A stretch of DNA of 64,000 nt from a bacterium (GCA_963662285.2 CAXXMV010000001.1:352001-416000); one strand, 5' to 3'. Shown: positions 1 to 64,000, counted from the stretch's first letter. Translations and numbers: made by a program. Notes: generated by a model not told the origin, from the letters alone.

Positions 1-1
1 C

Positions 2-2002
2 TGCGATCCGGACGCCCCTTCCTTCAGGTTACCCATCGAATCGGCCCGTCCAGAATTCCCGGGTGGTAAAATCCTTGATCTTAACATTCCCATGACGCCC
101 GCCATGCAGGGTGATATGAACGAAGCTCTTGCCGCAGGCGGTCCGGTTACCTACGGCCCGGGGAACGAAAAACCTATTTCTATGGATACCCATAATAATT
201 TCAACGTACAATCTCAGATGTTTATGAGCATACACCCGAAGACTGGCAGCCCCTGGATGTTCGGAATTCATCAGTGCTCCTATCCTCGCGTCTGGACCAA
301 ACAGGAGCAAAGACTTTTCAACGAAATCGGTCGGCGAATCGCCGACGGCCTGAGCAGTCTGCTCTTTCTACGCGACCTCGAAAAAAGCGAACAACAATAT
401 CGTCTTCTCGCCGAAAACGTCACTGATGTAATTTGGACCATGGACATGAACTTGCGCTTGACCTACGTCAGCCCCTCAATTTTCCAATTGCGGGGTTATA
501 CCGTTGAAGAAGCAATGGCTCAATCCCTGGAAGAAATGATAGTTCCTGAATCGATAATTGAGATACGGCCCCTTATCAAGCAGAAACTTCAGTTGATAGA
601 AAATGGCGATGAAGAAGGATGGTCGCCGCTCCGTTTCGATGCAGAGATGTACCGCAAAGACGGCTCAACAATTATTACTCATATCAATATGAAAATCCTA
701 AAAGGACCGGATGGGAAACCTAATCTCATCGTCGGCGTGACCCATGACATAACCGACCGCAAACGGGCAGAGACCGAACAACTCGCCCTGGAACGACAGA
801 TGCAGCACGCCCAAAAACTTGAGAGTCTTGGCGTACTGGCCGGAGGCATCGCGCACGATTTCAACAATATCCTCATGGCGGTGCTGGGTTATGCCGACCT
901 GGCCATTCGTGATATCTCAGAGACTCACCCGGCCAGGTCATACTTGATCGAGATCGAAAAAGGCGCCCAAAGAGCTGCGGACTTAACGCGACAGATGCTG
1001 GCTTATTCGGGCAAGGGAAGTTTCATTATTGAGAAAATGGATGTATCCGCGCTGATGGAAGACATGTCCAATCTTCTCCGAACCGCCATATCACGAACCA
1101 TCACCCTGAATCTGCATCTGGATCGGTCGCTTCCACCCATCGAAGCCGATGTCACTCAAATACAGCAGGTCGTCATGAATCTGATCACCAACGCAGCTGA
1201 CGCCATCAGCGACGGGATCGGCGTCGTAACCCTGTCCACTGGCAAAGCTGAGTGTACAGAGGAGTATCTAACTCAGAGCCTGATCATTCCCGCATCTCCC
1301 GGGGAAACACCGCCGGGCGTCTATGTCTATTTCGAGGTAAGCGATAACGGCTGCGGCATGGACAAAGACACCAAGGCAAAGATTTTCGAGCCTTTCTTCA
1401 CCACCAAGTTCACCGGACGGGGTCTTGGCATGGCCGCCGTACTGGGTATCATTCGTGGACACAAAGGCGCCATTCTGCTCGATACAGCGCCTGGCCAAGG
1501 CGCTACATTCCGGATTCTATTCCCGGCGCTTGAAGGAAAGCATATGGACGCTGCTCAAAAAAACTCTAAATCATCAGAAACAGAAAACCTAACGGAACAA
1601 GGCGTGATCCTCGTGATTGACGACGAGGAAATAGTACGCAAATTAACGACTCGATTTCTCAATCGTATGGGATTTACGGTTCTAACTGCGGAGAACGGTC
1701 GCGAAGGCGTTAAAGTGTTTCGCGAACATGCCCAAGAAATCATCTGCATACTGCTAGACCTGACTATGCCCCTCATGGGCGGCGCAGAAACCCTTGAAGA
1801 ACTGCTCATAATTCAACCCGATGTCAGGGTGATCTTATGCAGCGGCTACAACGAGCAAACCATAAGTCAGCGCTTCGAAGGAAAAGGTTTAGCCGGTTTC
1901 ATCCAAAAACCATACAATATGACAAATTTGCAAGAAAAACTCGATGAATTGCTGGGTGATAAACATAGCGATCCAGACGACAAACTTCCTGGAAACGCCT
2001 AA
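2..2002 (+). CDS. Hybrid sensor histidine kinase (GAF-PAS-HisKA-HATPase-REC), 5' partial
   Basis: Frame is open from position 2. Motifs: H-box LAGGIAHDFNNIL, N-box QVVMNLITNA, DNGCGM, PFFTTK..GRGLG; C-terminal receiver (VIDDE, LLDLTMP, FIQKPY); PAS with YRLLAENVTDVIW. Confidence 0.93.
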   Translation, partial: CDPDAPSFRLPIESARPEFPGGKILDLNIPMTPAMQGDMNEALAAGGPVTYGPGNEKPISMDTHNNFNVQSQMFMSIHPKTGSPWMFGIHQCSYPRVWTKQEQRLFNEIGRRIADGLSSLLFLRDLEKSEQQYRLLAENVTDVIWTMDMNLRLTYVSPSIFQLRGYTVEEAMAQSLEEMIVPESIIEIRPLIKQKLQLIENGDEEGWSPLRFDAEMYRKDGSTIITHINMKILKGPDGKPNLIVGVTHDITDRKRAETEQLALERQMQHAQKLESLGVLAGGIAHDFNNILMAVLGYADLAIRDISETHPARSYLIEIEKGAQRAADLTRQMLAYSGKGSFIIEKMDVSALMEDMSNLLRTAISRTITLNLHLDRSLPPIEADVTQIQQVVMNLITNAADAISDGIGVVTLSTGKAECTEEYLTQSLIIPASPGETPPGVYVYFEVSDNGCGMDKDTKAKIFEPFFTTKFTGRGLGMAAVLGIIRGHKGAILLDTAPGQGATFRILFPALEGKHMDAAQKNSKSSETENLTEQGVILVIDDEEIVRKLTTRFLNRMGFTVLTAENGREGVKVFREHAQEIICILLDLTMPLMGGAETLEELLIIQPDVRVILCSGYNEQTISQRFEGKGLAGFIQKPYNMTNLQEKLDELLGDKHSDPDDKLPGNA

Positions 2003-2189
2003 GGCGCAGTAAACAATCCAGCCAACCGAGGTTCCAATTATTAACTGATATAGCAAGAGCGTTATTTTCTATATGAAGAAACGTTATAACCAACGTTTCT
2101 CGAACTTTTAACATTTAACCTTTTATCAAGACGAAAGTATTGATTACTCACGCTTGCTCCTATAGCATACCATTGAGGTGAAAAGAATT

Positions 2190-2351
2190 ATGGAAAATGA
2201 AAACATGACGTCTCGCATTGAAGAACAATCCCCGCCAGAAGAATCGCCCTATGAAGCCTATGGTTGGGATTTCCATAAGAAACCGCTGATCTACGCCCTT
2301 ATTGTAACTGCGCTTTTTTATGCCTTTATTTTCTTCTTTATAAACATTTAG
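2190..2351 (+). CDS. Small (53 aa) single-TM membrane protein, absent from the ORF track
   Basis: GAGGTG RBS upstream of ATG 2190. Translation MENENMTSRIEEQSPPEESPYEAYGWDFHKKPLIYALIVTALFYAFIFFFINI*: acidic N-terminus and hydrophobic C-terminal helix. Confidence 0.65.
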   Translation: MENENMTSRIEEQSPPEESPYEAYGWDFHKKPLIYALIVTALFYAFIFFFINI

Positions 2352-2400
2352 ATATTAATAAGTCACTCTTTTAACAAAATAGAGCTTGTTTTTCTCAATC

Positions 2401-2420
2401 ATTTGGCTATATTGCCAAAT
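2401..2420. promoter_or_regulatory. Putative ArsR operator 1
   Basis: Palindrome ATTTGGC-TATATT-GCCAAAT 12 nt upstream of the arsR start. Confidence 0.7.
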
Positions 2421-2432
2421 AGATAAATAATT

Positions 2433-2750
2433 ATGAACGACAACAGAAAACGCCGGCTGGAAGCAAGAGCCAATATCATAAAAGCGATGGCGCATCCCAC
2501 GCGGCTCTTTATAATTGAAGAATTATCCAAAAGCGAGCAGTGCGTATGCAAATTGACGGAAATGATCGGGGCGGATATGTCCACCGTTTCCAAGCATCTA
2601 TCCATCTTGAGAACAGCAGGGATAATTCAAGACGACAAACGCGGCGCCCAGGTTTTTTATCAATTAAAGACGCCATGCATCATGAAATATCTCGAATGCA
2701 TCGAATCGGTTTTACTGAAATCGAGTCAGGAATTATATAAGATTATATAA
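2433..2750 (+). CDS. arsR: ArsR/SmtB family metalloregulator
   Basis: KAMAHPTRLFII, CVC motif, STVSKHLSILRTAGII winged HTH. Confidence 0.9.
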   Translation: MNDNRKRRLEARANIIKAMAHPTRLFIIEELSKSEQCVCKLTEMIGADMSTVSKHLSILRTAGIIQDDKRGAQVFYQLKTPCIMKYLECIESVLLKSSQELYKII

Positions 2751-2785
2751 TTCCCCCTAAACAACTGGTTTTTTTTTAATTATAT

Positions 2786-2805
2786 ACTTGGCGAATTGGC
2801 CAAAT
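2786..2805. promoter_or_regulatory. Putative ArsR operator 2
   Basis: ACTTGGC-GAATTG-GCCAAAT, same TTGGC-N6-GCCAA core as 2401-2420, upstream of the permease. Confidence 0.65.
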
Positions 2806-2830
2806 AGCAAATAGAAGAAAGATTAGCATC

Positions 2831-4129
2831 ATGGATTGGAAGCATGAATCGAAAACATTTCTTATTATCGCAGGTTTGTTTCTGCTCTGTTTTTACCTGC
2901 CGGTTGGCAATCAACGGTTTGATAAAGCTGTATTGGAAGCCCTTGGTCTGGTGCAATGGTATGCGCAAGAGCATGTTTTGTTATGCCTGATTCCAGCATT
3001 CTTCATTGCAGGCGCCATATCGGTTTTTATCAGCCAGGCATCGGTAATGAAATATCTGGGAGTAAAAGCGAACAAGGTATTGGCTTATGGCGTGGCTTCT
3101 GTTTCCGGATCAGTCTTAGCAGTATGTTCGTGCACTGTGCTTCCTTTATTTGCAGGCATCTACAAAATGGGAGCGGGATTAGGACCGGCATGCGCTTTCC
3201 TATATTCCGGACCAGCCATTAATGTCTTGGCCATTATTCTAACAGTGCGCGTTCTTGGCCTGGAACTTGGCCTGGCACGGGCATTGGGCGCCATATTGTT
3301 CAGCGTCGCCATCGGGCTGGCCATGCACTGGATTTTCCGTAAAGAAGAATTGGAGAAAGAGAAGGTTCAAGCAGTTATGCCTGAGGCGGACGTCAAGCGC
3401 CCTCTGTTCCATAATGCGATTCATTTCGCCCTTATGGTGGCTATTCTCGTACTGGTCAATTGGAGTTCCGCCGAAACCACTGGATTTTTCGGCTGGATGG
3501 CTGCATATAAATGGGTGCTGGCTTCAATCTGCGCGGGGCTGTTCGCTCTGATTTTAATTGTATGGTTTGAAATAAAGATTTGGAAAATGGCTCTAACGGT
3601 CATTTCTGTCATAACAGCCTGGCTTCTCGCTTCTCAAACGCCCTTGATTCCCTTTGCGGTTGGATTAATTGGATTGTCATGGATTCTCATCTCTTCACAA
3701 GGCGAACGGGAAGAGTGGTTTGTTTCCAGTTGGACCTTCGCCAAACAGATTATGCCTCTGCTTTTCTGGGGAGTCCTGATTGCCGGATTCCTACTGGGTC
3801 GTCCAGGAGGAGAAGGAGTAATTCCCTCATCCTGGATTGCATCACTGGTTGGAGGCAACTCATTGGCGTCAAATTTCTTCGCTTCGGTGGTCGGGGCGTT
3901 TATGTATTTCGCCACATTGACTGAGATTCCCATACTGCAAGGTCTTTTAAGCGGAGGAATGGGCAAAGGTCCGGCCTTGGCCCTGCTGCTGGCTGGCCCG
4001 GCTTTATCTTTGCCCAATATGCTAGTCATTCGTAATATCATGGGAAACAAAAAAACAGCTGCGTATATCGCACTGGTAATCATCATGTCAACCGCCAGCG
4101 GCCTGCTTTTCGGCTGGATGACTGGTTAG
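2831..4129 (+). CDS. ArsP/DUF318 family permease
   Basis: Polytopic membrane protein with LAVCSCTVLPLF, FLYSGPAIN, MYFATLTE and LLAGPALSLP motifs. Confidence 0.85.
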   Translation: MDWKHESKTFLIIAGLFLLCFYLPVGNQRFDKAVLEALGLVQWYAQEHVLLCLIPAFFIAGAISVFISQASVMKYLGVKANKVLAYGVASVSGSVLAVCSCTVLPLFAGIYKMGAGLGPACAFLYSGPAINVLAIILTVRVLGLELGLARALGAILFSVAIGLAMHWIFRKEELEKEKVQAVMPEADVKRPLFHNAIHFALMVAILVLVNWSSAETTGFFGWMAAYKWVLASICAGLFALILIVWFEIKIWKMALTVISVITAWLLASQTPLIPFAVGLIGLSWILISSQGEREEWFVSSWTFAKQIMPLLFWGVLIAGFLLGRPGGEGVIPSSWIASLVGGNSLASNFFASVVGAFMYFATLTEIPILQGLLSGGMGKGPALALLLAGPALSLPNMLVIRNIMGNKKTAAYIALVIIMSTASGLLFGWMTG

Positions 4130-4160
4130 GCTAAGATAAAAAAAACCATAGGAGAACATC

Positions 4161-4391
4161 ATGAAGAAAATACTAATATTCGGAACCGGATGCGCTAAAT
4201 GCAAAAACTTAACTGCTAATGCAGAAAAAGCAGCTACTGAAAAAGGCGTGGAATATGATTTACAAAAGATTACGGATATCATGGAAATAACTCGATTCGG
4301 CATCATGGCCACTCCAGCTATCGCGATTGATGGCGCCGTGAAAAGCTGCGGCAAACTCGCGTCAGTAGAAGAAATCAAAGAGTGGCTCTAG
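4161..4391 (+). CDS. Small redox-active disulfide protein (MTH895/thioredoxin-like, possible ArsE)
   Basis: GTGCAKC (CxxC) and GIMATPAIAIDG; AGGAG RBS. Confidence 0.88.
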   Translation: MKKILIFGTGCAKCKNLTANAEKAATEKGVEYDLQKITDIMEITRFGIMATPAIAIDGAVKSCGKLASVEEIKEWL

Positions 4392-4401
4392 TACTGGGCG
4401 C

Positions 4402-4433
4402 CAAGGGCAAGACCGCATTGCGGTCAGCCCTTG
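4402..4433. repeat. Intergenic GC-rich hairpin (REP-like)
   Basis: CAAGGGC-AA-GACCGCA-T-TGCGGTC-A-GCCCTTG, without a U tract. Confidence 0.5.
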
Positions 4434-4506
4434 ATAAAATCACCTAGTATAAGGTTAGGGTGAAGGGTAGCATCAAACACATTACAATCACGAAAGGTGT
4501 AGAAAA

Positions 4507-4989
4507 ATGAACAGCAAAAAAATCATTACCATTATTTTACTGGTTTTCGTAGTAGGCAGCGTCGGAGCGATGATTTATAAAGAACTCCAACCAGGTCAAA
4601 CTGATCCAGACGCGATAACCGCTGATATTTCAACAGAAAATGTTCCACAAAACCAGATTATCGCTTACTATTTTCATGGCAACCAGCGCTGTCCGACTTG
4701 CATGAACATTGAAGCCTATACCAAAGAGTCATTGGAAACCAATTTTAAGGAACCACTTGATTCAGGCCGCGTGGTATGGCAGCCAATTAACATTGATGAA
4801 GCGGCGAACCGGCATTTTATAACCGATTTTGAATTAGAGATGAAATTGGTCGTGCTGGCCGATATAAAAGACGGCAAGCAAATCCAATGGAAAAAGTTGG
4901 ATCAAGTCTGGCCGTTATCAGGCGATAAACCTGGATTTTTGGAATATATCAAAGTCGAAACCGAAGAGTATCTGAAAGAATCAGTATAA
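4507..4989 (+). CDS. ArsF-family thioredoxin-fold protein, N-terminally anchored
   Basis: N-terminal TM helix and YYFHGNQRCPTC motif. Confidence 0.75.
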   Translation: MNSKKIITIILLVFVVGSVGAMIYKELQPGQTDPDAITADISTENVPQNQIIAYYFHGNQRCPTCMNIEAYTKESLETNFKEPLDSGRVVWQPINIDEAANRHFITDFELEMKLVVLADIKDGKQIQWKKLDQVWPLSGDKPGFLEYIKVETEEYLKESV

Positions 4990-5669
4990 TGGATTTCTTT
5001 TTCTGCTTTGGAACAGCCCTGTGGCTTGGAGTGCTGACTTCAATCAGTCCATGCCCGTTAGCCACCAATATCGCGGCTATGTCGTATATCGGGCGCAGAG
5101 TCGACCGCCCGGTATATGTATTATGGACCGGGCTTTTTTATACAGCAGGACGGGCGTTAACCTATTTCGCGCTTGGTTCATTAATTGTATCAAGTTTCCT
5201 CAATACGCCTCAACTATCCTTTTTCCTACAGAAATATATACACATGTTTGTAGGTCCACTATTAGTGGTGGTTGGAATGTTCCTCTTGGAATTGCTTAGT
5301 TTAAACATTGGCTCATCGGGATTGAGCCAATGGGTGCAGAAACGCGCTGAGTCATGGGGCTTCTGGGGAGCGGGGGCGCTGGGAATCGTATTCGCCTTAT
5401 CGTTTTGTCCTGTATCAGCGGCCTTGTTTTTCGGCAGCCTTATCCCTTTGGCGATTCAATATGATTCAGGCCTTCTATTACCCTCGATCTACGGAATCGG
5501 TACGGCGTTGCCAGTGGTACTATTCGCCGTATTAATCGCCTTGGGCGCTCATTCAATCAGTAAGGCTTTTAACCAGATCACCAAAGTCGAATGGTGGGCG
5601 CGCAGCATAACCGGAGGGATATTAATTCTAATCGGAATATATCTAACCCTTCAGAATATTCTTGTATAG
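4989..5669 (+). CDS. ArsG-family (DsbD/CcdA-like) membrane protein
   Basis: LTSISPCPLATNIAA and FCPVSAALFFG motifs; start overlaps the upstream stop. Confidence 0.8.
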   Translation: MDFFFCFGTALWLGVLTSISPCPLATNIAAMSYIGRRVDRPVYVLWTGLFYTAGRALTYFALGSLIVSSFLNTPQLSFFLQKYIHMFVGPLLVVVGMFLLELLSLNIGSSGLSQWVQKRAESWGFWGAGALGIVFALSFCPVSAALFFGSLIPLAIQYDSGLLLPSIYGIGTALPVVLFAVLIALGAHSISKAFNQITKVEWWARSITGGILILIGIYLTLQNILV

Positions 5670-5687
5670 CGCAAAACATTTCCAATC

Positions 5688-6314
5688 CTATTTCTTTTGC
5701 AGTTGCATGACAGTTTCGCGTAAAAAGTCCATATCAATATTATGAGTTCTGGCCAGTTGCCCGATTTTAGAATTAGTCGGTGTATCGGCTGGGAGTTTCA
5801 GCGTTTCCAAAATGCTGGATGCCGCAACTCCACTTTGCTCTTCAATATCCGCCAATGTCATAAAACCTTTAATATGAATTGCCTGTGATTCCATTGGTGA
5901 AGAACCATGTTCTCTTTCAATCCCATGTTCCCGGAATAATCCTCTTCCCGAATTTGCTAACTCAGCATCTTTCTCAATTGGCAAAAAGAATGGCGCTCCA
6001 ATAAAAAGCAGAGATGTAATCATAACAAATAAGAAAGTTAGCGTTGTTTTTGATGAGAAATTCTTGGTAAAAAGAGAGCGAATCCAATTCCAATGCAGAA
6101 CAATATGCAAGAGCATGGCTGCTATAAAGGCAATCGACAGATAGAAATGAATATCGCCCCAATCATGCCGGTTCATGCCAAACAAAGATAATCCTTGACC
6201 TCCCCTCGAACCGGGAAGCAGGACGTATTCCATCAGAAGACCAGTTGAAATCATTAACACCAAAATATAAAACGCAGATAAATTCAATACGAAGTTGACT
6301 TGAGTTTTTTTCAT
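5688..6314 (-). CDS. DUF4405-domain membrane protein
   Basis: STGLLM, WGDIHFY, LLHIVLHWNWI (His pattern of DUF4405). Start probably 6314; the ORF is open to 6332. Confidence 0.75.
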   Translation of the reverse strand: MKKTQVNFVLNLSAFYILVLMISTGLLMEYVLLPGSRGGQGLSLFGMNRHDWGDIHFYLSIAFIAAMLLHIVLHWNWIRSLFTKNFSSKTTLTFLFVMITSLLFIGAPFFLPIEKDAELANSGRGLFREHGIEREHGSSPMESQAIHIKGFMTLADIEEQSGVAASSILETLKLPADTPTNSKIGQLARTHNIDMDFLRETVMQLQKK

Positions 6315-6416
6315 TTTTCTATCATTCCTCATTGATTGTGTAGATACAATACTAACGTTTGCAACTTCGATTTTATTGATTGCAATATTAAAATATTAAA
6401 ATATTAATTCAAACAC

Positions 6417-6443
6417 AAAAACGGGGAACCGTTTGGTTCCCCG
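6417..6443 (-). terminator. Rho-independent terminator of the ABC ATPase gene
   Basis: CGGGGAACC-N4-GGTTCCCCG stem, followed on the minus strand by a U run. Confidence 0.75.
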
Positions 6444-6474
6444 AAATTAATGCGATTCAATTAGAGCAGTTTTC

Positions 6475-7401
6475 TTACGCCACTTCGCCTTTGGTTACTT
6501 TCATGAACACTTCTTCCAGATCAGCAGGTAGTTCACGGAAGAAAAGCACTTCTACGCCTTCATCGAACAGTTTCTTATGTAATTTGGGAATCTCGCGCAG
6601 GTCGCCTTGGTATTCAACGCGGGTAACCTGCCCCATCATTTCCACATTCTGAACGCCGGGGAATCCCCAGATAATCTTCTCCAGGCGGTCGTCGGGGTGT
6701 AATAGTTCGATCTCAATTAATATATTCTCCCGAACCTGGCTCATAATGGTTTTAATGTCTCCCGATGCGAGCAGCACGCCGCGTTCCAGGATGCCGATCT
6801 TATTGCAGCAGTCGGCTAGTTCCGCCAGAATATGCGAGGAGATAAATATGGTTTTTCCCATGCGCTGCAACTCTTTCAAAAGTTCCTTGATATAGTGGCG
6901 CGCGCGTGGATCAAGTCCGGAGGCCGGTTCATCCAGAATCAGCACATGTGGATCATGCACCAGAGTTTTTGCTAGACAAAGACGCTGTTTCATGCCGCGA
7001 GAGAGACCTTCGACGAAATCGTCGCGTTTATTATCTAGATCAAGCAGATTGATTACATCCCGGATGATCTGTTTACGCTTGTCACGTTTTATATTGTAGG
7101 CCGCTGCGAAGAAATCGAGATATTCCCAGACCCTCATGCCTTCATAAACCCCGAATGAATCGGGCATGTAGCCCATTGAGCGCCGTACGTCCATCGGGCT
7201 TTTCGTGACGCTGTAATTATTTATCCAGGCTTCACCGCCAGTAGGCTTTAACAGGGTGGCGATAAATCTGATAGTGGTGGTTTTCCCTGCGCCGTTTGGG
7301 CCGATGAATCCGAAGATATCGCCTTTTTCAACGTGCAGGTTAAAATCTTTAACTGCTGTGTTCTCACCATATTTTTTTGTGAAATTCTCAATTCGAATCA
7401 T
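6475..7401 (-). CDS. ABC transporter ATP-binding protein
   Basis: Walker A GPNGAGKTT, LSRGMKQR signature, Walker B LILDEP, H-loop SSH. Confidence 0.95.
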   Translation of the reverse strand: MIRIENFTKKYGENTAVKDFNLHVEKGDIFGFIGPNGAGKTTTIRFIATLLKPTGGEAWINNYSVTKSPMDVRRSMGYMPDSFGVYEGMRVWEYLDFFAAAYNIKRDKRKQIIRDVINLLDLDNKRDDFVEGLSRGMKQRLCLAKTLVHDPHVLILDEPASGLDPRARHYIKELLKELQRMGKTIFISSHILAELADCCNKIGILERGVLLASGDIKTIMSQVRENILIEIELLHPDDRLEKIIWGFPGVQNVEMMGQVTRVEYQGDLREIPKLHKKLFDEGVEVLFFRELPADLEEVFMKVTKGEVA

Positions 7402-7424
7402 TTGCGTCCCCTTGTCTCCCTCTG

Positions 7425-10241
7425 TTATTGTACAGCGTCCAAGTTTGTCTTACTTTTTTTTGCAAGCGCCGCATCTTCTTCAACTGCGTCAACATAGTAA
7501 CCCAGGAATTTGCCGCTGGTTTCGGTTCCATAATTGATTTGCAAGCGAATGTCGAAAGAATTTATGCCAATGCGAATATCTCTATTCGGAGGAGCTTTGA
7601 TGCGGGCGGAGATAACATTAGTAATCTTATCAATATACCGACCCGGATTTATAACATTGCCTTCTGCATCCGTGATATCGGATATGGGATAAAAAGTTTG
7701 ATTATAAAGGTCTTGAATAAATATTCCGTATTCATTATCGGCCGGTTTTCCATTAACCAGTTGGTATTTAAGAGCATTTCTCCCACTACTATTTTGAAAA
7801 CCCATTGCGGCGTAATTTGGTTTGATGCTAAATGATTCAATCTTCCCGCCAGTCAAAGAAATATCACTGGCGAAATCCCAATTCCATTCATCATTAGGCT
7901 GAATATGAAATTGACCTTGTTCAAATCTTCTGCCCTGCTGCATTCCATATACCACCATCCCCCCTCCATATCCTCCCCCAACTCTTCCCTGGATTGGCAT
8001 TATTCGGCCTTGTCCACCAGGTCTTATACCAGAATCTAGTAATGTCCAGGCATCCTGCTTAAGTATGATCCGTCCATGCATTGTTTTCTTAAGAGAGAAA
8101 ACCTGACATAAAAGCGCATCGCCTTTTAAATTGATATTTGGATTGTTATTGATGGAAAAAGGAAGCTGCGGTTTATTTAATCTTGCAGAAAGCACCGCCA
8201 TACCCAGTGATGGAAACTCTGCAAAAAATTCATAAGCGTATGTATCTTTTAAATTTTCCTGGATAAATTTTGCGGGATCTCGATGGTTATATCGTTGATA
8301 ATTTCCCTGGAATCTCATTGGGGGATTACCTTGATTATTGTTAAAATTCCTCATCTTTAATATTTCATGATTAATTGGCAGCGTTTCTCCATCGTTGATA
8401 CTGGCCAGGTTAAACTTTTTGTCTTTGATATAGATTGTTGGATCCAAAAGAATTTGACCGGTATTGTTGGTTACATTTCCCACGATGTTATCGCCTTGCC
8501 ATTTCAGATCGATATCAACGCCCTTACCCAAATCGCTTTCATGCTGGGTTCTCAAAATCTCCTGAGACCAGTGATGAATAAGAAAATTATCCACTTGCGG
8601 TCCAGTGTTGGCATATTGTATAAAAAGTTGTTTATCGGGAATTGTGTTGCGGCGTCCTGTGTACACAGTTGGAATTTGGGGAAAAGCAGCTGGATTGTCA
8701 AAATTAAAGGTATATCTTTTCCGCATGGGCGAATAGACCGAACAGAAGGTCGTACTTTGGGCTGCATTGGCGGATGATCGCGCTTCCACAATGCTTATTT
8801 CATTAACCGACACTTGCCCCTGTTGACGAAGCGCTCCGATATAATAAGCCCCGTAAGCGAATATTATCGCCCATATCGGGACGGTAAACCAAGCCCATTC
8901 CAAGCGACCCAACATGCGAAAAACGATATAGTTTATCGGAACGACCAACAGAATATAACAACCCAGATATATCGCGATAAACCATGTTCCCGGCAGTTCC
9001 GCTTGAATCATCCAACGAAGAAAACCAGTGGTTGATTCATCTAAGCGCCCGACAACCCTGGCGCTGAGAGGCAGAAAACTCTGCGTTAGATATTCATTAA
9101 AAATTCTATTGCGGATGGGATTGGCAAAGAGATTATTACTGATAGAGGACGCGACGTATACAATGCGGCCAGCCCCCCATTTTCTTTCCACTAAAAATGG
9201 ATCATCATCTGCTTTCAGCAAGACCTTAATTTTGGCATCATCCAATAGTTCTCCTGTAGCGATGACGATTGATGAATTCAACACCGGAAGTTCTGATTCC
9301 TCTGGATTGATTAATTGCGTCCCGGCATTTAATACGCGGGAGCCATCCAGGGTTTGGGGGATGTACAAGCGGAAGGGTGAATCATTTAATTCCTGCCAGC
9401 GTTCTCCTGCCGCCAGAACAAGCGTTCCTCCCATTTGAATCCATGATTCCAGGGCTTTTTCCTGCTCTGGATTAATGATGGTTGTCTGTCCTCCATCCCA
9501 TATCAATACATCCAGGTTTTGGTAAGCGATGGAATATTTCGGCAACAAAGAAGGAGTGGTGTAAATGACGCGACGGAATAAATCGACTGTTTCTTCTTCC
9601 TGATTATGAGCCAAGTGTTCATGAGAACCCCGTTCATCACTAATAACTGCAATAAATCGGTCGGTCTCGGCATAGGTTGTAGCGACAGTAACTGTTTCTA
9701 CCGGGATTTGTATTCTTCCAATTTGTACATGAAACTCCAGTTCATCTAAGGTGGGAGGGAAAAAAACCGTTAGGTCGTATGTTTTTTTGGCTTTGGTTGG
9801 AAGATCGATGGGAGTAGAGTATCTTACGCTGCCATCCTTCATCTTTACAACCAGTTCCCCTTTGACCGCTTCCTTATGGTTGGTTAATTCAACAATCAAA
9901 GGAACCCACGATTCTGCTCTGCGATAGGGTCTTTCGCTATCAACGCCGATGGTCACCACAGCTGTAATAGGATCAACCGGTTCGGTGATTCCTGGAATTG
10001 CTTGATCAGAACGGTTTGTCTTGGAAAAACTTTCCTGCGCCCGTGCTTGTTCTGAAGAGCATAAAACGAACAAGACCATCAATAAACTTCCAAATAAAAA
10101 CAGAGAAAGCATCCTGATCCGGGTAAGGAAGCGTTTTGGTTCAAGTAACCTTGCACCCAATTGCATAACGACTCTTGTGTTTTTATCACATTCCCCAAAC
10201 AAACGCTCATCCCCCTTTAATTGATTTAGTGACAATGTCAA
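7425..10241 (-). CDS. Large membrane-anchored ABC accessory protein with class I glutamine-amidotransferase-like domain
   Basis: Signal-like N-terminus (true start may be near 10166); LDVLIWDG..WIQMGGTLVLAAG..GAGRIVY; two central TM helices; directly upstream of the ABC ATPase. Confidence 0.7.
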   Translation of the reverse strand: MTLSLNQLKGDERLFGECDKNTRVVMQLGARLLEPKRFLTRIRMLSLFLFGSLLMVLFVLCSSEQARAQESFSKTNRSDQAIPGITEPVDPITAVVTIGVDSERPYRRAESWVPLIVELTNHKEAVKGELVVKMKDGSVRYSTPIDLPTKAKKTYDLTVFFPPTLDELEFHVQIGRIQIPVETVTVATTYAETDRFIAVISDERGSHEHLAHNQEEETVDLFRRVIYTTPSLLPKYSIAYQNLDVLIWDGGQTTIINPEQEKALESWIQMGGTLVLAAGERWQELNDSPFRLYIPQTLDGSRVLNAGTQLINPEESELPVLNSSIVIATGELLDDAKIKVLLKADDDPFLVERKWGAGRIVYVASSISNNLFANPIRNRIFNEYLTQSFLPLSARVVGRLDESTTGFLRWMIQAELPGTWFIAIYLGCYILLVVPINYIVFRMLGRLEWAWFTVPIWAIIFAYGAYYIGALRQQGQVSVNEISIVEARSSANAAQSTTFCSVYSPMRKRYTFNFDNPAAFPQIPTVYTGRRNTIPDKQLFIQYANTGPQVDNFLIHHWSQEILRTQHESDLGKGVDIDLKWQGDNIVGNVTNNTGQILLDPTIYIKDKKFNLASINDGETLPINHEILKMRNFNNNQGNPPMRFQGNYQRYNHRDPAKFIQENLKDTYAYEFFAEFPSLGMAVLSARLNKPQLPFSINNNPNINLKGDALLCQVFSLKKTMHGRIILKQDAWTLLDSGIRPGGQGRIMPIQGRVGGGYGGGMVVYGMQQGRRFEQGQFHIQPNDEWNWDFASDISLTGGKIESFSIKPNYAAMGFQNSSGRNALKYQLVNGKPADNEYGIFIQDLYNQTFYPISDITDAEGNVINPGRYIDKITNVISARIKAPPNRDIRIGINSFDIRLQINYGTETSGKFLGYYVDAVEEDAALAKKSKTNLDAVQ

Positions 10242-10364
10242 GAAAGTGTAATATATTATTTATATACACGTTATATATCTTGTTATATGAAAAGAATAGG
10301 TTAATTGTAAATCTTTGTCATGCAAAATAATATCTAACATGCTAAATTTTCCCGGTAAAAAATA

Positions 10365-12269
10365 ATGAATCTGCTGCTATCACCATTATTATGGCGTGAT
10401 TTACGTCTTTTTCTTCGCACTTGGAAATCATTCATTGCTTTGCTCATTTTCCTGGTGGTGCTCGAATTACTGGTAAGCCTTAATTGGACCAATCTGATTG
10501 AATCCTGGGACATAAATGGAGATAACTCAAAAACCACGCGAATGCTCTTTTACTCATTAGTTCGCGGTCATCTTCTGTTTTTGGTATTCTTTACTCCATT
10601 TTTGACTGCTACAGCCTTTTTCAGTGAACGGGAGCAGGGCACATTCGAGTTGCTGCTCTCCTCTCCCATATCTAATATTCATATTGTGCTGGCCAAACTA
10701 CTGGCGTCACTGGGATTCGTCTTTATTCTATTACTGGCCGGTTCACCTATATTAGTACTTTGCGTGGTAGGCGGCGGTATCTCAAATTATGATATAACAG
10801 GCGCATACGGGTTATTTTTATGTTCTATCCTGGTTTATGGCTCTCTGGGTTTATTCAGCGCCACTTTATTCTCGAAAACTTACCAGACCATGCTGGCAAC
10901 AGCTTTAATGACATTTACCGTTACGGTAATCATCCCATTCCATCAAACAGTTTTATCGTATATTGATCCAAGATTCACGTCATATTTGAATCGTCTGATA
11001 AATCCTATTGATCAAATACAACGTTTAATCACTGAACAACGTATCGGGTCCGGTGGATTCTTCACACTATTTGAGACGACCAACCACGGCATGGAATTCA
11101 TAAATCCTTTATATGTGCAATATTTTTTAATATATCCGAGCCGCTTAAACTCATCAGCCATATTTGCTTCTTTTGGATTATGCTCACTCTTATTGTGTTT
11201 GATATTCCTGCTTGGAACACTGATCAGAATCCGTATTCTAAGCCAGGACTTCAGTAGAAAAACGCCGGGGAAAAGAAAAAATTACAATATCAACGATAAT
11301 AATTCAAATATTTTGCTGTATGACTTAACTGGAGAAAGAGACTCGATGCAATCTCCATCATCCCTCAGCGCCAGCCAACTTTTGGAAAAAAGAGGGCAGT
11401 GGTACGCCCGTTCCGGCGGTTTGATTAGAATCTGTTATATCACGGTTATCGCATCATTATTGATATTACCAATTGCATCGAGCGATTCTTCTTTATTATT
11501 CTTCCTCTTACCTCTCTTCATGACATTGCTCATCACATTACCGATCACTGCAACCCGTTTTGGAATAGAGCGCGAGCAAGGCACTTTTGATCTACTACGC
11601 ACTACATTGATGCCCATGAGCGATTATATTAATTCAAAATTTAATACATGCCGGAAATATAGCATTATTTTCGCCTTAGCTCTTTATATCCCCGGAATGT
11701 CAACCCGTTTTATTTACCGGTGGCGGAGCAATTATACATATTTCTTGATGGACGTTATTATTTTATTTGGATACCCTATCTTCCTATATGTTTGCATTAA
11801 TTTTTATACGGCGTTGGCGCTCTATGGATCAGCACGTTTCAAGAAAACCAATCATGCACTGCTGTCCATCGGATTGGTGATTCTGTTAACCATAATTACG
11901 CCTTTGTATTTCGTCTCTTATCATATTGACGGACCTCAATTAAGGCCAACATCAGGAGATCCAATGATGAAAGTGGTGTATTTTGTTGATGATATTGAAG
12001 ACAACGCATCACGAATAGTAAAATGGGTGCGTATAAAGGGATGCATGCTGCTCTCTCCACTGATTAGCGTGCTGGCGGTTTTGCCTAGAGGTCAAACCAG
12101 GCTGCTGATTCACGATACAGGCAGGCTTGGCTTCCCCTTTAATCCGGTTCCGAAAGGAACTTTACCAGTGGGCGCCTACTTTTTTGTTATTTCTCAATGT
12201 TTTATCTTCTTAGGATTGACAACATTATTGAAACGTTGGACTGTAAGAATCATTGATAAAGTGAAATAA
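10365..12269 (+). CDS. ABC-2 type permease with duplicated membrane domain
   Basis: EREQGTFELLL and EREQGTFDLLR motifs; many TM helices. Confidence 0.8.
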   Translation: MNLLLSPLLWRDLRLFLRTWKSFIALLIFLVVLELLVSLNWTNLIESWDINGDNSKTTRMLFYSLVRGHLLFLVFFTPFLTATAFFSEREQGTFELLLSSPISNIHIVLAKLLASLGFVFILLLAGSPILVLCVVGGGISNYDITGAYGLFLCSILVYGSLGLFSATLFSKTYQTMLATALMTFTVTVIIPFHQTVLSYIDPRFTSYLNRLINPIDQIQRLITEQRIGSGGFFTLFETTNHGMEFINPLYVQYFLIYPSRLNSSAIFASFGLCSLLLCLIFLLGTLIRIRILSQDFSRKTPGKRKNYNINDNNSNILLYDLTGERDSMQSPSSLSASQLLEKRGQWYARSGGLIRICYITVIASLLILPIASSDSSLLFFLLPLFMTLLITLPITATRFGIEREQGTFDLLRTTLMPMSDYINSKFNTCRKYSIIFALALYIPGMSTRFIYRWRSNYTYFLMDVIILFGYPIFLYVCINFYTALALYGSARFKKTNHALLSIGLVILLTIITPLYFVSYHIDGPQLRPTSGDPMMKVVYFVDDIEDNASRIVKWVRIKGCMLLSPLISVLAVLPRGQTRLLIHDTGRLGFPFNPVPKGTLPVGAYFFVISQCFIFLGLTTLLKRWTVRIIDKVK

Positions 12270-12271
12270 AG

Positions 12272-14029
12272 ATGATATCTATGGATAGCGTAAAGATTAC
12301 TCAAAAAGCCCACTTTTTAAGCTCCCCTCTGCTGATACGTGAAATCCGGATTTTTTTACGAAGCAATAAAGCCTTTCTTTGCTTGTTATTGTTTCTCGGA
12401 GCTCTGGTAATAACCGTCATGATGAACTGGGCTGCTTTTACAGAACATTGGCGGCCTGATCGTGATATTGCCAGAGGCGCCCGCATCTTTTTTCACTCGC
12501 TGGCCAGTGGTCATTTATATTTGATTATCTTATTTATGCCATTTCTCTTAGCGCCATCCATAGTTGAAGAGCGCGAAAAGAATACGCTTGACCTATTGGT
12601 ATCATCCCCAATATCCATCGCCCATCTTGTATTGGCGAAATTAATCTCTCCATTGTTATTCGTCTTTATGCTATTGACCGCCGCGCTGCCCGTTCTGGCT
12701 CTCTGCTTTTTAGGCGGTGGATTGGGAATGATAGATGTGTTGTACGCATATATAATTATGCTGGCAACATCTGTTATTTACTCTTGCCTGGGACTTTTAT
12801 GTTCAACGCTCCGCTCTCGAGTATATGAAGTCTATCTGGTTGCTGTTCTGATGACTGTTGTTCTTTGCCTGGTTATCCCCTTTCATGGCAGTCTATGGCG
12901 ATACATTACTGTAGTGAAATGGGTAGAGGGAGGATCAATTAATCATGGCTTAGAATTTTTGAGTCCATTTTATATACTGAGAAGTTTGATTTATACGCCC
13001 GCCGGCGTCGCCAGAAGCACCTATATATTTATTTATCTTTTCATAACACTGGCTCTGAGTGGAATGATGATGATTACCTCTTTCGCCATTGTCCGCAGGA
13101 TTGCATCAGGAACAGCATTTGGCTCTGACTATAAAGAAGATGATGATGAAGATAATGATATCATTAAGGCCTATGCGCGCGATTACTATATCTCCTTTGA
13201 TAGTACTTCGCAGGATGGAAATCCCGGCCTGGTGCTGGAGCGCCGGGTGCAATGGTTCTCCCGTTTACCCGTTTTAATGCGCTTGTTTTACAGTTCTTTG
13301 ATGCTATCGATTCTGACGCTGCCATTGGCGTCTTATCAGGGATCGTGGATATTTTTGTCTCTGCCATTTATTTCAGCGGCTTTTTTCACTCTGCCTTTAG
13401 CGGCCACCAGCATCAGTTCGGATTATGAGCGTGAAACTATATATTTATTACGAACATCTCTATTAAGTTCAAAACAGATAGTTTACGCCAAATTTCTCTC
13501 TAGTCTTCAATACAGTTTTGTTATTGCCTTGGCGCTATATTTCCCCGGCATGGCTTTTCAGTTGTTCTTTAGTTTCATGGGCTATGAAGTCGACCTGGTA
13601 TCCAATTTCGCCGACACGATAGCCATGATTTTTTACCCGGTAGCGCTATTTTTCTCTTTGCTTATGTATAACGCCTGGGGGCTGTTATGTTCATCATATT
13701 TCCGGCATTCCAATAAATCTCTTATCGTTTCCGGAGTTATAATATTAGTAACCATATGTGCGCCTTTTTTGGTTCCCCAAATTGATTTTTTCGCATTATC
13801 TTCGATATCGTATTTTTTGACATTTATATTAATGTTTCTCAGTCCTCTGGCGGGGATCATAACCCTATATCCACCAGGCACCATTAAGTATTTGGAACGT
13901 TCTTTGTTTGAAATAAGAAATCTATCTGAAATCCCCTATATTTTTCCATTGTTTCAATGCATATTCTTCTTGATAATTACATATTTTCTGTTAAAAAAGA
14001 CAATCTATTTTCTTGAACACAATGATTAG
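12272..14029 (+). CDS. ABC-2 type permease (paralog of the upstream gene)
   Basis: SPLLIREIR, EEREKNTLDLLVSSP and DYERETIYLLRTS motifs; similar to 10365-12269. Confidence 0.8.
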   Translation: MISMDSVKITQKAHFLSSPLLIREIRIFLRSNKAFLCLLLFLGALVITVMMNWAAFTEHWRPDRDIARGARIFFHSLASGHLYLIILFMPFLLAPSIVEEREKNTLDLLVSSPISIAHLVLAKLISPLLFVFMLLTAALPVLALCFLGGGLGMIDVLYAYIIMLATSVIYSCLGLLCSTLRSRVYEVYLVAVLMTVVLCLVIPFHGSLWRYITVVKWVEGGSINHGLEFLSPFYILRSLIYTPAGVARSTYIFIYLFITLALSGMMMITSFAIVRRIASGTAFGSDYKEDDDEDNDIIKAYARDYYISFDSTSQDGNPGLVLERRVQWFSRLPVLMRLFYSSLMLSILTLPLASYQGSWIFLSLPFISAAFFTLPLAATSISSDYERETIYLLRTSLLSSKQIVYAKFLSSLQYSFVIALALYFPGMAFQLFFSFMGYEVDLVSNFADTIAMIFYPVALFFSLLMYNAWGLLCSSYFRHSNKSLIVSGVIILVTICAPFLVPQIDFFALSSISYFLTFILMFLSPLAGIITLYPPGTIKYLERSLFEIRNLSEIPYIFPLFQCIFFLIITYFLLKKTIYFLEHND

Positions 14030-14136
14030 ATAGATTTTTGAATAATAGAATCGGTGAACGGATGAACTCCAGGTAAAATCACGGACGCCTTGCCATTTTA
14101 TTGTCGAATGATAATATTAAAATATACATAAATCCT

Positions 14137-14769
14137 ATGCAATTACTATATCGAATCCAACGGTTTATAATACGAACTCTTTTAAGGAGTTATATCAGGT
14201 TAATTGTTAAAGGCAATGAAAATGTCCCTGCTAATGGTTCAGTTATAATTGCTGCAAATCACTGTAGTTATCTGGATCCACCATTAATTGGACTCGGTCT
14301 GCCCCGACAAGTAACCTACCTCGCGAAAGAAGAACTTTTTTCAATCCCCTTATTAGGATGGTGGCTTCGATCTATAGGATCATATCCTGTTGCTCGTGGC
14401 AAAGGGGATATTCGCGTAATTAAAACCGCTTTACGGCTATTAAAAGAAGACAAAACAATACTTATTTTCCCTGAAGGGACGCGCAGCAGTGATGGCAATT
14501 TACAGCCTCTGGAAAAAGGGCTGGCCTGGCTGGCTTTGAAAGCAGGCGTATCTGTATTACCTGTTTATACATCAGATACCTTCCGGCTGTACCCTCGATC
14601 TGCACGTTTCCCCAAACCGGGAGTAGTGCGATTCCTGGTGGGCAAGCCGATTTTGCCGGTTTTAGATAAAGAAACTGATTTTGCAGAACAAGTTAATTGC
14701 TTTACCGCACAGATTGAAACAGCGTTAAAATCGCTGGAAGCAGAAGTAAAGAATTCGGCGGTAGAATGA
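14137..14769 (+). CDS. plsC: 1-acyl-sn-glycerol-3-phosphate acyltransferase
   Basis: NHCSYLDP and FPEGTRS motifs; upstream of rpsA; alternative TTG start at 14101. Confidence 0.9.
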   Translation: MQLLYRIQRFIIRTLLRSYIRLIVKGNENVPANGSVIIAANHCSYLDPPLIGLGLPRQVTYLAKEELFSIPLLGWWLRSIGSYPVARGKGDIRVIKTALRLLKEDKTILIFPEGTRSSDGNLQPLEKGLAWLALKAGVSVLPVYTSDTFRLYPRSARFPKPGVVRFLVGKPILPVLDKETDFAEQVNCFTAQIETALKSLEAEVKNSAVE

Positions 14770-14943
14770 TAAAAAAAGAATCATTCTGTTGCTGAGGCTT
14801 AACTCAAAGCAAAATTATTGTAAAATCCATTGCGGTTTGGACATTATTTCTGACGCCTACGAAATACCTGTCCGATCCTTGCAGTAGATCAATATTTATA
14901 AAAATATTATATAAATATTAATTCCAAAATTGGAGCGAGCTAG

Positions 14944-17067
14944 ATGATAGGTCAGGAACGAGAGCTAGCGGTTTCACAGACCGCAGAAGAACCAGTTATG
15001 TCGGAAGGACAGGTTCCCTTAACAGACGATATTGATTCCGATGATTTTTTGCAAGATGAAGATTTCGACATGGGCGCCCTTATCGATCAGACGATGTCTA
15101 AGATAGAATCAGGGCAGGTCATCACTGGCATAGTACTTAAGGTCTCCTCGGATGGAGTAATAGTCGATATTGGTTCCAAATCCGAAGGGGTGATTCCACT
15201 CAACGAGTTTCTGGAAGACGGGAAAGACCCCAACGTCTATCAAGGGATGGAAGTGGAAGTCATGGTTGTCAAAAGAGAAGGACGCGACGGTCTTCCTATT
15301 TTGTCTAGACGACGCGCTAAAGAGCGTATCTCTAAACGAAACCTCCGACATGCCTTTAAAGATGGCACGCCGGTTAGATGCGTTGTGAAAGAAATTCTAC
15401 GCGGTGGATTCCAGGTTGATGTTGACGGAGTACGCGGTTTTATTCCTTTCTCGCAAATGGGACCGGGAGCGCGTTCTGCCGAAGAACAGAAATCTTTGAT
15501 CAATCAAGCCATCGAAGTAAAAATTCTGGAAATGCGTAATAGACGCGATCTGATTCTTTCTCAGCGTAAATGGTTAGACGAAAAACGTGAAAAACTTCGT
15601 TCCGAAACGCTGGGATCGCTTAAAGAAGGATACTGGATCAACGGCGTAGTCAAGAATCTGACCGATTTCGGCGCCTTCGTGGATTTAGGCGGTCTCGATG
15701 GATTGCTTCATGTTAAGGATATGTCCTGGGGACATGTGGCGCATCCTCGCGAAATGGTTAAAGTCGGCGACGAACTAAAGGTTATGGTACTCAGCGTCGA
15801 AGGCGACCGGATTTCGCTTGGCCTGAAACATAACGCCCCTGATCCCTGGCTTGCAGTTGATGAGAAATATCCTCCTAACTCAATCGTTGGCGGAACTGTA
15901 ACCAGTTTGACAAAATACGGCGCTTTCATCTGTCTTGAAGAAGGCGTTGAAGGTTTGATTCATATATCGGAAATGTCGTGGACCAAACGGGTTCACCATC
16001 CATCCGAAATTCTCAAAGAAAAAGAAGAAGTACGGGTCAAGGTGCTAGGCATCGATAAGGAACGTCAACGCATATCCTTAAGCCTGCGCCAGACGGCAGT
16101 TGATCCATGGACCCTGGCTAAAACCAATTATCCTACGGGAACCATTATCTCCGGCGAAATCACTGGCATGACCGATTTCGGCGCTTTTGTCCGGTTGCCT
16201 GAAGGCGTTGATGGCATGGTTCACGTTTCTGATCTCTCCTGGGGAGAAAAAGTTTCTCATCCCAAACAAGTATTGAAAAAAGGCGAGCAGATTCGTTGCA
16301 AGGTTCTCGAAATTGATCCATCTCAACAGCGCATTTCACTTGGCTTAAAACAGATGGAACCGGATCCATGGTTTGTCGCCAAAGAGAAATATCCTGTTGG
16401 AGCAATGGTTGAGGTCAAAGTGACGCGCGTGACCGAATTTGGCGCCTTTGTTGAACTTGAAGAAGGTCTCGAAGGTTTAGCGCATATTTCCACCCTCTCC
16501 ACTGTAAAAGGCCAGAAAACAGAAGAAATTCTCAAAGTTGATGACAAATTAGTAATGAAAATCATCAAATTTGATATTGGCAATCATAAGATCAGCCTGT
16601 CACTTAAAGATTACCTTCAGGATCAAGAAAAGAAGGAAATCAAGAAGTACATGTCTGACGATAGCGGAGGCAACGCTACTCTAGGCGAGCTGCTCGGCGA
16701 ACAGATGAGAGCTCTTATGGATAAACAGCATTCCGAAGAGCCTGTAGTTGAAGAGTCGGTTGTCGAAGAGGCTCCAGTTGCCGAAGAGGCTCCTGTAGTC
16801 GAAGAAGTTCCAGTTGCCGAAGAGGCTCCAGTTGCCGAAGAGGCTCCAGTTGCCGAAGAGGCTCCAGTTGCCGAAGAGGCTCCAGTTGCCGAAGAGGCTC
16901 CAGTTGCCGAAGAGGCTCCAGTTGCCGAAGAGGCTCCAGTTGCCGAAGAGGCTCCAGTTGCCGAAGAGGCTCCAGTTGCCGAAGAGGCTCCAGTTGCCGA
17001 AGAGGCTCCAGTTGCCGAAGAGGCTGTAGTCGAAGAGCCTGTTGAAGAAGAAAAACCTCAAGAATAG
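14944..17067 (+). CDS. rpsA: 30S ribosomal protein S1 with acidic repeat tail
   Basis: Six S1 domains ([39 protein letters not shown], etc.). Confidence 0.97.
16735..17049 (+). repeat. 18-bp coding tandem repeat (GAAGAGGCTCCAGTTGCC)n encoding EEAPVA
   Basis: 11 perfect units at 16819-17016, with degenerate flanking units. Confidence 0.97.
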
Positions 17068-17096
17068 ACTTAAATAAGTTTTTAGATAAATATCAG

Positions 17097-17130
17097 AACG
17101 GCCTTGTGGATTTCACAAGGCCGTTTTTTT
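17097..17130 (+). terminator. Rho-independent terminator after rpsA
   Basis: AACGGCCTTGTG-GATTT-CACAAGGCCGTT followed by T run; sits between the convergent rpsA and proB. Confidence 0.88.
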
Positions 17131-17162
17131 AGTGTATTGAATTGTTATTTTATTGGAAGAAA

Positions 17163-18320
17163 TTATGTATTGGTAAGAACCAGGTTATCCCGGTGAACTG
17201 CAATAGCGGCTTTGCGGGTATTTAGCATCTCTTGGATTTCTTTGCCGGAACGTCCTTGAATTTTCATGAGTTCTTTGGAAGACATGCCAACCAGACCTCG
17301 CGCGATTTCATTACCTTTGAGATCAATTATCTGTACTAAGTCTTTATTCTTAAAATTACCTGTTGTGGCGCTAACTCCAGTTGCCAAAAGGCTCTTGCCG
17401 CCCTCTCTCAATGCTTTAGCCGCTCCATCGTCAACAATGATTTTCCCGCCGCAGGGGTTTTTGGCGAATGCCAGGTAGTATTTCCAGGCATGCATTCTCT
17501 TCTTGGCGGGCATAATCCAGGTTGCTTTGGATTTTCCTGAAAGAAGGTTTCCTATAATTCCTTTTTTCAATCCATTCGATATAACCACAGGAATTCCCTT
17601 GGAGGATGCGGCTTGGGCGGCTAATAATTTAGAATTCATACCTCCCATGGACAAGCGGTCGTTTTTATCCTGGATAAACGATTGCACCTCGTCGAAATTA
17701 TTATCGATAATTTCGATCAGGTCTTTGGAGCGCTTCCCTTCTTTGAAAGTACGGAATAATCCATCTACAGTCGTGAGAAGCAGTAATAATCCCGCATCCA
17801 GTTTCCCCGCAACCAATGAAGCCAGCATGTCATTATCGCCGAATTTTAGTTCTTCATTGGCCACCGTATCATTCTCATTAATGATGGGCAGTACGCCCAT
17901 GGTTAGCAGATGCTCTAATGTTTCCCGCACATTAAGATAGGATGAGCGGCGATCAAGGTCTGAGCGGGTTAAAAGCACTTGCGCAATAGTTATATCGTAT
18001 TCCTTAAATAAAAGGCTGTACTGGTTCATCAAGCGGCTTTGACCGATAGCAGCGTAGGCTTGCCTCAAATTGATTGATGATGGTCTGCCCTGCACTCCCA
18101 TGGTTCGCAAACCGGCGCCAACGGCGCCGGATGAAACCAACACCACATCGATTCCATTTTGTCGAAGATTAGCAATCTCTTTAACAATGGATTCCATAAC
18201 TGGTTTGTTAAAATGGGTTTGTTTTTTATCGATTACGCGAGTGCCGACCTTAATAACAACACGTTTTATATCTTTGAGAAGAACGGAAGTTGCTGTTTTC
18301 GTGTTTTGAATAGTAGACAT
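17163..18320 (-). CDS. proB: Glutamate 5-kinase
   Basis: RVVIKVGT, VSSGAVGAG, INENDTV, FGDNDML motifs; C-terminal PUA domain. Confidence 0.96.
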   Translation of the reverse strand: MSTIQNTKTATSVLLKDIKRVVIKVGTRVIDKKQTHFNKPVMESIVKEIANLRQNGIDVVLVSSGAVGAGLRTMGVQGRPSSINLRQAYAAIGQSRLMNQYSLLFKEYDITIAQVLLTRSDLDRRSSYLNVRETLEHLLTMGVLPIINENDTVANEELKFGDNDMLASLVAGKLDAGLLLLLTTVDGLFRTFKEGKRSKDLIEIIDNNFDEVQSFIQDKNDRLSMGGMNSKLLAAQAASSKGIPVVISNGLKKGIIGNLLSGKSKATWIMPAKKRMHAWKYYLAFAKNPCGGKIIVDDGAAKALREGGKSLLATGVSATTGNFKNKDLVQIIDLKGNEIARGLVGMSSKELMKIQGRSGKEIQEMLNTRKAAIAVHRDNLVLTNT

Positions 18321-18358
18321 GATATAAATTCTAAATTCACCTAATAAACTGATTTATC

Positions 18359-19447
18359 TTAGAATGAGTTTAATTCGGAATCTCCGTAGTTGGAATCCTC
18401 GGAGATTGGTGATGCGGTCAGTTCAATGAATTTCTCTATGATTGCATTTCTTAATATTTCGATGCCGTCTTTCTGTAGCGCGGATATAGTAAAAATGGAG
18501 TCTAGAGGAATATCAGGATTCGCTTCGCAAAATGTTTGCTTCACCATCTGCAACTCTTCTTCATCATCCAGCAAATCTGTTTTATTGAGGACGATTAAAT
18601 ATGGTCTTTCAATGATAGAGGCGTCGTACTGCTTTATTTCGTGCTGCAAGGCTTTGAATGATTCCACGGGAATAGATGGATCATGAGGCGATATTTCGAT
18701 CACATATATAAGTATCTTGGTACGTTCAATATGGCGCAGAAAATCAAGTCCTAATCCGATTCCTGCATGAGCGCCTTCAATAATTCCAGGTATATCAGCA
18801 ATTATTAAACTCTCTCCATCGAGTAGAGTTATTGTGCCTAGAATGGGCTGAAGGGTGGTGAATGGATAATTGGCTATACGCGGTCGGGCGCGGGTTACGG
18901 TAGATATAAGAGTTGATTTCCCCGCATTGGGCAGGCCAATAAGACCCACATGGGCTACCATTTTCAGTTCGACAACAACAGTTAATTCTTCACCAGGCTT
19001 GCCCTCAGTTGATTTTCTGGGCGCTTGATTGGTGGAGGTGGCGTAACGCGCATTACCTCTGCCGCCATGTCCTCCCTGAGCGATAACGGCGGTATCCCCG
19101 GCATCCTCCATATCAACGATCATATCTCCGGTCTCTTCATTTATGACAATTGTTCCGGGAGGAACTTCGAGGATAATATCTTCTCCGTAAGCGCCTGAGC
19201 GTTTGTTAGGGCCGCCTTTTTGGGCATTTTCAGCTTTATAAGACGGTTGGCTGTGCAACTTCTCCAGAGTATTCATGCCTGGATTTATGCGAAACAATAT
19301 CGAACCGCCGTCGCCGCCATCGCCTCCGTCCGGACCGCCCATGGGGACGTATTTCTCATGACGAAACGAGGTAATCCCATCGCCTCCGTCTCCAGCTTTA
19401 AGACGAAGCCTGATCCGGTCAATAAATGAATTTTCAAAATGAGCCAT
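18359..19447 (-). CDS. obgE: GTPase ObgE/CgtA
   Basis: Gly-rich Obg domain (GGPDGGDGGDGG), GLPNAGKST, YPFTTL, DIPG, NKTD. Confidence 0.97.
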   Translation of the reverse strand: MAHFENSFIDRIRLRLKAGDGGDGITSFRHEKYVPMGGPDGGDGGDGGSILFRINPGMNTLEKLHSQPSYKAENAQKGGPNKRSGAYGEDIILEVPPGTIVINEETGDMIVDMEDAGDTAVIAQGGHGGRGNARYATSTNQAPRKSTEGKPGEELTVVVELKMVAHVGLIGLPNAGKSTLISTVTRARPRIANYPFTTLQPILGTITLLDGESLIIADIPGIIEGAHAGIGLGLDFLRHIERTKILIYVIEISPHDPSIPVESFKALQHEIKQYDASIIERPYLIVLNKTDLLDDEEELQMVKQTFCEANPDIPLDSIFTISALQKDGIEILRNAIIEKFIELTASPISEDSNYGDSELNSF

Positions 19448-19601
19448 TCTTTTTTTATGCGCCTGTTCTTGTTTTTATAATTTCCATTGATGGTTATCAT
19501 ATCTGTTTGTTTTTCCTGAGGAAGGACGATGACTTTTACCAATGGCAATTCTAAAATAGCATGACGCATCATTCCCGATCAAGAATAAGGTTAAAACCGA
19601 T

Positions 19602-20249
19602 ATGTCAGATTATGCTGATCAATTGATTGATCCCCGGCATCCTGAGGGGATGTTCGATTTCCTGCGTCCCTGCGCTGAAAGCCAATTATTGGCTGATTTC
19701 GTCCATATAAACGCCGGAGATCACGTCTTGGATATTGGATGCGGCAGCGGCTATTTGACATTGTTTCTGGCATGGCGCTTCCCGCAATGCAACACAGTAA
19801 CCGGCGTAGACATCAATCAGGATTTGATTATGCAAGCGGAGAAGAATAATCAGATCATCCAGCAGCGCATCAAACATAACTCTCCTGAAATCCATTTTAT
19901 CGCTGCAGATGCAACTGTAATGACTGACATTGATCATCATTTTGATGTTTTAGTTAGCAATCCGCCATTTTTCAATGCTGAGGCGGGTCGCATCGCCGAA
20001 TCGCAACAGCGTCGTCAGGCCAGACAAGATGTGACTTTGACATTGGAAGATTTATTGCAATGCGCGGCCCGGTTATTAAAAGATAATGGACGCTTTTACA
20101 TGGTCATACCATCAATACGCATCAGTGAACTCGAAAACACTATACATGACGGGGGCATGAGCATCCATGATATCCGCTCATGCCCTGATATCCGTAAACG
20201 GTCCGGCGGGATTAGTTTGGTTGAGATTATCAATCGAGCACGGTCTTAA
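19602..20249 (+). CDS. SAM-dependent methyltransferase, tRNA1(Val) m6A37 (TrmN6/YfiC)-like
   Basis: VLDIGCGSG and VSNPPFF motifs; [11 protein letters not shown]. Confidence 0.75.
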
Positions 20250-21165
20250 AGTACTCAATTGTTTTAGCAAGCCCGTCACGCAGGCTGACTTGCGGCTCCC
20301 ACTTTAGATACTCTTTGGCTTTGCTGATATCCGGCTGGCGTACTTTAGGATCATCTTCGGGTAGATCATTATATTCAATGACGCTCTTTGATCCGGTCAA
20401 TTCCAACACCAATTCGCCCAATTGCTTAACCGTCATTTCAAAAGGATTCCCGATATTAACTGGAAAGTTTATATCGGATTCCAATAGCCTGATTATGCCT
20501 TCCACCTCATCGGATACAAAGCAGAACGAGCGCGTCTGGCTGCCGTCTCCAAAAACGGATAGAGGCTTGTTTTGCAGGGCTTGAGTGATGAAAGTGGAAA
20601 CCACCCGCCCATCCATGACCCGCATACGCGGTCCATAAGTATTGAAAATGCGCACGATGCGCGTTTCAACGTTGTGATAGCGGTGATATGCCATTGTCAT
20701 GGCCTCAGCAAAGCGCTTGGCTTCATCATAGACGCCGCGAGGACCAATAGGATTAACGTTGCCCCAATACTCCTCCTGTTGAGGATGGATCAAGGGGTCG
20801 CCGTATACTTCTGAAGTTGACGCAATGAGAAACCGGGCGTTCTTCTCTTTGGCCAATCCCAAGGCTTTATGCGTACCCAAAGAGCCGACTTTCAGGGTTT
20901 GGATAGGCAGTTTCAAATAATCAATCGGGCTGGCTGGAGACGCGAAATGTAGAATATTATCAATCTCGCCGGGGATATGAATGTAATTGGTAACATCCTG
21001 ATTAATGAATAAAAATCCTTCTTGTCCGAACAAATGCTCGATGTTCCTTAAATCTCCAGTAATGAGGTTATCCATACAGATAACTTCATGTCCACGTTTC
21101 AACAGCGCATCGGCTAAATGAGACCCTAAAAAACCGGCGCCGCCGGTAATCAATGTACGAGGCAT
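20230..21165 (-). CDS. UDP-glucuronate decarboxylase (UDP-xylose synthase) family SDR
   Basis: [32 protein letters not shown]; GGAG RBS before ATG 21165. Confidence 0.92.
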
Positions 21166-21268
21166 TCTTTTCTCCATTTTTAATTTTGATGATCCAACAG
21201 TTCTGATAGCATATATAAACAATAACAATAATTAAACGATTAAAAAGCCTGATAGTTATTCACTAGTT

Positions 21269-22048
21269 TTAATCAAACTTATATTCCGTCCGTATATCAG
21301 ATAGCGCCGGGAACTGCTGACGGTACTTAACCAGCGCCGGGTAATCCAATTCTGCATGGATTACAGTCTCTTCACTCTGCGCATCAGCGATAACGACGCC
21401 CAGGGGATCAATTATCTGGCTTCGACCAGAATAAGTATGCTCAGGATCATTTCCACAACGGTTTACGCCGATGATATAAGCCTGGTTCTCGATAGCCCTC
21501 GCCCTTAACAGAGCCATCCAATGCTCTTCACGGGCCTCAGGCCAGCAGGCCATTACTACATACATATCAGCGCCTAGTTGAACTGAATGCCGGAAGATTT
21601 CAGGAAACCGCAGATCATAGCAAAGAAAAGGCGCGACAGTGAAATCGCCCCACGGAAATAATGCGATCTTGTCGCCTGGATTATAGTAATCAGTCTCCCG
21701 CGCAAACGAAAAGGGATGCAACTTGCAGTATCGAGCTATTCTGTTACCTGCGGGATCAATTACTGAGGCGACGTTTTTTCCACGATCATCTGAAGCCAGA
21801 GTAACCAGTCCGCCGATGACGGTGGATTGGCGTCGTTTAGCCGTTTCACGCAGGAATTGCTCAGTCTCATTATTTTCACTTTCACAAATATCCTTAACAT
21901 TCAAACTGAAACCGGTGGAGAACATTTCTGAAAGAACGATCATGCTGCCCGGTTCGACATTGGCATCATCTAAAAGTTTGGTAACCTTATCGAAATTAGC
22001 CGTTTTATCTTCCCATACAGTATTTAATTGGATTCCATATACATGCAT
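21269..22048 (-). CDS. Carbon-nitrogen hydrolase (omega-amidase, Nit2/YafV-like)
   Basis: E-K-C triad: SEMFSTGF, YCKLHPF, LCYDLRFPE; RARAIENQ. Confidence 0.88.
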   Translation of the reverse strand: MHVYGIQLNTVWEDKTANFDKVTKLLDDANVEPGSMIVLSEMFSTGFSLNVKDICESENNETEQFLRETAKRRQSTVIGGLVTLASDDRGKNVASVIDPAGNRIARYCKLHPFSFARETDYYNPGDKIALFPWGDFTVAPFLCYDLRFPEIFRHSVQLGADMYVVMACWPEAREEHWMALLRARAIENQAYIIGVNRCGNDPEHTYSGRSQIIDPLGVVIADAQSEETVIHAELDYPALVKYRQQFPALSDIRTEYKFD

Positions 22049-22053
22049 ATTGA

Positions 22054-23223
22054 TTACGCTCCTACTATTTCCTTAAGACCTTGAGTCAATCGGCTTATTC
22101 CTTCAATAGCGGTCTCTTTCTGCAGCGCCCCGTAGGATAAACGAAAATATCCGCTCTCTTTCATGCCAAATGATTGACCGGGCATGACGGCCACGCCATA
22201 TTCCCTTATAAGCCGTTCGGCCAGTTGCATCTCGCTCATTTTGGCATCAACTTTAATTAAAAGATAGAAGGCGCCCTGAGTATGAGCCGCACTGCATAAA
22301 TCGGCAATTTTATCTAATTCTTGTAACATGATACGCCGCACATCGGCTTTATCTGGTAAAAACTTACGGCAGTAAGCTGCGCCAGCCTGCATGGCGCCAT
22401 AAGCGGCGTATTGCGAAACCAGCGGCGGGCAGATCAGAATTGTATCCTGTATCTTTTTGATAGAAACATTCAGGTGCGCCGGATAAACCATATAGCCAAT
22501 CCGCCAGCTGGCGAAACCATAGGCTTTAGAGAGTGAAAAAAGTGATATGGTATGATCGGCGGCTTGCTGCATTGATCCAGGCGAGAAATGCTCGGCGCCG
22601 TCATAAGTAAAATACTCATAGGCTTCGTCATTTATATGGTAAATACCGCGTTCCTGGCATAAGCGGTTTATCTCGCGCAGGGTTGAAGCAGGGTAAACCG
22701 CTCCAGATGGATTATTGGGCGAGACGGAAACCACGGCGCGGGTTTTATCGGTTATAGCGGCATCGATTGCGCCCAGCTCTGCTTGATAATCTACGCTGGT
22801 CTGAGCGTAAACCGGAACACCTCCTGCGATTTGAATGGCCATCTCATGATTGAAATAATAGGGCGTCAACAAGATGATCTCATCTCCGGGATCAGTGATA
22901 GCCAGGACGGCATTCATGAAAGCCATATTACCGCCAGCGGTGACGCAAAACTCCGATGCTCCATTGCCAACTGTTATGTTATTCTCTTTTCTCAATTTAT
23001 CTTTAATGAGTTGACGCAGCTGAGGGATTCCTTCTACGGCGTGATATTTATGGTTTTCTGGATTCTTCAAAAACTGTTCTATCTGATCAATGGCCTGCTG
23101 AGGCGGCCCATAATGAACCACTCCCTGACCAAGAGAGATGGTTCCAGGGTGATTTCTGACCATGTCGCCAATGATGGGGATGATCGGCGATTGCACCTGC
23201 TGCATTCGTAGTATTTCTCGCAT
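22054..23223 (-). CDS. PLP-dependent aminotransferase class I/II
   Basis: SPNNPSG, DEAYEYF, SLSKAYGFASWRIGY. Confidence 0.92.
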   Translation of the reverse strand: MREILRMQQVQSPIIPIIGDMVRNHPGTISLGQGVVHYGPPQQAIDQIEQFLKNPENHKYHAVEGIPQLRQLIKDKLRKENNITVGNGASEFCVTAGGNMAFMNAVLAITDPGDEIILLTPYYFNHEMAIQIAGGVPVYAQTSVDYQAELGAIDAAITDKTRAVVSVSPNNPSGAVYPASTLREINRLCQERGIYHINDEAYEYFTYDGAEHFSPGSMQQAADHTISLFSLSKAYGFASWRIGYMVYPAHLNVSIKKIQDTILICPPLVSQYAAYGAMQAGAAYCRKFLPDKADVRRIMLQELDKIADLCSAAHTQGAFYLLIKVDAKMSEMQLAERLIREYGVAVMPGQSFGMKESGYFRLSYGALQKETAIEGISRLTQGLKEIVGA

Positions 23224-23382
23224 TATGAACCTTCCATATTGTTTACAGAGTTAGAACATCATATCCGGTCATCAGCAGAAATTCAAAGGAATCGCCTTTG
23301 CCCCTGCTCGATGCTAAACTGATTCATAATAGTTTACTGTTACTATCTGTGGTTGGACGATTCCAGAAAAAATATCTCTATT

Positions 23383-24354
23383 ATGACAAAAAAAGATATA
23401 CGCCTTTATAACATGGATTGCATAGAGGGCTGCCAAAAGCATATCGCTGACGCCTCAGTCGATCTGATCATTACTGATCCCCCTTATGGCATCAACGGCG
23501 ACTCACTGCATAAGCATTACAACCGCAAAGAGAATTTTGTGCTTGATGGTTATATCGAGGTTCCAGAGAAGGAATATGCCGCATTCAGCGAACAATGGAT
23601 CAAGCAGGCGGAGAGGATACTACGTCCAGGCGGTTCGATTTACATCGTTTCCGGCCACACCAACCTGATCCATATCCTGAATGCTCTGCGTAAAACCAAG
23701 TTGCAGGAAATAAATCACATCATTTGGAAATATAATTTCGGGGTCTATACCAGGCAAAAATACGTAACCTCTCATTACCACATTCTCTACTATTGCAAAC
23801 CGGGCGGCGCCCGAACATTCAATACTCTTTGCAGGTTTGGCTCATTAGAAAAGAACGGGAATAATGGCTCTCTTAACTATCTTGACCGGGAAGACGTCTG
23901 GATTATCAACCGTGAATACCAACCGGGCAAAATCAAGAACAAAAACCAATTACCCTCTGCACTACTGCAAAAAATGATCTTATACAGCAGCAATGAGTCA
24001 GACGTAGTCTGCGATCTTTTTCTCGGTGGATTCTCCACTGCTAAAACAGCTATAGGCTTAAACCGAATGGCCTGGGGCTTTGAATTAAGCAAGACGGCTT
24101 TTGATCATGGCAAAAAAGAGACCGCAAAAGTAAGGCGGGGAAACTTATTAAAGACTCTGCAACTCCCTGAAAAAGAATCACATGCCAACCAGGGCAAGCC
24201 TTGGACTGATACAGATTTCGAAGCATTAGCAGCGCGTTATGATTTCTTCTATGAGAAGCACAAAACCAAGAGAAAAGCTATTGATGAACTATCCCAAGAA
24301 CTAGGACGTGGATATTTCGCCATCCTCAACGCATTAAAAAAAATTGGGCGTTAA
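23383..24354 (+). CDS. Orphan N6-adenine/N4-cytosine DNA methyltransferase (beta class) with C-terminal HTH-like domain
   Basis: ITDPPY precedes the SAM motif DLFLGGFST; no nuclease gene nearby. Confidence 0.85.
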   Translation: MTKKDIRLYNMDCIEGCQKHIADASVDLIITDPPYGINGDSLHKHYNRKENFVLDGYIEVPEKEYAAFSEQWIKQAERILRPGGSIYIVSGHTNLIHILNALRKTKLQEINHIIWKYNFGVYTRQKYVTSHYHILYYCKPGGARTFNTLCRFGSLEKNGNNGSLNYLDREDVWIINREYQPGKIKNKNQLPSALLQKMILYSSNESDVVCDLFLGGFSTAKTAIGLNRMAWGFELSKTAFDHGKKETAKVRRGNLLKTLQLPEKESHANQGKPWTDTDFEALAARYDFFYEKHKTKRKAIDELSQELGRGYFAILNALKKIGR

Positions 24355-24358
24355 AAGG

Positions 24359-24390
24359 AAACGGGAACGCTTAAACTCGTTCCCGTTTTT
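24359..24390 (+). terminator. Rho-independent terminator (possibly bidirectional)
   Basis: AAACGGGAACG-N8-CGTTCCCGTTT followed by TT; between convergent genes. Confidence 0.8.
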
Positions 24391-24423
24391 ATTGTTGGCC
24401 AAAACCAAACCTACATTATGTTT

Positions 24424-27400
24424 CTAGGGTTCAATCCATTCCAAAAATTTAACCGGGCCTTTATGGCTGAATGGTCCATCATTCGATCCGTCTGAAAAGA
24501 GAATATATAAATAGAACTGATATGATTTTCCGAATTCAGGTCCATTCCAATACTTGGGATTTATCTTGGGAGCGTTAACTTTCCACTCATAGAAGTCTAC
24601 GTTAGCGCTTGCCGTACGTCCCAGATATTCGGGATTGCCGCCATTAACCGAAATATATATATGATAATCGGTTACATCTTCATAAGCGAAATTCCACCGA
24701 ATCACCAGGTCGCGGTTACTGCCGATATCATAGTCTTCTCCATTGCTGAGACCGATGAAGTCATGAGTATGATCCGCCACAATCATGCTATTTGGAGCTA
24801 TACGCGGCGTTGGAGTTACCGTTGGAGTCGGCGTTACAGTCGGTATAGGGCTTCCTTCTGCTTCATATAAAACGATGCTATCAGTACGAATCAACGCCGT
24901 AGACAGGTCTTGTCTTATACCAAATACTGAAAAACTGTACTGCGACCCGAATTGCGGACCTTGTAGAAACATCGGAGATATCCCTGATCCGTTTTCGCGC
25001 CATTCCATAGAAGTAATGTCTCCGCTGCCTGTACGGGCCAGGAAGAAATCTACCGAACCTTGAACGCTGACGTATACATGATAGTCTATCATTCCTTCTT
25101 CGGAGAAGTTCCAATGAATAGCCAGGGCGCGATCAGACTCTTCGTCCTTATCATATAGCCCAACCAGATTTTCATTCGATCCAAAATCATCCGTTACATA
25201 AACTTTATTATCCGGAACAAAGAAATTAACTGGCGTATTGGTGGGTGTTGGCGTAGCCGTAGCCGTGGCCGTAGGCGTCGGCGTCGGATTAAAAGAACTT
25301 TGATAGAACATTTCATCCTCGGCAATGAGAGATGTGAAAGGAGCGCCTTCTTTCAAACCAAAGATAATGAAAAGATACCGGTTGCCGAACTGCGGTTCCA
25401 GCCAATCCAGATAACTTATGTCCGAAGTTCCGGTTCGCCCGATATAGTTAGGATCACCGTCATTGATTTTAACATATACATGATAATCAATTACATCAGG
25501 ATCAACCATATTCCAACGAATAGTAAGAGAACGTTGGTTAGCTGCATCCTGATCGAATGATCCAATCAGGTTTTCTGTAGACCATAGATTATCCGTTACA
25601 ACAATTGAATTTTCCGGAACGTCAAAAATAACCGAACCCACTGTCGGAGTTGGAGTGGGCAACTCTGCTGTCTGATAAAAAACTCTTTTCTTGGTTGTGA
25701 GTGGAACTGACGCAGCGCCATCAATGATGGCGTAAACCTGGAAAGAATAGAAGTTGCCGAATTGCGGTTCAGTCCAATTGAAGAATTTTATTTCTGGATT
25801 CCTTGATTGTCCGATAAATACGGGGTCACCATTGTTGGTGCGAACATAGACATGGTAACTCAAGATATTTTCGGCCTGGATATTCCATCGAATCGCCAAT
25901 TGACGATTATCAACATCATCAATATCGGTTCCACCCAACAGGTCTTCAGTGGTTTGCAAAGTATCGGTTACATATATGGTATTGGCTGGAACATCTACAG
26001 GTACGGCTGTTGGAGTCGGCGTCGCGGTGAATGTCGGCGTCGGCGTCGCTGTCGGCGTAAAGGTCGGCGTAAGCGTAAAGGTTGGCGTATTGGTAAATGT
26101 AGGAGTCGGCGTATAGGTCGGAGTGAATGTCGACGTCGCCGTTGGAGTAGGAGTAGCGTCAACCGTTTCGGCGATATCCCATATACGCAATGAACCATCA
26201 CTTCCACCGCTCAAAAAACTGCGTCCATTTGGAGCGAAAACAACTGAATTGACGGTTGCATTATGCCCTTTGAATTCATCAAGCACCAACATTTGCTCAA
26301 GATTCCAAAGTTTGATAGTTTCGTCGCCGCTGACCAGAAGCCAAGGTTTAATTGGTGAAAAAGCAACTGCATTAACAACGCCGGGAGTATTAAATGAAAC
26401 AATCAGGTCACGGCTTGCATGATCCCATACATAAACCATGTGATCCGAAAATCCCGCTGCAATTTGAGCGCCATCAATCGACACCGCAACCGAAAGGGCG
26501 GGGATGCCATTGCCTCCCAGGGCGAAAACTGGTTCGCCTGATAACATATTCCATTCAGCAACCATGCCATTATCATCTGCAAGAAGGAAAGTTATCCCGT
26601 CTGGTGAAATTGTCAGGGCGTTTATAGCGGCGGTTTGTTGATCATAAACATTAATCGTTTTGCCGCTGGAAACATCCCACAGGCGCACCGTTTTATCGCT
26701 GCTGCCAGTCAGGATTCGGCTGCCATCCGGAGTAAACGCGACGGCGTCAACACTGCCAGTGTGTCCCAGAAAAATTCGCTTTACTTCACCGCTGCCGGCA
26801 TCCCATAGGACAGCGGTAGTGTCATCGCTTCCAGTTAGCACCTGCGTACCATCAGGCGAATAAGCGATAGCATTAATGGCGCTGTCATGCACTGTATCAA
26901 AAGAACGCAGAATCGCTCCGGTGCTTTCCCGCCATACCCGCACCAGATTATCCACTCCACCCGATGCGATTTGTAATCCATCCGGTGAATATACTGCGGC
27001 ATTAATTCCACTGGTGTGTCCACTAAGAGATTGTACTTTTTGGCCAGTTGATGCATCGAAGACTTGCAGCGAGTTATCATCACCAACAACCGCTACCCGC
27101 GTCCCATTGGGAGAGAAGGACAGAGATAAAACCTTAGCGCTGCCGCTGAGTAAGGTGTGGATAAACTCACCGGAAGTCAAATCGGCCAGTTTGGCGCCGC
27201 CGCTGCCGCCTAGCGCCGCCGTACTGCCATCAGAAGAGAGATCGACAGAATTTACAGAACCGCTTTTGAATGAATTTAATACCGCTCCGGTTTGTATATC
27301 CCATAACTTAGCGGTTGTATCAAGGCTGCCGGTGAATATGGCGTCGCCGCTCGCTGAAAAAGCCACTGATTGCACAGCGCTGCTATGACCGCTGAATGTA

Positions 27401-29553
27401 CGTTGCGTTTCACCAGTTGAGATATTCCATAATTTAGCGCTATTGTCCTTGCTGCCAGTCAGTACGCTTAATCCGTCAGGCGATACAGCCACAGTATTGA
27501 CCGCAGAGCGGTGTCCTGTATAAGTCAGTAGTATTTCACCAGTTAGAACATCCCATATTTTGGCTGTTTTATCATCACTGCAAGTTAAGATTTTGGTGTT
27601 ATCAGTCGAGAAGACAACGCCATTAACCGCTTCATTGTGTCCAAAAAAGGATAACAGTTCGGCGCCAGTCGCCACACTCCAGATTTTTATGGTTCCATCC
27701 TGGCTGCTCGACGCCAGCATTGTTCCATCAGGAGAGAAAGCCAGCGACAAAATATCGCCGCTATGTCCGATAAAGCGCTTGGTGGGCATTCCCGTGTCGG
27801 ATGACCAGAGAATCAATTCCTGCCCTCCTGCCGTGGCCAGTGATAATCCTTCCGGCGAGTAGACCACAACTTTAACCGGCCCCAGACCGAATATTTTCTC
27901 ACCGGATGCTCCGGTAAGAAGAGGGATAGTATACGGAGTCGGCGTAGGACTTGGAGCAATTGTTGGAGTCGGCGTTATAGTTGGAGCAAAAGGCGGCTCA
28001 CCATCTGAGAAGAAGATTGAAAGCAAGTAGTCGCGCACTACAGTATACGAATCGTTGGGAGAACGTTTTACAGCGATGTAATAGGTTCCGATAGTTTGAA
28101 TGTCATAACGGATTTCAGGATACTCTTCATCATCGCTGGTTGCGAGCATTTGACCCTGGTTATTATAAACCTCTATACGGGCGTTGCGGTCTATGGTAGT
28201 TGCATGACCGATTGTACAAACCAATTCCCGGCCCAGATCAGCGCTGACAACATTGATTTTGAACCAGTCTTCGGCGTCTTCATAGGTTTCTTCCATCGTA
28301 GTTCCTGAAATATCGAATGAAGAGAGAGCGCCGATAATGGGGAGACCGATTTGAGCCGTCATGCTTTTCTCAAGACTATCATTATCTTCAATTTCCTGGA
28401 TAGCGTCATGGCTGGCCAGCCATGAATAAGTCTTATGTTCTGCAATAGCCTTATCGAGCAGTGTTTGAGCGCCTTCATAGTTATATCGCGCATAATAATG
28501 GGCGATAAAAGCTTTAACGGTTGGTGGAATATCAGGATAAACCTGATAAAAGAGCGTTTCATCATCCATAAAGGTATTCATGAAGAGACGGCTCCAGTTG
28601 GAAGAAGAGAAATTCTCACTCCCCAGTGTGAACGACGCTTGTTTAGGCGGCAAGCCTTTGATAGTAGGCCAAGCCAGCCAATCGATCAGGTAATTCTCTA
28701 ATACATCATCCGCATTAGAATTAATGTAAGCTGTCCATGGCTCAATCAAACCGATCAGATGCCCCAGTTCGCGTTGGAAGATATTGCTGATAGCAAAAGC
28801 AAAGATTGAGTTGCCTTCAGTATTGGTTCGTTTGAAGGTGTCGCTGGAAAAGATATAAGAATAAGGGTTGCCGGGTGAACGCTTGTAAAGCGCTGTCGGG
28901 GCGCCATTATCCGTTAAACTGAGGAAAGCGTTTAAGTTAGGATAATCACGCCTGATCTGAAACACGGCGGTATCGCCGCTCCAGGCGCCAAAGAGAGTGG
29001 CTTGCGAGACCACGCCATCCAATTCAGCAGGAAAAGAGGTCGCTTCAATCACAAGATGATGAGTTCCATCACTAACTTCCAGGAACTCCAAACCTACGTT
29101 TTTAAGAGCCTCGTTATACATGGAGATAGTACGTCGTAATTCGCTTTCAAAGGTCAGCACATCCCCTGAGTTGTAAATCCCGCTGTTAATAAACCCGGAA
29201 AAATCAATCTTAAAACGGCATTCACGTAAACCATTACTGTTTGAATCGGTCCGGCTATCGGACAGACCAAAGTAATAAGATGGCCAGCGATATACGTTTT
29301 TAACCTGGTTGGCGCTTTCTCGATTCCAAAAATCCACGGGAACAAGGTTGGGATCGGTTGATATCTTTTTACCTTCAAGTAGACGCTGTAATTGGTGATT
29401 AAGATATATTTCAGTACCGGATTTAGGTGGAGAAATCTGGCTGGCCCATGTTGCCTGGACCATCAATAATGCAATTACAATAAGTGAAAAAATGGAGAGT
29501 GCCCGGCTAAAACGGACGCTTGACATACGGATAGAACTATACAATGGAATCAT
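24424..29553 (-). CDS. Large secreted multidomain protein: degenerate metzincin domain, PPC-like domain, 14 WD40 repeats, Pro/Thr linkers, four C-terminal repeat domains
   Basis: Signal peptide ending VQATWA; GH..WD repeats; PTPT linkers; GAGG RBS before ATG 29553. Confidence 0.85.
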   Translation of the reverse strand: MIPLYSSIRMSSVRFSRALSIFSLIVIALLMVQATWASQISPPKSGTEIYLNHQLQRLLEGKKISTDPNLVPVDFWNRESANQVKNVYRWPSYYFGLSDSRTDSNSNGLRECRFKIDFSGFINSGIYNSGDVLTFESELRRTISMYNEALKNVGLEFLEVSDGTHHLVIEATSFPAELDGVVSQATLFGAWSGDTAVFQIRRDYPNLNAFLSLTDNGAPTALYKRSPGNPYSYIFSSDTFKRTNTEGNSIFAFAISNIFQRELGHLIGLIEPWTAYINSNADDVLENYLIDWLAWPTIKGLPPKQASFTLGSENFSSSNWSRLFMNTFMDDETLFYQVYPDIPPTVKAFIAHYYARYNYEGAQTLLDKAIAEHKTYSWLASHDAIQEIEDNDSLEKSMTAQIGLPIIGALSSFDISGTTMEETYEDAEDWFKINVVSADLGRELVCTIGHATTIDRNARIEVYNNQGQMLATSDDEEYPEIRYDIQTIGTYYIAVKRSPNDSYTVVRDYLLSIFFSDGEPPFAPTITPTPTIAPSPTPTPYTIPLLTGASGEKIFGLGPVKVVVYSPEGLSLATAGGQELILWSSDTGMPTKRFIGHSGDILSLAFSPDGTMLASSSQDGTIKIWSVATGAELLSFFGHNEAVNGVVFSTDNTKILTCSDDKTAKIWDVLTGEILLTYTGHRSAVNTVAVSPDGLSVLTGSKDNSAKLWNISTGETQRTFSGHSSAVQSVAFSASGDAIFTGSLDTTAKLWDIQTGAVLNSFKSGSVNSVDLSSDGSTAALGGSGGAKLADLTSGEFIHTLLSGSAKVLSLSFSPNGTRVAVVGDDNSLQVFDASTGQKVQSLSGHTSGINAAVYSPDGLQIASGGVDNLVRVWRESTGAILRSFDTVHDSAINAIAYSPDGTQVLTGSDDTTAVLWDAGSGEVKRIFLGHTGSVDAVAFTPDGSRILTGSSDKTVRLWDVSSGKTINVYDQQTAAINALTISPDGITFLLADDNGMVAEWNMLSGEPVFALGGNGIPALSVAVSIDGAQIAAGFSDHMVYVWDHASRDLIVSFNTPGVVNAVAFSPIKPWLLVSGDETIKLWNLEQMLVLDEFKGHNATVNSVVFAPNGRSFLSGGSDGSLRIWDIAETVDATPTPTATSTFTPTYTPTPTFTNTPTFTLTPTFTPTATPTPTFTATPTPTAVPVDVPANTIYVTDTLQTTEDLLGGTDIDDVDNRQLAIRWNIQAENILSYHVYVRTNNGDPVFIGQSRNPEIKFFNWTEPQFGNFYSFQVYAIIDGAASVPLTTKKRVFYQTAELPTPTPTVGSVIFDVPENSIVVTDNLWSTENLIGSFDQDAANQRSLTIRWNMVDPDVIDYHVYVKINDGDPNYIGRTGTSDISYLDWLEPQFGNRYLFIIFGLKEGAPFTSLIAEDEMFYQSSFNPTPTPTATATATPTPTNTPVNFFVPDNKVYVTDDFGSNENLVGLYDKDEESDRALAIHWNFSEEGMIDYHVYVSVQGSVDFFLARTGSGDITSMEWRENGSGISPMFLQGPQFGSQYSFSVFGIRQDLSTALIRTDSIVLYEAEGSPIPTVTPTPTVTPTPRIAPNSMIVADHTHDFIGLSNGEDYDIGSNRDLVIRWNFAYEDVTDYHIYISVNGGNPEYLGRTASANVDFYEWKVNAPKINPKYWNGPEFGKSYQFYLYILFSDGSNDGPFSHKGPVKFLEWIEP

Positions 29554-29685
29554 TGCTCTAACCTCAACCCTTCGAAAAAAATCAAATAATAGAAATAGGC
29601 GCATCACGCCTTATGTGGGATTTTTTCATCATTCCAAGGTAATGTCAAGTGAAATTTAATTCATTTCATGCTAAATACAACGAAA

Positions 29686-30615
29686 TTAGTGACTTAGTAT
29701 ATCAATAATTTTTTGCCCACCATCGGTTTTTATGGCTTGGGCTAGGGAGCGGCCAGTTAATGCGGGATGCAGAAGAGACGCTTCGATTTTTTTGCGGATC
29801 AGATTCTTCCCATCAAGCGATGAGATTAGCCCGTGAAGCATCATGATATCCTCGCTTATAATTGAGTAAGCAGCAATGGGAACCTGACAGCCGCCTTCCA
29901 ACTCAGACAGGAAAGCCCGTTCCGCTTGAACTCCAACCGCTGTGTCTGGATCATTGATCGATTCGACTAACGCAATGGTTCTATGGTCATCAATCCGCGT
30001 TTCAACCGCCAAAGCGCCCTGAGCGGGAGCGGGCAGCATTTCTTCTATAGATAGTACGCCGGATATTTTATCCACCCATCCCATACGGCGCATCCCGGCT
30101 TCGGCCATTATCAGCGCATCCCAATCTGAGTCATGAAATTTTTGCAGACGCGTATTCACGTTACCTCTGACATCGACCACCACTGCATCTGGACGAGCCG
30201 CCATAATCTGCGCTCTACGCCGTAGGCTGCCAGTCGCGATAACCGGATTTGCAGGCAACTCGCTTAAACTGGCGGCGCCGCGCGATATCAAGGCGTCGAA
30301 AGGGGAATCCCGTTCTGGAATGGAGGAGATAGTCAATCCATCAGGAAGTTGAGTGGGAAGGTCTTTGAAACTATGCACCGCAAAATCAATGGCGCCATCC
30401 AAAAGAGCAATTTCTATTTCCTTGGTAAAAAGCCCCTTATCGCCGATTTGAACCAAAGGTTTATCCAGGATTTTATCGCCGGTGGTTTGGATAACCTCAA
30501 TCTCGATGACAATATCAGGATTGGCGTCCTGCAATAATGACTGTACGCGCTCAGCCTGCCACATGGCTAAAGGGCTGCCCCGCGTACCTAACTTGAAGAG
30601 TAAATTCTTATTCAT
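29686..30615 (-). CDS. hemC: Hydroxymethylbilane synthase
   Basis: GTRGSPLAMWQ, KGLFTKE, TGSLRR, RGNVNTR, LEGGCQVP. Confidence 0.97.
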   Translation of the reverse strand: MNKNLLFKLGTRGSPLAMWQAERVQSLLQDANPDIVIEIEVIQTTGDKILDKPLVQIGDKGLFTKEIEIALLDGAIDFAVHSFKDLPTQLPDGLTISSIPERDSPFDALISRGAASLSELPANPVIATGSLRRRAQIMAARPDAVVVDVRGNVNTRLQKFHDSDWDALIMAEAGMRRMGWVDKISGVLSIEEMLPAPAQGALAVETRIDDHRTIALVESINDPDTAVGVQAERAFLSELEGGCQVPIAAYSIISEDIMMLHGLISSLDGKNLIRKKIEASLLHPALTGRSLAQAIKTDGGQKIIDILSH

Positions 30616-30622
30616 TTGTAGT

Positions 30623-31606
30623 TCACGTATTCAGATTTGTTATTTGATTAGTAACGCATTCCGCCAAAAAATCAATAAAATCCGCATCATCATTCAAACA
30701 TGGCAGATGGATATATTCATCGATCCCAATATCATGCAGGATTTTTTTAGATTCCAATTGCGTCTCCGCATTGTCGGCCAAAAAACCGAAAGGATAATAG
30801 ATTAAACGCTTGATTTTTTGATTACGCATTTCATCGGCCGCAGTTTCAAGCGTAGGGGTCGTCCAATCACCGCCCACCCTGTGATTCATCCAGCCAATAT
30901 TTAACATCTTAAATTCTGAGTGTAGTTGTTTTTCAATTAGATCATATAATCGTTTGGTATCATTGTATCCTGTATCGCTTATGCCAGCGGGTGGATTGAT
31001 CACCGTTCCATGACATCCCAGCAGTAAACCACATTGGCCGCAATCTTCTGATGAAATACCTTCTTCTGCAATTTTGCGGCGTATAAAACCAACCATCTGT
31101 TCAGCTAATTGATCCAGATAGTTGCGAAAGGTGCAGAACCTGACATCTGTAAACGAGTGTTTGTTTACTGTTTGATATTGATTAAAATCACGCTGCGAGA
31201 TTCCCGTTGTGAAATCTGATTCAGCGGTATACATAGGAATCATTAAGAGCAGATCGCCAGGATCACCGAGGATTCCATCAAGAATATGGCTTAAAGACGG
31301 ATCGCGGAATTCATAAGCCGCCTGAACTCTCCATGCGTGATCCGTTACCGTCTTGCATAAGGCCATACGCAGCAGATGGGCCTGTTGTTCAGTGATAGAT
31401 TCAAGCAGCGAAGAATAATTGTTCGCTTTATAATTTTTAACCCGAATTCTTCCACGCCAGGCGCCGATTAACGGGATGACCAACTTGGGGATTGGCGCCA
31501 CCAGCCGGGTTAATTTATTCAAAATACGATTAGAATAACGCCATTGATCCAGGAAAGCGGCGTTAACCGGCTCTCCGTATGATAACAGGACGATATCTAT
31601 CTTCAT
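30623..31606 (-). CDS. hemH: Ferrochelatase (divergent)
   Basis: LLSYGEP, LLGCHGT, WTTP, PFGFLADNAETQLE, PCLND; inside the hem operon. Confidence 0.8.
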   Translation of the reverse strand: MKIDIVLLSYGEPVNAAFLDQWRYSNRILNKLTRLVAPIPKLVIPLIGAWRGRIRVKNYKANNYSSLLESITEQQAHLLRMALCKTVTDHAWRVQAAYEFRDPSLSHILDGILGDPGDLLLMIPMYTAESDFTTGISQRDFNQYQTVNKHSFTDVRFCTFRNYLDQLAEQMVGFIRRKIAEEGISSEDCGQCGLLLGCHGTVINPPAGISDTGYNDTKRLYDLIEKQLHSEFKMLNIGWMNHRVGGDWTTPTLETAADEMRNQKIKRLIYYPFGFLADNAETQLESKKILHDIGIDEYIHLPCLNDDADFIDFLAECVTNQITNLNT

Positions 31607-32988
31607 GCAGACTCTCTTAAGAATTCACTTACATTAAGCGCAGTCTCTTTAGCAATCCTGATGCAATCATTGGATGAAACGCCGCTCAGGTAATTCCCGA
31701 TACAATGCAATCCGGGGTGATTTTTTAATTGGTTATTCAATGCTTCTATCTGGTCAACATGCCCGACCGGGTATTGGGGGATGGCCTGCTTCCAACGGAA
31801 AATCCGTTGGATTTCCGGCTCGCCTTGAGCGCCGATAGCGATCTTCAGGTCTTTCTTGATTTGCGCCGATATTTCATCATCGGAAAGTTGGAAAGCCGCC
31901 GGATCTAATCCCCCGCCAATGAAGACGCTGAAACTACAACATCCTCCAGGAGCGCGCCGCGGGAAGAGGCTGGAATTCCAAATGCTGCCCAGAATACGAA
32001 TGGCCTGCCCCCGTGGAGAGAGGAAACCAAAGCCGTTGCATTGGCGTTCTATCGCGTCGCGGGAATACCCCATACCAACCACGGATAACGCATTATATGG
32101 AATTGATCCCAGGTAATCGGCTGAATCCGGCATCAATGGCTTCAACATATCGGCAGCGCTATAAGCTGGCGTAGCCAAAATAACCGCTTGGGCATTTATG
32201 TTATCAGCCGCGCCGTCAACCGTAATTGAATAACCGCCATCTGCTCCAGGTTCGATTGCAGTTACGGGTGATTGAAGATGAAGACGATCACCCAAAACCT
32301 TGGCCATCGCTTGCGTGTTGGTCTCCATACCATCGATAAACGAGCACAGATTTTTAGCGCGTGGTTTTTTCTTACCTGCGTCCTTCCCTTTTTTACCCTT
32401 AAAGGCTTTAGCTAAACCGCCCCGAACCAGCCCGCCGTGGTTGCGCTCCAGGTCGTATAGTATGCCAAAGGTTCCCCGCAGACTGAGTTTCTCGGGGTCG
32501 CCGGCATAGACGCCCGAAACAAATGGAGTCACCAGGTTAGTAAGCACTTCATCCCCTAAACGGCGGCGCACGAACGACGCCAGGCTCTCATCCTCTTTGG
32601 ATCGATTGGCGGAACGAAAGATTTCGGTCATCAAACGCCGTTTAGCTTTACCGGAGAGCAGTTTGGTTTTGATCAAGCCTCCCGGCCCGGTGGGTACATT
32701 GTGCAGTTCGCCATCCAGAAAAACAAAGCGGTCATTGCCGCGCATGGATTGTTTCAATAACTCATTTTCCAATTTAAGGTCGCGGCATAATTCCACGGTA
32801 TCAGGTGCATTATCCAAAAACGAATTGGGGCCTTTTTCAAACAGATAACCATCCTGCCGGATAGTCTGGATCACCCCGCCCGCCCGGTCTTCTTTTTCAA
32901 AAACCTCAACCTCGCAGCCCTGTCGCATCAAGTAAAACGCTGCGGTCAATCCTGATATGCCTGCTCCGATAACGACGACTTTATTCAT
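31603..32988 (-). CDS. hemY: HemY-type proto/coproporphyrinogen oxidase
   Basis: VIGAGISGL FAD motif, EKGPNSF, GVYAGDP, GFGFL, AIPQY. Confidence 0.93.
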   Translation of the reverse strand: MNKVVVIGAGISGLTAAFYLMRQGCEVEVFEKEDRAGGVIQTIRQDGYLFEKGPNSFLDNAPDTVELCRDLKLENELLKQSMRGNDRFVFLDGELHNVPTGPGGLIKTKLLSGKAKRRLMTEIFRSANRSKEDESLASFVRRRLGDEVLTNLVTPFVSGVYAGDPEKLSLRGTFGILYDLERNHGGLVRGGLAKAFKGKKGKDAGKKKPRAKNLCSFIDGMETNTQAMAKVLGDRLHLQSPVTAIEPGADGGYSITVDGAADNINAQAVILATPAYSAADMLKPLMPDSADYLGSIPYNALSVVGMGYSRDAIERQCNGFGFLSPRGQAIRILGSIWNSSLFPRRAPGGCCSFSVFIGGGLDPAAFQLSDDEISAQIKKDLKIAIGAQGEPEIQRIFRWKQAIPQYPVGHVDQIEALNNQLKNHPGLHCIGNYLSGVSSNDCIRIAKETALNVSEFLRESA

Positions 32989-33019
32989 GATTTATTTCCT
33001 GGGTATTAGATATATAAAT

Positions 33020-34450
33020 TTATAACGTCCGCGAAAACTGCGCCGTCTTCGCTCCACTTTGCCTAGTTTTCTTCAGATATGCATCAAACACCATAGCGAT
33101 AGGGCGGATGATGATCTGCCCGGTGCGGGTAACTTTTATCTCTTCAGTAATATCAGGATCAATCAATCCATCATCCATAAATGGTTTTAACTGCTCCAGT
33201 TCTTCTGTGAAATAATTGTTAAATTCCAACTGCCAGATGCGACTGAATTCGGCCATGGATATACGCAGGTTGCACATTAATTCCATGATAGTCCATTTGC
33301 GGATACGGTCATCAAGCGAAAGTTCGATGCCTCTTTCCACCGGGAGGCGCCCGTTCAGCACTGCGTCCTGATATGGTTTTAACTTTTTGACATTCTGGAT
33401 ATAAAGCGCATCAAGGCTGCTGATGGATGATACCCCGAAAGAGTGCAGGTCGCTGCCCGCGCAGGTGGTGAAGCCCATAAAGTTACGCTGCAGGGTTCCC
33501 TGACGCTGCGCCAGGGTTAGTTCATCATCCGGTTTAGCGAAATGATCCATGCCTATATAGGCGTATCCGTTGTTGGTGAATCCCTCAATGGCTGATTGAA
33601 AAATAGCGAACCGTTCTTCTACATCAGGCAGCAATGAAGCGTCGATCCGTTTTTGATGCGCCAGTTTTTGGGGAAGATAAGCCCAGTTATACAAGGCGAT
33701 GCGGTCGGGATTAATCTCATATATAGTTTGCAGAGTTTCCGAAAAACTTGATACGCTTTGGGCTGGCAATCCATACACCAAATCGATGTTAATGCTGTCG
33801 AATCCTTTACTGCGGCACAAATCGATAAACGCTCTGGTATCCTCGACGCTTTGCTTCCGTTTGATGGCTTGCTGCGTAACAGGAGAAAAATCCTGTACTC
33901 CAATAGAGATTCGATTAAAACCCAGATTCCTCAGCCCATCCAAATGCTCTTCGCTGGTTATACGCAAATCAACTTCGATGGATCGTTCTGCGTTATGTTC
34001 AAAATCGAAAAGTTTTGTAACATTCTCCAGCATCTGGTTTAGCGTAGCGGGCGGGAGATGAGTCGGCGTCCCCCCGCCAAGGTGGAATTGATTAACCATA
34101 CGGTTATCGGAGAGTTTGCCGGCGATTAGCCCTGCTTCACGGGTGATAAGGTCGACATAACCATCAAGCACATCCTCATGATTGGTGACAATCACATTAC
34201 AGGCGCAGAAATGACATCGGTCAGGACAAAATGGAACATGAATATACAAGGATAGAGGCCGGGGATGGGTAATGTTGTTGGCTTCATGGATGTGGCGCCA
34301 ATAATCATCTTCGCCCACTACATCGCTCCATTCAGGCGCTGTAGGATAACTGGTATACCTTGGGCCGCGTCCGGAATATTTGTTGATCAGATCGTAAATC
34401 CGGGTAAAATCAGTCATGCAATTTTCCGACTTATTATTTGCAGTATTCAT
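33020..34450 (-). CDS. hemN: Oxygen-independent coproporphyrinogen III oxidase (radical SAM)
   Basis: GPRYTSYPTA, HVPFCPDRCHFCAC, GGGTP, GMDHFA, RNFMG. Confidence 0.95.
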   Translation of the reverse strand: MNTANNKSENCMTDFTRIYDLINKYSGRGPRYTSYPTAPEWSDVVGEDDYWRHIHEANNITHPRPLSLYIHVPFCPDRCHFCACNVIVTNHEDVLDGYVDLITREAGLIAGKLSDNRMVNQFHLGGGTPTHLPPATLNQMLENVTKLFDFEHNAERSIEVDLRITSEEHLDGLRNLGFNRISIGVQDFSPVTQQAIKRKQSVEDTRAFIDLCRSKGFDSINIDLVYGLPAQSVSSFSETLQTIYEINPDRIALYNWAYLPQKLAHQKRIDASLLPDVEERFAIFQSAIEGFTNNGYAYIGMDHFAKPDDELTLAQRQGTLQRNFMGFTTCAGSDLHSFGVSSISSLDALYIQNVKKLKPYQDAVLNGRLPVERGIELSLDDRIRKWTIMELMCNLRISMAEFSRIWQLEFNNYFTEELEQLKPFMDDGLIDPDITEEIKVTRTGQIIIRPIAMVFDAYLKKTRQSGAKTAQFSRTL

Positions 34451-35504
34451 AACTCTTCACGGTCTCAATCAGGGCTTGGACGCTTTCCACCGGAGTACCG
34501 GGAAGTACGCCATGCCCCAGGTTGAATATATGCCCGGTGGTTCGTTTGAGATTATGTAATATTTGCTGCGCCTGCTGGCTTACAATTTCCGGTGGAGCAT
34601 ATAGCGCAGTAGGATCAAGGTTGCCTTGCAGAACAACCTGCTCGCCTAAAATATCAGCCGCCTCCTGCAAATCGATGCGCCAGTCCAGACTTAGGACAGA
34701 CGCCCCGGCGTCCTTCATTTCATTAAGCACGGGCGTTGATCCTTTGACATAAAGAATTATAGGGACGCCATCGCTTTTAATAGCGTCAATAATCCGTTTT
34801 TGATAAGGCAATGCGAAACGCCGGTAATTGCTTCTACTCAATTCGCCAGCCCAGGTATCGAAAATCTGCACCACGTCAGCGCCTGCTTTGATCTGGATGC
34901 GTAGATAATCAATGACCGTTTCGGTAATTTTATCCATAGCTTCTTCAAGCAGTCTGGGCTGGGAGAAGAGAACCTCTTTGATATAACGCAAGTTCTTGCT
35001 GGTGACGCCTTCGATCATATAGGAGGCCATAGTAAATGGAGCGCCCGCGAAACCAAGGATAGGGACGTCATCGCCAACGCTTTTGCGGATAGCCCTGATA
35101 GACTCATAAACCGGGGGCGTCTCATCAAACACGCCGCGATGGATTTTATCGAAATCCACTTGTTTTCTAATCGGTGGAGTCACGGCTGGACCGCTGTCGG
35201 CGAAATCGACCCTCTGCCCCATGTGTTCCAGAGGTATCAATATATCGTTGAAGACGATGATGGCGTCCACCCCGATTATGTTATAAGGTTGAATGGATAT
35301 CTCCGCTGCGATATCCGGCTGACGGCACATTTCCAGAAAAGTATAATTTTTCTTGACCGCCTGATAAGCAGGCAAGTAGCGCCCCGCCTGACGCATCAGC
35401 CAGACAGGGGGGCGGTCAATCGGCAATCTATCGATGGCTCGCAGCAAACGCTGCTTTGGCGTATAGATTTGCTTCTGCATTTCAGAATTAAGTGATGGAG
35501 TCAT
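34434..35504 (-). CDS. hemE: Uroporphyrinogen decarboxylase
   Basis: PVWLMRQAGRYLP, GFAGAPFT, QGNLDP, FNLGHG. Confidence 0.97.
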   Translation of the reverse strand: MTPSLNSEMQKQIYTPKQRLLRAIDRLPIDRPPVWLMRQAGRYLPAYQAVKKNYTFLEMCRQPDIAAEISIQPYNIIGVDAIIVFNDILIPLEHMGQRVDFADSGPAVTPPIRKQVDFDKIHRGVFDETPPVYESIRAIRKSVGDDVPILGFAGAPFTMASYMIEGVTSKNLRYIKEVLFSQPRLLEEAMDKITETVIDYLRIQIKAGADVVQIFDTWAGELSRSNYRRFALPYQKRIIDAIKSDGVPIILYVKGSTPVLNEMKDAGASVLSLDWRIDLQEAADILGEQVVLQGNLDPTALYAPPEIVSQQAQQILHNLKRTTGHIFNLGHGVLPGTPVESVQALIETVKSYEYCK

Positions 35505-35539
35505 GATTGATTATTTCCAATTCACTGGTTAAGCCCAGA

Positions 35540-36871
35540 TTAATTATTCAAAATATCCGAATCGGAAGAATCTCTTGCGCCGCATTCTGCTGCAAACAAA
35601 TCGGCCAGACATTGAGCCGCGTTAGGACAGGTGCGCATGGTTTTATTCTGCCGCATGTTTCTTCTGGGAGTAAGGATAATACGTTCGGTCAAACGATACA
35701 TACGCGTCTTGATAGTATCGCGTTGTTCTTCAGAAAGATTCGGCAACAATTTTAAAATTTCATTTATCTCTTCCTGACATATAACTCCTGCGAATTTACC
35801 TAGTTCCTGCGCCAGATCATCAATATGAAAAGGCAGCGGCCATGGGCCAAGTTCTTCCAGTTCATCTTTTAGTATTTCTTCCGCCAGCGCTATTTGGCTG
35901 GAACGCAGATCCTGATTGCCCTGCGCAATTTCTCTCAGCGAATCAAGATCGATCAGTTTCACTCCATCAAGTTGAGCAATAGCTGGATCAATGTCGGGCG
36001 GCAAAGCTATATCGATAAACAGGCGTTTTTTACCAATATTAAACGCTTCACTATCAAGCATTGATTTAGTAATAAGTTGATTAGGAGCTGTGGTGGCGCT
36101 GATAACCATATCCGACTCGGTCACTACTTTTTCCAGTTCATCGAAATCATAGACGACGCCATTGACTGTTTCGGTCAATTCAACGCTTTTCCGCCTACTA
36201 CGGTTGATGATCCTCAACTCTTTTACATTGGCGTCCTGAATATACTTGGCGGTTAAGGCGCCCATCTTACCCACACCGATCACGGTTGCTGTGATATTTT
36301 CCAGGGAACCAAAATGTTGTTTGGCGTAATCAACCGCCAGCGCGGCAATGGAGACTTTACCTTTTCCCAATCCGGTTTCATTCCGGATGCGTTTGGCTAT
36401 CGTGAATGCCCTTTGGAATAGTATATGGAACACCTTGCTAGCCGTACCCAATGAAAGCGAATGCTCGTATGCTTCTTTAACCTGCCCCATTATCTGCGCA
36501 TCGCCAATCACCATCGATTCCATCGAAGAGACCAGCCGGAAAAAATGCTCCACCGCCTGAGCATCTACCAAAACATCCAATCCCTCGCGGATGCTCTCCA
36601 GAGAAGCGCCTGAATGATGCGCAATTTCATGAACAATCGCGTGAGCGGCGTCTTTCACAGAATGAACCGCCACAAAAAATTCCGTCCGGTTGCAGGTGCA
36701 CAATCCAGCGATCTCCGCAATCGAAGCATTGTCGTGCAGATTAGTTAAAAACTGACTTAATTCGCTGTGTTCGAACGTAAAATCAGGGAGAGTTCGTAAA
36801 GACAAGTTCTTATGGTTCAACGTAATAACGATGAAATGTTCGGGCGCCTCAGTGTTATTGTGTACTACCAT
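35540..36871 (-). CDS. hemA: Glutamyl-tRNA reductase
   Basis: CTCNRTE, SMVIGDAQIMGQVK, GVGKMG, IDIALPPDID. Confidence 0.93.
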   Translation of the reverse strand: MVVHNNTEAPEHFIVITLNHKNLSLRTLPDFTFEHSELSQFLTNLHDNASIAEIAGLCTCNRTEFFVAVHSVKDAAHAIVHEIAHHSGASLESIREGLDVLVDAQAVEHFFRLVSSMESMVIGDAQIMGQVKEAYEHSLSLGTASKVFHILFQRAFTIAKRIRNETGLGKGKVSIAALAVDYAKQHFGSLENITATVIGVGKMGALTAKYIQDANVKELRIINRSRRKSVELTETVNGVVYDFDELEKVVTESDMVISATTAPNQLITKSMLDSEAFNIGKKRLFIDIALPPDIDPAIAQLDGVKLIDLDSLREIAQGNQDLRSSQIALAEEILKDELEELGPWPLPFHIDDLAQELGKFAGVICQEEINEILKLLPNLSEEQRDTIKTRMYRLTERIILTPRRNMRQNKTMRTCPNAAQCLADLFAAECGARDSSDSDILNN

Positions 36872-37094
36872 TTCACTGCTTATCCTAAATTATCATAAAA
36901 AATAAAAGCGAATTCTTTAAAAACGCTCCGTAAAACCTGCTTTTTTATATCAAAAACAACAAGTTATCTTACTAATTCTTATTCATTTACAGTATATAAA
37001 CTAGAGGGATTAGCCAATTTTAAAATTCAACATCATTGTAATGAAATAAATATGTAGCCGGAGTTGATAATAGAGGAGATTAAAAAAGTAAAAT

Positions 37095-37171
37095 TGGGGT
37101 GGCTGACGGGACTTGAACCCGCGACTGCTGGAACCACAATCCAGAGCTCTACCAACTGAGCTACAGCCACC
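37095..37171 (-). tRNA. tRNA-His(GUG)
   Basis: Reverse complement GGTGGCTGTAGCTCAGTTGGTAGAGCTCTGGATTGTGGTTCCAGCAGTCGCGGGTTCAAGTCCCGTCAGCCACCCCA; GTG anticodon, G-1:C73 pair, encoded CCA. Confidence 0.98.
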
Positions 37172-37255
37172 ATAAATTACGAAATCCAGATTGGGATTAT
37201 ATCTCGAACCGTTATTCTTCTCAACCCGCAGTATTAATAGTTATGATAAATTATA

Positions 37256-38410
37256 CTAATAAGAAGATATTTTCAACGTATTACCATAAACCTGTTCGGT
37301 AAGCGCAGTCATACCAACCAAATTATGATGTTTTTCAAGAGTCTCCCTGGCGTTTTGCACAATTTCTGGAACCTCGTCCCACGCTTCCCTGCTCCGCTTA
37401 ATCTCATCGGCGATGCCCGTAATGCTATTCCTGGCCAGATATCCATTATAACCATGTTTTATTAAATCGAATGATCCGGGAACATTAGTGGCGATCACCG
37501 GCGTCTGAACCGCCCACGCTTCCAGCACAGTCAACGGAAGTCCTTCCCATAACGAAGGCAGAACGCATAAATCCATCGCCGGGTACAACCGGGTCGCTTC
37601 TGGCAGGTTTCCAGTGAAGATGCATCGATCAGAAATTTGCACCGACTCAACCAACGTCTCTAACATGCGGCGTTTCGGCCCGTCTCCTACAAGCAATAGA
37701 TAGATATCGTCATAACTGTCAAGCAGTATGCGAAAGGCGCGAATCAGACGACTGACCGATTTCTGCCATTGCAGACGGCACACCGCGCCAATGACGAAAG
37801 CGTCATAAGGAATATCATACGTATCACGTATTTCATGGTTTATATGTTTTAGTTCTGTTTTGGACAATTGCTTAAAGGGAATAGCATTTTCGATAACAGT
37901 TGTTTTCCCCGATGCCTCAGGAATCTCATTAAGCAATTCATTCTGCGTACTTTGCGACACGCAGATAAAGGCATCGGTCCATCGGCTTAGAAAACGCTCA
38001 GTAGCGTTGACCCATAATTTTTCGACAGGATCAGAGTAATGCGCTGGATGATAGCCATGCACGGTATATATCATAGGCGCTAGTCGTCGGATCAAGCGGC
38101 AGGTCATTCGAGCAATCAAAGCCGCCCGGTGACCATGACAATGGATATGAGTCCAGGGCTGACTTTCCAGGATGGAGCGTAACGAGATGACCGCTTCAAG
38201 CGGCAATGCGGCATCAAGCGAAACCGGGTAAAATCGAATACCGGCTGACTCAATAATGGCGCGTAGAGAGGGATTATCATCCGGCGCTGCTATGGCCGTG
38301 ACGCATCCCCTTTGATTTAATGTTTTTGAAAGGTGCAATACATGCTGCGCGGCGCCGCCCTTCAGCGAAGCTGTAATATGAAGAATATGAAACGATTGGG
38401 CAGTAGGCAT
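37256..38410 (-). CDS. Glycosyltransferase family 4
   Basis: GGAAQHV, HIHCHG, PSLWEGLPLTVLEA. Confidence 0.92.
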   Translation of the reverse strand: MPTAQSFHILHITASLKGGAAQHVLHLSKTLNQRGCVTAIAAPDDNPSLRAIIESAGIRFYPVSLDAALPLEAVISLRSILESQPWTHIHCHGHRAALIARMTCRLIRRLAPMIYTVHGYHPAHYSDPVEKLWVNATERFLSRWTDAFICVSQSTQNELLNEIPEASGKTTVIENAIPFKQLSKTELKHINHEIRDTYDIPYDAFVIGAVCRLQWQKSVSRLIRAFRILLDSYDDIYLLLVGDGPKRRMLETLVESVQISDRCIFTGNLPEATRLYPAMDLCVLPSLWEGLPLTVLEAWAVQTPVIATNVPGSFDLIKHGYNGYLARNSITGIADEIKRSREAWDEVPEIVQNARETLEKHHNLVGMTALTEQVYGNTLKISSY

Positions 38411-38421
38411 TTGAAAAACCC

Positions 38422-39330
38422 CTATGCGCCCGTCTTCCCCCAGATATCACGGAAAATCTGCCAGGAAGTGGAACGGTCAAAGCCTGAACGGCCTCCGATT
38501 ATCCATCGACCTATAATCTTTAACGTAAGATAAATACGTAATTTAAGAAGACTAAATGAGCCAAAATGCTTTTGTGTGAAATAACACTGGCTGCGCCGGT
38601 ATTCGATCTCCGCCATATCGGGGTCTTGATCGACGCTCACGCCATGGGCATGTCTGATATGCGCTTCGGATGTGTGATAAACAGAAAATCCCTTTTCCCT
38701 GGCTCGAAGGCACCAGTCAATGTCTTCAAAGAATAGAAAGAAATTTTGATCCCACGGCCCGATATCCATTGCGGTGGAACGCGTGAAAAACATGCACGAA
38801 CCTGAAACCCAATCCACTACACGGGTTTTGCAACTCTGAGCCAACAATTCCTGTCTGGCCCAAGGTTCACGCTCAGCGGCGGCTCTATCCAACCGGCGGC
38901 GCTTGGCTTCAGCGGTTGGCGTGGGAAACTCTCCCCAGGTAAGTTGAGGAAAATCGTCCTCTTCAAAATGCAGGGGAGCGATAATACCCGGAAAATCCAA
39001 CCTATCCCAGATGCGTTTGATTTTAGCAATTGTATCAGGCGATATTTCAATATCACTGTTAAGTAAAAGAATTTCGCGTTCTTGGGTAGATGCCAGTCCT
39101 TCGTTGACCGCAGCTGAATAACCGTCATTTTCTTCCCGTTCGATAATCTGAACATCGGGAAACCGGGTTTTCACCATATCCACGCTTCCATCGCTGGAAT
39201 TATTATCCACTACGGTAATTCTAAGCTGGACGCACCGGGCAGGAGAATCTGCTTCCCTCTGAGTCAATCTTTCAAGCAGCGTTTGTAAATATGAGGAACA
39301 GTTGTAGTTAACAATGATTACATCGATCAC
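38422..39330 (-). CDS. Glycosyltransferase family 2 (WbbL-like)
   Basis: IIVNYN, VVDNNSSDGS, LLLNSD, DWVSGSCM, FEDIDWC; GTG start. Confidence 0.92.
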   Translation of the reverse strand: MIDVIIVNYNCSSYLQTLLERLTQREADSPARCVQLRITVVDNNSSDGSVDMVKTRFPDVQIIEREENDGYSAAVNEGLASTQEREILLLNSDIEISPDTIAKIKRIWDRLDFPGIIAPLHFEEDDFPQLTWGEFPTPTAEAKRRRLDRAAAEREPWARQELLAQSCKTRVVDWVSGSCMFFTRSTAMDIGPWDQNFFLFFEDIDWCLRAREKGFSVYHTSEAHIRHAHGVSVDQDPDMAEIEYRRSQCYFTQKHFGSFSLLKLRIYLTLKIIGRWIIGGRSGFDRSTSWQIFRDIWGKTGA

Positions 39331-39389
39331 TGGAGTTTATCTCTTCATGTATACAGGTTAATTAATAAACGAATCACACCCATTGTAGT

Positions 39390-39440
39390 AAAAAAAAAAA
39401 TCCCTGGCAGGGCTTCACAAAATAAACCTGCCAGGGATTT
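39390..39440 (-). terminator. Rho-independent terminator of the DUF6807 gene
   Basis: AAATCCCTGGCAGG...CCTGCCAGGGATTT with a long A run on the plus strand (U tract on minus). Confidence 0.85.
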
Positions 39441-39457
39441 GATTTAATATATATCGG

Positions 39458-40720
39458 TTATTTCAGGATAATAGTAGGAGCATTGCTGAAATTAGCGTAT
39501 GCTTCTGCAACCTTACCCTGTTCTGCGTCGCCTGCATGGATGTAGACGCGGTATTTCATATTCCAGGTTTTACCTTTTTCCAAGATTTGGCTTCCATCTT
39601 TTGATTTGTCGATAAAATGCGACAATCCAAATGGATTAGCAGTAAAAAGCCCATAATCCCGGACATGATAGCGCATCGGGTAAAATGGATTGGTTGGATA
39701 ATCCATGATTGTCATACCAACCGTCTTGCCATCAACCGGACCGCTGTAGTCGCACCAGGGCGCTGGTTTGCCCCAGCACTGACCGGCGCCGACACCACCT
39801 TTAGAATTTAAGATGGTTCCACCTTTTTCTTTATTTATCAATTTTTCACGCATTGTGGCCGCCACGCGCAACGCAACCAATCCACCTTCTTTGGTATCGC
39901 CGAATTTCACATCGCCTTCAGTGGCTTTGAAGGTTAAATCGAAGTCAATCATTCTTGCGCAGTCCGGGGTTCCCCAGATGGTAAGGATGCGTTCTTCTTC
40001 GAATATCTTTTTGCCTTGATGATCTACCCAGTCCAAAACAGCGGAAATTCTACCGGCGGCTGGAGCAACCGAAGTAATATATTCCTGCTGTTTGGTAAAA
40101 CCATGATCTGCGGAGAGACCCCAGAAATCCACGCCATTAACATCACCGTGCGACACCCAAAGCGACTGATGATGAGGATGATCTTCACTCTCGCCTTCGA
40201 CTTTTTTCATGGGGAAATTGCGCGTCATGGGCGCTCCGCCCGGTCCAAGCAGTGGATAAAAATTTGGCCACATTTTTTTATTTTCAACGACGGTGTAATC
40301 GTAGGTAGAAAATGGTTTTCCCGCGATAGTGATATCAATAGCGCCGTTTTTTTCTTTGAACTCCACCGGATTAGCGATGAAAGTTGTACCAACCTCGATC
40401 TGATAAGTGCGCGCTTCCCAGGCTTTCATTCCGTCGATCACAAAGGCCAGTTCGATTCCATCTTTAGAGGGAAGAACCGCAATTGATGCAGTCTGTTGTT
40501 CACATACAGCGCGAAGCGGCTCACCCGATTTGGCTGCTTTATATAATTCCGAATCCGGGGGAACAGAGACGGTGACCGGGCAATTATCACGCGCTTTGTT
40601 ACCAGCGTTGACCAATATCTCGCCTTTACTGTCGAAGGCGTTGGCTGCCGGAGCAGTGAAAATGATAGTGCAAATCAAAGTCGCCAGCAGTAATTCGATG
40701 ATTGAAAACTTGAATTTCAT
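39458..40720 (-). CDS. Secreted DUF6807 ('PmoA-family') protein, not a true methane monooxygenase subunit
   Basis: Signal peptide; DHPHHQSLW, GDTKEGG, WCDYSG, HVRDYGLFTANPFG. Confidence 0.8.
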   Translation of the reverse strand: MKFKFSIIELLLATLICTIIFTAPAANAFDSKGEILVNAGNKARDNCPVTVSVPPDSELYKAAKSGEPLRAVCEQQTASIAVLPSKDGIELAFVIDGMKAWEARTYQIEVGTTFIANPVEFKEKNGAIDITIAGKPFSTYDYTVVENKKMWPNFYPLLGPGGAPMTRNFPMKKVEGESEDHPHHQSLWVSHGDVNGVDFWGLSADHGFTKQQEYITSVAPAAGRISAVLDWVDHQGKKIFEEERILTIWGTPDCARMIDFDLTFKATEGDVKFGDTKEGGLVALRVAATMREKLINKEKGGTILNSKGGVGAGQCWGKPAPWCDYSGPVDGKTVGMTIMDYPTNPFYPMRYHVRDYGLFTANPFGLSHFIDKSKDGSQILEKGKTWNMKYRVYIHAGDAEQGKVAEAYANFSNAPTIILK

Positions 40721-40763
40721 AATTATTTCTCCCGCTTTTAATTAAGTTGTAATAGAATAATTA

Positions 40764-40853
40764 TCCCTCCCCCAAGCCTGGGGGATGCTAGGAGGGGATT
40801 GATTAGTCGAGACGCAACCCCCCTCTAACTCCCCCCAGGCTTGGGGGGAGAAT
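40764..40853. repeat. Inverted pair of REP-like palindromic units (CCCCCCAGGCTTGGGGGG core)
   Basis: 40764-40800 and 40815-40853 are near reverse complements; related copies at 54716-54856. Confidence 0.75.
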
Positions 40854-40900
40854 TCTATCATCTACACATTAATATTACACATTAATATTACGCAAAAACT

Positions 40901-41728
40901 TTATGCAAAAACTTTTTTAAGAAACTCGATGCTTTCTTTGGCGATGGTTTCTCCATCTGGAGTATAATCAAATACTTCAACTGATACATAACCATCGTAG
41001 TTAATCTCTTTAAGGGCGGCGGCGATGGGAACGAAATCAACGTCGCCAGTTCCGGGGCCTTTTAGATTACGGTCGTTAGCGTGGAAATGCTTCAGCATTT
41101 CTTTGTGCTCCCGGATAATATAAGCAGGTGGATAATATTCTCCACCGCACATGGCTTTAGCGTCCAGGTGAAGTTGAAAATTGGGGTGATTAACCGCTCT
41201 TATCAATTCAGCGCCATCACGGCCTGAGTTGATAAAGTTGGTTTCAACGTGTGTTAATGGTTCAAAACAGATGGTGACGCCGCATTCCGCCGCCAAGTCC
41301 ATGCATCCCTGATAGAATTCCACCGCACGCTTAAACACATCCTGATAGAACTCTCCGGGAGTCCAGTCGCGCTGCTTAGGCGAACCATGCACCATTACCT
41401 TACCGCCCAGTTCAGCGCAGAAGCGGATCAGTTCTTTATAGTAGTCCTGCGATTCCCGACGGATCTTATCATCCGGGCAATTGATATGCAGTGGCTTATC
41501 GCAGCCCTGGGGAACCACCAGCAGCCAATGAAGGCCGATGATCTCAACGCCATTATCATCGGCGATCTTTTTAATTTCCCGCCGTTCCTCTGTTGAAATA
41601 TCGGTCACAAGTTTACCAAGCGTAAATGGCGCCAGTTCGACGCCTTGATAGCCGCATTTCCCCGCGCACACGCAGGCGTCTTGCCATGTTTGATTCTGAA
41701 AGGTTTCATTACAAATAGCAAATTTCAT
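40901..41728 (-). CDS. Sugar phosphate isomerase/epimerase (xylose isomerase-like TIM barrel)
   Basis: FAICNETF, GLHWLL, FEPL, HLDAKAM, HFHAND, SVEVFD. Confidence 0.88.
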   Translation of the reverse strand: MKFAICNETFQNQTWQDACVCAGKCGYQGVELAPFTLGKLVTDISTEERREIKKIADDNGVEIIGLHWLLVVPQGCDKPLHINCPDDKIRRESQDYYKELIRFCAELGGKVMVHGSPKQRDWTPGEFYQDVFKRAVEFYQGCMDLAAECGVTICFEPLTHVETNFINSGRDGAELIRAVNHPNFQLHLDAKAMCGGEYYPPAYIIREHKEMLKHFHANDRNLKGPGTGDVDFVPIAAALKEINYDGYVSVEVFDYTPDGETIAKESIEFLKKVFA

Positions 41729-41800
41729 GGATTTCTCCCTGGATAGGATCAAGCGCTTCAAGAAAGGTTTGCCTGATCCATGATTAACGATAACGTAATT

Positions 41801-42271
41801 TTACGAATTTGTGTCGGGGATAGTCAAGGTATAAACCGGCATGATTTCAAAAGGATGCACCTGTTTTTCGGACAGCGTATCATCAGGTTTCAGAAAAATA
41901 ACCGAAATTATGTTGGAAGAAAGACAATAAACCACTCCAGCGCTATCTTCCGGGACGTCGCCTATATCATTATTGGCCGTGACGTAATGCCCCACCTCGA
42001 TCACCATATTGCGGTACACGATCGACGGCTCGCTCTGTTTTACTTTCTCCAGGCACGACGCCATCAGGTCGCAATCCTCCTGCGACTTGATTCGATCCAG
42101 GATAAAGCGAAGTCCATCACCCAGATGGGTATCCTGAAATTCAGGATATTCCTCCAGCACCCGCCTTTGTCGGAGGCACTGGGCAATCGAAGAGACAGTC
42201 GATTCCGTATACGATACGAATATCGACCAGATCAGGGCTTTTAGGTATAAAAGAAAGTTTCTGGTTTGCAT
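41801..42271 (-). CDS. Hypothetical protein; C-terminal part weakly DUF4926/SH3-like
   Basis: 156-aa ORF co-oriented with the epimerase; VPEDSAGVV..ISVIF pattern. Confidence 0.55.
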   Translation of the reverse strand: MQTRNFLLYLKALIWSIFVSYTESTVSSIAQCLRQRRVLEEYPEFQDTHLGDGLRFILDRIKSQEDCDLMASCLEKVKQSEPSIVYRNMVIEVGHYVTANNDIGDVPEDSAGVVYCLSSNIISVIFLKPDDTLSEKQVHPFEIMPVYTLTIPDTNS

Positions 42272-42415
42272 AATAATTTATAATAACCCATGCTAAAGAA
42301 AATCTATAGTCGAGTTGTAGATATTCGAATCACTAGACGATGGCTCTGATTTTTCTTTATAATAATGACTTTATAACATTCTACATGAACCTATCAACAA
42401 CAAAAAGGAAATAAT

Positions 42416-44371
42416 ATGACATCCAGAAGTCCCATTATAATCATTATCAGCCTATTTCTTCTAATATTCCTGCCATTCGTCATGACAGTCGAAGCACAGG
42501 ATGAGACGGTCAATCAGGATTTACTGGATCGCATCCAATACAACAGCCCCGGCTTGGCGGTTGACTTGGGAGTAGGTCTTTGGGCTTGGCCTCTGCCGCT
42601 CGATTTTGACGACGATGGCGATAACGATCTGCTGGTTAATACCCAGGATAAACCCTACAACGGTTTGTATTATTTCGAGAATACTTCTGGCAACGTCACA
42701 TACCCCGTCTTCAAACCGGGCGTCAGGATCAGCGGCGGCAGCAGCAATGTCCAGATATCTTATGTGGGAGACCAATACAGAATAATCACTCCGGGCAAAG
42801 AGTATCCAGATTATAAAACCAAGGGTCTTGCCGACGGCGTCCCCTTCCCTTACAAGCAGGAATTATACGCCGGACGCTCCAATCACTGGCGGCTGGTTGA
42901 TTTTGATGGAGACGGCGTCACCGATTTAATTATAGGCGCCAGCGATTGGCGCGAGTATGGCTGGGATAACGCCTTTAATGAAAAAGGCGAATGGATCCGC
43001 GGCCCGCTGCATGGCTATGTATATTTCATCAAAAACCTGGGCGATAATGATAAACCAAAATATGGAGATGCGGTTAAAATCATGGCGGGTGGAGAACCCA
43101 TCGATGTATACGGTATGCCTTCGCCTAACTTTGCTGATTGGGACGACGACGGCGATCTCGATTTAATCTGCGGCGAGTTTCTGGACCGCTTTACCTATTT
43201 TGAGAATACGGGATCTCGCAAAGCCCCGGTTTACGCCAAAGGCCGTTTTCTTTCATACCAGAACCAGACAATCAAAATGGATTTGGAAATGATCATCCCC
43301 ACCGCCATCGACTGGGATAAGGATGGCGACGTGGATTTAGTCGTCGGTCAAGAAGATGGCCGGGTGGCGCTGGTTGAGAACACTGGCAAGATAAAAGATG
43401 CAATGCCCCAATTCCTACCGCCTAAATTCTTCCAGCAAGAGGCGACCAATGTAAAATTCGGCGCCCTGGTCACCCCTTTCAGCGTTGATTGGGATGCCGA
43501 CGGCGACCAGGACTTAATCTGCGGCAACACGGCGGGCTACATCGGCTTTATCGAAAACCTGGACGGCGGCGATACTCCCCGCTGGGCTGAAGCCGTATAT
43601 CTCGAAGCCGATGGCCAAGCCATCCATATCCAGGCTGGCTACAACGGTTCCATCCAAGGCCCCGCCGAAGCCAAATGGGGCTACACCGTCCTAAATGTCG
43701 CCGACTGGAATAACGATGGCTTGCTTGATATCGTAGCCAATTCCATCATTGGCGAGATAATCTGGTTCGAGAACATAGGAACGCCCAAGTCGCCCAAACT
43801 TAAAGCAGAGCAAACCATTGATGTTGAATGGCAGGGCGCGCCGCCCAAGCCTGAGTGGCATTGGTGGAATCCCAAAGGCAAGCAACTGGTCTCCCAATGG
43901 CGCACCACCCCGTTTATTTATGACTTAAACCACGATGGCCTCAACGACCTCATCATGCTGGATCATGAAGGTTACTTAAGTTTCTTTGAACGCCAGAAAG
44001 ACAATGGGAACCTCATACTTCTGCCCGGCAAGAGAATATTTGAAGACGAATCAGGCAATCCGCTACGCCTCAATGACGGCAAAGCCGGCAAAAGCGGCCG
44101 CCGTAAATTCATACTGACCGATTGGGACATGGATGGCCATCTGGATATCCTGATCAACAGCCGCAGCATAGATTTCATGCGCAACATAGCAACCAAAAAA
44201 GGCGAATATAAATTCAAAAACCTGGGCCAGGTCCACCCCCACCGCCTGGCCGGACACACCACCTGCCCCGCCATCGTCGACTGGGATAAAAACAACATCC
44301 CCGACCTGCTAATCGGAGCGGAGGACGGCCATTTTTATTACTTTGAGAATCCTAAGACGGCGCGAGAATAG
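42416..44371 (+). CDS. Secreted FG-GAP/VCBS repeat protein
   Basis: Signal peptide; repeated DxDxDGxxDL motifs; AAGGA RBS. Confidence 0.88.
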   Translation: MTSRSPIIIIISLFLLIFLPFVMTVEAQDETVNQDLLDRIQYNSPGLAVDLGVGLWAWPLPLDFDDDGDNDLLVNTQDKPYNGLYYFENTSGNVTYPVFKPGVRISGGSSNVQISYVGDQYRIITPGKEYPDYKTKGLADGVPFPYKQELYAGRSNHWRLVDFDGDGVTDLIIGASDWREYGWDNAFNEKGEWIRGPLHGYVYFIKNLGDNDKPKYGDAVKIMAGGEPIDVYGMPSPNFADWDDDGDLDLICGEFLDRFTYFENTGSRKAPVYAKGRFLSYQNQTIKMDLEMIIPTAIDWDKDGDVDLVVGQEDGRVALVENTGKIKDAMPQFLPPKFFQQEATNVKFGALVTPFSVDWDADGDQDLICGNTAGYIGFIENLDGGDTPRWAEAVYLEADGQAIHIQAGYNGSIQGPAEAKWGYTVLNVADWNNDGLLDIVANSIIGEIIWFENIGTPKSPKLKAEQTIDVEWQGAPPKPEWHWWNPKGKQLVSQWRTTPFIYDLNHDGLNDLIMLDHEGYLSFFERQKDNGNLILLPGKRIFEDESGNPLRLNDGKAGKSGRRKFILTDWDMDGHLDILINSRSIDFMRNIATKKGEYKFKNLGQVHPHRLAGHTTCPAIVDWDKNNIPDLLIGAEDGHFYYFENPKTARE

Positions 44372-44701
44372 AGTTATATCAAGGTTAGGTTTATACAGGC
44401 AGTGGATTATTGATTAATTAGGAAATATTCCCCAACTACTACAAATGTATTATTGAATACTTAATAATACATATAATGTCCACTATTGACATTATATACT
44501 TGTATATATAATAGTATATATAAAATGACAACATAATTCTTTTCAACATGCTGCAAACTGATGATTCCAGGGGGGGGATAACAACAGGTAATGTCGTACG
44601 GCAAATACACTCAAATTAATTGTAAAATTCTTTGTTTTGCATGGATAGCGAAGACTAGTAACTTCCTTTTTCTGAAAAATCTTTTCATGGAGAACTTTTT
44701 A

Positions 44702-44877
44702 ATGCAGATCAAAAAACATATACCTTAATAATTTGGATACTATCGGTATTATTATTTTCAAATTGTGCAAGCGCTCCTACTAAAGAACAATTGCAAAATG
44801 CTGATTATGGGACACCAATCTATCAAGAAGAAGCAGTGCAATTAGGTGAAAATTTTTTAAAGAAACAGGTTATCTAA
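44702..44877 (+). pseudogene. Frameshifted, truncated lipoprotein remnant
   Basis: GGAG RBS and ATG 44702; adding one A to the A6 run gives MQIKKTYTLIIWILSVLLFSNCASAPTKEQLQNADYGTP...*. Confidence 0.55.
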
Positions 44878-44980
44878 AATATATATCTTGTTGTAATATC
44901 TGTTATTGAGACATGAAAGAAATTTTTGTTGTAATCGATAAAATTAATCTTATTAACAGTAACTACAGAAAGGTATCATC

Positions 44981-46099
44981 ATGAAGAAAAGAATAGAATC
45001 AATACTATTATCAAACTCGTTTCTCTTTATCGTAATCTATTTCATATTTATACAAAACTCTTTTTCACAAAATCCAGAATGGCTCGTGTTCAATACTGAA
45101 AACTCAGAAATTGCTAGTAACATGATAAGCTCGATTTCATTTGCACCTGATGGTGTTGTTTGGATTGGTCATAGTCATCCTAGTGAAATGGGAAAAGGCG
45201 TTTCCTTATTTGATGGAGAGAAATGGACAATCTACAACATTAAAAACTCAGGATTACCTCACAATAATGTTATTGCTGTTGATTTTGATCATAGTGGGAA
45301 CACATGGATCGCAACAGGAAGTAATTATGACGTGGGTGGGGGACTGGCAAAATTTGATGGGAAAGAATGGGTAACTTATAATATGAGAAACTCAGGATTG
45401 TTAAGCAATAGTATATGGTACATCAAGTTTGATTATAACAATAATTTATGGATTACTTCAAGCAAGGGTATTGTGAAATTCGACGGTGAGAATTGGATTA
45501 CGTATACGATGAATACAACCGATCTTCCTTCGAATGCAGTGACAAGTGTTGACTTCGATAGTGAAGGAAACATTTGGTTTTCGACGTGGGGAGGAGGACT
45601 TGTAAAATATGACGGAATTAAATGGACAACATATAACACAAATAATTCAAGCCTACCACATAACAACGTCATTAATGTTGCTGTCGATAGTATCAACAAT
45701 ATTTGGATGTCAACTTTTGCTGGCAATTCTGGGGGGGATCGTGGGATGGCTAAATTTGATGGTGAGAATTGGAAGGTATATAACACTGATAATTCCGATT
45801 TGCCGAATAACGGCGTTTGGGCGCTAACCGTTGATCTTCATAATAACATCTGGGCTGGACCAAGAAGTGATAATCCTCCGATCAAGAATGGTCTTGTAAA
45901 ATTTGATGGCAATCAATGGACTTTGTTTAACACATCAAATTCAAATCTCCCGAGTGACTATGTCCGATGTATCAATACGGATGTACATGAAAATGTTTGG
46001 GTCGGAACAGGTGATGGTGGAATGGCAATCTACCGCGAAGGAGGCATTAAACTGCCCCAAACCAACGCAGGCATCAAACAATGGCATAACTTAAACTAA
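44981..46099 (+). CDS. Secreted two-component-regulator-propeller (PorZ-like) repeat protein
   Basis: About seven repeats of W..YN..NS.LP.N.V...D..GN.W..T.GGL..FDG; signal peptide. Confidence 0.85.
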   Translation: MKKRIESILLSNSFLFIVIYFIFIQNSFSQNPEWLVFNTENSEIASNMISSISFAPDGVVWIGHSHPSEMGKGVSLFDGEKWTIYNIKNSGLPHNNVIAVDFDHSGNTWIATGSNYDVGGGLAKFDGKEWVTYNMRNSGLLSNSIWYIKFDYNNNLWITSSKGIVKFDGENWITYTMNTTDLPSNAVTSVDFDSEGNIWFSTWGGGLVKYDGIKWTTYNTNNSSLPHNNVINVAVDSINNIWMSTFAGNSGGDRGMAKFDGENWKVYNTDNSDLPNNGVWALTVDLHNNIWAGPRSDNPPIKNGLVKFDGNQWTLFNTSNSNLPSDYVRCINTDVHENVWVGTGDGGMAIYREGGIKLPQTNAGIKQWHNLN

Positions 46100-46158
46100 A
46101 AATAACAATAAAAAATGGGTACGTTCAATAAATTGTGTAAACGGAAATTCTTAGCTAA

Positions 46159-46197
46159 GTAGGGTGGGCTAAAAGCCGCGAAGCGGCGTAGCCCACC
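46159..46197 (+). repeat. GTAG-type REP palindrome
   Basis: GTAG followed by GGTGGGCTA-AAA-GCCGC-GAA-GCGGC-G-TAGCCCACC, between convergent genes. Confidence 0.7.
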
Positions 46198-46215
46198 ATG
46201 TACCTCCAAATACTC

Positions 46216-47256
46216 CTAAACCGAAACCATCCGGCCAGACCTGGCCGACTCATAACAAGCCGCCAGAATCATCTGGTTGCGCAGCCCCAACTCAGCGCTG
46301 TTGGACGGTTCACGTCCTTCAAGTATGGCGTTACCCATCTCTTCTATTTCCGCTTGATAGGTATTAAACGGTTTGGGCGATATCTCTATTCCACCATTAC
46401 TTACATCATCTTGCTGCGCATCATAGGAAGCGTCTTTCTCTTCCAGAAACGCAGTCATTGTCCCCGCCTCTCCCTGCCCGATAGTTCCCTGGGCCAGGAT
46501 ACTTCCGGTGGAGCCATAGAGTTCCAGGCAATTCTTGCTGCTGGCGTCGGGTATGCAGAAGAATGCATCAACGCTGGCCATGGCGCCGTTCTCAAAGAAC
46601 AAACTGACCACCGCGCTGTCTTCTGATTCATAATTGTGAATTGTATTATTAATCATACAATTCACCTTTTTGACCGAACCGAAATACATCTCCAACAGAT
46701 CGATGCAATGCCCGCCCATATCAATCAACGAACCGCCGCCGCCTTGCTTGAGGTTCTGCCGCCAGGCGTTTTCAATTGGTGGATACCAACAAGAGAGCTG
46801 CGCTCTGGCGAATGTCGGCTCGCCCAACTTGCCCTCTTGAACAATATGCAAAGCAGCTTGATGCTGGGTATGAAAGCGCATCATCAACGCCGTCCCCAAA
46901 ATCACCCCTGCATCTTTACAGGCCTGCATCATCTTTTGCGCTTCTTCAACCGATAGACCCAGAGGTTTTTCGCATAGCGCATGCTTACCCGCTTTGGCGC
47001 AGTCAAACACTTGCTGGCAATGCGCATCGGCTGGAGTTGCGATATAGACCGCGTCTATGTCACTATTCAACATCGCTTCAATACTTGCGGCGGCGTATGC
47101 TCCAAACTCATCAGCCACAGCCTTATTAATATCAGGATCAATATCAAAAACGCTGATTAAATCTCCATTGCGGGCGGGAACAATCCCTTCGGGAATAGTT
47201 CTTCGTTTGGCGATGCCGCCTGAACCGATGACTCCCCAGCGAACTTTTTTCGACAT
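46216..47256 (-). CDS. Gfo/Idh/MocA oxidoreductase
   Basis: WGVIGSGGIA, CEKP, GGGSLIDMGGHCIDL. Confidence 0.93.
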   Translation of the reverse strand: MSKKVRWGVIGSGGIAKRRTIPEGIVPARNGDLISVFDIDPDINKAVADEFGAYAAASIEAMLNSDIDAVYIATPADAHCQQVFDCAKAGKHALCEKPLGLSVEEAQKMMQACKDAGVILGTALMMRFHTQHQAALHIVQEGKLGEPTFARAQLSCWYPPIENAWRQNLKQGGGGSLIDMGGHCIDLLEMYFGSVKKVNCMINNTIHNYESEDSAVVSLFFENGAMASVDAFFCIPDASSKNCLELYGSTGSILAQGTIGQGEAGTMTAFLEEKDASYDAQQDDVSNGGIEISPKPFNTYQAEIEEMGNAILEGREPSNSAELGLRNQMILAACYESARSGRMVSV

Positions 47257-47269
47257 TTTGCAACCCCTC

Positions 47270-48625
47270 CTATTCCGCTTTCATCTCTTTTAACATATTG
47301 ATAGCCGCGTCGCACCACATTACTGGAGTTTCCGGCGCCTGTCGGGCGCTGCTGTAGGTGGCTTCGTAGCCGCCTTCATCGTAACCGCGTGGGTGAGGTT
47401 GATAACCCATTGATCCACCCGTCAATCCGATTACCCAAGTTGCATCCATTAACGAATGCTCCTGGATGTCTTCACTCAATTCAACAAAGCATTCAGCGGG
47501 CAGACCAACGATGCCAATTGGCCCAATACGCAAGGCGATCAATTCAGAAGGACGCGTCTTTTCTTTGGTTTCGGCTAATCGGATAATCCCCGCGGGCGTA
47601 TGTTCATTGAAGTTCCGCTTGGACGCCTTATCAGCATCCTTCTGCATTTCCGCTTTGGCCCATTCATAAATTTCCGAGGGAACTTTGCGGACCGGACATT
47701 GGATTTTTGTAATCCGTGAATCGATCTTATCGACGCTTACCGGCCTTGAATCCCGGTAAGCCCGCATAGCCGCTTTGGCTAAAGTCCTGCCAATATGGCG
47801 GGAACCTTCCGGGCTGCTTTTTTGGCTTTTATCATTCACATTGATGTGATTAATGTTGCCGCAGCAGGCATTCAGATAGATAACCTTCCAATCAGTTCCA
47901 AGTTCTTCCTGAATGCCTACAGTAAGATGATAGGGATAATCCGCCGAAAATTTTGAACCACCCAGGCAATCGCAGTGCAGCCCATGACTAACCAATGCGA
48001 TTTTTGAAGACTGAAAACTCAGCACATTTACTTCTTTATCGATTTCGCCTATCGGATGAACGATGTTCGGGTTGCCGCGTCCGGGATTGGTGCGCACCGA
48101 TCCATCCTTCATCAGAAAACGCCGTATAAAGGTCACGGAATCTTCATAAGCGGTTCCCGATGCAACCTGGTTTTCAGGTTGAGCATTATCCAACGCCTTC
48201 TGTACAGCGGAAGTAATCTGCTGAGGAAGTTGATCTGCAATTTCCTCTACGATGGCGCCGGTATGGGTATGGGTAGCATGGATAAAAATATTTCGCGGAT
48301 CAATCCCGGTTTTATATTTTATAGCGCTGCGCATTCTGTCAATTACAGGTAATTTAATAGAAATCAGATCAACCGCTGCGATGACAATGGTTTTTTCATC
48401 ACAAGTAAGAGTCATAGCCTTGATCAACAGCGGATCAAGAATCCCCTCTGCTTTACGTTCATGAAAATATCCCGGCATCCCTGTTCCCATCGCCGGAGTG
48501 ATATCGACTTCTCCATAACCGACAATAAGTTCTGAAGCATCGACGCAGCACGGTAATATCGAGATCATTCCTATTAGCAGCAGGAATAAAATCCAAAGAC
48601 TGGTATGAAACCTCGCCTTAAACAT
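47270..48625 (-). CDS. Secreted neutral/alkaline ceramidase-like metallo-amidohydrolase
   Basis: Signal peptide; VDITP, HATHTHTG, SADYP, LPAECFVE; AAGGAG RBS before ATG 48625. Confidence 0.75.
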   Translation of the reverse strand: MFKARFHTSLWILFLLLIGMISILPCCVDASELIVGYGEVDITPAMGTGMPGYFHERKAEGILDPLLIKAMTLTCDEKTIVIAAVDLISIKLPVIDRMRSAIKYKTGIDPRNIFIHATHTHTGAIVEEIADQLPQQITSAVQKALDNAQPENQVASGTAYEDSVTFIRRFLMKDGSVRTNPGRGNPNIVHPIGEIDKEVNVLSFQSSKIALVSHGLHCDCLGGSKFSADYPYHLTVGIQEELGTDWKVIYLNACCGNINHINVNDKSQKSSPEGSRHIGRTLAKAAMRAYRDSRPVSVDKIDSRITKIQCPVRKVPSEIYEWAKAEMQKDADKASKRNFNEHTPAGIIRLAETKEKTRPSELIALRIGPIGIVGLPAECFVELSEDIQEHSLMDATWVIGLTGGSMGYQPHPRGYDEGGYEATYSSARQAPETPVMWCDAAINMLKEMKAE

Positions 48626-48654
48626 TGCCATTCTCCTTAGTTTTAATAATCTCA

Positions 48655-49926
48655 CTACGAGTATGCCTGGATTACTTTTTTGATGGCATTGCCAATCTGC
48701 GCACAATCTTCCGGCGTGTAGGTCGGATAGGCGAAGCAAGTGAAGGTGTGGCTTTGATGCCAGATTGCGTTTGGAATTTCCACCTTACTATAATCAACGC
48801 TGGCTGGATCAGCGTATTCCTTGGAACGGAAAGGAAAACCACTCTTACCGAACGAGTTGAACTCCTGGAACGCCCTCTCGGTATGACATTGGGGCCAGAA
48901 TACCTTCCAACAGGGAGCGCCTTCCGCGCCGACCGCCTGTACGAATTGACTGATATCGCATTTCATATCTTCGATATTCAACGAAAAAGCCAGGACGAAC
49001 CAACCATTGCGCCGTTGCTCAGTATCAATCGGCATGTATTTGACCTGCGGCAAGTCCTTAAGTATATCCATGATGATATGAGCGTTGCGGCTGCGGGTAG
49101 GCATGTTCCAATTATCCATCCGTTCCAATTCCGCCAGACCGATTGCTGATTGCATCTCCGTCATACGGTAGTTCCAGCCAACCATGTTATGAATATAAGG
49201 CAGTTTCTGCTCCATCTCCAGAAGATTAAGCCGCTCTTTAACGTCGTAGCCATGATCGCGGAAACTGCGTGCGCTCCAGGCCAATTCTTCATCATCAGTA
49301 GTGACCATTCCACCTTCGCCGCCGGTTGTGAAAGTCTTGTTCTGGCATAAACTGCACGCCGCAATGCGCCCCAGGGTTCCAGTCTTCTTGCCTTTGTAAG
49401 ACCCGCCAAAGGCTTCGGCGTTATCTTCGATGACAAACAGATTATGCTTTTCAGCGAACTGCATGATCGGATCCATGTCGCATACATTGCCGTACAGATG
49501 AACCACCATGATTGCCTTGGTGCGTGGAGTTACCAGTTTCTCCATCGATGCAACGCTGACGCAGTGATCGTCGATGTTGACATCGGCGAAACGGGGCACC
49601 GCGCCTGCCTGGACAATAGAGAAACTGCTGGCGATGAAGGTATAACTGGGGACGATAACTTCGTCGCCGGCGCCGATGCCTAAAACCGTAAGCGCGGTAT
49701 GCAGCGCGGCGGTTCCCGATGAGACGCTGATGGCGTATTTGCTGCCCTGCCACGAAGCGAATTGTTCCTCAAACTCCATACCCTTGGGGCCGGTCCAGTA
49801 ATTAACCTTTCCCGTGCGCAACACTTCTTCAACTGCTTTTATTGCTCTTTCATCAAAATGGGGCCAGCCGATAAACTTGTTGGTTACCGCCTTCGGCCCG
49901 CCATCAATAGCAAGTTTTTGATCCAT
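48655..49926 (-). CDS. DegT/DnrJ/EryC1/StrS aminotransferase
   Basis: SSGTAALH, VHLYG, IEDNAEA, SLCQNKTFTTGGEGG, GWNYRMTE. Confidence 0.93.
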   Translation of the reverse strand: MDQKLAIDGGPKAVTNKFIGWPHFDERAIKAVEEVLRTGKVNYWTGPKGMEFEEQFASWQGSKYAISVSSGTAALHTALTVLGIGAGDEVIVPSYTFIASSFSIVQAGAVPRFADVNIDDHCVSVASMEKLVTPRTKAIMVVHLYGNVCDMDPIMQFAEKHNLFVIEDNAEAFGGSYKGKKTGTLGRIAACSLCQNKTFTTGGEGGMVTTDDEELAWSARSFRDHGYDVKERLNLLEMEQKLPYIHNMVGWNYRMTEMQSAIGLAELERMDNWNMPTRSRNAHIIMDILKDLPQVKYMPIDTEQRRNGWFVLAFSLNIEDMKCDISQFVQAVGAEGAPCWKVFWPQCHTERAFQEFNSFGKSGFPFRSKEYADPASVDYSKVEIPNAIWHQSHTFTCFAYPTYTPEDCAQIGNAIKKVIQAYS

Positions 49927-49972
49927 TATTCGTCTCCTCTATACAAAACGTTTCATGTTTTTCCAATAATAT

Positions 49973-51214
49973 TTAGGCTTTATGGATGCTTCGTTTCTTG
50001 GGATCAAATTTCATCTTGCGTTCTTTGATATTTGCTGCATCAGCCAGCAGACAGGCTACCGCATGTTGATATCCAGCTTCGATATCAGCATTAGGCTGGC
50101 GCCGGGTGCGAAGACATTGCAGCCAGTTTTCCATGTGATGCGGCATTTCAACATCAGCCACGTCTTTTTTACCTTCAACATGTCCGGGAGCGCTGGTTCC
50201 TTCACCAGTCATATATGGTTTACGCCAGTCAGTGGCGTCCATCATGCCTTTGGTTCCCCAGAAACGGGTATAGTTTCCAGACCCATTACCGAACGACGTG
50301 CTGTAACTAACCATGAAGCCTTCGGGATATTCGAGCAGCGTATGAACCGAATCAGGACAGGTGCGCTGATTCTTCCAGGCGTAGTTTCCGGTTAAACTCA
50401 CGGCGCATGTAGGATATTGAGCGCCGCTGATGTAATGAACCAGGTCAATGAAATGACACATCAGGTTGCTGATAGAGCCGTCAGTGAAATCACGGTATCC
50501 ATACCAGGCGGTATGCTGATCATTATCAAAGGGACGGTCTTTGGCATTCCCCAGGAATGTTTTCCAATCAGTATCTTCTTCAACCAATGGACGGGCGAAA
50601 CGGTTCCAATAAGGTTCATAGGAATTACGCACTTGACCGACCTTTATAATGTTTCCAAGAAGCCCGTCTTGAACTGCTTTCTTGCATCCGGTAAATGATG
50701 GCCAGCTTCTCAGTTGGGTGCCCATTTGGACAACACGGTCTGATTCCCTAACCATATCAACTACGCGGTTTAGCTCTTTCATATTCCGGGCGAGAGGTTT
50801 TTCGCAATAAGCGTCTTTGCCCGCCTTGATGGCGTCTTGCAACATAGTAGCATGCATATGGTCGGGAACCGCGATAGTAACTGCATCTATATTGGGTAAG
50901 TTCAACACGTCTTTATGCTGCACAAACTGCTGAGCTTCAGTTCCATACCAATCCAGCGTCTTCTTGGCAGCTGATTCACGGTGTTGCCTCCACACATCGC
51001 ATACGGCGGTAATCACTACATTCTGCTCGCCGCTGAAACTGTGAATCTCTTCCATCAGTGCGTTCTGTCCACGGTTTCCACAGCCGATGATCCCGATTTC
51101 AATCCGCTCATTGGCCCCTTTGGCTGATTGGGGAATTATAGTAACTAAAGGCAAAGCGACGGCCATTGAGGATTTCTGCAAAAAACTGCGGCGGGATTGC
51201 GTTGGTTGAGTCAT
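49973..51214 (-). CDS. Tat-exported Gfo/Idh/MocA oxidoreductase
   Basis: SRRSFL Tat motif, IGCGNRG, PDHMHA, YCEKP. Confidence 0.92.
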   Translation of the reverse strand: MTQPTQSRRSFLQKSSMAVALPLVTIIPQSAKGANERIEIGIIGCGNRGQNALMEEIHSFSGEQNVVITAVCDVWRQHRESAAKKTLDWYGTEAQQFVQHKDVLNLPNIDAVTIAVPDHMHATMLQDAIKAGKDAYCEKPLARNMKELNRVVDMVRESDRVVQMGTQLRSWPSFTGCKKAVQDGLLGNIIKVGQVRNSYEPYWNRFARPLVEEDTDWKTFLGNAKDRPFDNDQHTAWYGYRDFTDGSISNLMCHFIDLVHYISGAQYPTCAVSLTGNYAWKNQRTCPDSVHTLLEYPEGFMVSYSTSFGNGSGNYTRFWGTKGMMDATDWRKPYMTGEGTSAPGHVEGKKDVADVEMPHHMENWLQCLRTRRQPNADIEAGYQHAVACLLADAANIKERKMKFDPKKRSIHKA

Positions 51215-51275
51215 GATATTTTCCTTCCCATATAAATTATGTTTTTTCAGGTCTTGACTATATAAGGCGCTTATC

Positions 51276-51304
51276 TTTATTATTAGAAGATTTCTAATAA
51301 TAAA
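51276..51304. promoter_or_regulatory. Putative ROK operator 1
   Basis: Perfect 13-bp inverted repeat TTTATTATTAGAA-GAT-TTCTAATAATAAA between divergent genes. Confidence 0.7.
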
Positions 51305-51364
51305 TAATTTATTAACATATATCAAGCTAAATTATTAAAAAAAATAATATTTAACTGAAATAAA

Positions 51365-51398
51365 TTACTAGACAATTTCTAATATTACATGGTATATT
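51365..51398 (+). promoter_or_regulatory. Putative ROK operator 2 overlapping a sigma70-like promoter
   Basis: TTACTAGACAATTTCTAATAT resembles operator 1; contains TAGACA-N18-TATATT with a TG extension. Confidence 0.55.
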
Positions 51399-51429
51399 AT
51401 TATTTACTTACATTTGCAGGAGAATTTAA

Positions 51430-52641
51430 TTGAAGCAAGCCTCTAAAAAGCACATTGGCAACCACTCTTTGCTCAAACGGCTCAATCGGTCTATTGTGCT
51501 TGAATTTCTACACCGGCAAGGTGGGCTTTCCAGAAAACAACTTACTAATCTCACCCAACTTGATGGTAAAACAATCACCAATATCACCCAGGATTTACTA
51601 CGCTTAAAGATGATTAAAGCGATTGGCAAGGTATCAAGAGGCGTGGGACGACCCAGCGAAATAATCGAATTAAATCCTCAATACGGATTCACCTTAGGCA
51701 TAGATTTAGGCGCCAGTCATATAACCGGCATCGCGGTTGATTTCACTGGAGCCATCCTAGCCCGTGCGCAATCAACCATACGTTACGGCCTCTCTCCATC
51801 GACTGTTATCAAACGCATGATCGCAGTCGGCGAAAAAATAATCAATGAATTAAAGACCGATAGAAAAAGATTCCTGGGGATTGGAGTATGCGCGCCCGGC
51901 ATTGTTGACCGTAAAACCGGAATCGGCGTATGGGCGGCCAATTTATCTAAATGGAAAAACGTTCAAATATCAAAACCATTCGCATCCGCTTTTAACGTTC
52001 CGGTATTTCTCGAAGAATCGACCCGTTGCGCCGCTTTAGGCGAAATGTTCGCCCGGCCCAATGACAACCTCAATGACTTTCTGCTGCTTGATCTTTCGCT
52101 GGGCATCGGTTCCGCTCTGGTGCAAAACGGCAAACTATATTACGGCCATTCCGGCGTGGCTGGTGAAATCGGACACACCACCATCAAACCGGGCGGACTT
52201 CCCTGCCGTTGTGGAAAACAAGGCTGCCTCGAAGCCGAAGCATCCGGTTACGCCATCGCCCGTAAGTATTCAGAAATCCTAAAAACCACCAAGAGCACAA
52301 CCAGTAAACCGGATGCCATTAGCGCGCAGGATGTTGTAGACGCCATGTCGCATGGTAATGAAATTTGCGAGCAAATTTTCTCTGACGCAGCGCGTATGCT
52401 GGGAACCGCCGCCGCCAACGCCGTTATGCTGCTTAATCCCGCGCACCTGGTATTGATGGGCGGTTTAACCCTCTCAGGAGATTGGCTGATGCAACCATTC
52501 CGCGAAGCCTTACGTAAAGAACTTAGACCGGAAATTATCGAAAACCTTACCGTGGAAATCTCTCCCCTGGGAAATGACGGCGGCCCATTAGGAGCAGCCA
52601 GCCTGGTGCTGAACCGGATATTTGATTCTCCGGGTATGTAG
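51430..52641 (+). CDS. ROK family transcriptional regulator
   Basis: N-terminal HTH (LNRSIVL..LSRKQL, GRP), GIDLG, GEIGH, CRCGKQGCLE; TTG start with AGGAG RBS. Confidence 0.93.
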   Translation: MKQASKKHIGNHSLLKRLNRSIVLEFLHRQGGLSRKQLTNLTQLDGKTITNITQDLLRLKMIKAIGKVSRGVGRPSEIIELNPQYGFTLGIDLGASHITGIAVDFTGAILARAQSTIRYGLSPSTVIKRMIAVGEKIINELKTDRKRFLGIGVCAPGIVDRKTGIGVWAANLSKWKNVQISKPFASAFNVPVFLEESTRCAALGEMFARPNDNLNDFLLLDLSLGIGSALVQNGKLYYGHSGVAGEIGHTTIKPGGLPCRCGKQGCLEAEASGYAIARKYSEILKTTKSTTSKPDAISAQDVVDAMSHGNEICEQIFSDAARMLGTAAANAVMLLNPAHLVLMGGLTLSGDWLMQPFREALRKELRPEIIENLTVEISPLGNDGGPLGAASLVLNRIFDSPGM

Positions 52642-52754
52642 AGAAAATTGCAAGATGTCAACGTAAAACCTTATTTTAATTATCCCCTCTCCACCCGGGC
52701 TACTCTCCATACATAAATCTGTAGAGTAGATAAAAACGGTGATCATCATAGAAT

Positions 52755-53383
52755 GGGGAGCATCGGCTTCTAGCCGGTGCATCAATTAAAAAATAGAATT
52801 AACACAATTACGCATAAATATTTCTACGAAGAAAGGAGGATGAAAAATGAATATCCGATCCAGTACAGACCGAATTAAAGAAACCTATAAACCAGTCAAC
52901 CAATTCCGAATGTCTCGTAGAATCCTTCCTCACATGCAAGATCCTGGCCACACCTATTTCATTACGTTCAGAACCCATGATATTATTATGCCAAATGAAT
53001 TGTTGGCTGTTGTCATGAATTCATGCTTATATTGGAATGAGAAAAAATGTAAAATTCATGTTTGTGTTGTGATGCCGGATCACGTGCACATTCTCCTGAC
53101 GCCATTGGAAATTCCAAACCTTGGATATCATTCGATCATAACATTAATTCATAGCATTAAAAGTTATTCATCTACAGAAGCAAACAGGTTGATGAATAGA
53201 CAAGGAGTACTGTGGCAGCGGGAATATTTCGACCGGATAATACGTTCTGAATCGGATTTAGTTGAAAAATGGAATTATATTCGTACCAATCCGGTTAGGA
53301 AAGGATTGGTTGAAATCGTGGAAGAGTATCCGTTTTTGTATGAAGAAAACGATTGACGCACCGGCTAGAAGCCGATGCTCCCC
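52755..53383 (+). mobile_element. RAYT locus flanked by 32-bp inverted REP elements
   Basis: Left GGGGAGCATCGGCTTCTAGCCGGTGCATCAAT (52755-52786); right ATTGACGCACCGGCTAGAAGCCGATGCTCCCC (53352-53383); one mismatch. Confidence 0.85.
52847..53356 (+). CDS. REP-associated tyrosine transposase (Y1/HUH family)
   Basis: YFITFRT, VMPDHVH (HUH), WQREYFDRIIR, YIRTNP. Confidence 0.92.
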   Translation: MNIRSSTDRIKETYKPVNQFRMSRRILPHMQDPGHTYFITFRTHDIIMPNELLAVVMNSCLYWNEKKCKIHVCVVMPDHVHILLTPLEIPNLGYHSIITLIHSIKSYSSTEANRLMNRQGVLWQREYFDRIIRSESDLVEKWNYIRTNPVRKGLVEIVEEYPFLYEEND

Positions 53384-53546
53384 TGATGCTCTCTGCTTTT
53401 CCCAGTTTATCAGAAGTAAATGCATTGCCATTGAATCAATTTAATAACAACTTGTACTGAGAATCCCCCCACCAAGAGAGGCTAGGGTGAGGAGAGATTT
53501 CAAAAAACTAAAGTAAAGTGAAAGATATAAAAACAGGAGGCTTCCC

Positions 53547-54641
53547 ATGACCGACAGAAAACTAGGCGTACTCATACATGGAGCTGGTTGGGTATCCGGC
53601 GAACACATCAGGGCATTCCAAAATAATCCTCATACCCATATCGCGGCAATCTCCAGCCGGCGGATGGAAAGCGTTAAGCAACGTGCGTCCGAAGCCGGAC
53701 TCAACGATATCGGAATGTACACCAGCCTGGAAGAGGCCTTGCAGCATGACGGAATAGATATCGTCTCTGTCTGTACGCCGCAACACGTCCACGCCGAAAA
53801 CGTCATCATGGCCGCCAATGCCGGTAAACACATTATTATAGAGAAACCCATCGCAAATAGCATGGAAGAGATGCAAGCCATGCGCGAAGCGGTACATAAA
53901 GCCCAAGTAAAGACAGTTGTTTCATTCGTGCTGCGCTGGAATCCCCTTATCTCAACCTTGAAATCTCTCAGCGCTGACGGCATGTTCGGCAAGATATATC
54001 ACGTCGAAACCGACTACCAGTCCAATATCGCCAGCTGGTGGAGCGGATTCGAAGACGCCCGTAAAAAAGATACCGGCATCAGCGCCTTGATGGTCGCCGG
54101 GTGTCATGCTCTGGACGCCGCACGCTGGTTGGCGAGTACGAAACGCGACCAGGCGGCCAGAGTAAAAGAAGTATTCGCCTATTGCGGGGGATGGCGCAAA
54201 GGCAGCGATAAAGAATACAACTGCTACACAGGGGAATGGGCTACCGGAAAACCTCCCTTGGAATACGAAGGCCTGGAAGTGCTGCTCTTAAAATTCGTTA
54301 ATGGCGCCATCGGCAAAGTATCGACCAATTATGATTGCATTATGCCCTACACCTTCCCCATCGAAATGTTCGGCGACGCAGGAAGCGTGAAAGACAACCG
54401 CATCTGGTCGCGCCGTTTCCCCGGACAAAAAGGATGGATCGAAATCCCCACCATTCTACCCGATTCGGCCGATGTCGCCCATCATCCGTTCCAAGGTCAA
54501 ATCGACCATTTCACCGATTGCATCCTCAACAACATTGAATCGCATTGCAACCTAGACGACGCCATACACACCCATGAAATAATCTTCGCCGCGCAAGAAT
54601 GCTACCAGACAGGACAACCAGTACAACTATCTATAGGGTAA
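53547..54641 (+). CDS. Gfo/Idh/MocA oxidoreductase
   Basis: HGAGWVSGEH, IEKP, AGCHALD; AGGAGG RBS. Confidence 0.92.
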   Translation: MTDRKLGVLIHGAGWVSGEHIRAFQNNPHTHIAAISSRRMESVKQRASEAGLNDIGMYTSLEEALQHDGIDIVSVCTPQHVHAENVIMAANAGKHIIIEKPIANSMEEMQAMREAVHKAQVKTVVSFVLRWNPLISTLKSLSADGMFGKIYHVETDYQSNIASWWSGFEDARKKDTGISALMVAGCHALDAARWLASTKRDQAARVKEVFAYCGGWRKGSDKEYNCYTGEWATGKPPLEYEGLEVLLLKFVNGAIGKVSTNYDCIMPYTFPIEMFGDAGSVKDNRIWSRRFPGQKGWIEIPTILPDSADVAHHPFQGQIDHFTDCILNNIESHCNLDDAIHTHEIIFAAQECYQTGQPVQLSIG

Positions 54642-54715
54642 TACCAAACAGGGTATCGTAACATGAATATATTGTGCTAAATTGTTAGTAATTTCTTTGA
54701 GAGGGTGGTTTATAT

Positions 54716-54856
54716 CACCCCTCTCCTTACCTCTCCCAGTCTTGGGAGAGGAATGTATGACTACAGTATTTGTATTACTAAGGTAAAACGATATAACTGG
54801 TTATTTCTCCAAAATACCTCTCCACCAAGCCTGGGGGAGAATTCAAGAGGGGGTTG
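54716..54856. repeat. Inverted pair of REP-like units, same family as 40764-40853
   Basis: CCTCTCCCAGTCTTGGGAGAGG (in 54716-54754) and CCAAGCCTGGGGGAG..AGAGGGGGTTG (in 54814-54856). Confidence 0.65.
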
Positions 54857-54946
54857 TTTTCTACAACTGGAGATGTCTCACTTGGCGTTATCATTATTAT
54901 CTATCTGCCGTTTTCAGGTTAAACAACCTCCAATTATTCACAAACC

Positions 54947-56899
54947 TCAATCCAATTCAACCACAGCCGCCACCCCCTTGATAACCGGAGTTTTTCCACC
55001 TGAAACCTCATCAAAAATTCTCTGCGCATTATTCTCATCGCCAAACGCATCAGTAACTTCACAGAACGGTTTACCGTCATCTAAAGTCCTCTGTGGTTTC
55101 TCCAACCCCTGGAACGATTCTATCCCGCCCTTGGCCGTACAAACCTGAATGCTCATTTTCCTGTCGCCTACCGCATCCAATACTTCGCGCGGGATAGAAA
55201 GCACAATTGAACCTTGAGATTCATCATGGATTTCGATCACATTAAAATTCGTCATTATAGGATTATAAAAACCAGTAGCGATAAAACGGGAGATATCTTC
55301 ACCTTTTTCATTCACAATGGATATATCGAACTGGCTCTTAAAACCTGATATATACCAATGCCGATAGCGGATCATCCTCTCCGCGCCCCGATCCCATTCG
55401 GTTTTACCACTGATCATCCTATATCCCCGGTCAGGAGATTCATAATCTAAAAGAATGAACGTATCCTGAAAAGCTAGCCCGGAGAGATCGCGATTCGACG
55501 CATAATCGATTTTGAGATACAAACGTTCCTTCGAACTGCGCACTGAAAGACCTAGCAGGTCTCGTGATAAATCGGTATCGAATTCAAATTTCTGACGCGC
55601 TTCATCATTTCCATATTTCATAATCCAATCACCAGAATCATCGGTCGCTATAGAAGCTGTCTTATCCCAAAAAATTTTATGCGCATAAGCGTTATCTTCC
55701 TTCATTTCAGTTAAAATTTTATATGCCTTATCGATATCCAAATGATCGGGTGAGGTATAAATCTTCATCAAGTAAATCCGGGCAACATCGACCAAACGAC
55801 TTTTGGGATATTCCACCAGAAAATTCTGATAAGCAGAAATTGCTAACGCCGTCTCACCGCTGCGGAACAAGGCTTCAGCAACCGCATAAGCCTTCTCTTC
55901 TTCATCACGCCACACAATACGGGTCCTATGCTTTTCTATATCAGAAATATACATAATTGCTTCACTATTATTGTCGAACGTATCACTGATATAGGCGATC
56001 CGGTTCCACTGCGCATCAACCGCCGCCCAACTGGCGCCCAACGGATTGTCAATCATAACAGTCTGCTCACCCGAAGAGAGATCAACACTGATTAATCGAG
56101 TCTCTTCATGTCCCACTACTTTAGTAATCACAATAGATTTTCGCGTCAGATCAATTGACGGCGCATCCCACAGAAAAGCATTTTCGCATAGCATCCGGGG
56201 ATTAGATTTACTCAACGAATCAATATACAAATCCGCTGTCTCATTATCGTTATCACTAACGAAATACAGATAACGGTCATCATCCACCCATTTAGCAAAA
56301 GCTAATTCATGTTCCCCTCCATCATGAAGCATCCTCAGTTCTTTATCACCTTCCCGCCAAAGCGCAAGATAGGTCTCGTCAACCGTCAGCAAAAAGCGTT
56401 TACCCCCAGCATCAACATCCACGCAGAAGATTTCACTATTGTCTTTGCTCAACAACATGGTTTCTTTATTATCAACTAAATCTTTGCGCCATAGTTCAGT
56501 CGCATTCTTCTCTTTATTATCTCTCATGAAATAAAGAGACCGATTATCATCAGATATATCAAAATAGAATCGCGCGTTCTCTACTATCTTCTGCCTGTTT
56601 TTATTATGAATATTGATTTTATAAAATTCACAAGTTTCACTTTGCCCTTCAAGCGGCTTCAAATATATTAATTCATCAGCTGATGAAAGAAATCTGCAAC
56701 CGATTACATCTTCATCCACAAGCAGCGATGCAGTCTGCTGCTGGCCATCCCACAACCACAGTTTTTGATCATCCATTCCCACAAACACCAGATACCTGCC
56801 ATCCGGACTCCAGGACATGGGATCAGTTATACAGCCCGTCATAACAAAACCCAGGCACAGAAAAATAATGGTTATATGAAATACATGTTTTGTTCTCAT
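54947..56899 (-). CDS. Lipoprotein with TolB-like beta-propeller, TPR helix and C-terminal beta-sandwich
   Basis: Lipobox-like MTGC, WSPDG repeat, AYQNFLVEYPKS TPR-like segment. Confidence 0.75.
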   Translation of the reverse strand: MRTKHVFHITIIFLCLGFVMTGCITDPMSWSPDGRYLVFVGMDDQKLWLWDGQQQTASLLVDEDVIGCRFLSSADELIYLKPLEGQSETCEFYKINIHNKNRQKIVENARFYFDISDDNRSLYFMRDNKEKNATELWRKDLVDNKETMLLSKDNSEIFCVDVDAGGKRFLLTVDETYLALWREGDKELRMLHDGGEHELAFAKWVDDDRYLYFVSDNDNETADLYIDSLSKSNPRMLCENAFLWDAPSIDLTRKSIVITKVVGHEETRLISVDLSSGEQTVMIDNPLGASWAAVDAQWNRIAYISDTFDNNSEAIMYISDIEKHRTRIVWRDEEEKAYAVAEALFRSGETALAISAYQNFLVEYPKSRLVDVARIYLMKIYTSPDHLDIDKAYKILTEMKEDNAYAHKIFWDKTASIATDDSGDWIMKYGNDEARQKFEFDTDLSRDLLGLSVRSSKERLYLKIDYASNRDLSGLAFQDTFILLDYESPDRGYRMISGKTEWDRGAERMIRYRHWYISGFKSQFDISIVNEKGEDISRFIATGFYNPIMTNFNVIEIHDESQGSIVLSIPREVLDAVGDRKMSIQVCTAKGGIESFQGLEKPQRTLDDGKPFCEVTDAFGDENNAQRIFDEVSGGKTPVIKGVAAVVELD

Positions 56900-56901
56900 G
56901 A

Positions 56902-57546
56902 TCAGATACTCCTGTTATTGACATATTTTTTAATAAATCCACTAAGAACCGGCGTTTCTTCAATTTCCTGCAACGCCTTGGTTTTGGAATATTTCGCTAA
57001 TAAAGAAGCATAAGTATCCGCCGCATCTTCCCACTGACTATTACGTATTTGGGTTTTCATTTGAGTCTTAAGACCCGCCGCCGTTATTTCATCCAACAAA
57101 GAATCAGCTTGGTTCTGCGAAATATAGATGTTATAAACCGGTTTTTCAGATTTGGCGGAGACGGGATCATAGTCGATTACCGCCTGACGGCTAGGAGTGA
57201 AATATTGCACCAACAGCAAAGCGCACACTCCAGTCACAGCCCCCATTGAGAACTGCCCCCAGTTCAGTTGCGGAATTATGAATCCCCACAAAGAACTAAT
57301 CCGCTTATCAGATTGCCTGACGACTTGGTTAATGAAATCAGGATGGGGATCAGGCGCATCAACCGTCCACGTTTGCAGCATCGACGAGGTTCGTTGATAC
57401 GCCCGCAGCTGTTCCATGCGTTCACCATCCGTCTGAAGATATTCTTCCAGCGCCAGTTTATCATCCGACGCCAACTCATCATCTATATAAGCAGAAAGAC
57501 ATTCCATCCACTCATCTTCGGTTTTTGGTATATTCCAGGACATCAT
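56902..57546 (-). CDS. Anti-sigma factor (zf-HC2-like N-terminus, one TM helix)
   Basis: ECLSAYIDDEL...LEEYL; start overlaps the sigma stop codon (ATGA). Confidence 0.8.
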   Translation of the reverse strand: MMSWNIPKTEDEWMECLSAYIDDELASDDKLALEEYLQTDGERMEQLRAYQRTSSMLQTWTVDAPDPHPDFINQVVRQSDKRISSLWGFIIPQLNWGQFSMGAVTGVCALLLVQYFTPSRQAVIDYDPVSAKSEKPVYNIYISQNQADSLLDEITAAGLKTQMKTQIRNSQWEDAADTYASLLAKYSKTKALQEIEETPVLSGFIKKYVNNRSI

Positions 57547-58103
57547 CTCACCTCGGTAATACAAGACTGCAAACGCCTTCGTAATATATCTCTGGCTTTG
57601 GCTAAACGGCTTTTCACCGTGCCGACCGGATTCCCGGTCATTTCAGCGATATCCAGATAACTAAGTTCTTCAAATTCACGCAGAATGACAATCTCCCGCA
57701 TTAGCGGCGGCAATGATAATACCGCCCCCATGATCATTCGGTTTCGTTCATCATCAAGCAATGACTCTGCTGGATTCCGGTCAGGACTGTTTAGATCAAA
57801 AGAATCATCTATCGCCACCTCAACTACTTTAGTCTTCTTACGCAACCAGCTGATGCATAGGTTCCTCACCACTACAAACAGCCACTTGCGCACCGCTTCT
57901 CCTTCAGGAACATCAGGCGGTTTTCGGCTAAAACGAAGAAAAGCTTCTTGAACCATATCCACCGCAGTTTCGTTGCTGCCTAGCATACGAAACGCAAAAC
58001 GATATAGGTCTTTATAATTCAACTGTATAGCTTGCATGCAATCTATACTCAAAATTCGCTTCTCCCAGAGATAAGTCTCGCAATTATTACCAATAACGTA
58101 CAT
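57543..58103 (-). CDS. ECF RNA polymerase sigma factor
   Basis: DMVQEAFLR, WLFVVVRN, LREFEELSYLDIA, GTVKSRL. Confidence 0.93.
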   Translation of the reverse strand: MYVIGNNCETYLWEKRILSIDCMQAIQLNYKDLYRFAFRMLGSNETAVDMVQEAFLRFSRKPPDVPEGEAVRKWLFVVVRNLCISWLRKKTKVVEVAIDDSFDLNSPDRNPAESLLDDERNRMIMGAVLSLPPLMREIVILREFEELSYLDIAEMTGNPVGTVKSRLAKARDILRRRLQSCITEVR

Positions 58104-58138
58104 TATTTTGAGAATCGCCTTAAGCTCTCATAATCATC

Positions 58139-58164
58139 TACGCAACATTTATGGGAAAGTTCGA
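58139..58164 (-). promoter_or_regulatory. Putative autoregulatory ECF promoter
   Basis: Minus strand TCGAAC-N16-CGTA, matching the AAC/CGT pattern of ECF promoters, just upstream of the sigma gene. Confidence 0.6.
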
Positions 58165-58244
58165 TTTTTTTAAAGAGGAGGGTATTAAATATTGACTACT
58201 ACACATGAGTATACAACAAACATCGATCCATCAACATGACTGAA

Positions 58245-58583
58245 TCAATCTATCAAATCATCCAACGCTTCAAAATCAGTGGAATAAATCTTGAAACTCT
58301 TGTCCAAATGAACCACGCTGAACAACTCTTTCATGTTTTCATTGGCTGCGCACAGAGCCAGTTCTCCGCCGCCGTTTAAGGTAATTTTATATGCGTCGGT
58401 TAAAGCATGCAGACCAGCGCTGCTCATATATTCAAGCCGGGAAAGATTAAGTAATACTTTTCCATCACCGTCTCCCACAGCACGATTAAGAACTCCAGAC
58501 AATTCCGATACAGACATGGAATCAACTCGTCCATGCAACTCAAGAACTTTGACGCCTGATTCGATTTTTTCAGTGTATTTCAT
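58245..58583 (-). CDS. STAS-domain anti-anti-sigma factor
   Basis: GRVD and LEYMSSAGL (phospho-Ser motif); GGAGG RBS. Confidence 0.92.
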   Translation of the reverse strand: MKYTEKIESGVKVLELHGRVDSMSVSELSGVLNRAVGDGDGKVLLNLSRLEYMSSAGLHALTDAYKITLNGGGELALCAANENMKELFSVVHLDKSFKIYSTDFEALDDLID

Positions 58584-58612
58584 AATAACGCCTCCATCAT
58601 GACAATGACAAT

Positions 58613-59746
58613 CTATTTAAAATCAATCACCATCAATGTCAAATCATCATCTGGTTCACCCGCCTGAAAATTTGCCAGATCACTATACATATTATGCATG
58701 AATTCAGCTGAATTTGAACGGCAATTACTGGATATCATTTCCTTCAGACCGTCTTTACCCAGCATTTTATCATCTTGACCTCGCGCTTCCAGAAAACCAT
58801 CAGTATACAAAATTACTCTATCACCAGAATTAACGCCTAGTGAAGTTTCATTATTATCACCAAGTATCTTCTGCGTCACGCCTACCGGAGGCGTGTGTGA
58901 AGCAATGGCTTCGAGTTCTTCTGAAGCACTACGCCACACATATATTTCGGGATGCCCCGCATTGGCGATAGTCATCATTTCATCTTCCAGATCAATAAGG
59001 AGAATCACCATCGTAACAAACATGGAAGTTTTATCAATATTACGAAGTATAAACCGGTTAAGAAGATTGAGCACATTCGAGGGAGGGCGCCGCTCCGCCA
59101 ACCGCTGTTGCAGCTGATTATGGATCAAATTCGCCGTCAGCGCCGCAGAAACGCCATGGCCGCTCACATCATACAAGGCAATGGCATACTCCTGGGGAGA
59201 ATACTGGTGAACTGTAAGATAATCGCCGCCAATTGCAATCAATGGTTCATAGCGGTAATTGATAGAGAGATACTGATTATCAACCGGCTCTGGAAGAAGG
59301 CAGCGTTGAATAGCCGCCGCATGACTCAGGTCTTCTTCTAACTGCTGTTGCTGTTCAGCAACCTTTTTTCTGATCGCGCTGCGCTCCAACACCTTCTCAA
59401 CCACTTTCATCATATAAGGCAAATCAATCGGTTTGGTAATGAAATCAGCCGCGCCATTCTTCATTGCATCAATAGCGTACTCCATTGTCCCGAAGGCCGT
59501 CATGATAACTACCGGGATATCAATTCCTCTAATGCCTTTTTCCTGTAAAAACTGTATCCCACCCATTTTGGGCATCATCAGGTCAGAAATAATCAGATCC
59601 GGTTTATGGGAGTCGAGTATCTCAAGCGCTTTTAATCCATTGTTCGCCTGAAAAACATCGAAACCTTTAAATTCAGCGAAGTCGCTTAAATTCTCTCGAA
59701 TCTCATCTTCATCATCAACAATTAAAAGAACAGTTTTTTCTTCCAT
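58613..59746 (-). CDS. Response regulator with SpoIIE/PP2C phosphatase domain
   Basis: REC domain plus IGGDY, DVSGHG, YTDG, DDLT. Confidence 0.93.
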   Translation of the reverse strand: MEEKTVLLIVDDEDEIRENLSDFAEFKGFDVFQANNGLKALEILDSHKPDLIISDLMMPKMGGIQFLQEKGIRGIDIPVVIMTAFGTMEYAIDAMKNGAADFITKPIDLPYMMKVVEKVLERSAIRKKVAEQQQQLEEDLSHAAAIQRCLLPEPVDNQYLSINYRYEPLIAIGGDYLTVHQYSPQEYAIALYDVSGHGVSAALTANLIHNQLQQRLAERRPPSNVLNLLNRFILRNIDKTSMFVTMVILLIDLEDEMMTIANAGHPEIYVWRSASEELEAIASHTPPVGVTQKILGDNNETSLGVNSGDRVILYTDGFLEARGQDDKMLGKDGLKEMISSNCRSNSAEFMHNMYSDLANFQAGEPDDDLTLMVIDFK

Positions 59747-59759
59747 TATTTTGCCACCT

Positions 59760-60131
59760 TTACACCGACTTAGCTAACATCTCTTCAACGGCTTGCCGCA
59801 TATCTTCTGGAGAATACGGTTTCAGTATGGTACGGTCTGCTCCGTACTGCTCCGCTTGAGCCAGAACTCCTCTGACCGAAGATGCGCTTACCATAGCAAC
59901 TGGTAGATCCGGTTGGATTTTTTTTATCCTTTGAAGCAATTCAAGTCCATCAATGCCTGGAAGTTGGATATCGAACAAAGCTGCATTAAAATCCTGAGAT
60001 GAAAAAAGTTTCAAAGCCTCTTCACCCGACGATGCAGCAACCACTTCATAACCAAAAAATTCTAACAGGTCACGCAGGTTCTCCCTCAACTCTTCTTCGT
60101 CATCAACAATTAAAATTTTCGCCTCAGACAT
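59760..60131 (-). CDS. Single-domain response regulator
   Basis: IVDDE, FDIQLPG, LKPY; AGGAG RBS before 60131. Confidence 0.9.
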   Translation of the reverse strand: MSEAKILIVDDEEELRENLRDLLEFFGYEVVAASSGEEALKLFSSQDFNAALFDIQLPGIDGLELLQRIKKIQPDLPVAMVSASSVRGVLAQAEQYGADRTILKPYSPEDMRQAVEEMLAKSV

Positions 60132-60321
60132 CAAATTCTCCTGATGATACGACAATAAACGAGTTTTTCATACAAACACAGTTCAAACATTAGGTTAAAA
60201 TCCTAAAAAGAAAACGAGATTGTTTTTTAATCCACAATTATTAACTGCATTCCCGCAGACAAACGATCCAAAAACAAACTCAACCTACCTGATATAGTTA
60301 TATTTACACCATAAGCAATCA

Positions 60322-62187
60322 TCATAACATACGATCATTCAAAGACGCAACTGCGATATCCAAAGATTCAATATATTGTCTTACCGCACGGCGGAAATCG
60401 GTATATGCGAAAATAAATTTGTCTTTTAATAACTGAATTGCATTAACTTTACTCTTATCGCATCTGGAGATGCAGCCGGGATCACCGAACAATAAAATCG
60501 TAGCACGTGGGGATATAGAAGTACATAATCTGAATACAACATTATAATCATTTTGTAACGTTAAAAATAATTCCAGCGATTGTTTAATAATCAGCAACGA
60601 GTTCTCATCTGAAACATCCAATACTTCCACTTGACCAATAATCCTACCTAATTCGCTGTCCAGTTTACCGCATTCATCCAACAATCCTTGCATCTCGTCA
60701 ATTACATCGCCTATCCTTCTAGTCAATGGCTCATCAAGTGATTCCAGTAAAAACGACTTATCAATCTTTGACTCTGGCAGGGATAAAATCACTTCATCAA
60801 AATCACAGAATTCCACCCCGTCAATTCGGGCGCCTTGGGTTGATGTATTAATCACACGGCCATAAGTTTTTCTAATCATCAACACCAGCGAATCCAGAAA
60901 CATTCTCAATTGCATCGAGGTTTTCACCATGGAACCATCATTGGCGACAACCTCACACATTTGTTGGATATCTCTCTTGGGAATTTTCAAATCATTTTGC
61001 ATGGCGCCATCGGCATATTGCCGTTCTCCGCAGAAAGCGAAATCCAGTCCGGTCAAAACAATCGGCGAGCAACCCAACTGACGCGCAATATGATATGCGG
61101 CATGAGCCGTCGATCCGAAAGAATCCACCGCACCCAGCGCCTTGATTGATTTCAGTTCATTGATAAAACGAATGGCATGATGGGTGAAGAAATAACTTCG
61201 CCCCCGAAATTGTCGGATAATATTTGGATGAACCGAAGGCGACGCAACCAGTACAGCCTTATCTTGTGAGATGCCATCAAAATGCCGTGCGTTCAAATCG
61301 GTAAAATCCACGCTGACAATCACATCTGCCGAGACGCCATTACACTGTAAATTCCCCAACGCCGTATCTACCGCAATAATTAGCGACTGGGCTTGAATTG
61401 ACCTGATCTTTTCAACGCTCTCCTGCAAACCCGGCCCCGGCCCGACCACCAGCGCTGGAATCCCCGGCGCGGCATTCAGCAGACGAAGAAATGGAGCTCC
61501 ATCCAGCATCGCGCCTAGATTGGAAACGCAGTTTCTTAAAACAAAACTGCCCTGCGCCGCCATAGTCCTCAACTTAATCGATTCTCTTTGCGCAACTTTT
61601 TGAAGAGCCTTTTTCAAATCAGCTATATATTCATGATACTGTTTCATGCTTGCCATGACGCTATGCAACTGGATTCCCATAGCCCGCATACGGTTCCCGG
61701 TAATTCCATCAAAGGGAAGCCGTACAGCCTCTTCCGGGCTGCATCCTGATACAAACCGGACACGGTGCGATTGCAGCAGTTCCGTAAAATCGACTAAATG
61801 AAAAGCAGATTTAAGAACAGCCGGATCAGGTTCAACAATCCAGATAAAGGTATCATCATCAGACAATTTATATATCGATAGGGCTTGATAACCTACGCCA
61901 ATCCCGACCAGCATAATATGCCCATGACGTAAATCCAGCCGATGCTGATGTAAAACCCATTCATCAGCTTTCTCTGTTGGATTCGTCAAATCGTCTAAAG
62001 TCATGTATCGTCCATCCGGTTGAATAAAACCCATGACCGGAGAACCATCAGCAGCATTGACATACTTGATAGCAACAGAATCCAGTTCAGTTTCACACAA
62101 GAGGCAAAACAAATCAAAATCCGAACGCCGGAGCGCATCGATATTCTCCATCCATACAGGATTATTAATACGGATTGAATTAATCAT
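60322..62187 (-). CDS. DUF115 / motility-associated factor (Maf) glycosyltransferase-like protein
   Basis: GIGVGY..IVEPD, VVGPGPGL, AVDTAL, GSTAHAA..LGCSPIVLTGLDFAF, INTSTQGARIDG. Confidence 0.82.
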   Translation of the reverse strand: MINSIRINNPVWMENIDALRRSDFDLFCLLCETELDSVAIKYVNAADGSPVMGFIQPDGRYMTLDDLTNPTEKADEWVLHQHRLDLRHGHIMLVGIGVGYQALSIYKLSDDDTFIWIVEPDPAVLKSAFHLVDFTELLQSHRVRFVSGCSPEEAVRLPFDGITGNRMRAMGIQLHSVMASMKQYHEYIADLKKALQKVAQRESIKLRTMAAQGSFVLRNCVSNLGAMLDGAPFLRLLNAAPGIPALVVGPGPGLQESVEKIRSIQAQSLIIAVDTALGNLQCNGVSADVIVSVDFTDLNARHFDGISQDKAVLVASPSVHPNIIRQFRGRSYFFTHHAIRFINELKSIKALGAVDSFGSTAHAAYHIARQLGCSPIVLTGLDFAFCGERQYADGAMQNDLKIPKRDIQQMCEVVANDGSMVKTSMQLRMFLDSLVLMIRKTYGRVINTSTQGARIDGVEFCDFDEVILSLPESKIDKSFLLESLDEPLTRRIGDVIDEMQGLLDECGKLDSELGRIIGQVEVLDVSDENSLLIIKQSLELFLTLQNDYNVVFRLCTSISPRATILLFGDPGCISRCDKSKVNAIQLLKDKFIFAYTDFRRAVRQYIESLDIAVASLNDRML

Positions 62188-62262
62188 ATATCTCTACATC
62201 AGTCGTTTAGTGGTTATTAAAACAAACGTTCATTAAGGCAAGTATCCACCATAAAACTAAAT

Positions 62263-62302
62263 AAAAAAAGGGACTATCGAAACAGCCTGTTCGATAATCC
62301 CT
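62263..62302 (-). terminator. Rho-independent terminator
   Basis: Minus strand AGGGATTATCGAACAGGCTGTTTCGATAGTCCCT followed by U6; a G-U pair favours the minus strand. Confidence 0.8.
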
Positions 62303-62620
62303 ATAAAAAGGTTTGTTGCTTATTCTTAAAGCGATAACCCTGGTCAGATAAAAAAGGGGGGTTTTTTAACGATCAGCGCTTAATTGTATGAAGATTCTGC
62401 TGGCGGATGGTTATATCTCCACAGAACCTCATTACATTTTTTGTGTATGCTTGATCACGACCAGAGTTATCGGAAAAATATCATGATTCCCATTTACTAT
62501 TATTTATCAATAAAAACGCGGCTAACCAGCGCAAAAAACACGTAGTTTCCCCTGACTCCAAAAGCGGAATTGCCGAACCGCCTACGTCTTCTTTTCAATG
62601 GCTAACCGCTTAATCAACTT
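62263..62620 (-). ncRNA. Candidate structured non-coding RNA (two long stem domains), family unassigned
   Basis: Long imperfect stems at 62518-62609 and 62321-62480 whose mismatches are mostly G-U on the minus strand; no convincing ORF; ends at a terminator. Confidence 0.5.
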
Positions 62621-62707
62621 TTCAATTGAATAGAGCTGTTCTTACAATATGTTCATTTATAATCACTATAATATGAACGTTATTGAACAAATCTTAATAT
62701 GCCTTAC

Positions 62708-62722
62708 ACAAAGAACATACCA
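62708..62722 (-). promoter_or_regulatory. Candidate sigma-54 (-24/-12) promoter
   Basis: Minus strand TGGTATG-TTCT-TTGT versus consensus TGGCACG-N4-TTGC. Confidence 0.45.
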
Positions 62723-62809
62723 ATTCCTGACTAGATCATAAAAAGGCACATAAGAGTTTTGAAAATAAAGATTTATATTTTAGTTATACTTGAAGAGATA
62801 CTCTGAAAG

Positions 62810-62859
62810 GGTTGCATTTTGCACCTGTAATCAACAATTAGAGTCGCATAATTGCTACT
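62810..62859. promoter_or_regulatory. Two candidate enhancer (UAS) palindromes for the adjacent activator
   Basis: GGTTGCATTTTGCACC (62810-62825) and AGTCGCATAATTGCTACT (62842-62859), about 90-135 bp upstream of the -24/-12 element. Confidence 0.5.
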
Positions 62860-64000
62860 CCACTCTACGTTTAGAGCGTCCATCTTCGGGGGGAAGTTGT
62901 ATATCTAACGATGCGATTTTTCTGAAAAGAGTACTCTTATGGATGCCAAGTTCCCGTGCAGCAGCCAGTCTATTCCAATTATTACGCTTCAAGGCGCTGA
63001 CAATCATACGCTGCTCCATCTGTTTTATCGTTGTTGGAATACCCTGCAAACCAGCCTCGAACTCATCAGGTCTTAAATATTCAGGAAGATGCCTCATATC
63101 GATTAAACTGCCTTGGCAGAGCACAAATGCATGCTCAATGATATTCTCTAATTCACGGATATTTCCGGGATAATCATGATTTACCATTACATACAACGCC
63201 GAATGGTCGATCTCCATGATCTCTTTATTCTTCAATTGATTAAAATGGGCGATAAAATTATCTATCAACAAAGGAATATCATCTTTGCGTTCGCGCAAAG
63301 GGGGAAGATATAAGCGAATAACGTTAATACGATAATACAGGTCTTGCCTAAATGATTCCGCTTCAACCAGTTTTATTAAATTTTTATTGGTGGCGGCAAC
63401 GATGCGCACATCCGCCTTCACGGTCTGAGTCGCGCCAAGTGGTTCATATTTCTTCTCTTGCAGCACTCGCAACAATCTGACTTGAAGAGCAGGAGAGATA
63501 TCACCTATTTCATCTAAAAAGAGAGTCCCGCCTTCGGCCAAAGCAAAACGGCCCGGTTTATCTCTCTTCGCATCAGTAAAGGCGCCGGCTTTATACCCGA
63601 AGAGTTCCGATTCCAACAAAGTATCCGGTAAAGCGCCGCAATTAACTGCGATAAATGGTTTATTCTTGCGTGGGCTTAAATTATGAATTGCGCGGGCGAA
63701 CAGTTCTTTTCCCGTTCCACTTTCTCCCTCAATCAATGTAGTACTTTCGCTGTTCGCAATCTCCGGCAATATTTCAAATAACTGCTGCATACGGTGATTC
63801 TTGCTGATGATATCATTGAAACTATATTTCTTCATCAACTCTTTATGCAGTTCTTCAACCTGGCTCAAATCACGAAAAGTCTCAACTCCACCAATAATCA
63901 CGCCATCTTTATCTTTCAATAGAGCAGTGGATATACTAATCGGTATACGATCACCATTGGCGTCAATAATATATACAGTCTTATTGGCTATAGGTTGACC
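62855..64000 (-). CDS. PAS-domain sigma-54-dependent Fis-family activator (OrpR-like), 5' partial
   Basis: Frame open to the window end; GESGTGKE, ESELFG, GAFTDA, FLDEIGD, YPGNIREL, C-terminal HTH. Confidence 0.93.
   Translation of the reverse strand, partial: GQPIANKTVYIIDANGDRIPISISTALLKDKDGVIIGGVETFRDLSQVEELHKELMKKYSFNDIISKNHRMQQLFEILPEIANSESTTLIEGESGTGKELFARAIHNLSPRKNKPFIAVNCGALPDTLLESELFGYKAGAFTDAKRDKPGRFALAEGGTLFLDEIGDISPALQVRLLRVLQEKKYEPLGATQTVKADVRIVAATNKNLIKLVEAESFRQDLYYRINVIRLYLPPLRERKDDIPLLIDNFIAHFNQLKNKEIMEIDHSALYVMVNHDYPGNIRELENIIEHAFVLCQGSLIDMRHLPEYLRPDEFEAGLQGIPTTIKQMEQRMIVSALKRNNWNRLAAARELGIHKSTLFRKIASLDIQLPPEDGRSKRRVE

Follow-up and report, generated by a model that had tools for sequence, protein, structure and literature searches.

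A candidate OrpR- and sigma-54-dependent regulatory RNA in the gap between a redox-type activator gene and a maf gene

Downstream of a gene for an OrpR-type sigma-54 activator, the minus strand of positions 62263-62620 of the window (the whole 64,000-nt stretch of bacterial DNA that was analyzed) folds into a multidomain structure that, with a probability of about one half, is the body of a redox-controlled small RNA dependent on OrpR and sigma-54, laid out like crcZ/cbrB and pxr/nla19. Judged from its sequence, the stretch most likely encodes a lineage-specific regulatory RNA. Demonstrable in the DNA itself are the type of the activator, the activator box and promoter with the spacing conserved between them, the lack of an ORF, the folded structure, and the terminator. 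In the mechanism that we propose, the adjacent activator, bound at a box 102 nt upstream, would switch on a sigma-54 promoter, and a transcript of approximately 434 nt, running from about 62696 to 62263 on the minus strand, would end at an intrinsic terminator 75 nt before a maf gene. Because the OrpR protein of Desulfovibrio is active only at low redox potential, the RNA would be produced alongside the orp operon when conditions are reducing, and it would act in trans as a free-standing regulatory RNA. The features of the locus are as follows.

62855..64000, minus strand: gene for the OrpR-type sigma-54 activator (PAS, AAA+, and HTH_8 by Pfam); the window holds its 3' 381 codons of 463 aa
62844..62857, minus strand: putative distal activator box TAGCAATTATGCGA, degenerate in sequence, with a 4-nt instead of a 3-nt spacer, overlapping the stop codon
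62812..62824, minus strand: proximal OrpR-type box GTGCAAAATGCAA, with 9 of the 10 consensus positions of TTGCA-N3-TGCAA
62708..62723, minus strand: sigma-54 -24/-12 promoter TTGGTATGTTCTTTGT, by sequence pattern
62694..62698, minus strand: predicted transcription start at about 62696, placed at the usual 12-nt distance from the -12 element
62640..62685, minus strand: 5' hairpin (AACGUUCAUAUUAUA / UAUAAAUGAACAUAUU) in the MFE and centroid folds of the 434-nt transcript
62518..62609, minus strand: domain 1, by folding a 92-nt extended hairpin of 33 pairs including 6 G-U, then GUUUUU
62481..62517, minus strand: A/U-rich linker with AAUAAUAGUAAA (four A-R-N triplets)
62321..62480, minus strand: domain 2, a three-way structure of 160 nt built on a 14-bp basal stem, with an A-rich internal loop and a long apical stem
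62308..62317, minus strand: 3' half of a predicted closing helix, pairing with nt +2 to +11 (62695-62686)
62262..62302, minus strand: intrinsic terminator with a 13-bp stem, an 8-nt loop, and a U7 tract (-18.3 kcal/mol, z -5.8)
60322..62187, minus strand: next gene (maf), for a 621-aa MptE-like (former DUF115) Maf-type protein (PF01973 at 1.2e-33)

The activator gene extends past the window to G000:C1:416246. Its product matched the Pfam families Sigma54_activat (2.3e-70), AAA_lid_14, and HTH_8, and its AAA+ loop reads GAFTDA, the motif with which DVU2106 is listed in an earlier survey (PMC4641369). The PAS domain carries C61-x8-C70-x3-C74 with D63; the Cys triad was invariant in 43 of 43 orthologues, and the residue at position 63 was acidic (D/E) in 42 of them. 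In OrpR of D. vulgaris, C52/C61/C65 and D/E54 are reported to hold a redox-sensitive [4Fe-4S] cluster, and it is through this cluster in the PAS domain that the Desulfovibrio protein is reported to be active only at low redox potential (PMC8359166). By this sequence pattern, compared with the published descriptions, the upstream gene is an OrpR-type [4Fe-4S]/PAS sigma-54 activator. Orthologues with 58-71% identity were found at E<=1e-100 in 18 of the 25 other genomes of the order as well as on metagenome contigs, and RpoN is encoded in the genome.

The loci of these orthologues gave us a template for the control region. Within approximately the first 150 nt past the activator stop, they carry TTGCA-N3-TGCAA boxes and a -24/-12 promoter driving an orp (NifX-like) operon, and the half-sites of the two boxes are arranged as in the published OrpR site of DvH, GGGCGYRTTTTGCGCCC (PMC8359166). 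The promoter was located 137-142 nt past the activator stop in eight loci of the family. The proximal box was 101-103 nt 5' of the promoter TGG in L042, L044, L045, L046, L053, and L060, and 112-115 nt 5' of it in five metagenome loci, while the distal box, TTGCA-N3-TGC(A/G)A, stood 133-136 nt before the promoter. From the promoter TGG to the first orp-like gene, which belongs to the Nitro_FeMo-Co family, the distance was 28-31 nt in seven loci, 38-54 nt in another seven, and 488 nt in one (L042).

The same signals are present behind the activator gene studied here. The box GTGCAAAATGCAA begins 102 nt upstream of the promoter TGG and has the half-site layout of GGGCGYRTTTTGCGCCC of DvH; the promoter TTGGTATGTTCTTTGT lies 133 nt past the activator stop and is nearly identical to TTGGTATGTTTCTTGA of L044. 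Its -12 element reads GT, not GC, and the orp promoter of this genome likewise ends in TGT. Although TAGCAATTATGCGA matches the consensus weakly, its position, which is that of the distal box in the orthologues, suggests that it may be the distal box. No orp genes stand directly behind TTGGTATGTTCTTTGT in this genome; its orp operon begins at C1:592244, 176 kb from the activator gene, and comprises genes for four Nitro_FeMo-Co proteins, an ARMT1-like protein, and two MinD-type Fe-S ATPases. A separate box stands 103 nt ahead of the promoter of this operon, and the ATG follows 29 nt further on. Control of an orp operon, with its Nitro_FeMo-Co/MTH1175-like proteins and MinD-type Fe-S ATPases, by an adjacent OrpR-type activator is the layout of the orthologues, whereas here the operon is remote, and since it lies 176 kb off with a box and promoter of its own, the promoter retained beside the activator gene points into the folded stretch.

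Across the 7.29-Mb genome, seven places combined the promoter pattern with a box no further than 220 nt away, and only two of the seven, the present locus and the orp operon, had the 101-103 nt spacing between box and promoter. The activator-side and orp-side control regions have nothing in common beyond the box; because they have otherwise diverged, the activator-side copy of box and promoter is old yet intact. A decayed orp gene behind the promoter was rejected, as similarity to the orp operon was limited to the box and no translated similarity was found in the genome. At the level of sequence, these elements of a sigma-54-dependent sRNA gene beside a bEBP gene are present: the promoter, a box about 100 nt upstream, an ORF-less body, and a terminator. 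The conserved DNA signals point to redox-gated synthesis via OrpR and sigma-54, in which case the promoter would fire and the RNA would accumulate.

Two orthologous loci departed from the common layout. In L042 (genome G011), a 48-nt unit is repeated 4.7 times (96% matches; positions 1033-1255) within the 488 nt of non-coding leader that separate the first orp-like gene from the OrpR-type sigma-54 promoter; Rfam gave no match in this leader, and L042 is a second lineage with long non-coding sequence behind a promoter of this type. In L045 (genome G014), the expected orp1 start, approximately 174 nt past the activator stop, is followed by three codons and then a stop, and the contig ends 294 nt past the activator gene; here as well, the orp locus may be disrupted or rearranged.

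The gap behind the activator gene is 667 nt long on the minus strand, from the activator stop (62855-62857) to the ATG of maf (62187), which lies 75 nt past the U tract of the terminator and has an in-frame stop 6 nt 5' of it. The preliminary description had placed the stretch on the minus strand, 3' of the sigma-54 activator gene, and had seen no convincing ORF in it, and we agree on both points: an ORF scan, a translated search, and a Pfam search revealed no credible ORF anywhere in the gap. A small protein encoded by the 53-aa plus-strand ORF at 62384-62545 or the 32-aa minus-strand ORF at 62500-62598 is hardly probable at all. Both frames are open; however, both start with TTG, neither matched a Pfam family (best E 0.019, below the cut-off), and no translated similarity was found within the genome. 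The 53-aa frame had no relative in the 34 other genomes of the phylum; the 32-aa frame was compared against Pfam alone.

Searches of the genome and of plasmid and phage collections revealed no remnants of a gene or of a mobile element in the stretch, and the plasmid and phage collections contained no match to it. The stretch is single-copy in the genome except for one 34-nt look-alike, which ruled out a repeat or mobile element. The look-alike concerns the 5' region of the predicted RNA: the segment 62633-62666 recurs with 88% identity (E 1.8e-4) at G000:C8:1605811-1605844 (L002 1501-1534), about 25-60 nt upstream of an ORF that, from its first residues, may encode an ECF sigma factor. The gene cluster in the window likewise ends in an ECF-type sigma gene.

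We examined the fold of 62263-62620 by comparison with dinucleotide shuffles (n=100). The minus strand reached -108.0 kcal/mol against -81.3 +/- 4.8 for the shuffles (z -5.58), and not one of the 100 shuffles was as good, so that the stretch passed the comparison proposed with the preliminary description; the plus strand gave -82.1 kcal/mol (z -2.01), and 2 of its 100 shuffles did equally well. Upstream of 62620, the gap folded no better than shuffles (z -0.3). All helices named in the preliminary description were recovered in both the MFE and centroid folds of the minus strand, that is, the closing and inner stems of domain 1 and, in domain 2, the 14-bp basal stem, the GAUCA/UGAUC stem, the A-rich internal loop, the long apical stem, and the A6-C6-U6 side hairpin, whose C6 loop (62356-62361) had an unpaired probability of 1.0. 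The terminator that it had placed after the stretch is real as well, with its 13 pairs, 8-nt loop, and U-run.

Its further claim that most imperfect pairs are G-U only on this strand held for one of the two domains. In domain 1, the minus strand folded at -38.3 kcal/mol (z -4.7; 0 of 200 shuffles as good) and the plus strand at -18.4 kcal/mol (z -0.5; 62 of 200), an asymmetry that agrees in direction with promoter and terminator; by eye, its three 1x1 mismatches are U-C, A-G, and G-G, and none is A-C. In domain 2, with 200 shuffles for each strand, the minus strand gave -44.2 kcal/mol (z -5.2) and the plus strand -44.3 kcal/mol (z -3.3), and strand asymmetry was therefore absent.

If transcription begins near 62696, as is likely from the position of the promoter, the RNA starts 76 nt before the 5' end given in the preliminary description. 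The predicted 434-nt RNA (about 62696 to 62263, minus strand) folded at -126.3 kcal/mol (z -5.94; 0 of 100 shuffles), and in both the MFE and centroid folds the order of its parts was the 5' hairpin, domain 1, the linker, domain 2, the closing helix formed with nt +2 to +11, and the terminator. The closing helix, of 6+3 pairs in the MFE and centroid folds of 62263-62696, has modest support.

Against the background of the genome, 2 of 4423 random 92-nt windows showed a strand asymmetry of 19.9 kcal/mol or more, and 17 of the 4423 had a best-strand energy of -38.3 kcal/mol or lower. For the whole 358 nt, 4 of 552 random windows had a GC-adjusted energy residual as low as the observed -28.4 (z -2.87), which is about the top 1%, so that a few such windows would be expected by energy alone in a 64-kb scan. 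As the energy alone could arise by chance in a scan of 64 kb on two strands, the case rests on the combined features.

No known RNA family accounted for the stretch. The search of Rfam that had been suggested as a check found no family at gathering score in the stretch; in the whole window, the sole match at gathering score was one tRNA elsewhere, and the single match at E<=10 inside the stretch paired the terminator hairpin with a plastid 3' UTR model (19.4 vs 55.8 bits). The 6S-like shape attributed to domain 2 was not borne out: RF00013, for which at least 46.4 bits to the covariance model are called for, gave no match at E<=10 in 60000-64000, and the canonical 6S RNA of the genome was found elsewhere, at G000:C2:1539357-1539540 (66.3 bits). 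Domain 2 does resemble 6S RNA in its similar size and in its long irregular helix with an internal loop, but its junction is three-way and its loop small and asymmetric, in contrast to the large central bubble of 6S RNA.

We searched for homologues of the RNA by several routes among genomes that included one of the genus and 35 of the sparsely sampled phylum. BLAST of the 667-nt gap against 61 genomes returned only matches of 23-34 nt. Two single-sequence models, R1 and R2, which are weak at this divergence, gave at best 18.5 bits (E 0.72) in genomes of the family, no match with either model in the 34 other genomes of the phylum, and no credible match in 71 fetched loci (best 18.7 bits over 51 nt). 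Among 80 of the 302 metagenome relatives retrieved with the activator as the query, none exceeded 70% identity and none carried the RNA. An exact-stem pattern run over the genome contigs gave 18 matches, approximately the number expected by chance, the best of which were GCGGTTAGCC tandem repeats in Sporosarcina. Because orp genes occupy the locus in the relatives, an RNA at this place would be lineage-specific.

These results also feed the reading that the stretch is inert junction DNA, which we regard as unlikely while giving it appreciable weight. A lineage-specific rearrangement would have split the activator gene from the orp operon and left a promoter copy facing functionless DNA; any transcript would be a by-product or a long 3' UTR of the activator mRNA, and the fold an outlier of the scan. 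The neighborhood is indeed unique to this genome, with an activator or receiver gene within 1.5 kb at 0 of 29 maf loci, the orthologues have orp genes directly behind the promoter, and no search route found an RNA homologue; moreover, the fold energy, at about the top 1% of genomic windows (4 of 552), is not extreme, domain 2 is strand-symmetric, and the distal box has decayed. However, the exact spacing between box and promoter has been kept although the two control copies have otherwise diverged beyond recognition, a strong terminator stands at the end of the folded part, the asymmetry of domain 1 was matched by few windows (2 of 4423) and agrees with the direction of transcription, and neither a decayed gene nor a mobile element could be traced. 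A history joining these observations is possible, though on balance doubtful: the RNA may have been born at the rearrangement junction, where the orp operon left with a copy of the control region and the remaining promoter captured unrelated DNA, from which a 434-nt RNA of three domains was then shaped. An OrpR regulon would thereby gain its first RNA member, made at low redox only, and the origin of an sRNA by promoter capture would have a dated example.

The preliminary description had also considered an attenuating leader for the DUF115 gene. In such an arrangement, which we judge improbable, the sigma-54 promoter would serve a long 5' leader of the maf operon, including the partner-switching and ECF-sigma genes behind maf, and the terminator would act as a conditional attenuator, giving way once a protein or ligand binds the folded domains. 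The stretch shares its strand with maf and ends 75 nt from its start, a scan for promoters of the sigma-70 type found none in the 75-nt spacer, the arms of the domain 2 basal stem and of the terminator share CGAUAA/UUAUCG cores that can cross-pair, and the orthologous L042 has its 488-nt non-coding leader behind a like promoter. On the other hand, the cross-pairings are weak (-10.7 and -11.7 kcal/mol, against -22.6 kcal/mol for each of the native helices, the terminator and the domain 2 basal stem), and the terminator persisted when the 5' arm of domain 2 was blocked. No Rfam riboswitch or cis-regulatory leader family was matched, and the maf orthologues and paralogues examined are without such a region: neither R1 nor R2 matched in the 23 maf loci of relatives and paralogues among the 71 loci, and none of the 29 maf loci elsewhere in this or other genomes had an activator gene or a downstream receiver gene within 1.5 kb. 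The promoter scan was for the sigma-70 type only, so maf may have a promoter of its own of another type; inspection by eye found no shared motif upstream of 11 maf paralogues that could be one, and a sigma-28-like CCGATAA in domain 2 is, by eye, at the wrong spacing to TAAA. The proposal of an attenuating leader is thus weakened, as no competitive antiterminator was found and the maf orthologues examined lack the upstream region, although a protein may still mediate read-through into maf. Taken together, the weak cross-pairing, the persistent terminator, the absence of a riboswitch match, and the maf loci without the RNA favor a free-standing terminated RNA.

A division of the stretch into two small transcripts is very improbable. 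In that case, a first RNA, initiated at the sigma-54 promoter, would end after about 185 nt with domain 1 and its GUUUUU, and a unit of about 215 nt, domain 2 with the terminator, would start from a sigma-70-like site at 62510-62483. There is a U-run after the stem of domain 1 and a TTGATA-16-AATCAT match at 62510-62483; however, the match holds 9 of 12 positions, five such sites occurred in the region against 3.9 expected in shuffles, and domain 1 is a long interrupted hairpin that was not called as a terminator.

The arrangement that we favor, an sRNA gene directly behind its own sigma-54 activator gene, is already known from other bacteria. Qrr1 stands beside luxO, and glmY beside glrK-glrR. 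The CrcZ RNA of Pseudomonas is about 400 nt long. Like the present candidate, it is a long ORF-less RNA directly behind its own sigma-54 activator gene, with a promoter in the gap and a terminator before an unrelated gene. The crcZ gene, downstream of cbrB, is reported to be transcribed from the promoter there and also by read-through of the activator mRNA (PMC5113210). The stretch nevertheless has no sequence or Rfam match to CrcZ, the repeated A-rich Hfq/Crc motifs are not clear in it (one AANAANAA, P 0.27), its activator is a one-component Fe-S redox sensor and not a two-component response regulator such as CbrB, and CrcZ is conserved across a genus, whereas the present candidate is known from one genome. 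The Myxococcus sRNA Pxr is likewise encoded in the gap after a sigma-54-dependent regulator gene, nla19, behind a predicted sigma-54 promoter, and has a multi-stem-loop fold (PMC5568312). Pxr differs in its length of 108 nt (PMC5568312), in its conservation among myxobacteria, in having a known phenotype, and in showing no homology to the stretch.

With the OrpR regulon of DvH, the present locus shares an activator with the Cys triad and GAFTDA, a palindromic box of equal half-site layout, and sigma-54 promoters adjoining the activator gene. The difference is that the promoter by the activator gene here faces a non-coding stretch, with the orp operon 176 kb off. The DvH OrpR regulon is reported to consist of two protein-coding orp operons only (PMC8359166), and the sigma-54 regulome of DvH to include four non-coding RNAs (PMC4641369). 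A literature search for OrpR with small RNA found no RNA under OrpR.

If the RNA is real, it would add an RNA output to a redox-sensing sigma-54 regulator that has two protein operons only in the one organism studied, and it would provide an example of how an sRNA gene originates, in which the promoter and enhancer site are kept and the genes behind them are swapped for non-coding DNA. Its reach is narrow, since it comes from one genome only, in a sparsely sampled phylum represented by 35 genomes.

As to what such an RNA would do, action in trans is suggested by analogy with the known systems, and we can only guess that it base-pairs through the C6 loop or the A/U-rich linker with Hfq. Genes for Hfq and CsrA are both present in the genome. 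The predicted RNA contains (ARN)x3 six times, against 1.7 times in shuffles (P 0.018), and (ARN)x4 once (P 0.21), which is weak evidence. A CsrA/RsmA-sequestering sRNA was rejected, because the RNA holds five GGA against 5.2 expected and these are mostly paired (unpaired probability 0.00-0.32). We also rejected antisense control of orp1. The 5' hairpin has a 13-nt complementarity to the orp1 start region that is not significant; the 13-bp helix (62682-62670) was equalled by 300 of 4113 start regions and its 10 Watson-Crick pairs by 196 of 4113, and the duplex energy ranked 339 of 2500, a poor measure that permits long loops. Thus, neither the orp1 complementarity nor the GGA counts nor the A-R-N runs indicated a target or protein partner.

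A post hoc observation concerns the first nine bases of orp1 (G000:C1:592245), which occur twice in the gap, at 62681-62673 as the reverse complement in the 5' hairpin and at 62233-62225 in the sense orientation in the spacer that separates the terminator from maf; with 35+39 copies in the 7.29 Mb of the genome, two within 667 nt are unexpected. Furthermore, MptE-like/Maf-type proteins are strongly expanded in this family: this genome gave 12 matches, and each of 19 other genomes between 6 and 12. In the window, maf is followed on its 3' side, at 56902-60155 on the minus strand, by a set of genes in the style of partner switching, for a receiver protein, a receiver-PP2C (SpoIIE) phosphatase, a STAS protein, and an ECF-type sigma factor, and a 220-aa ORF after the last of these may, from a reading of its start, encode an anti-sigma factor.
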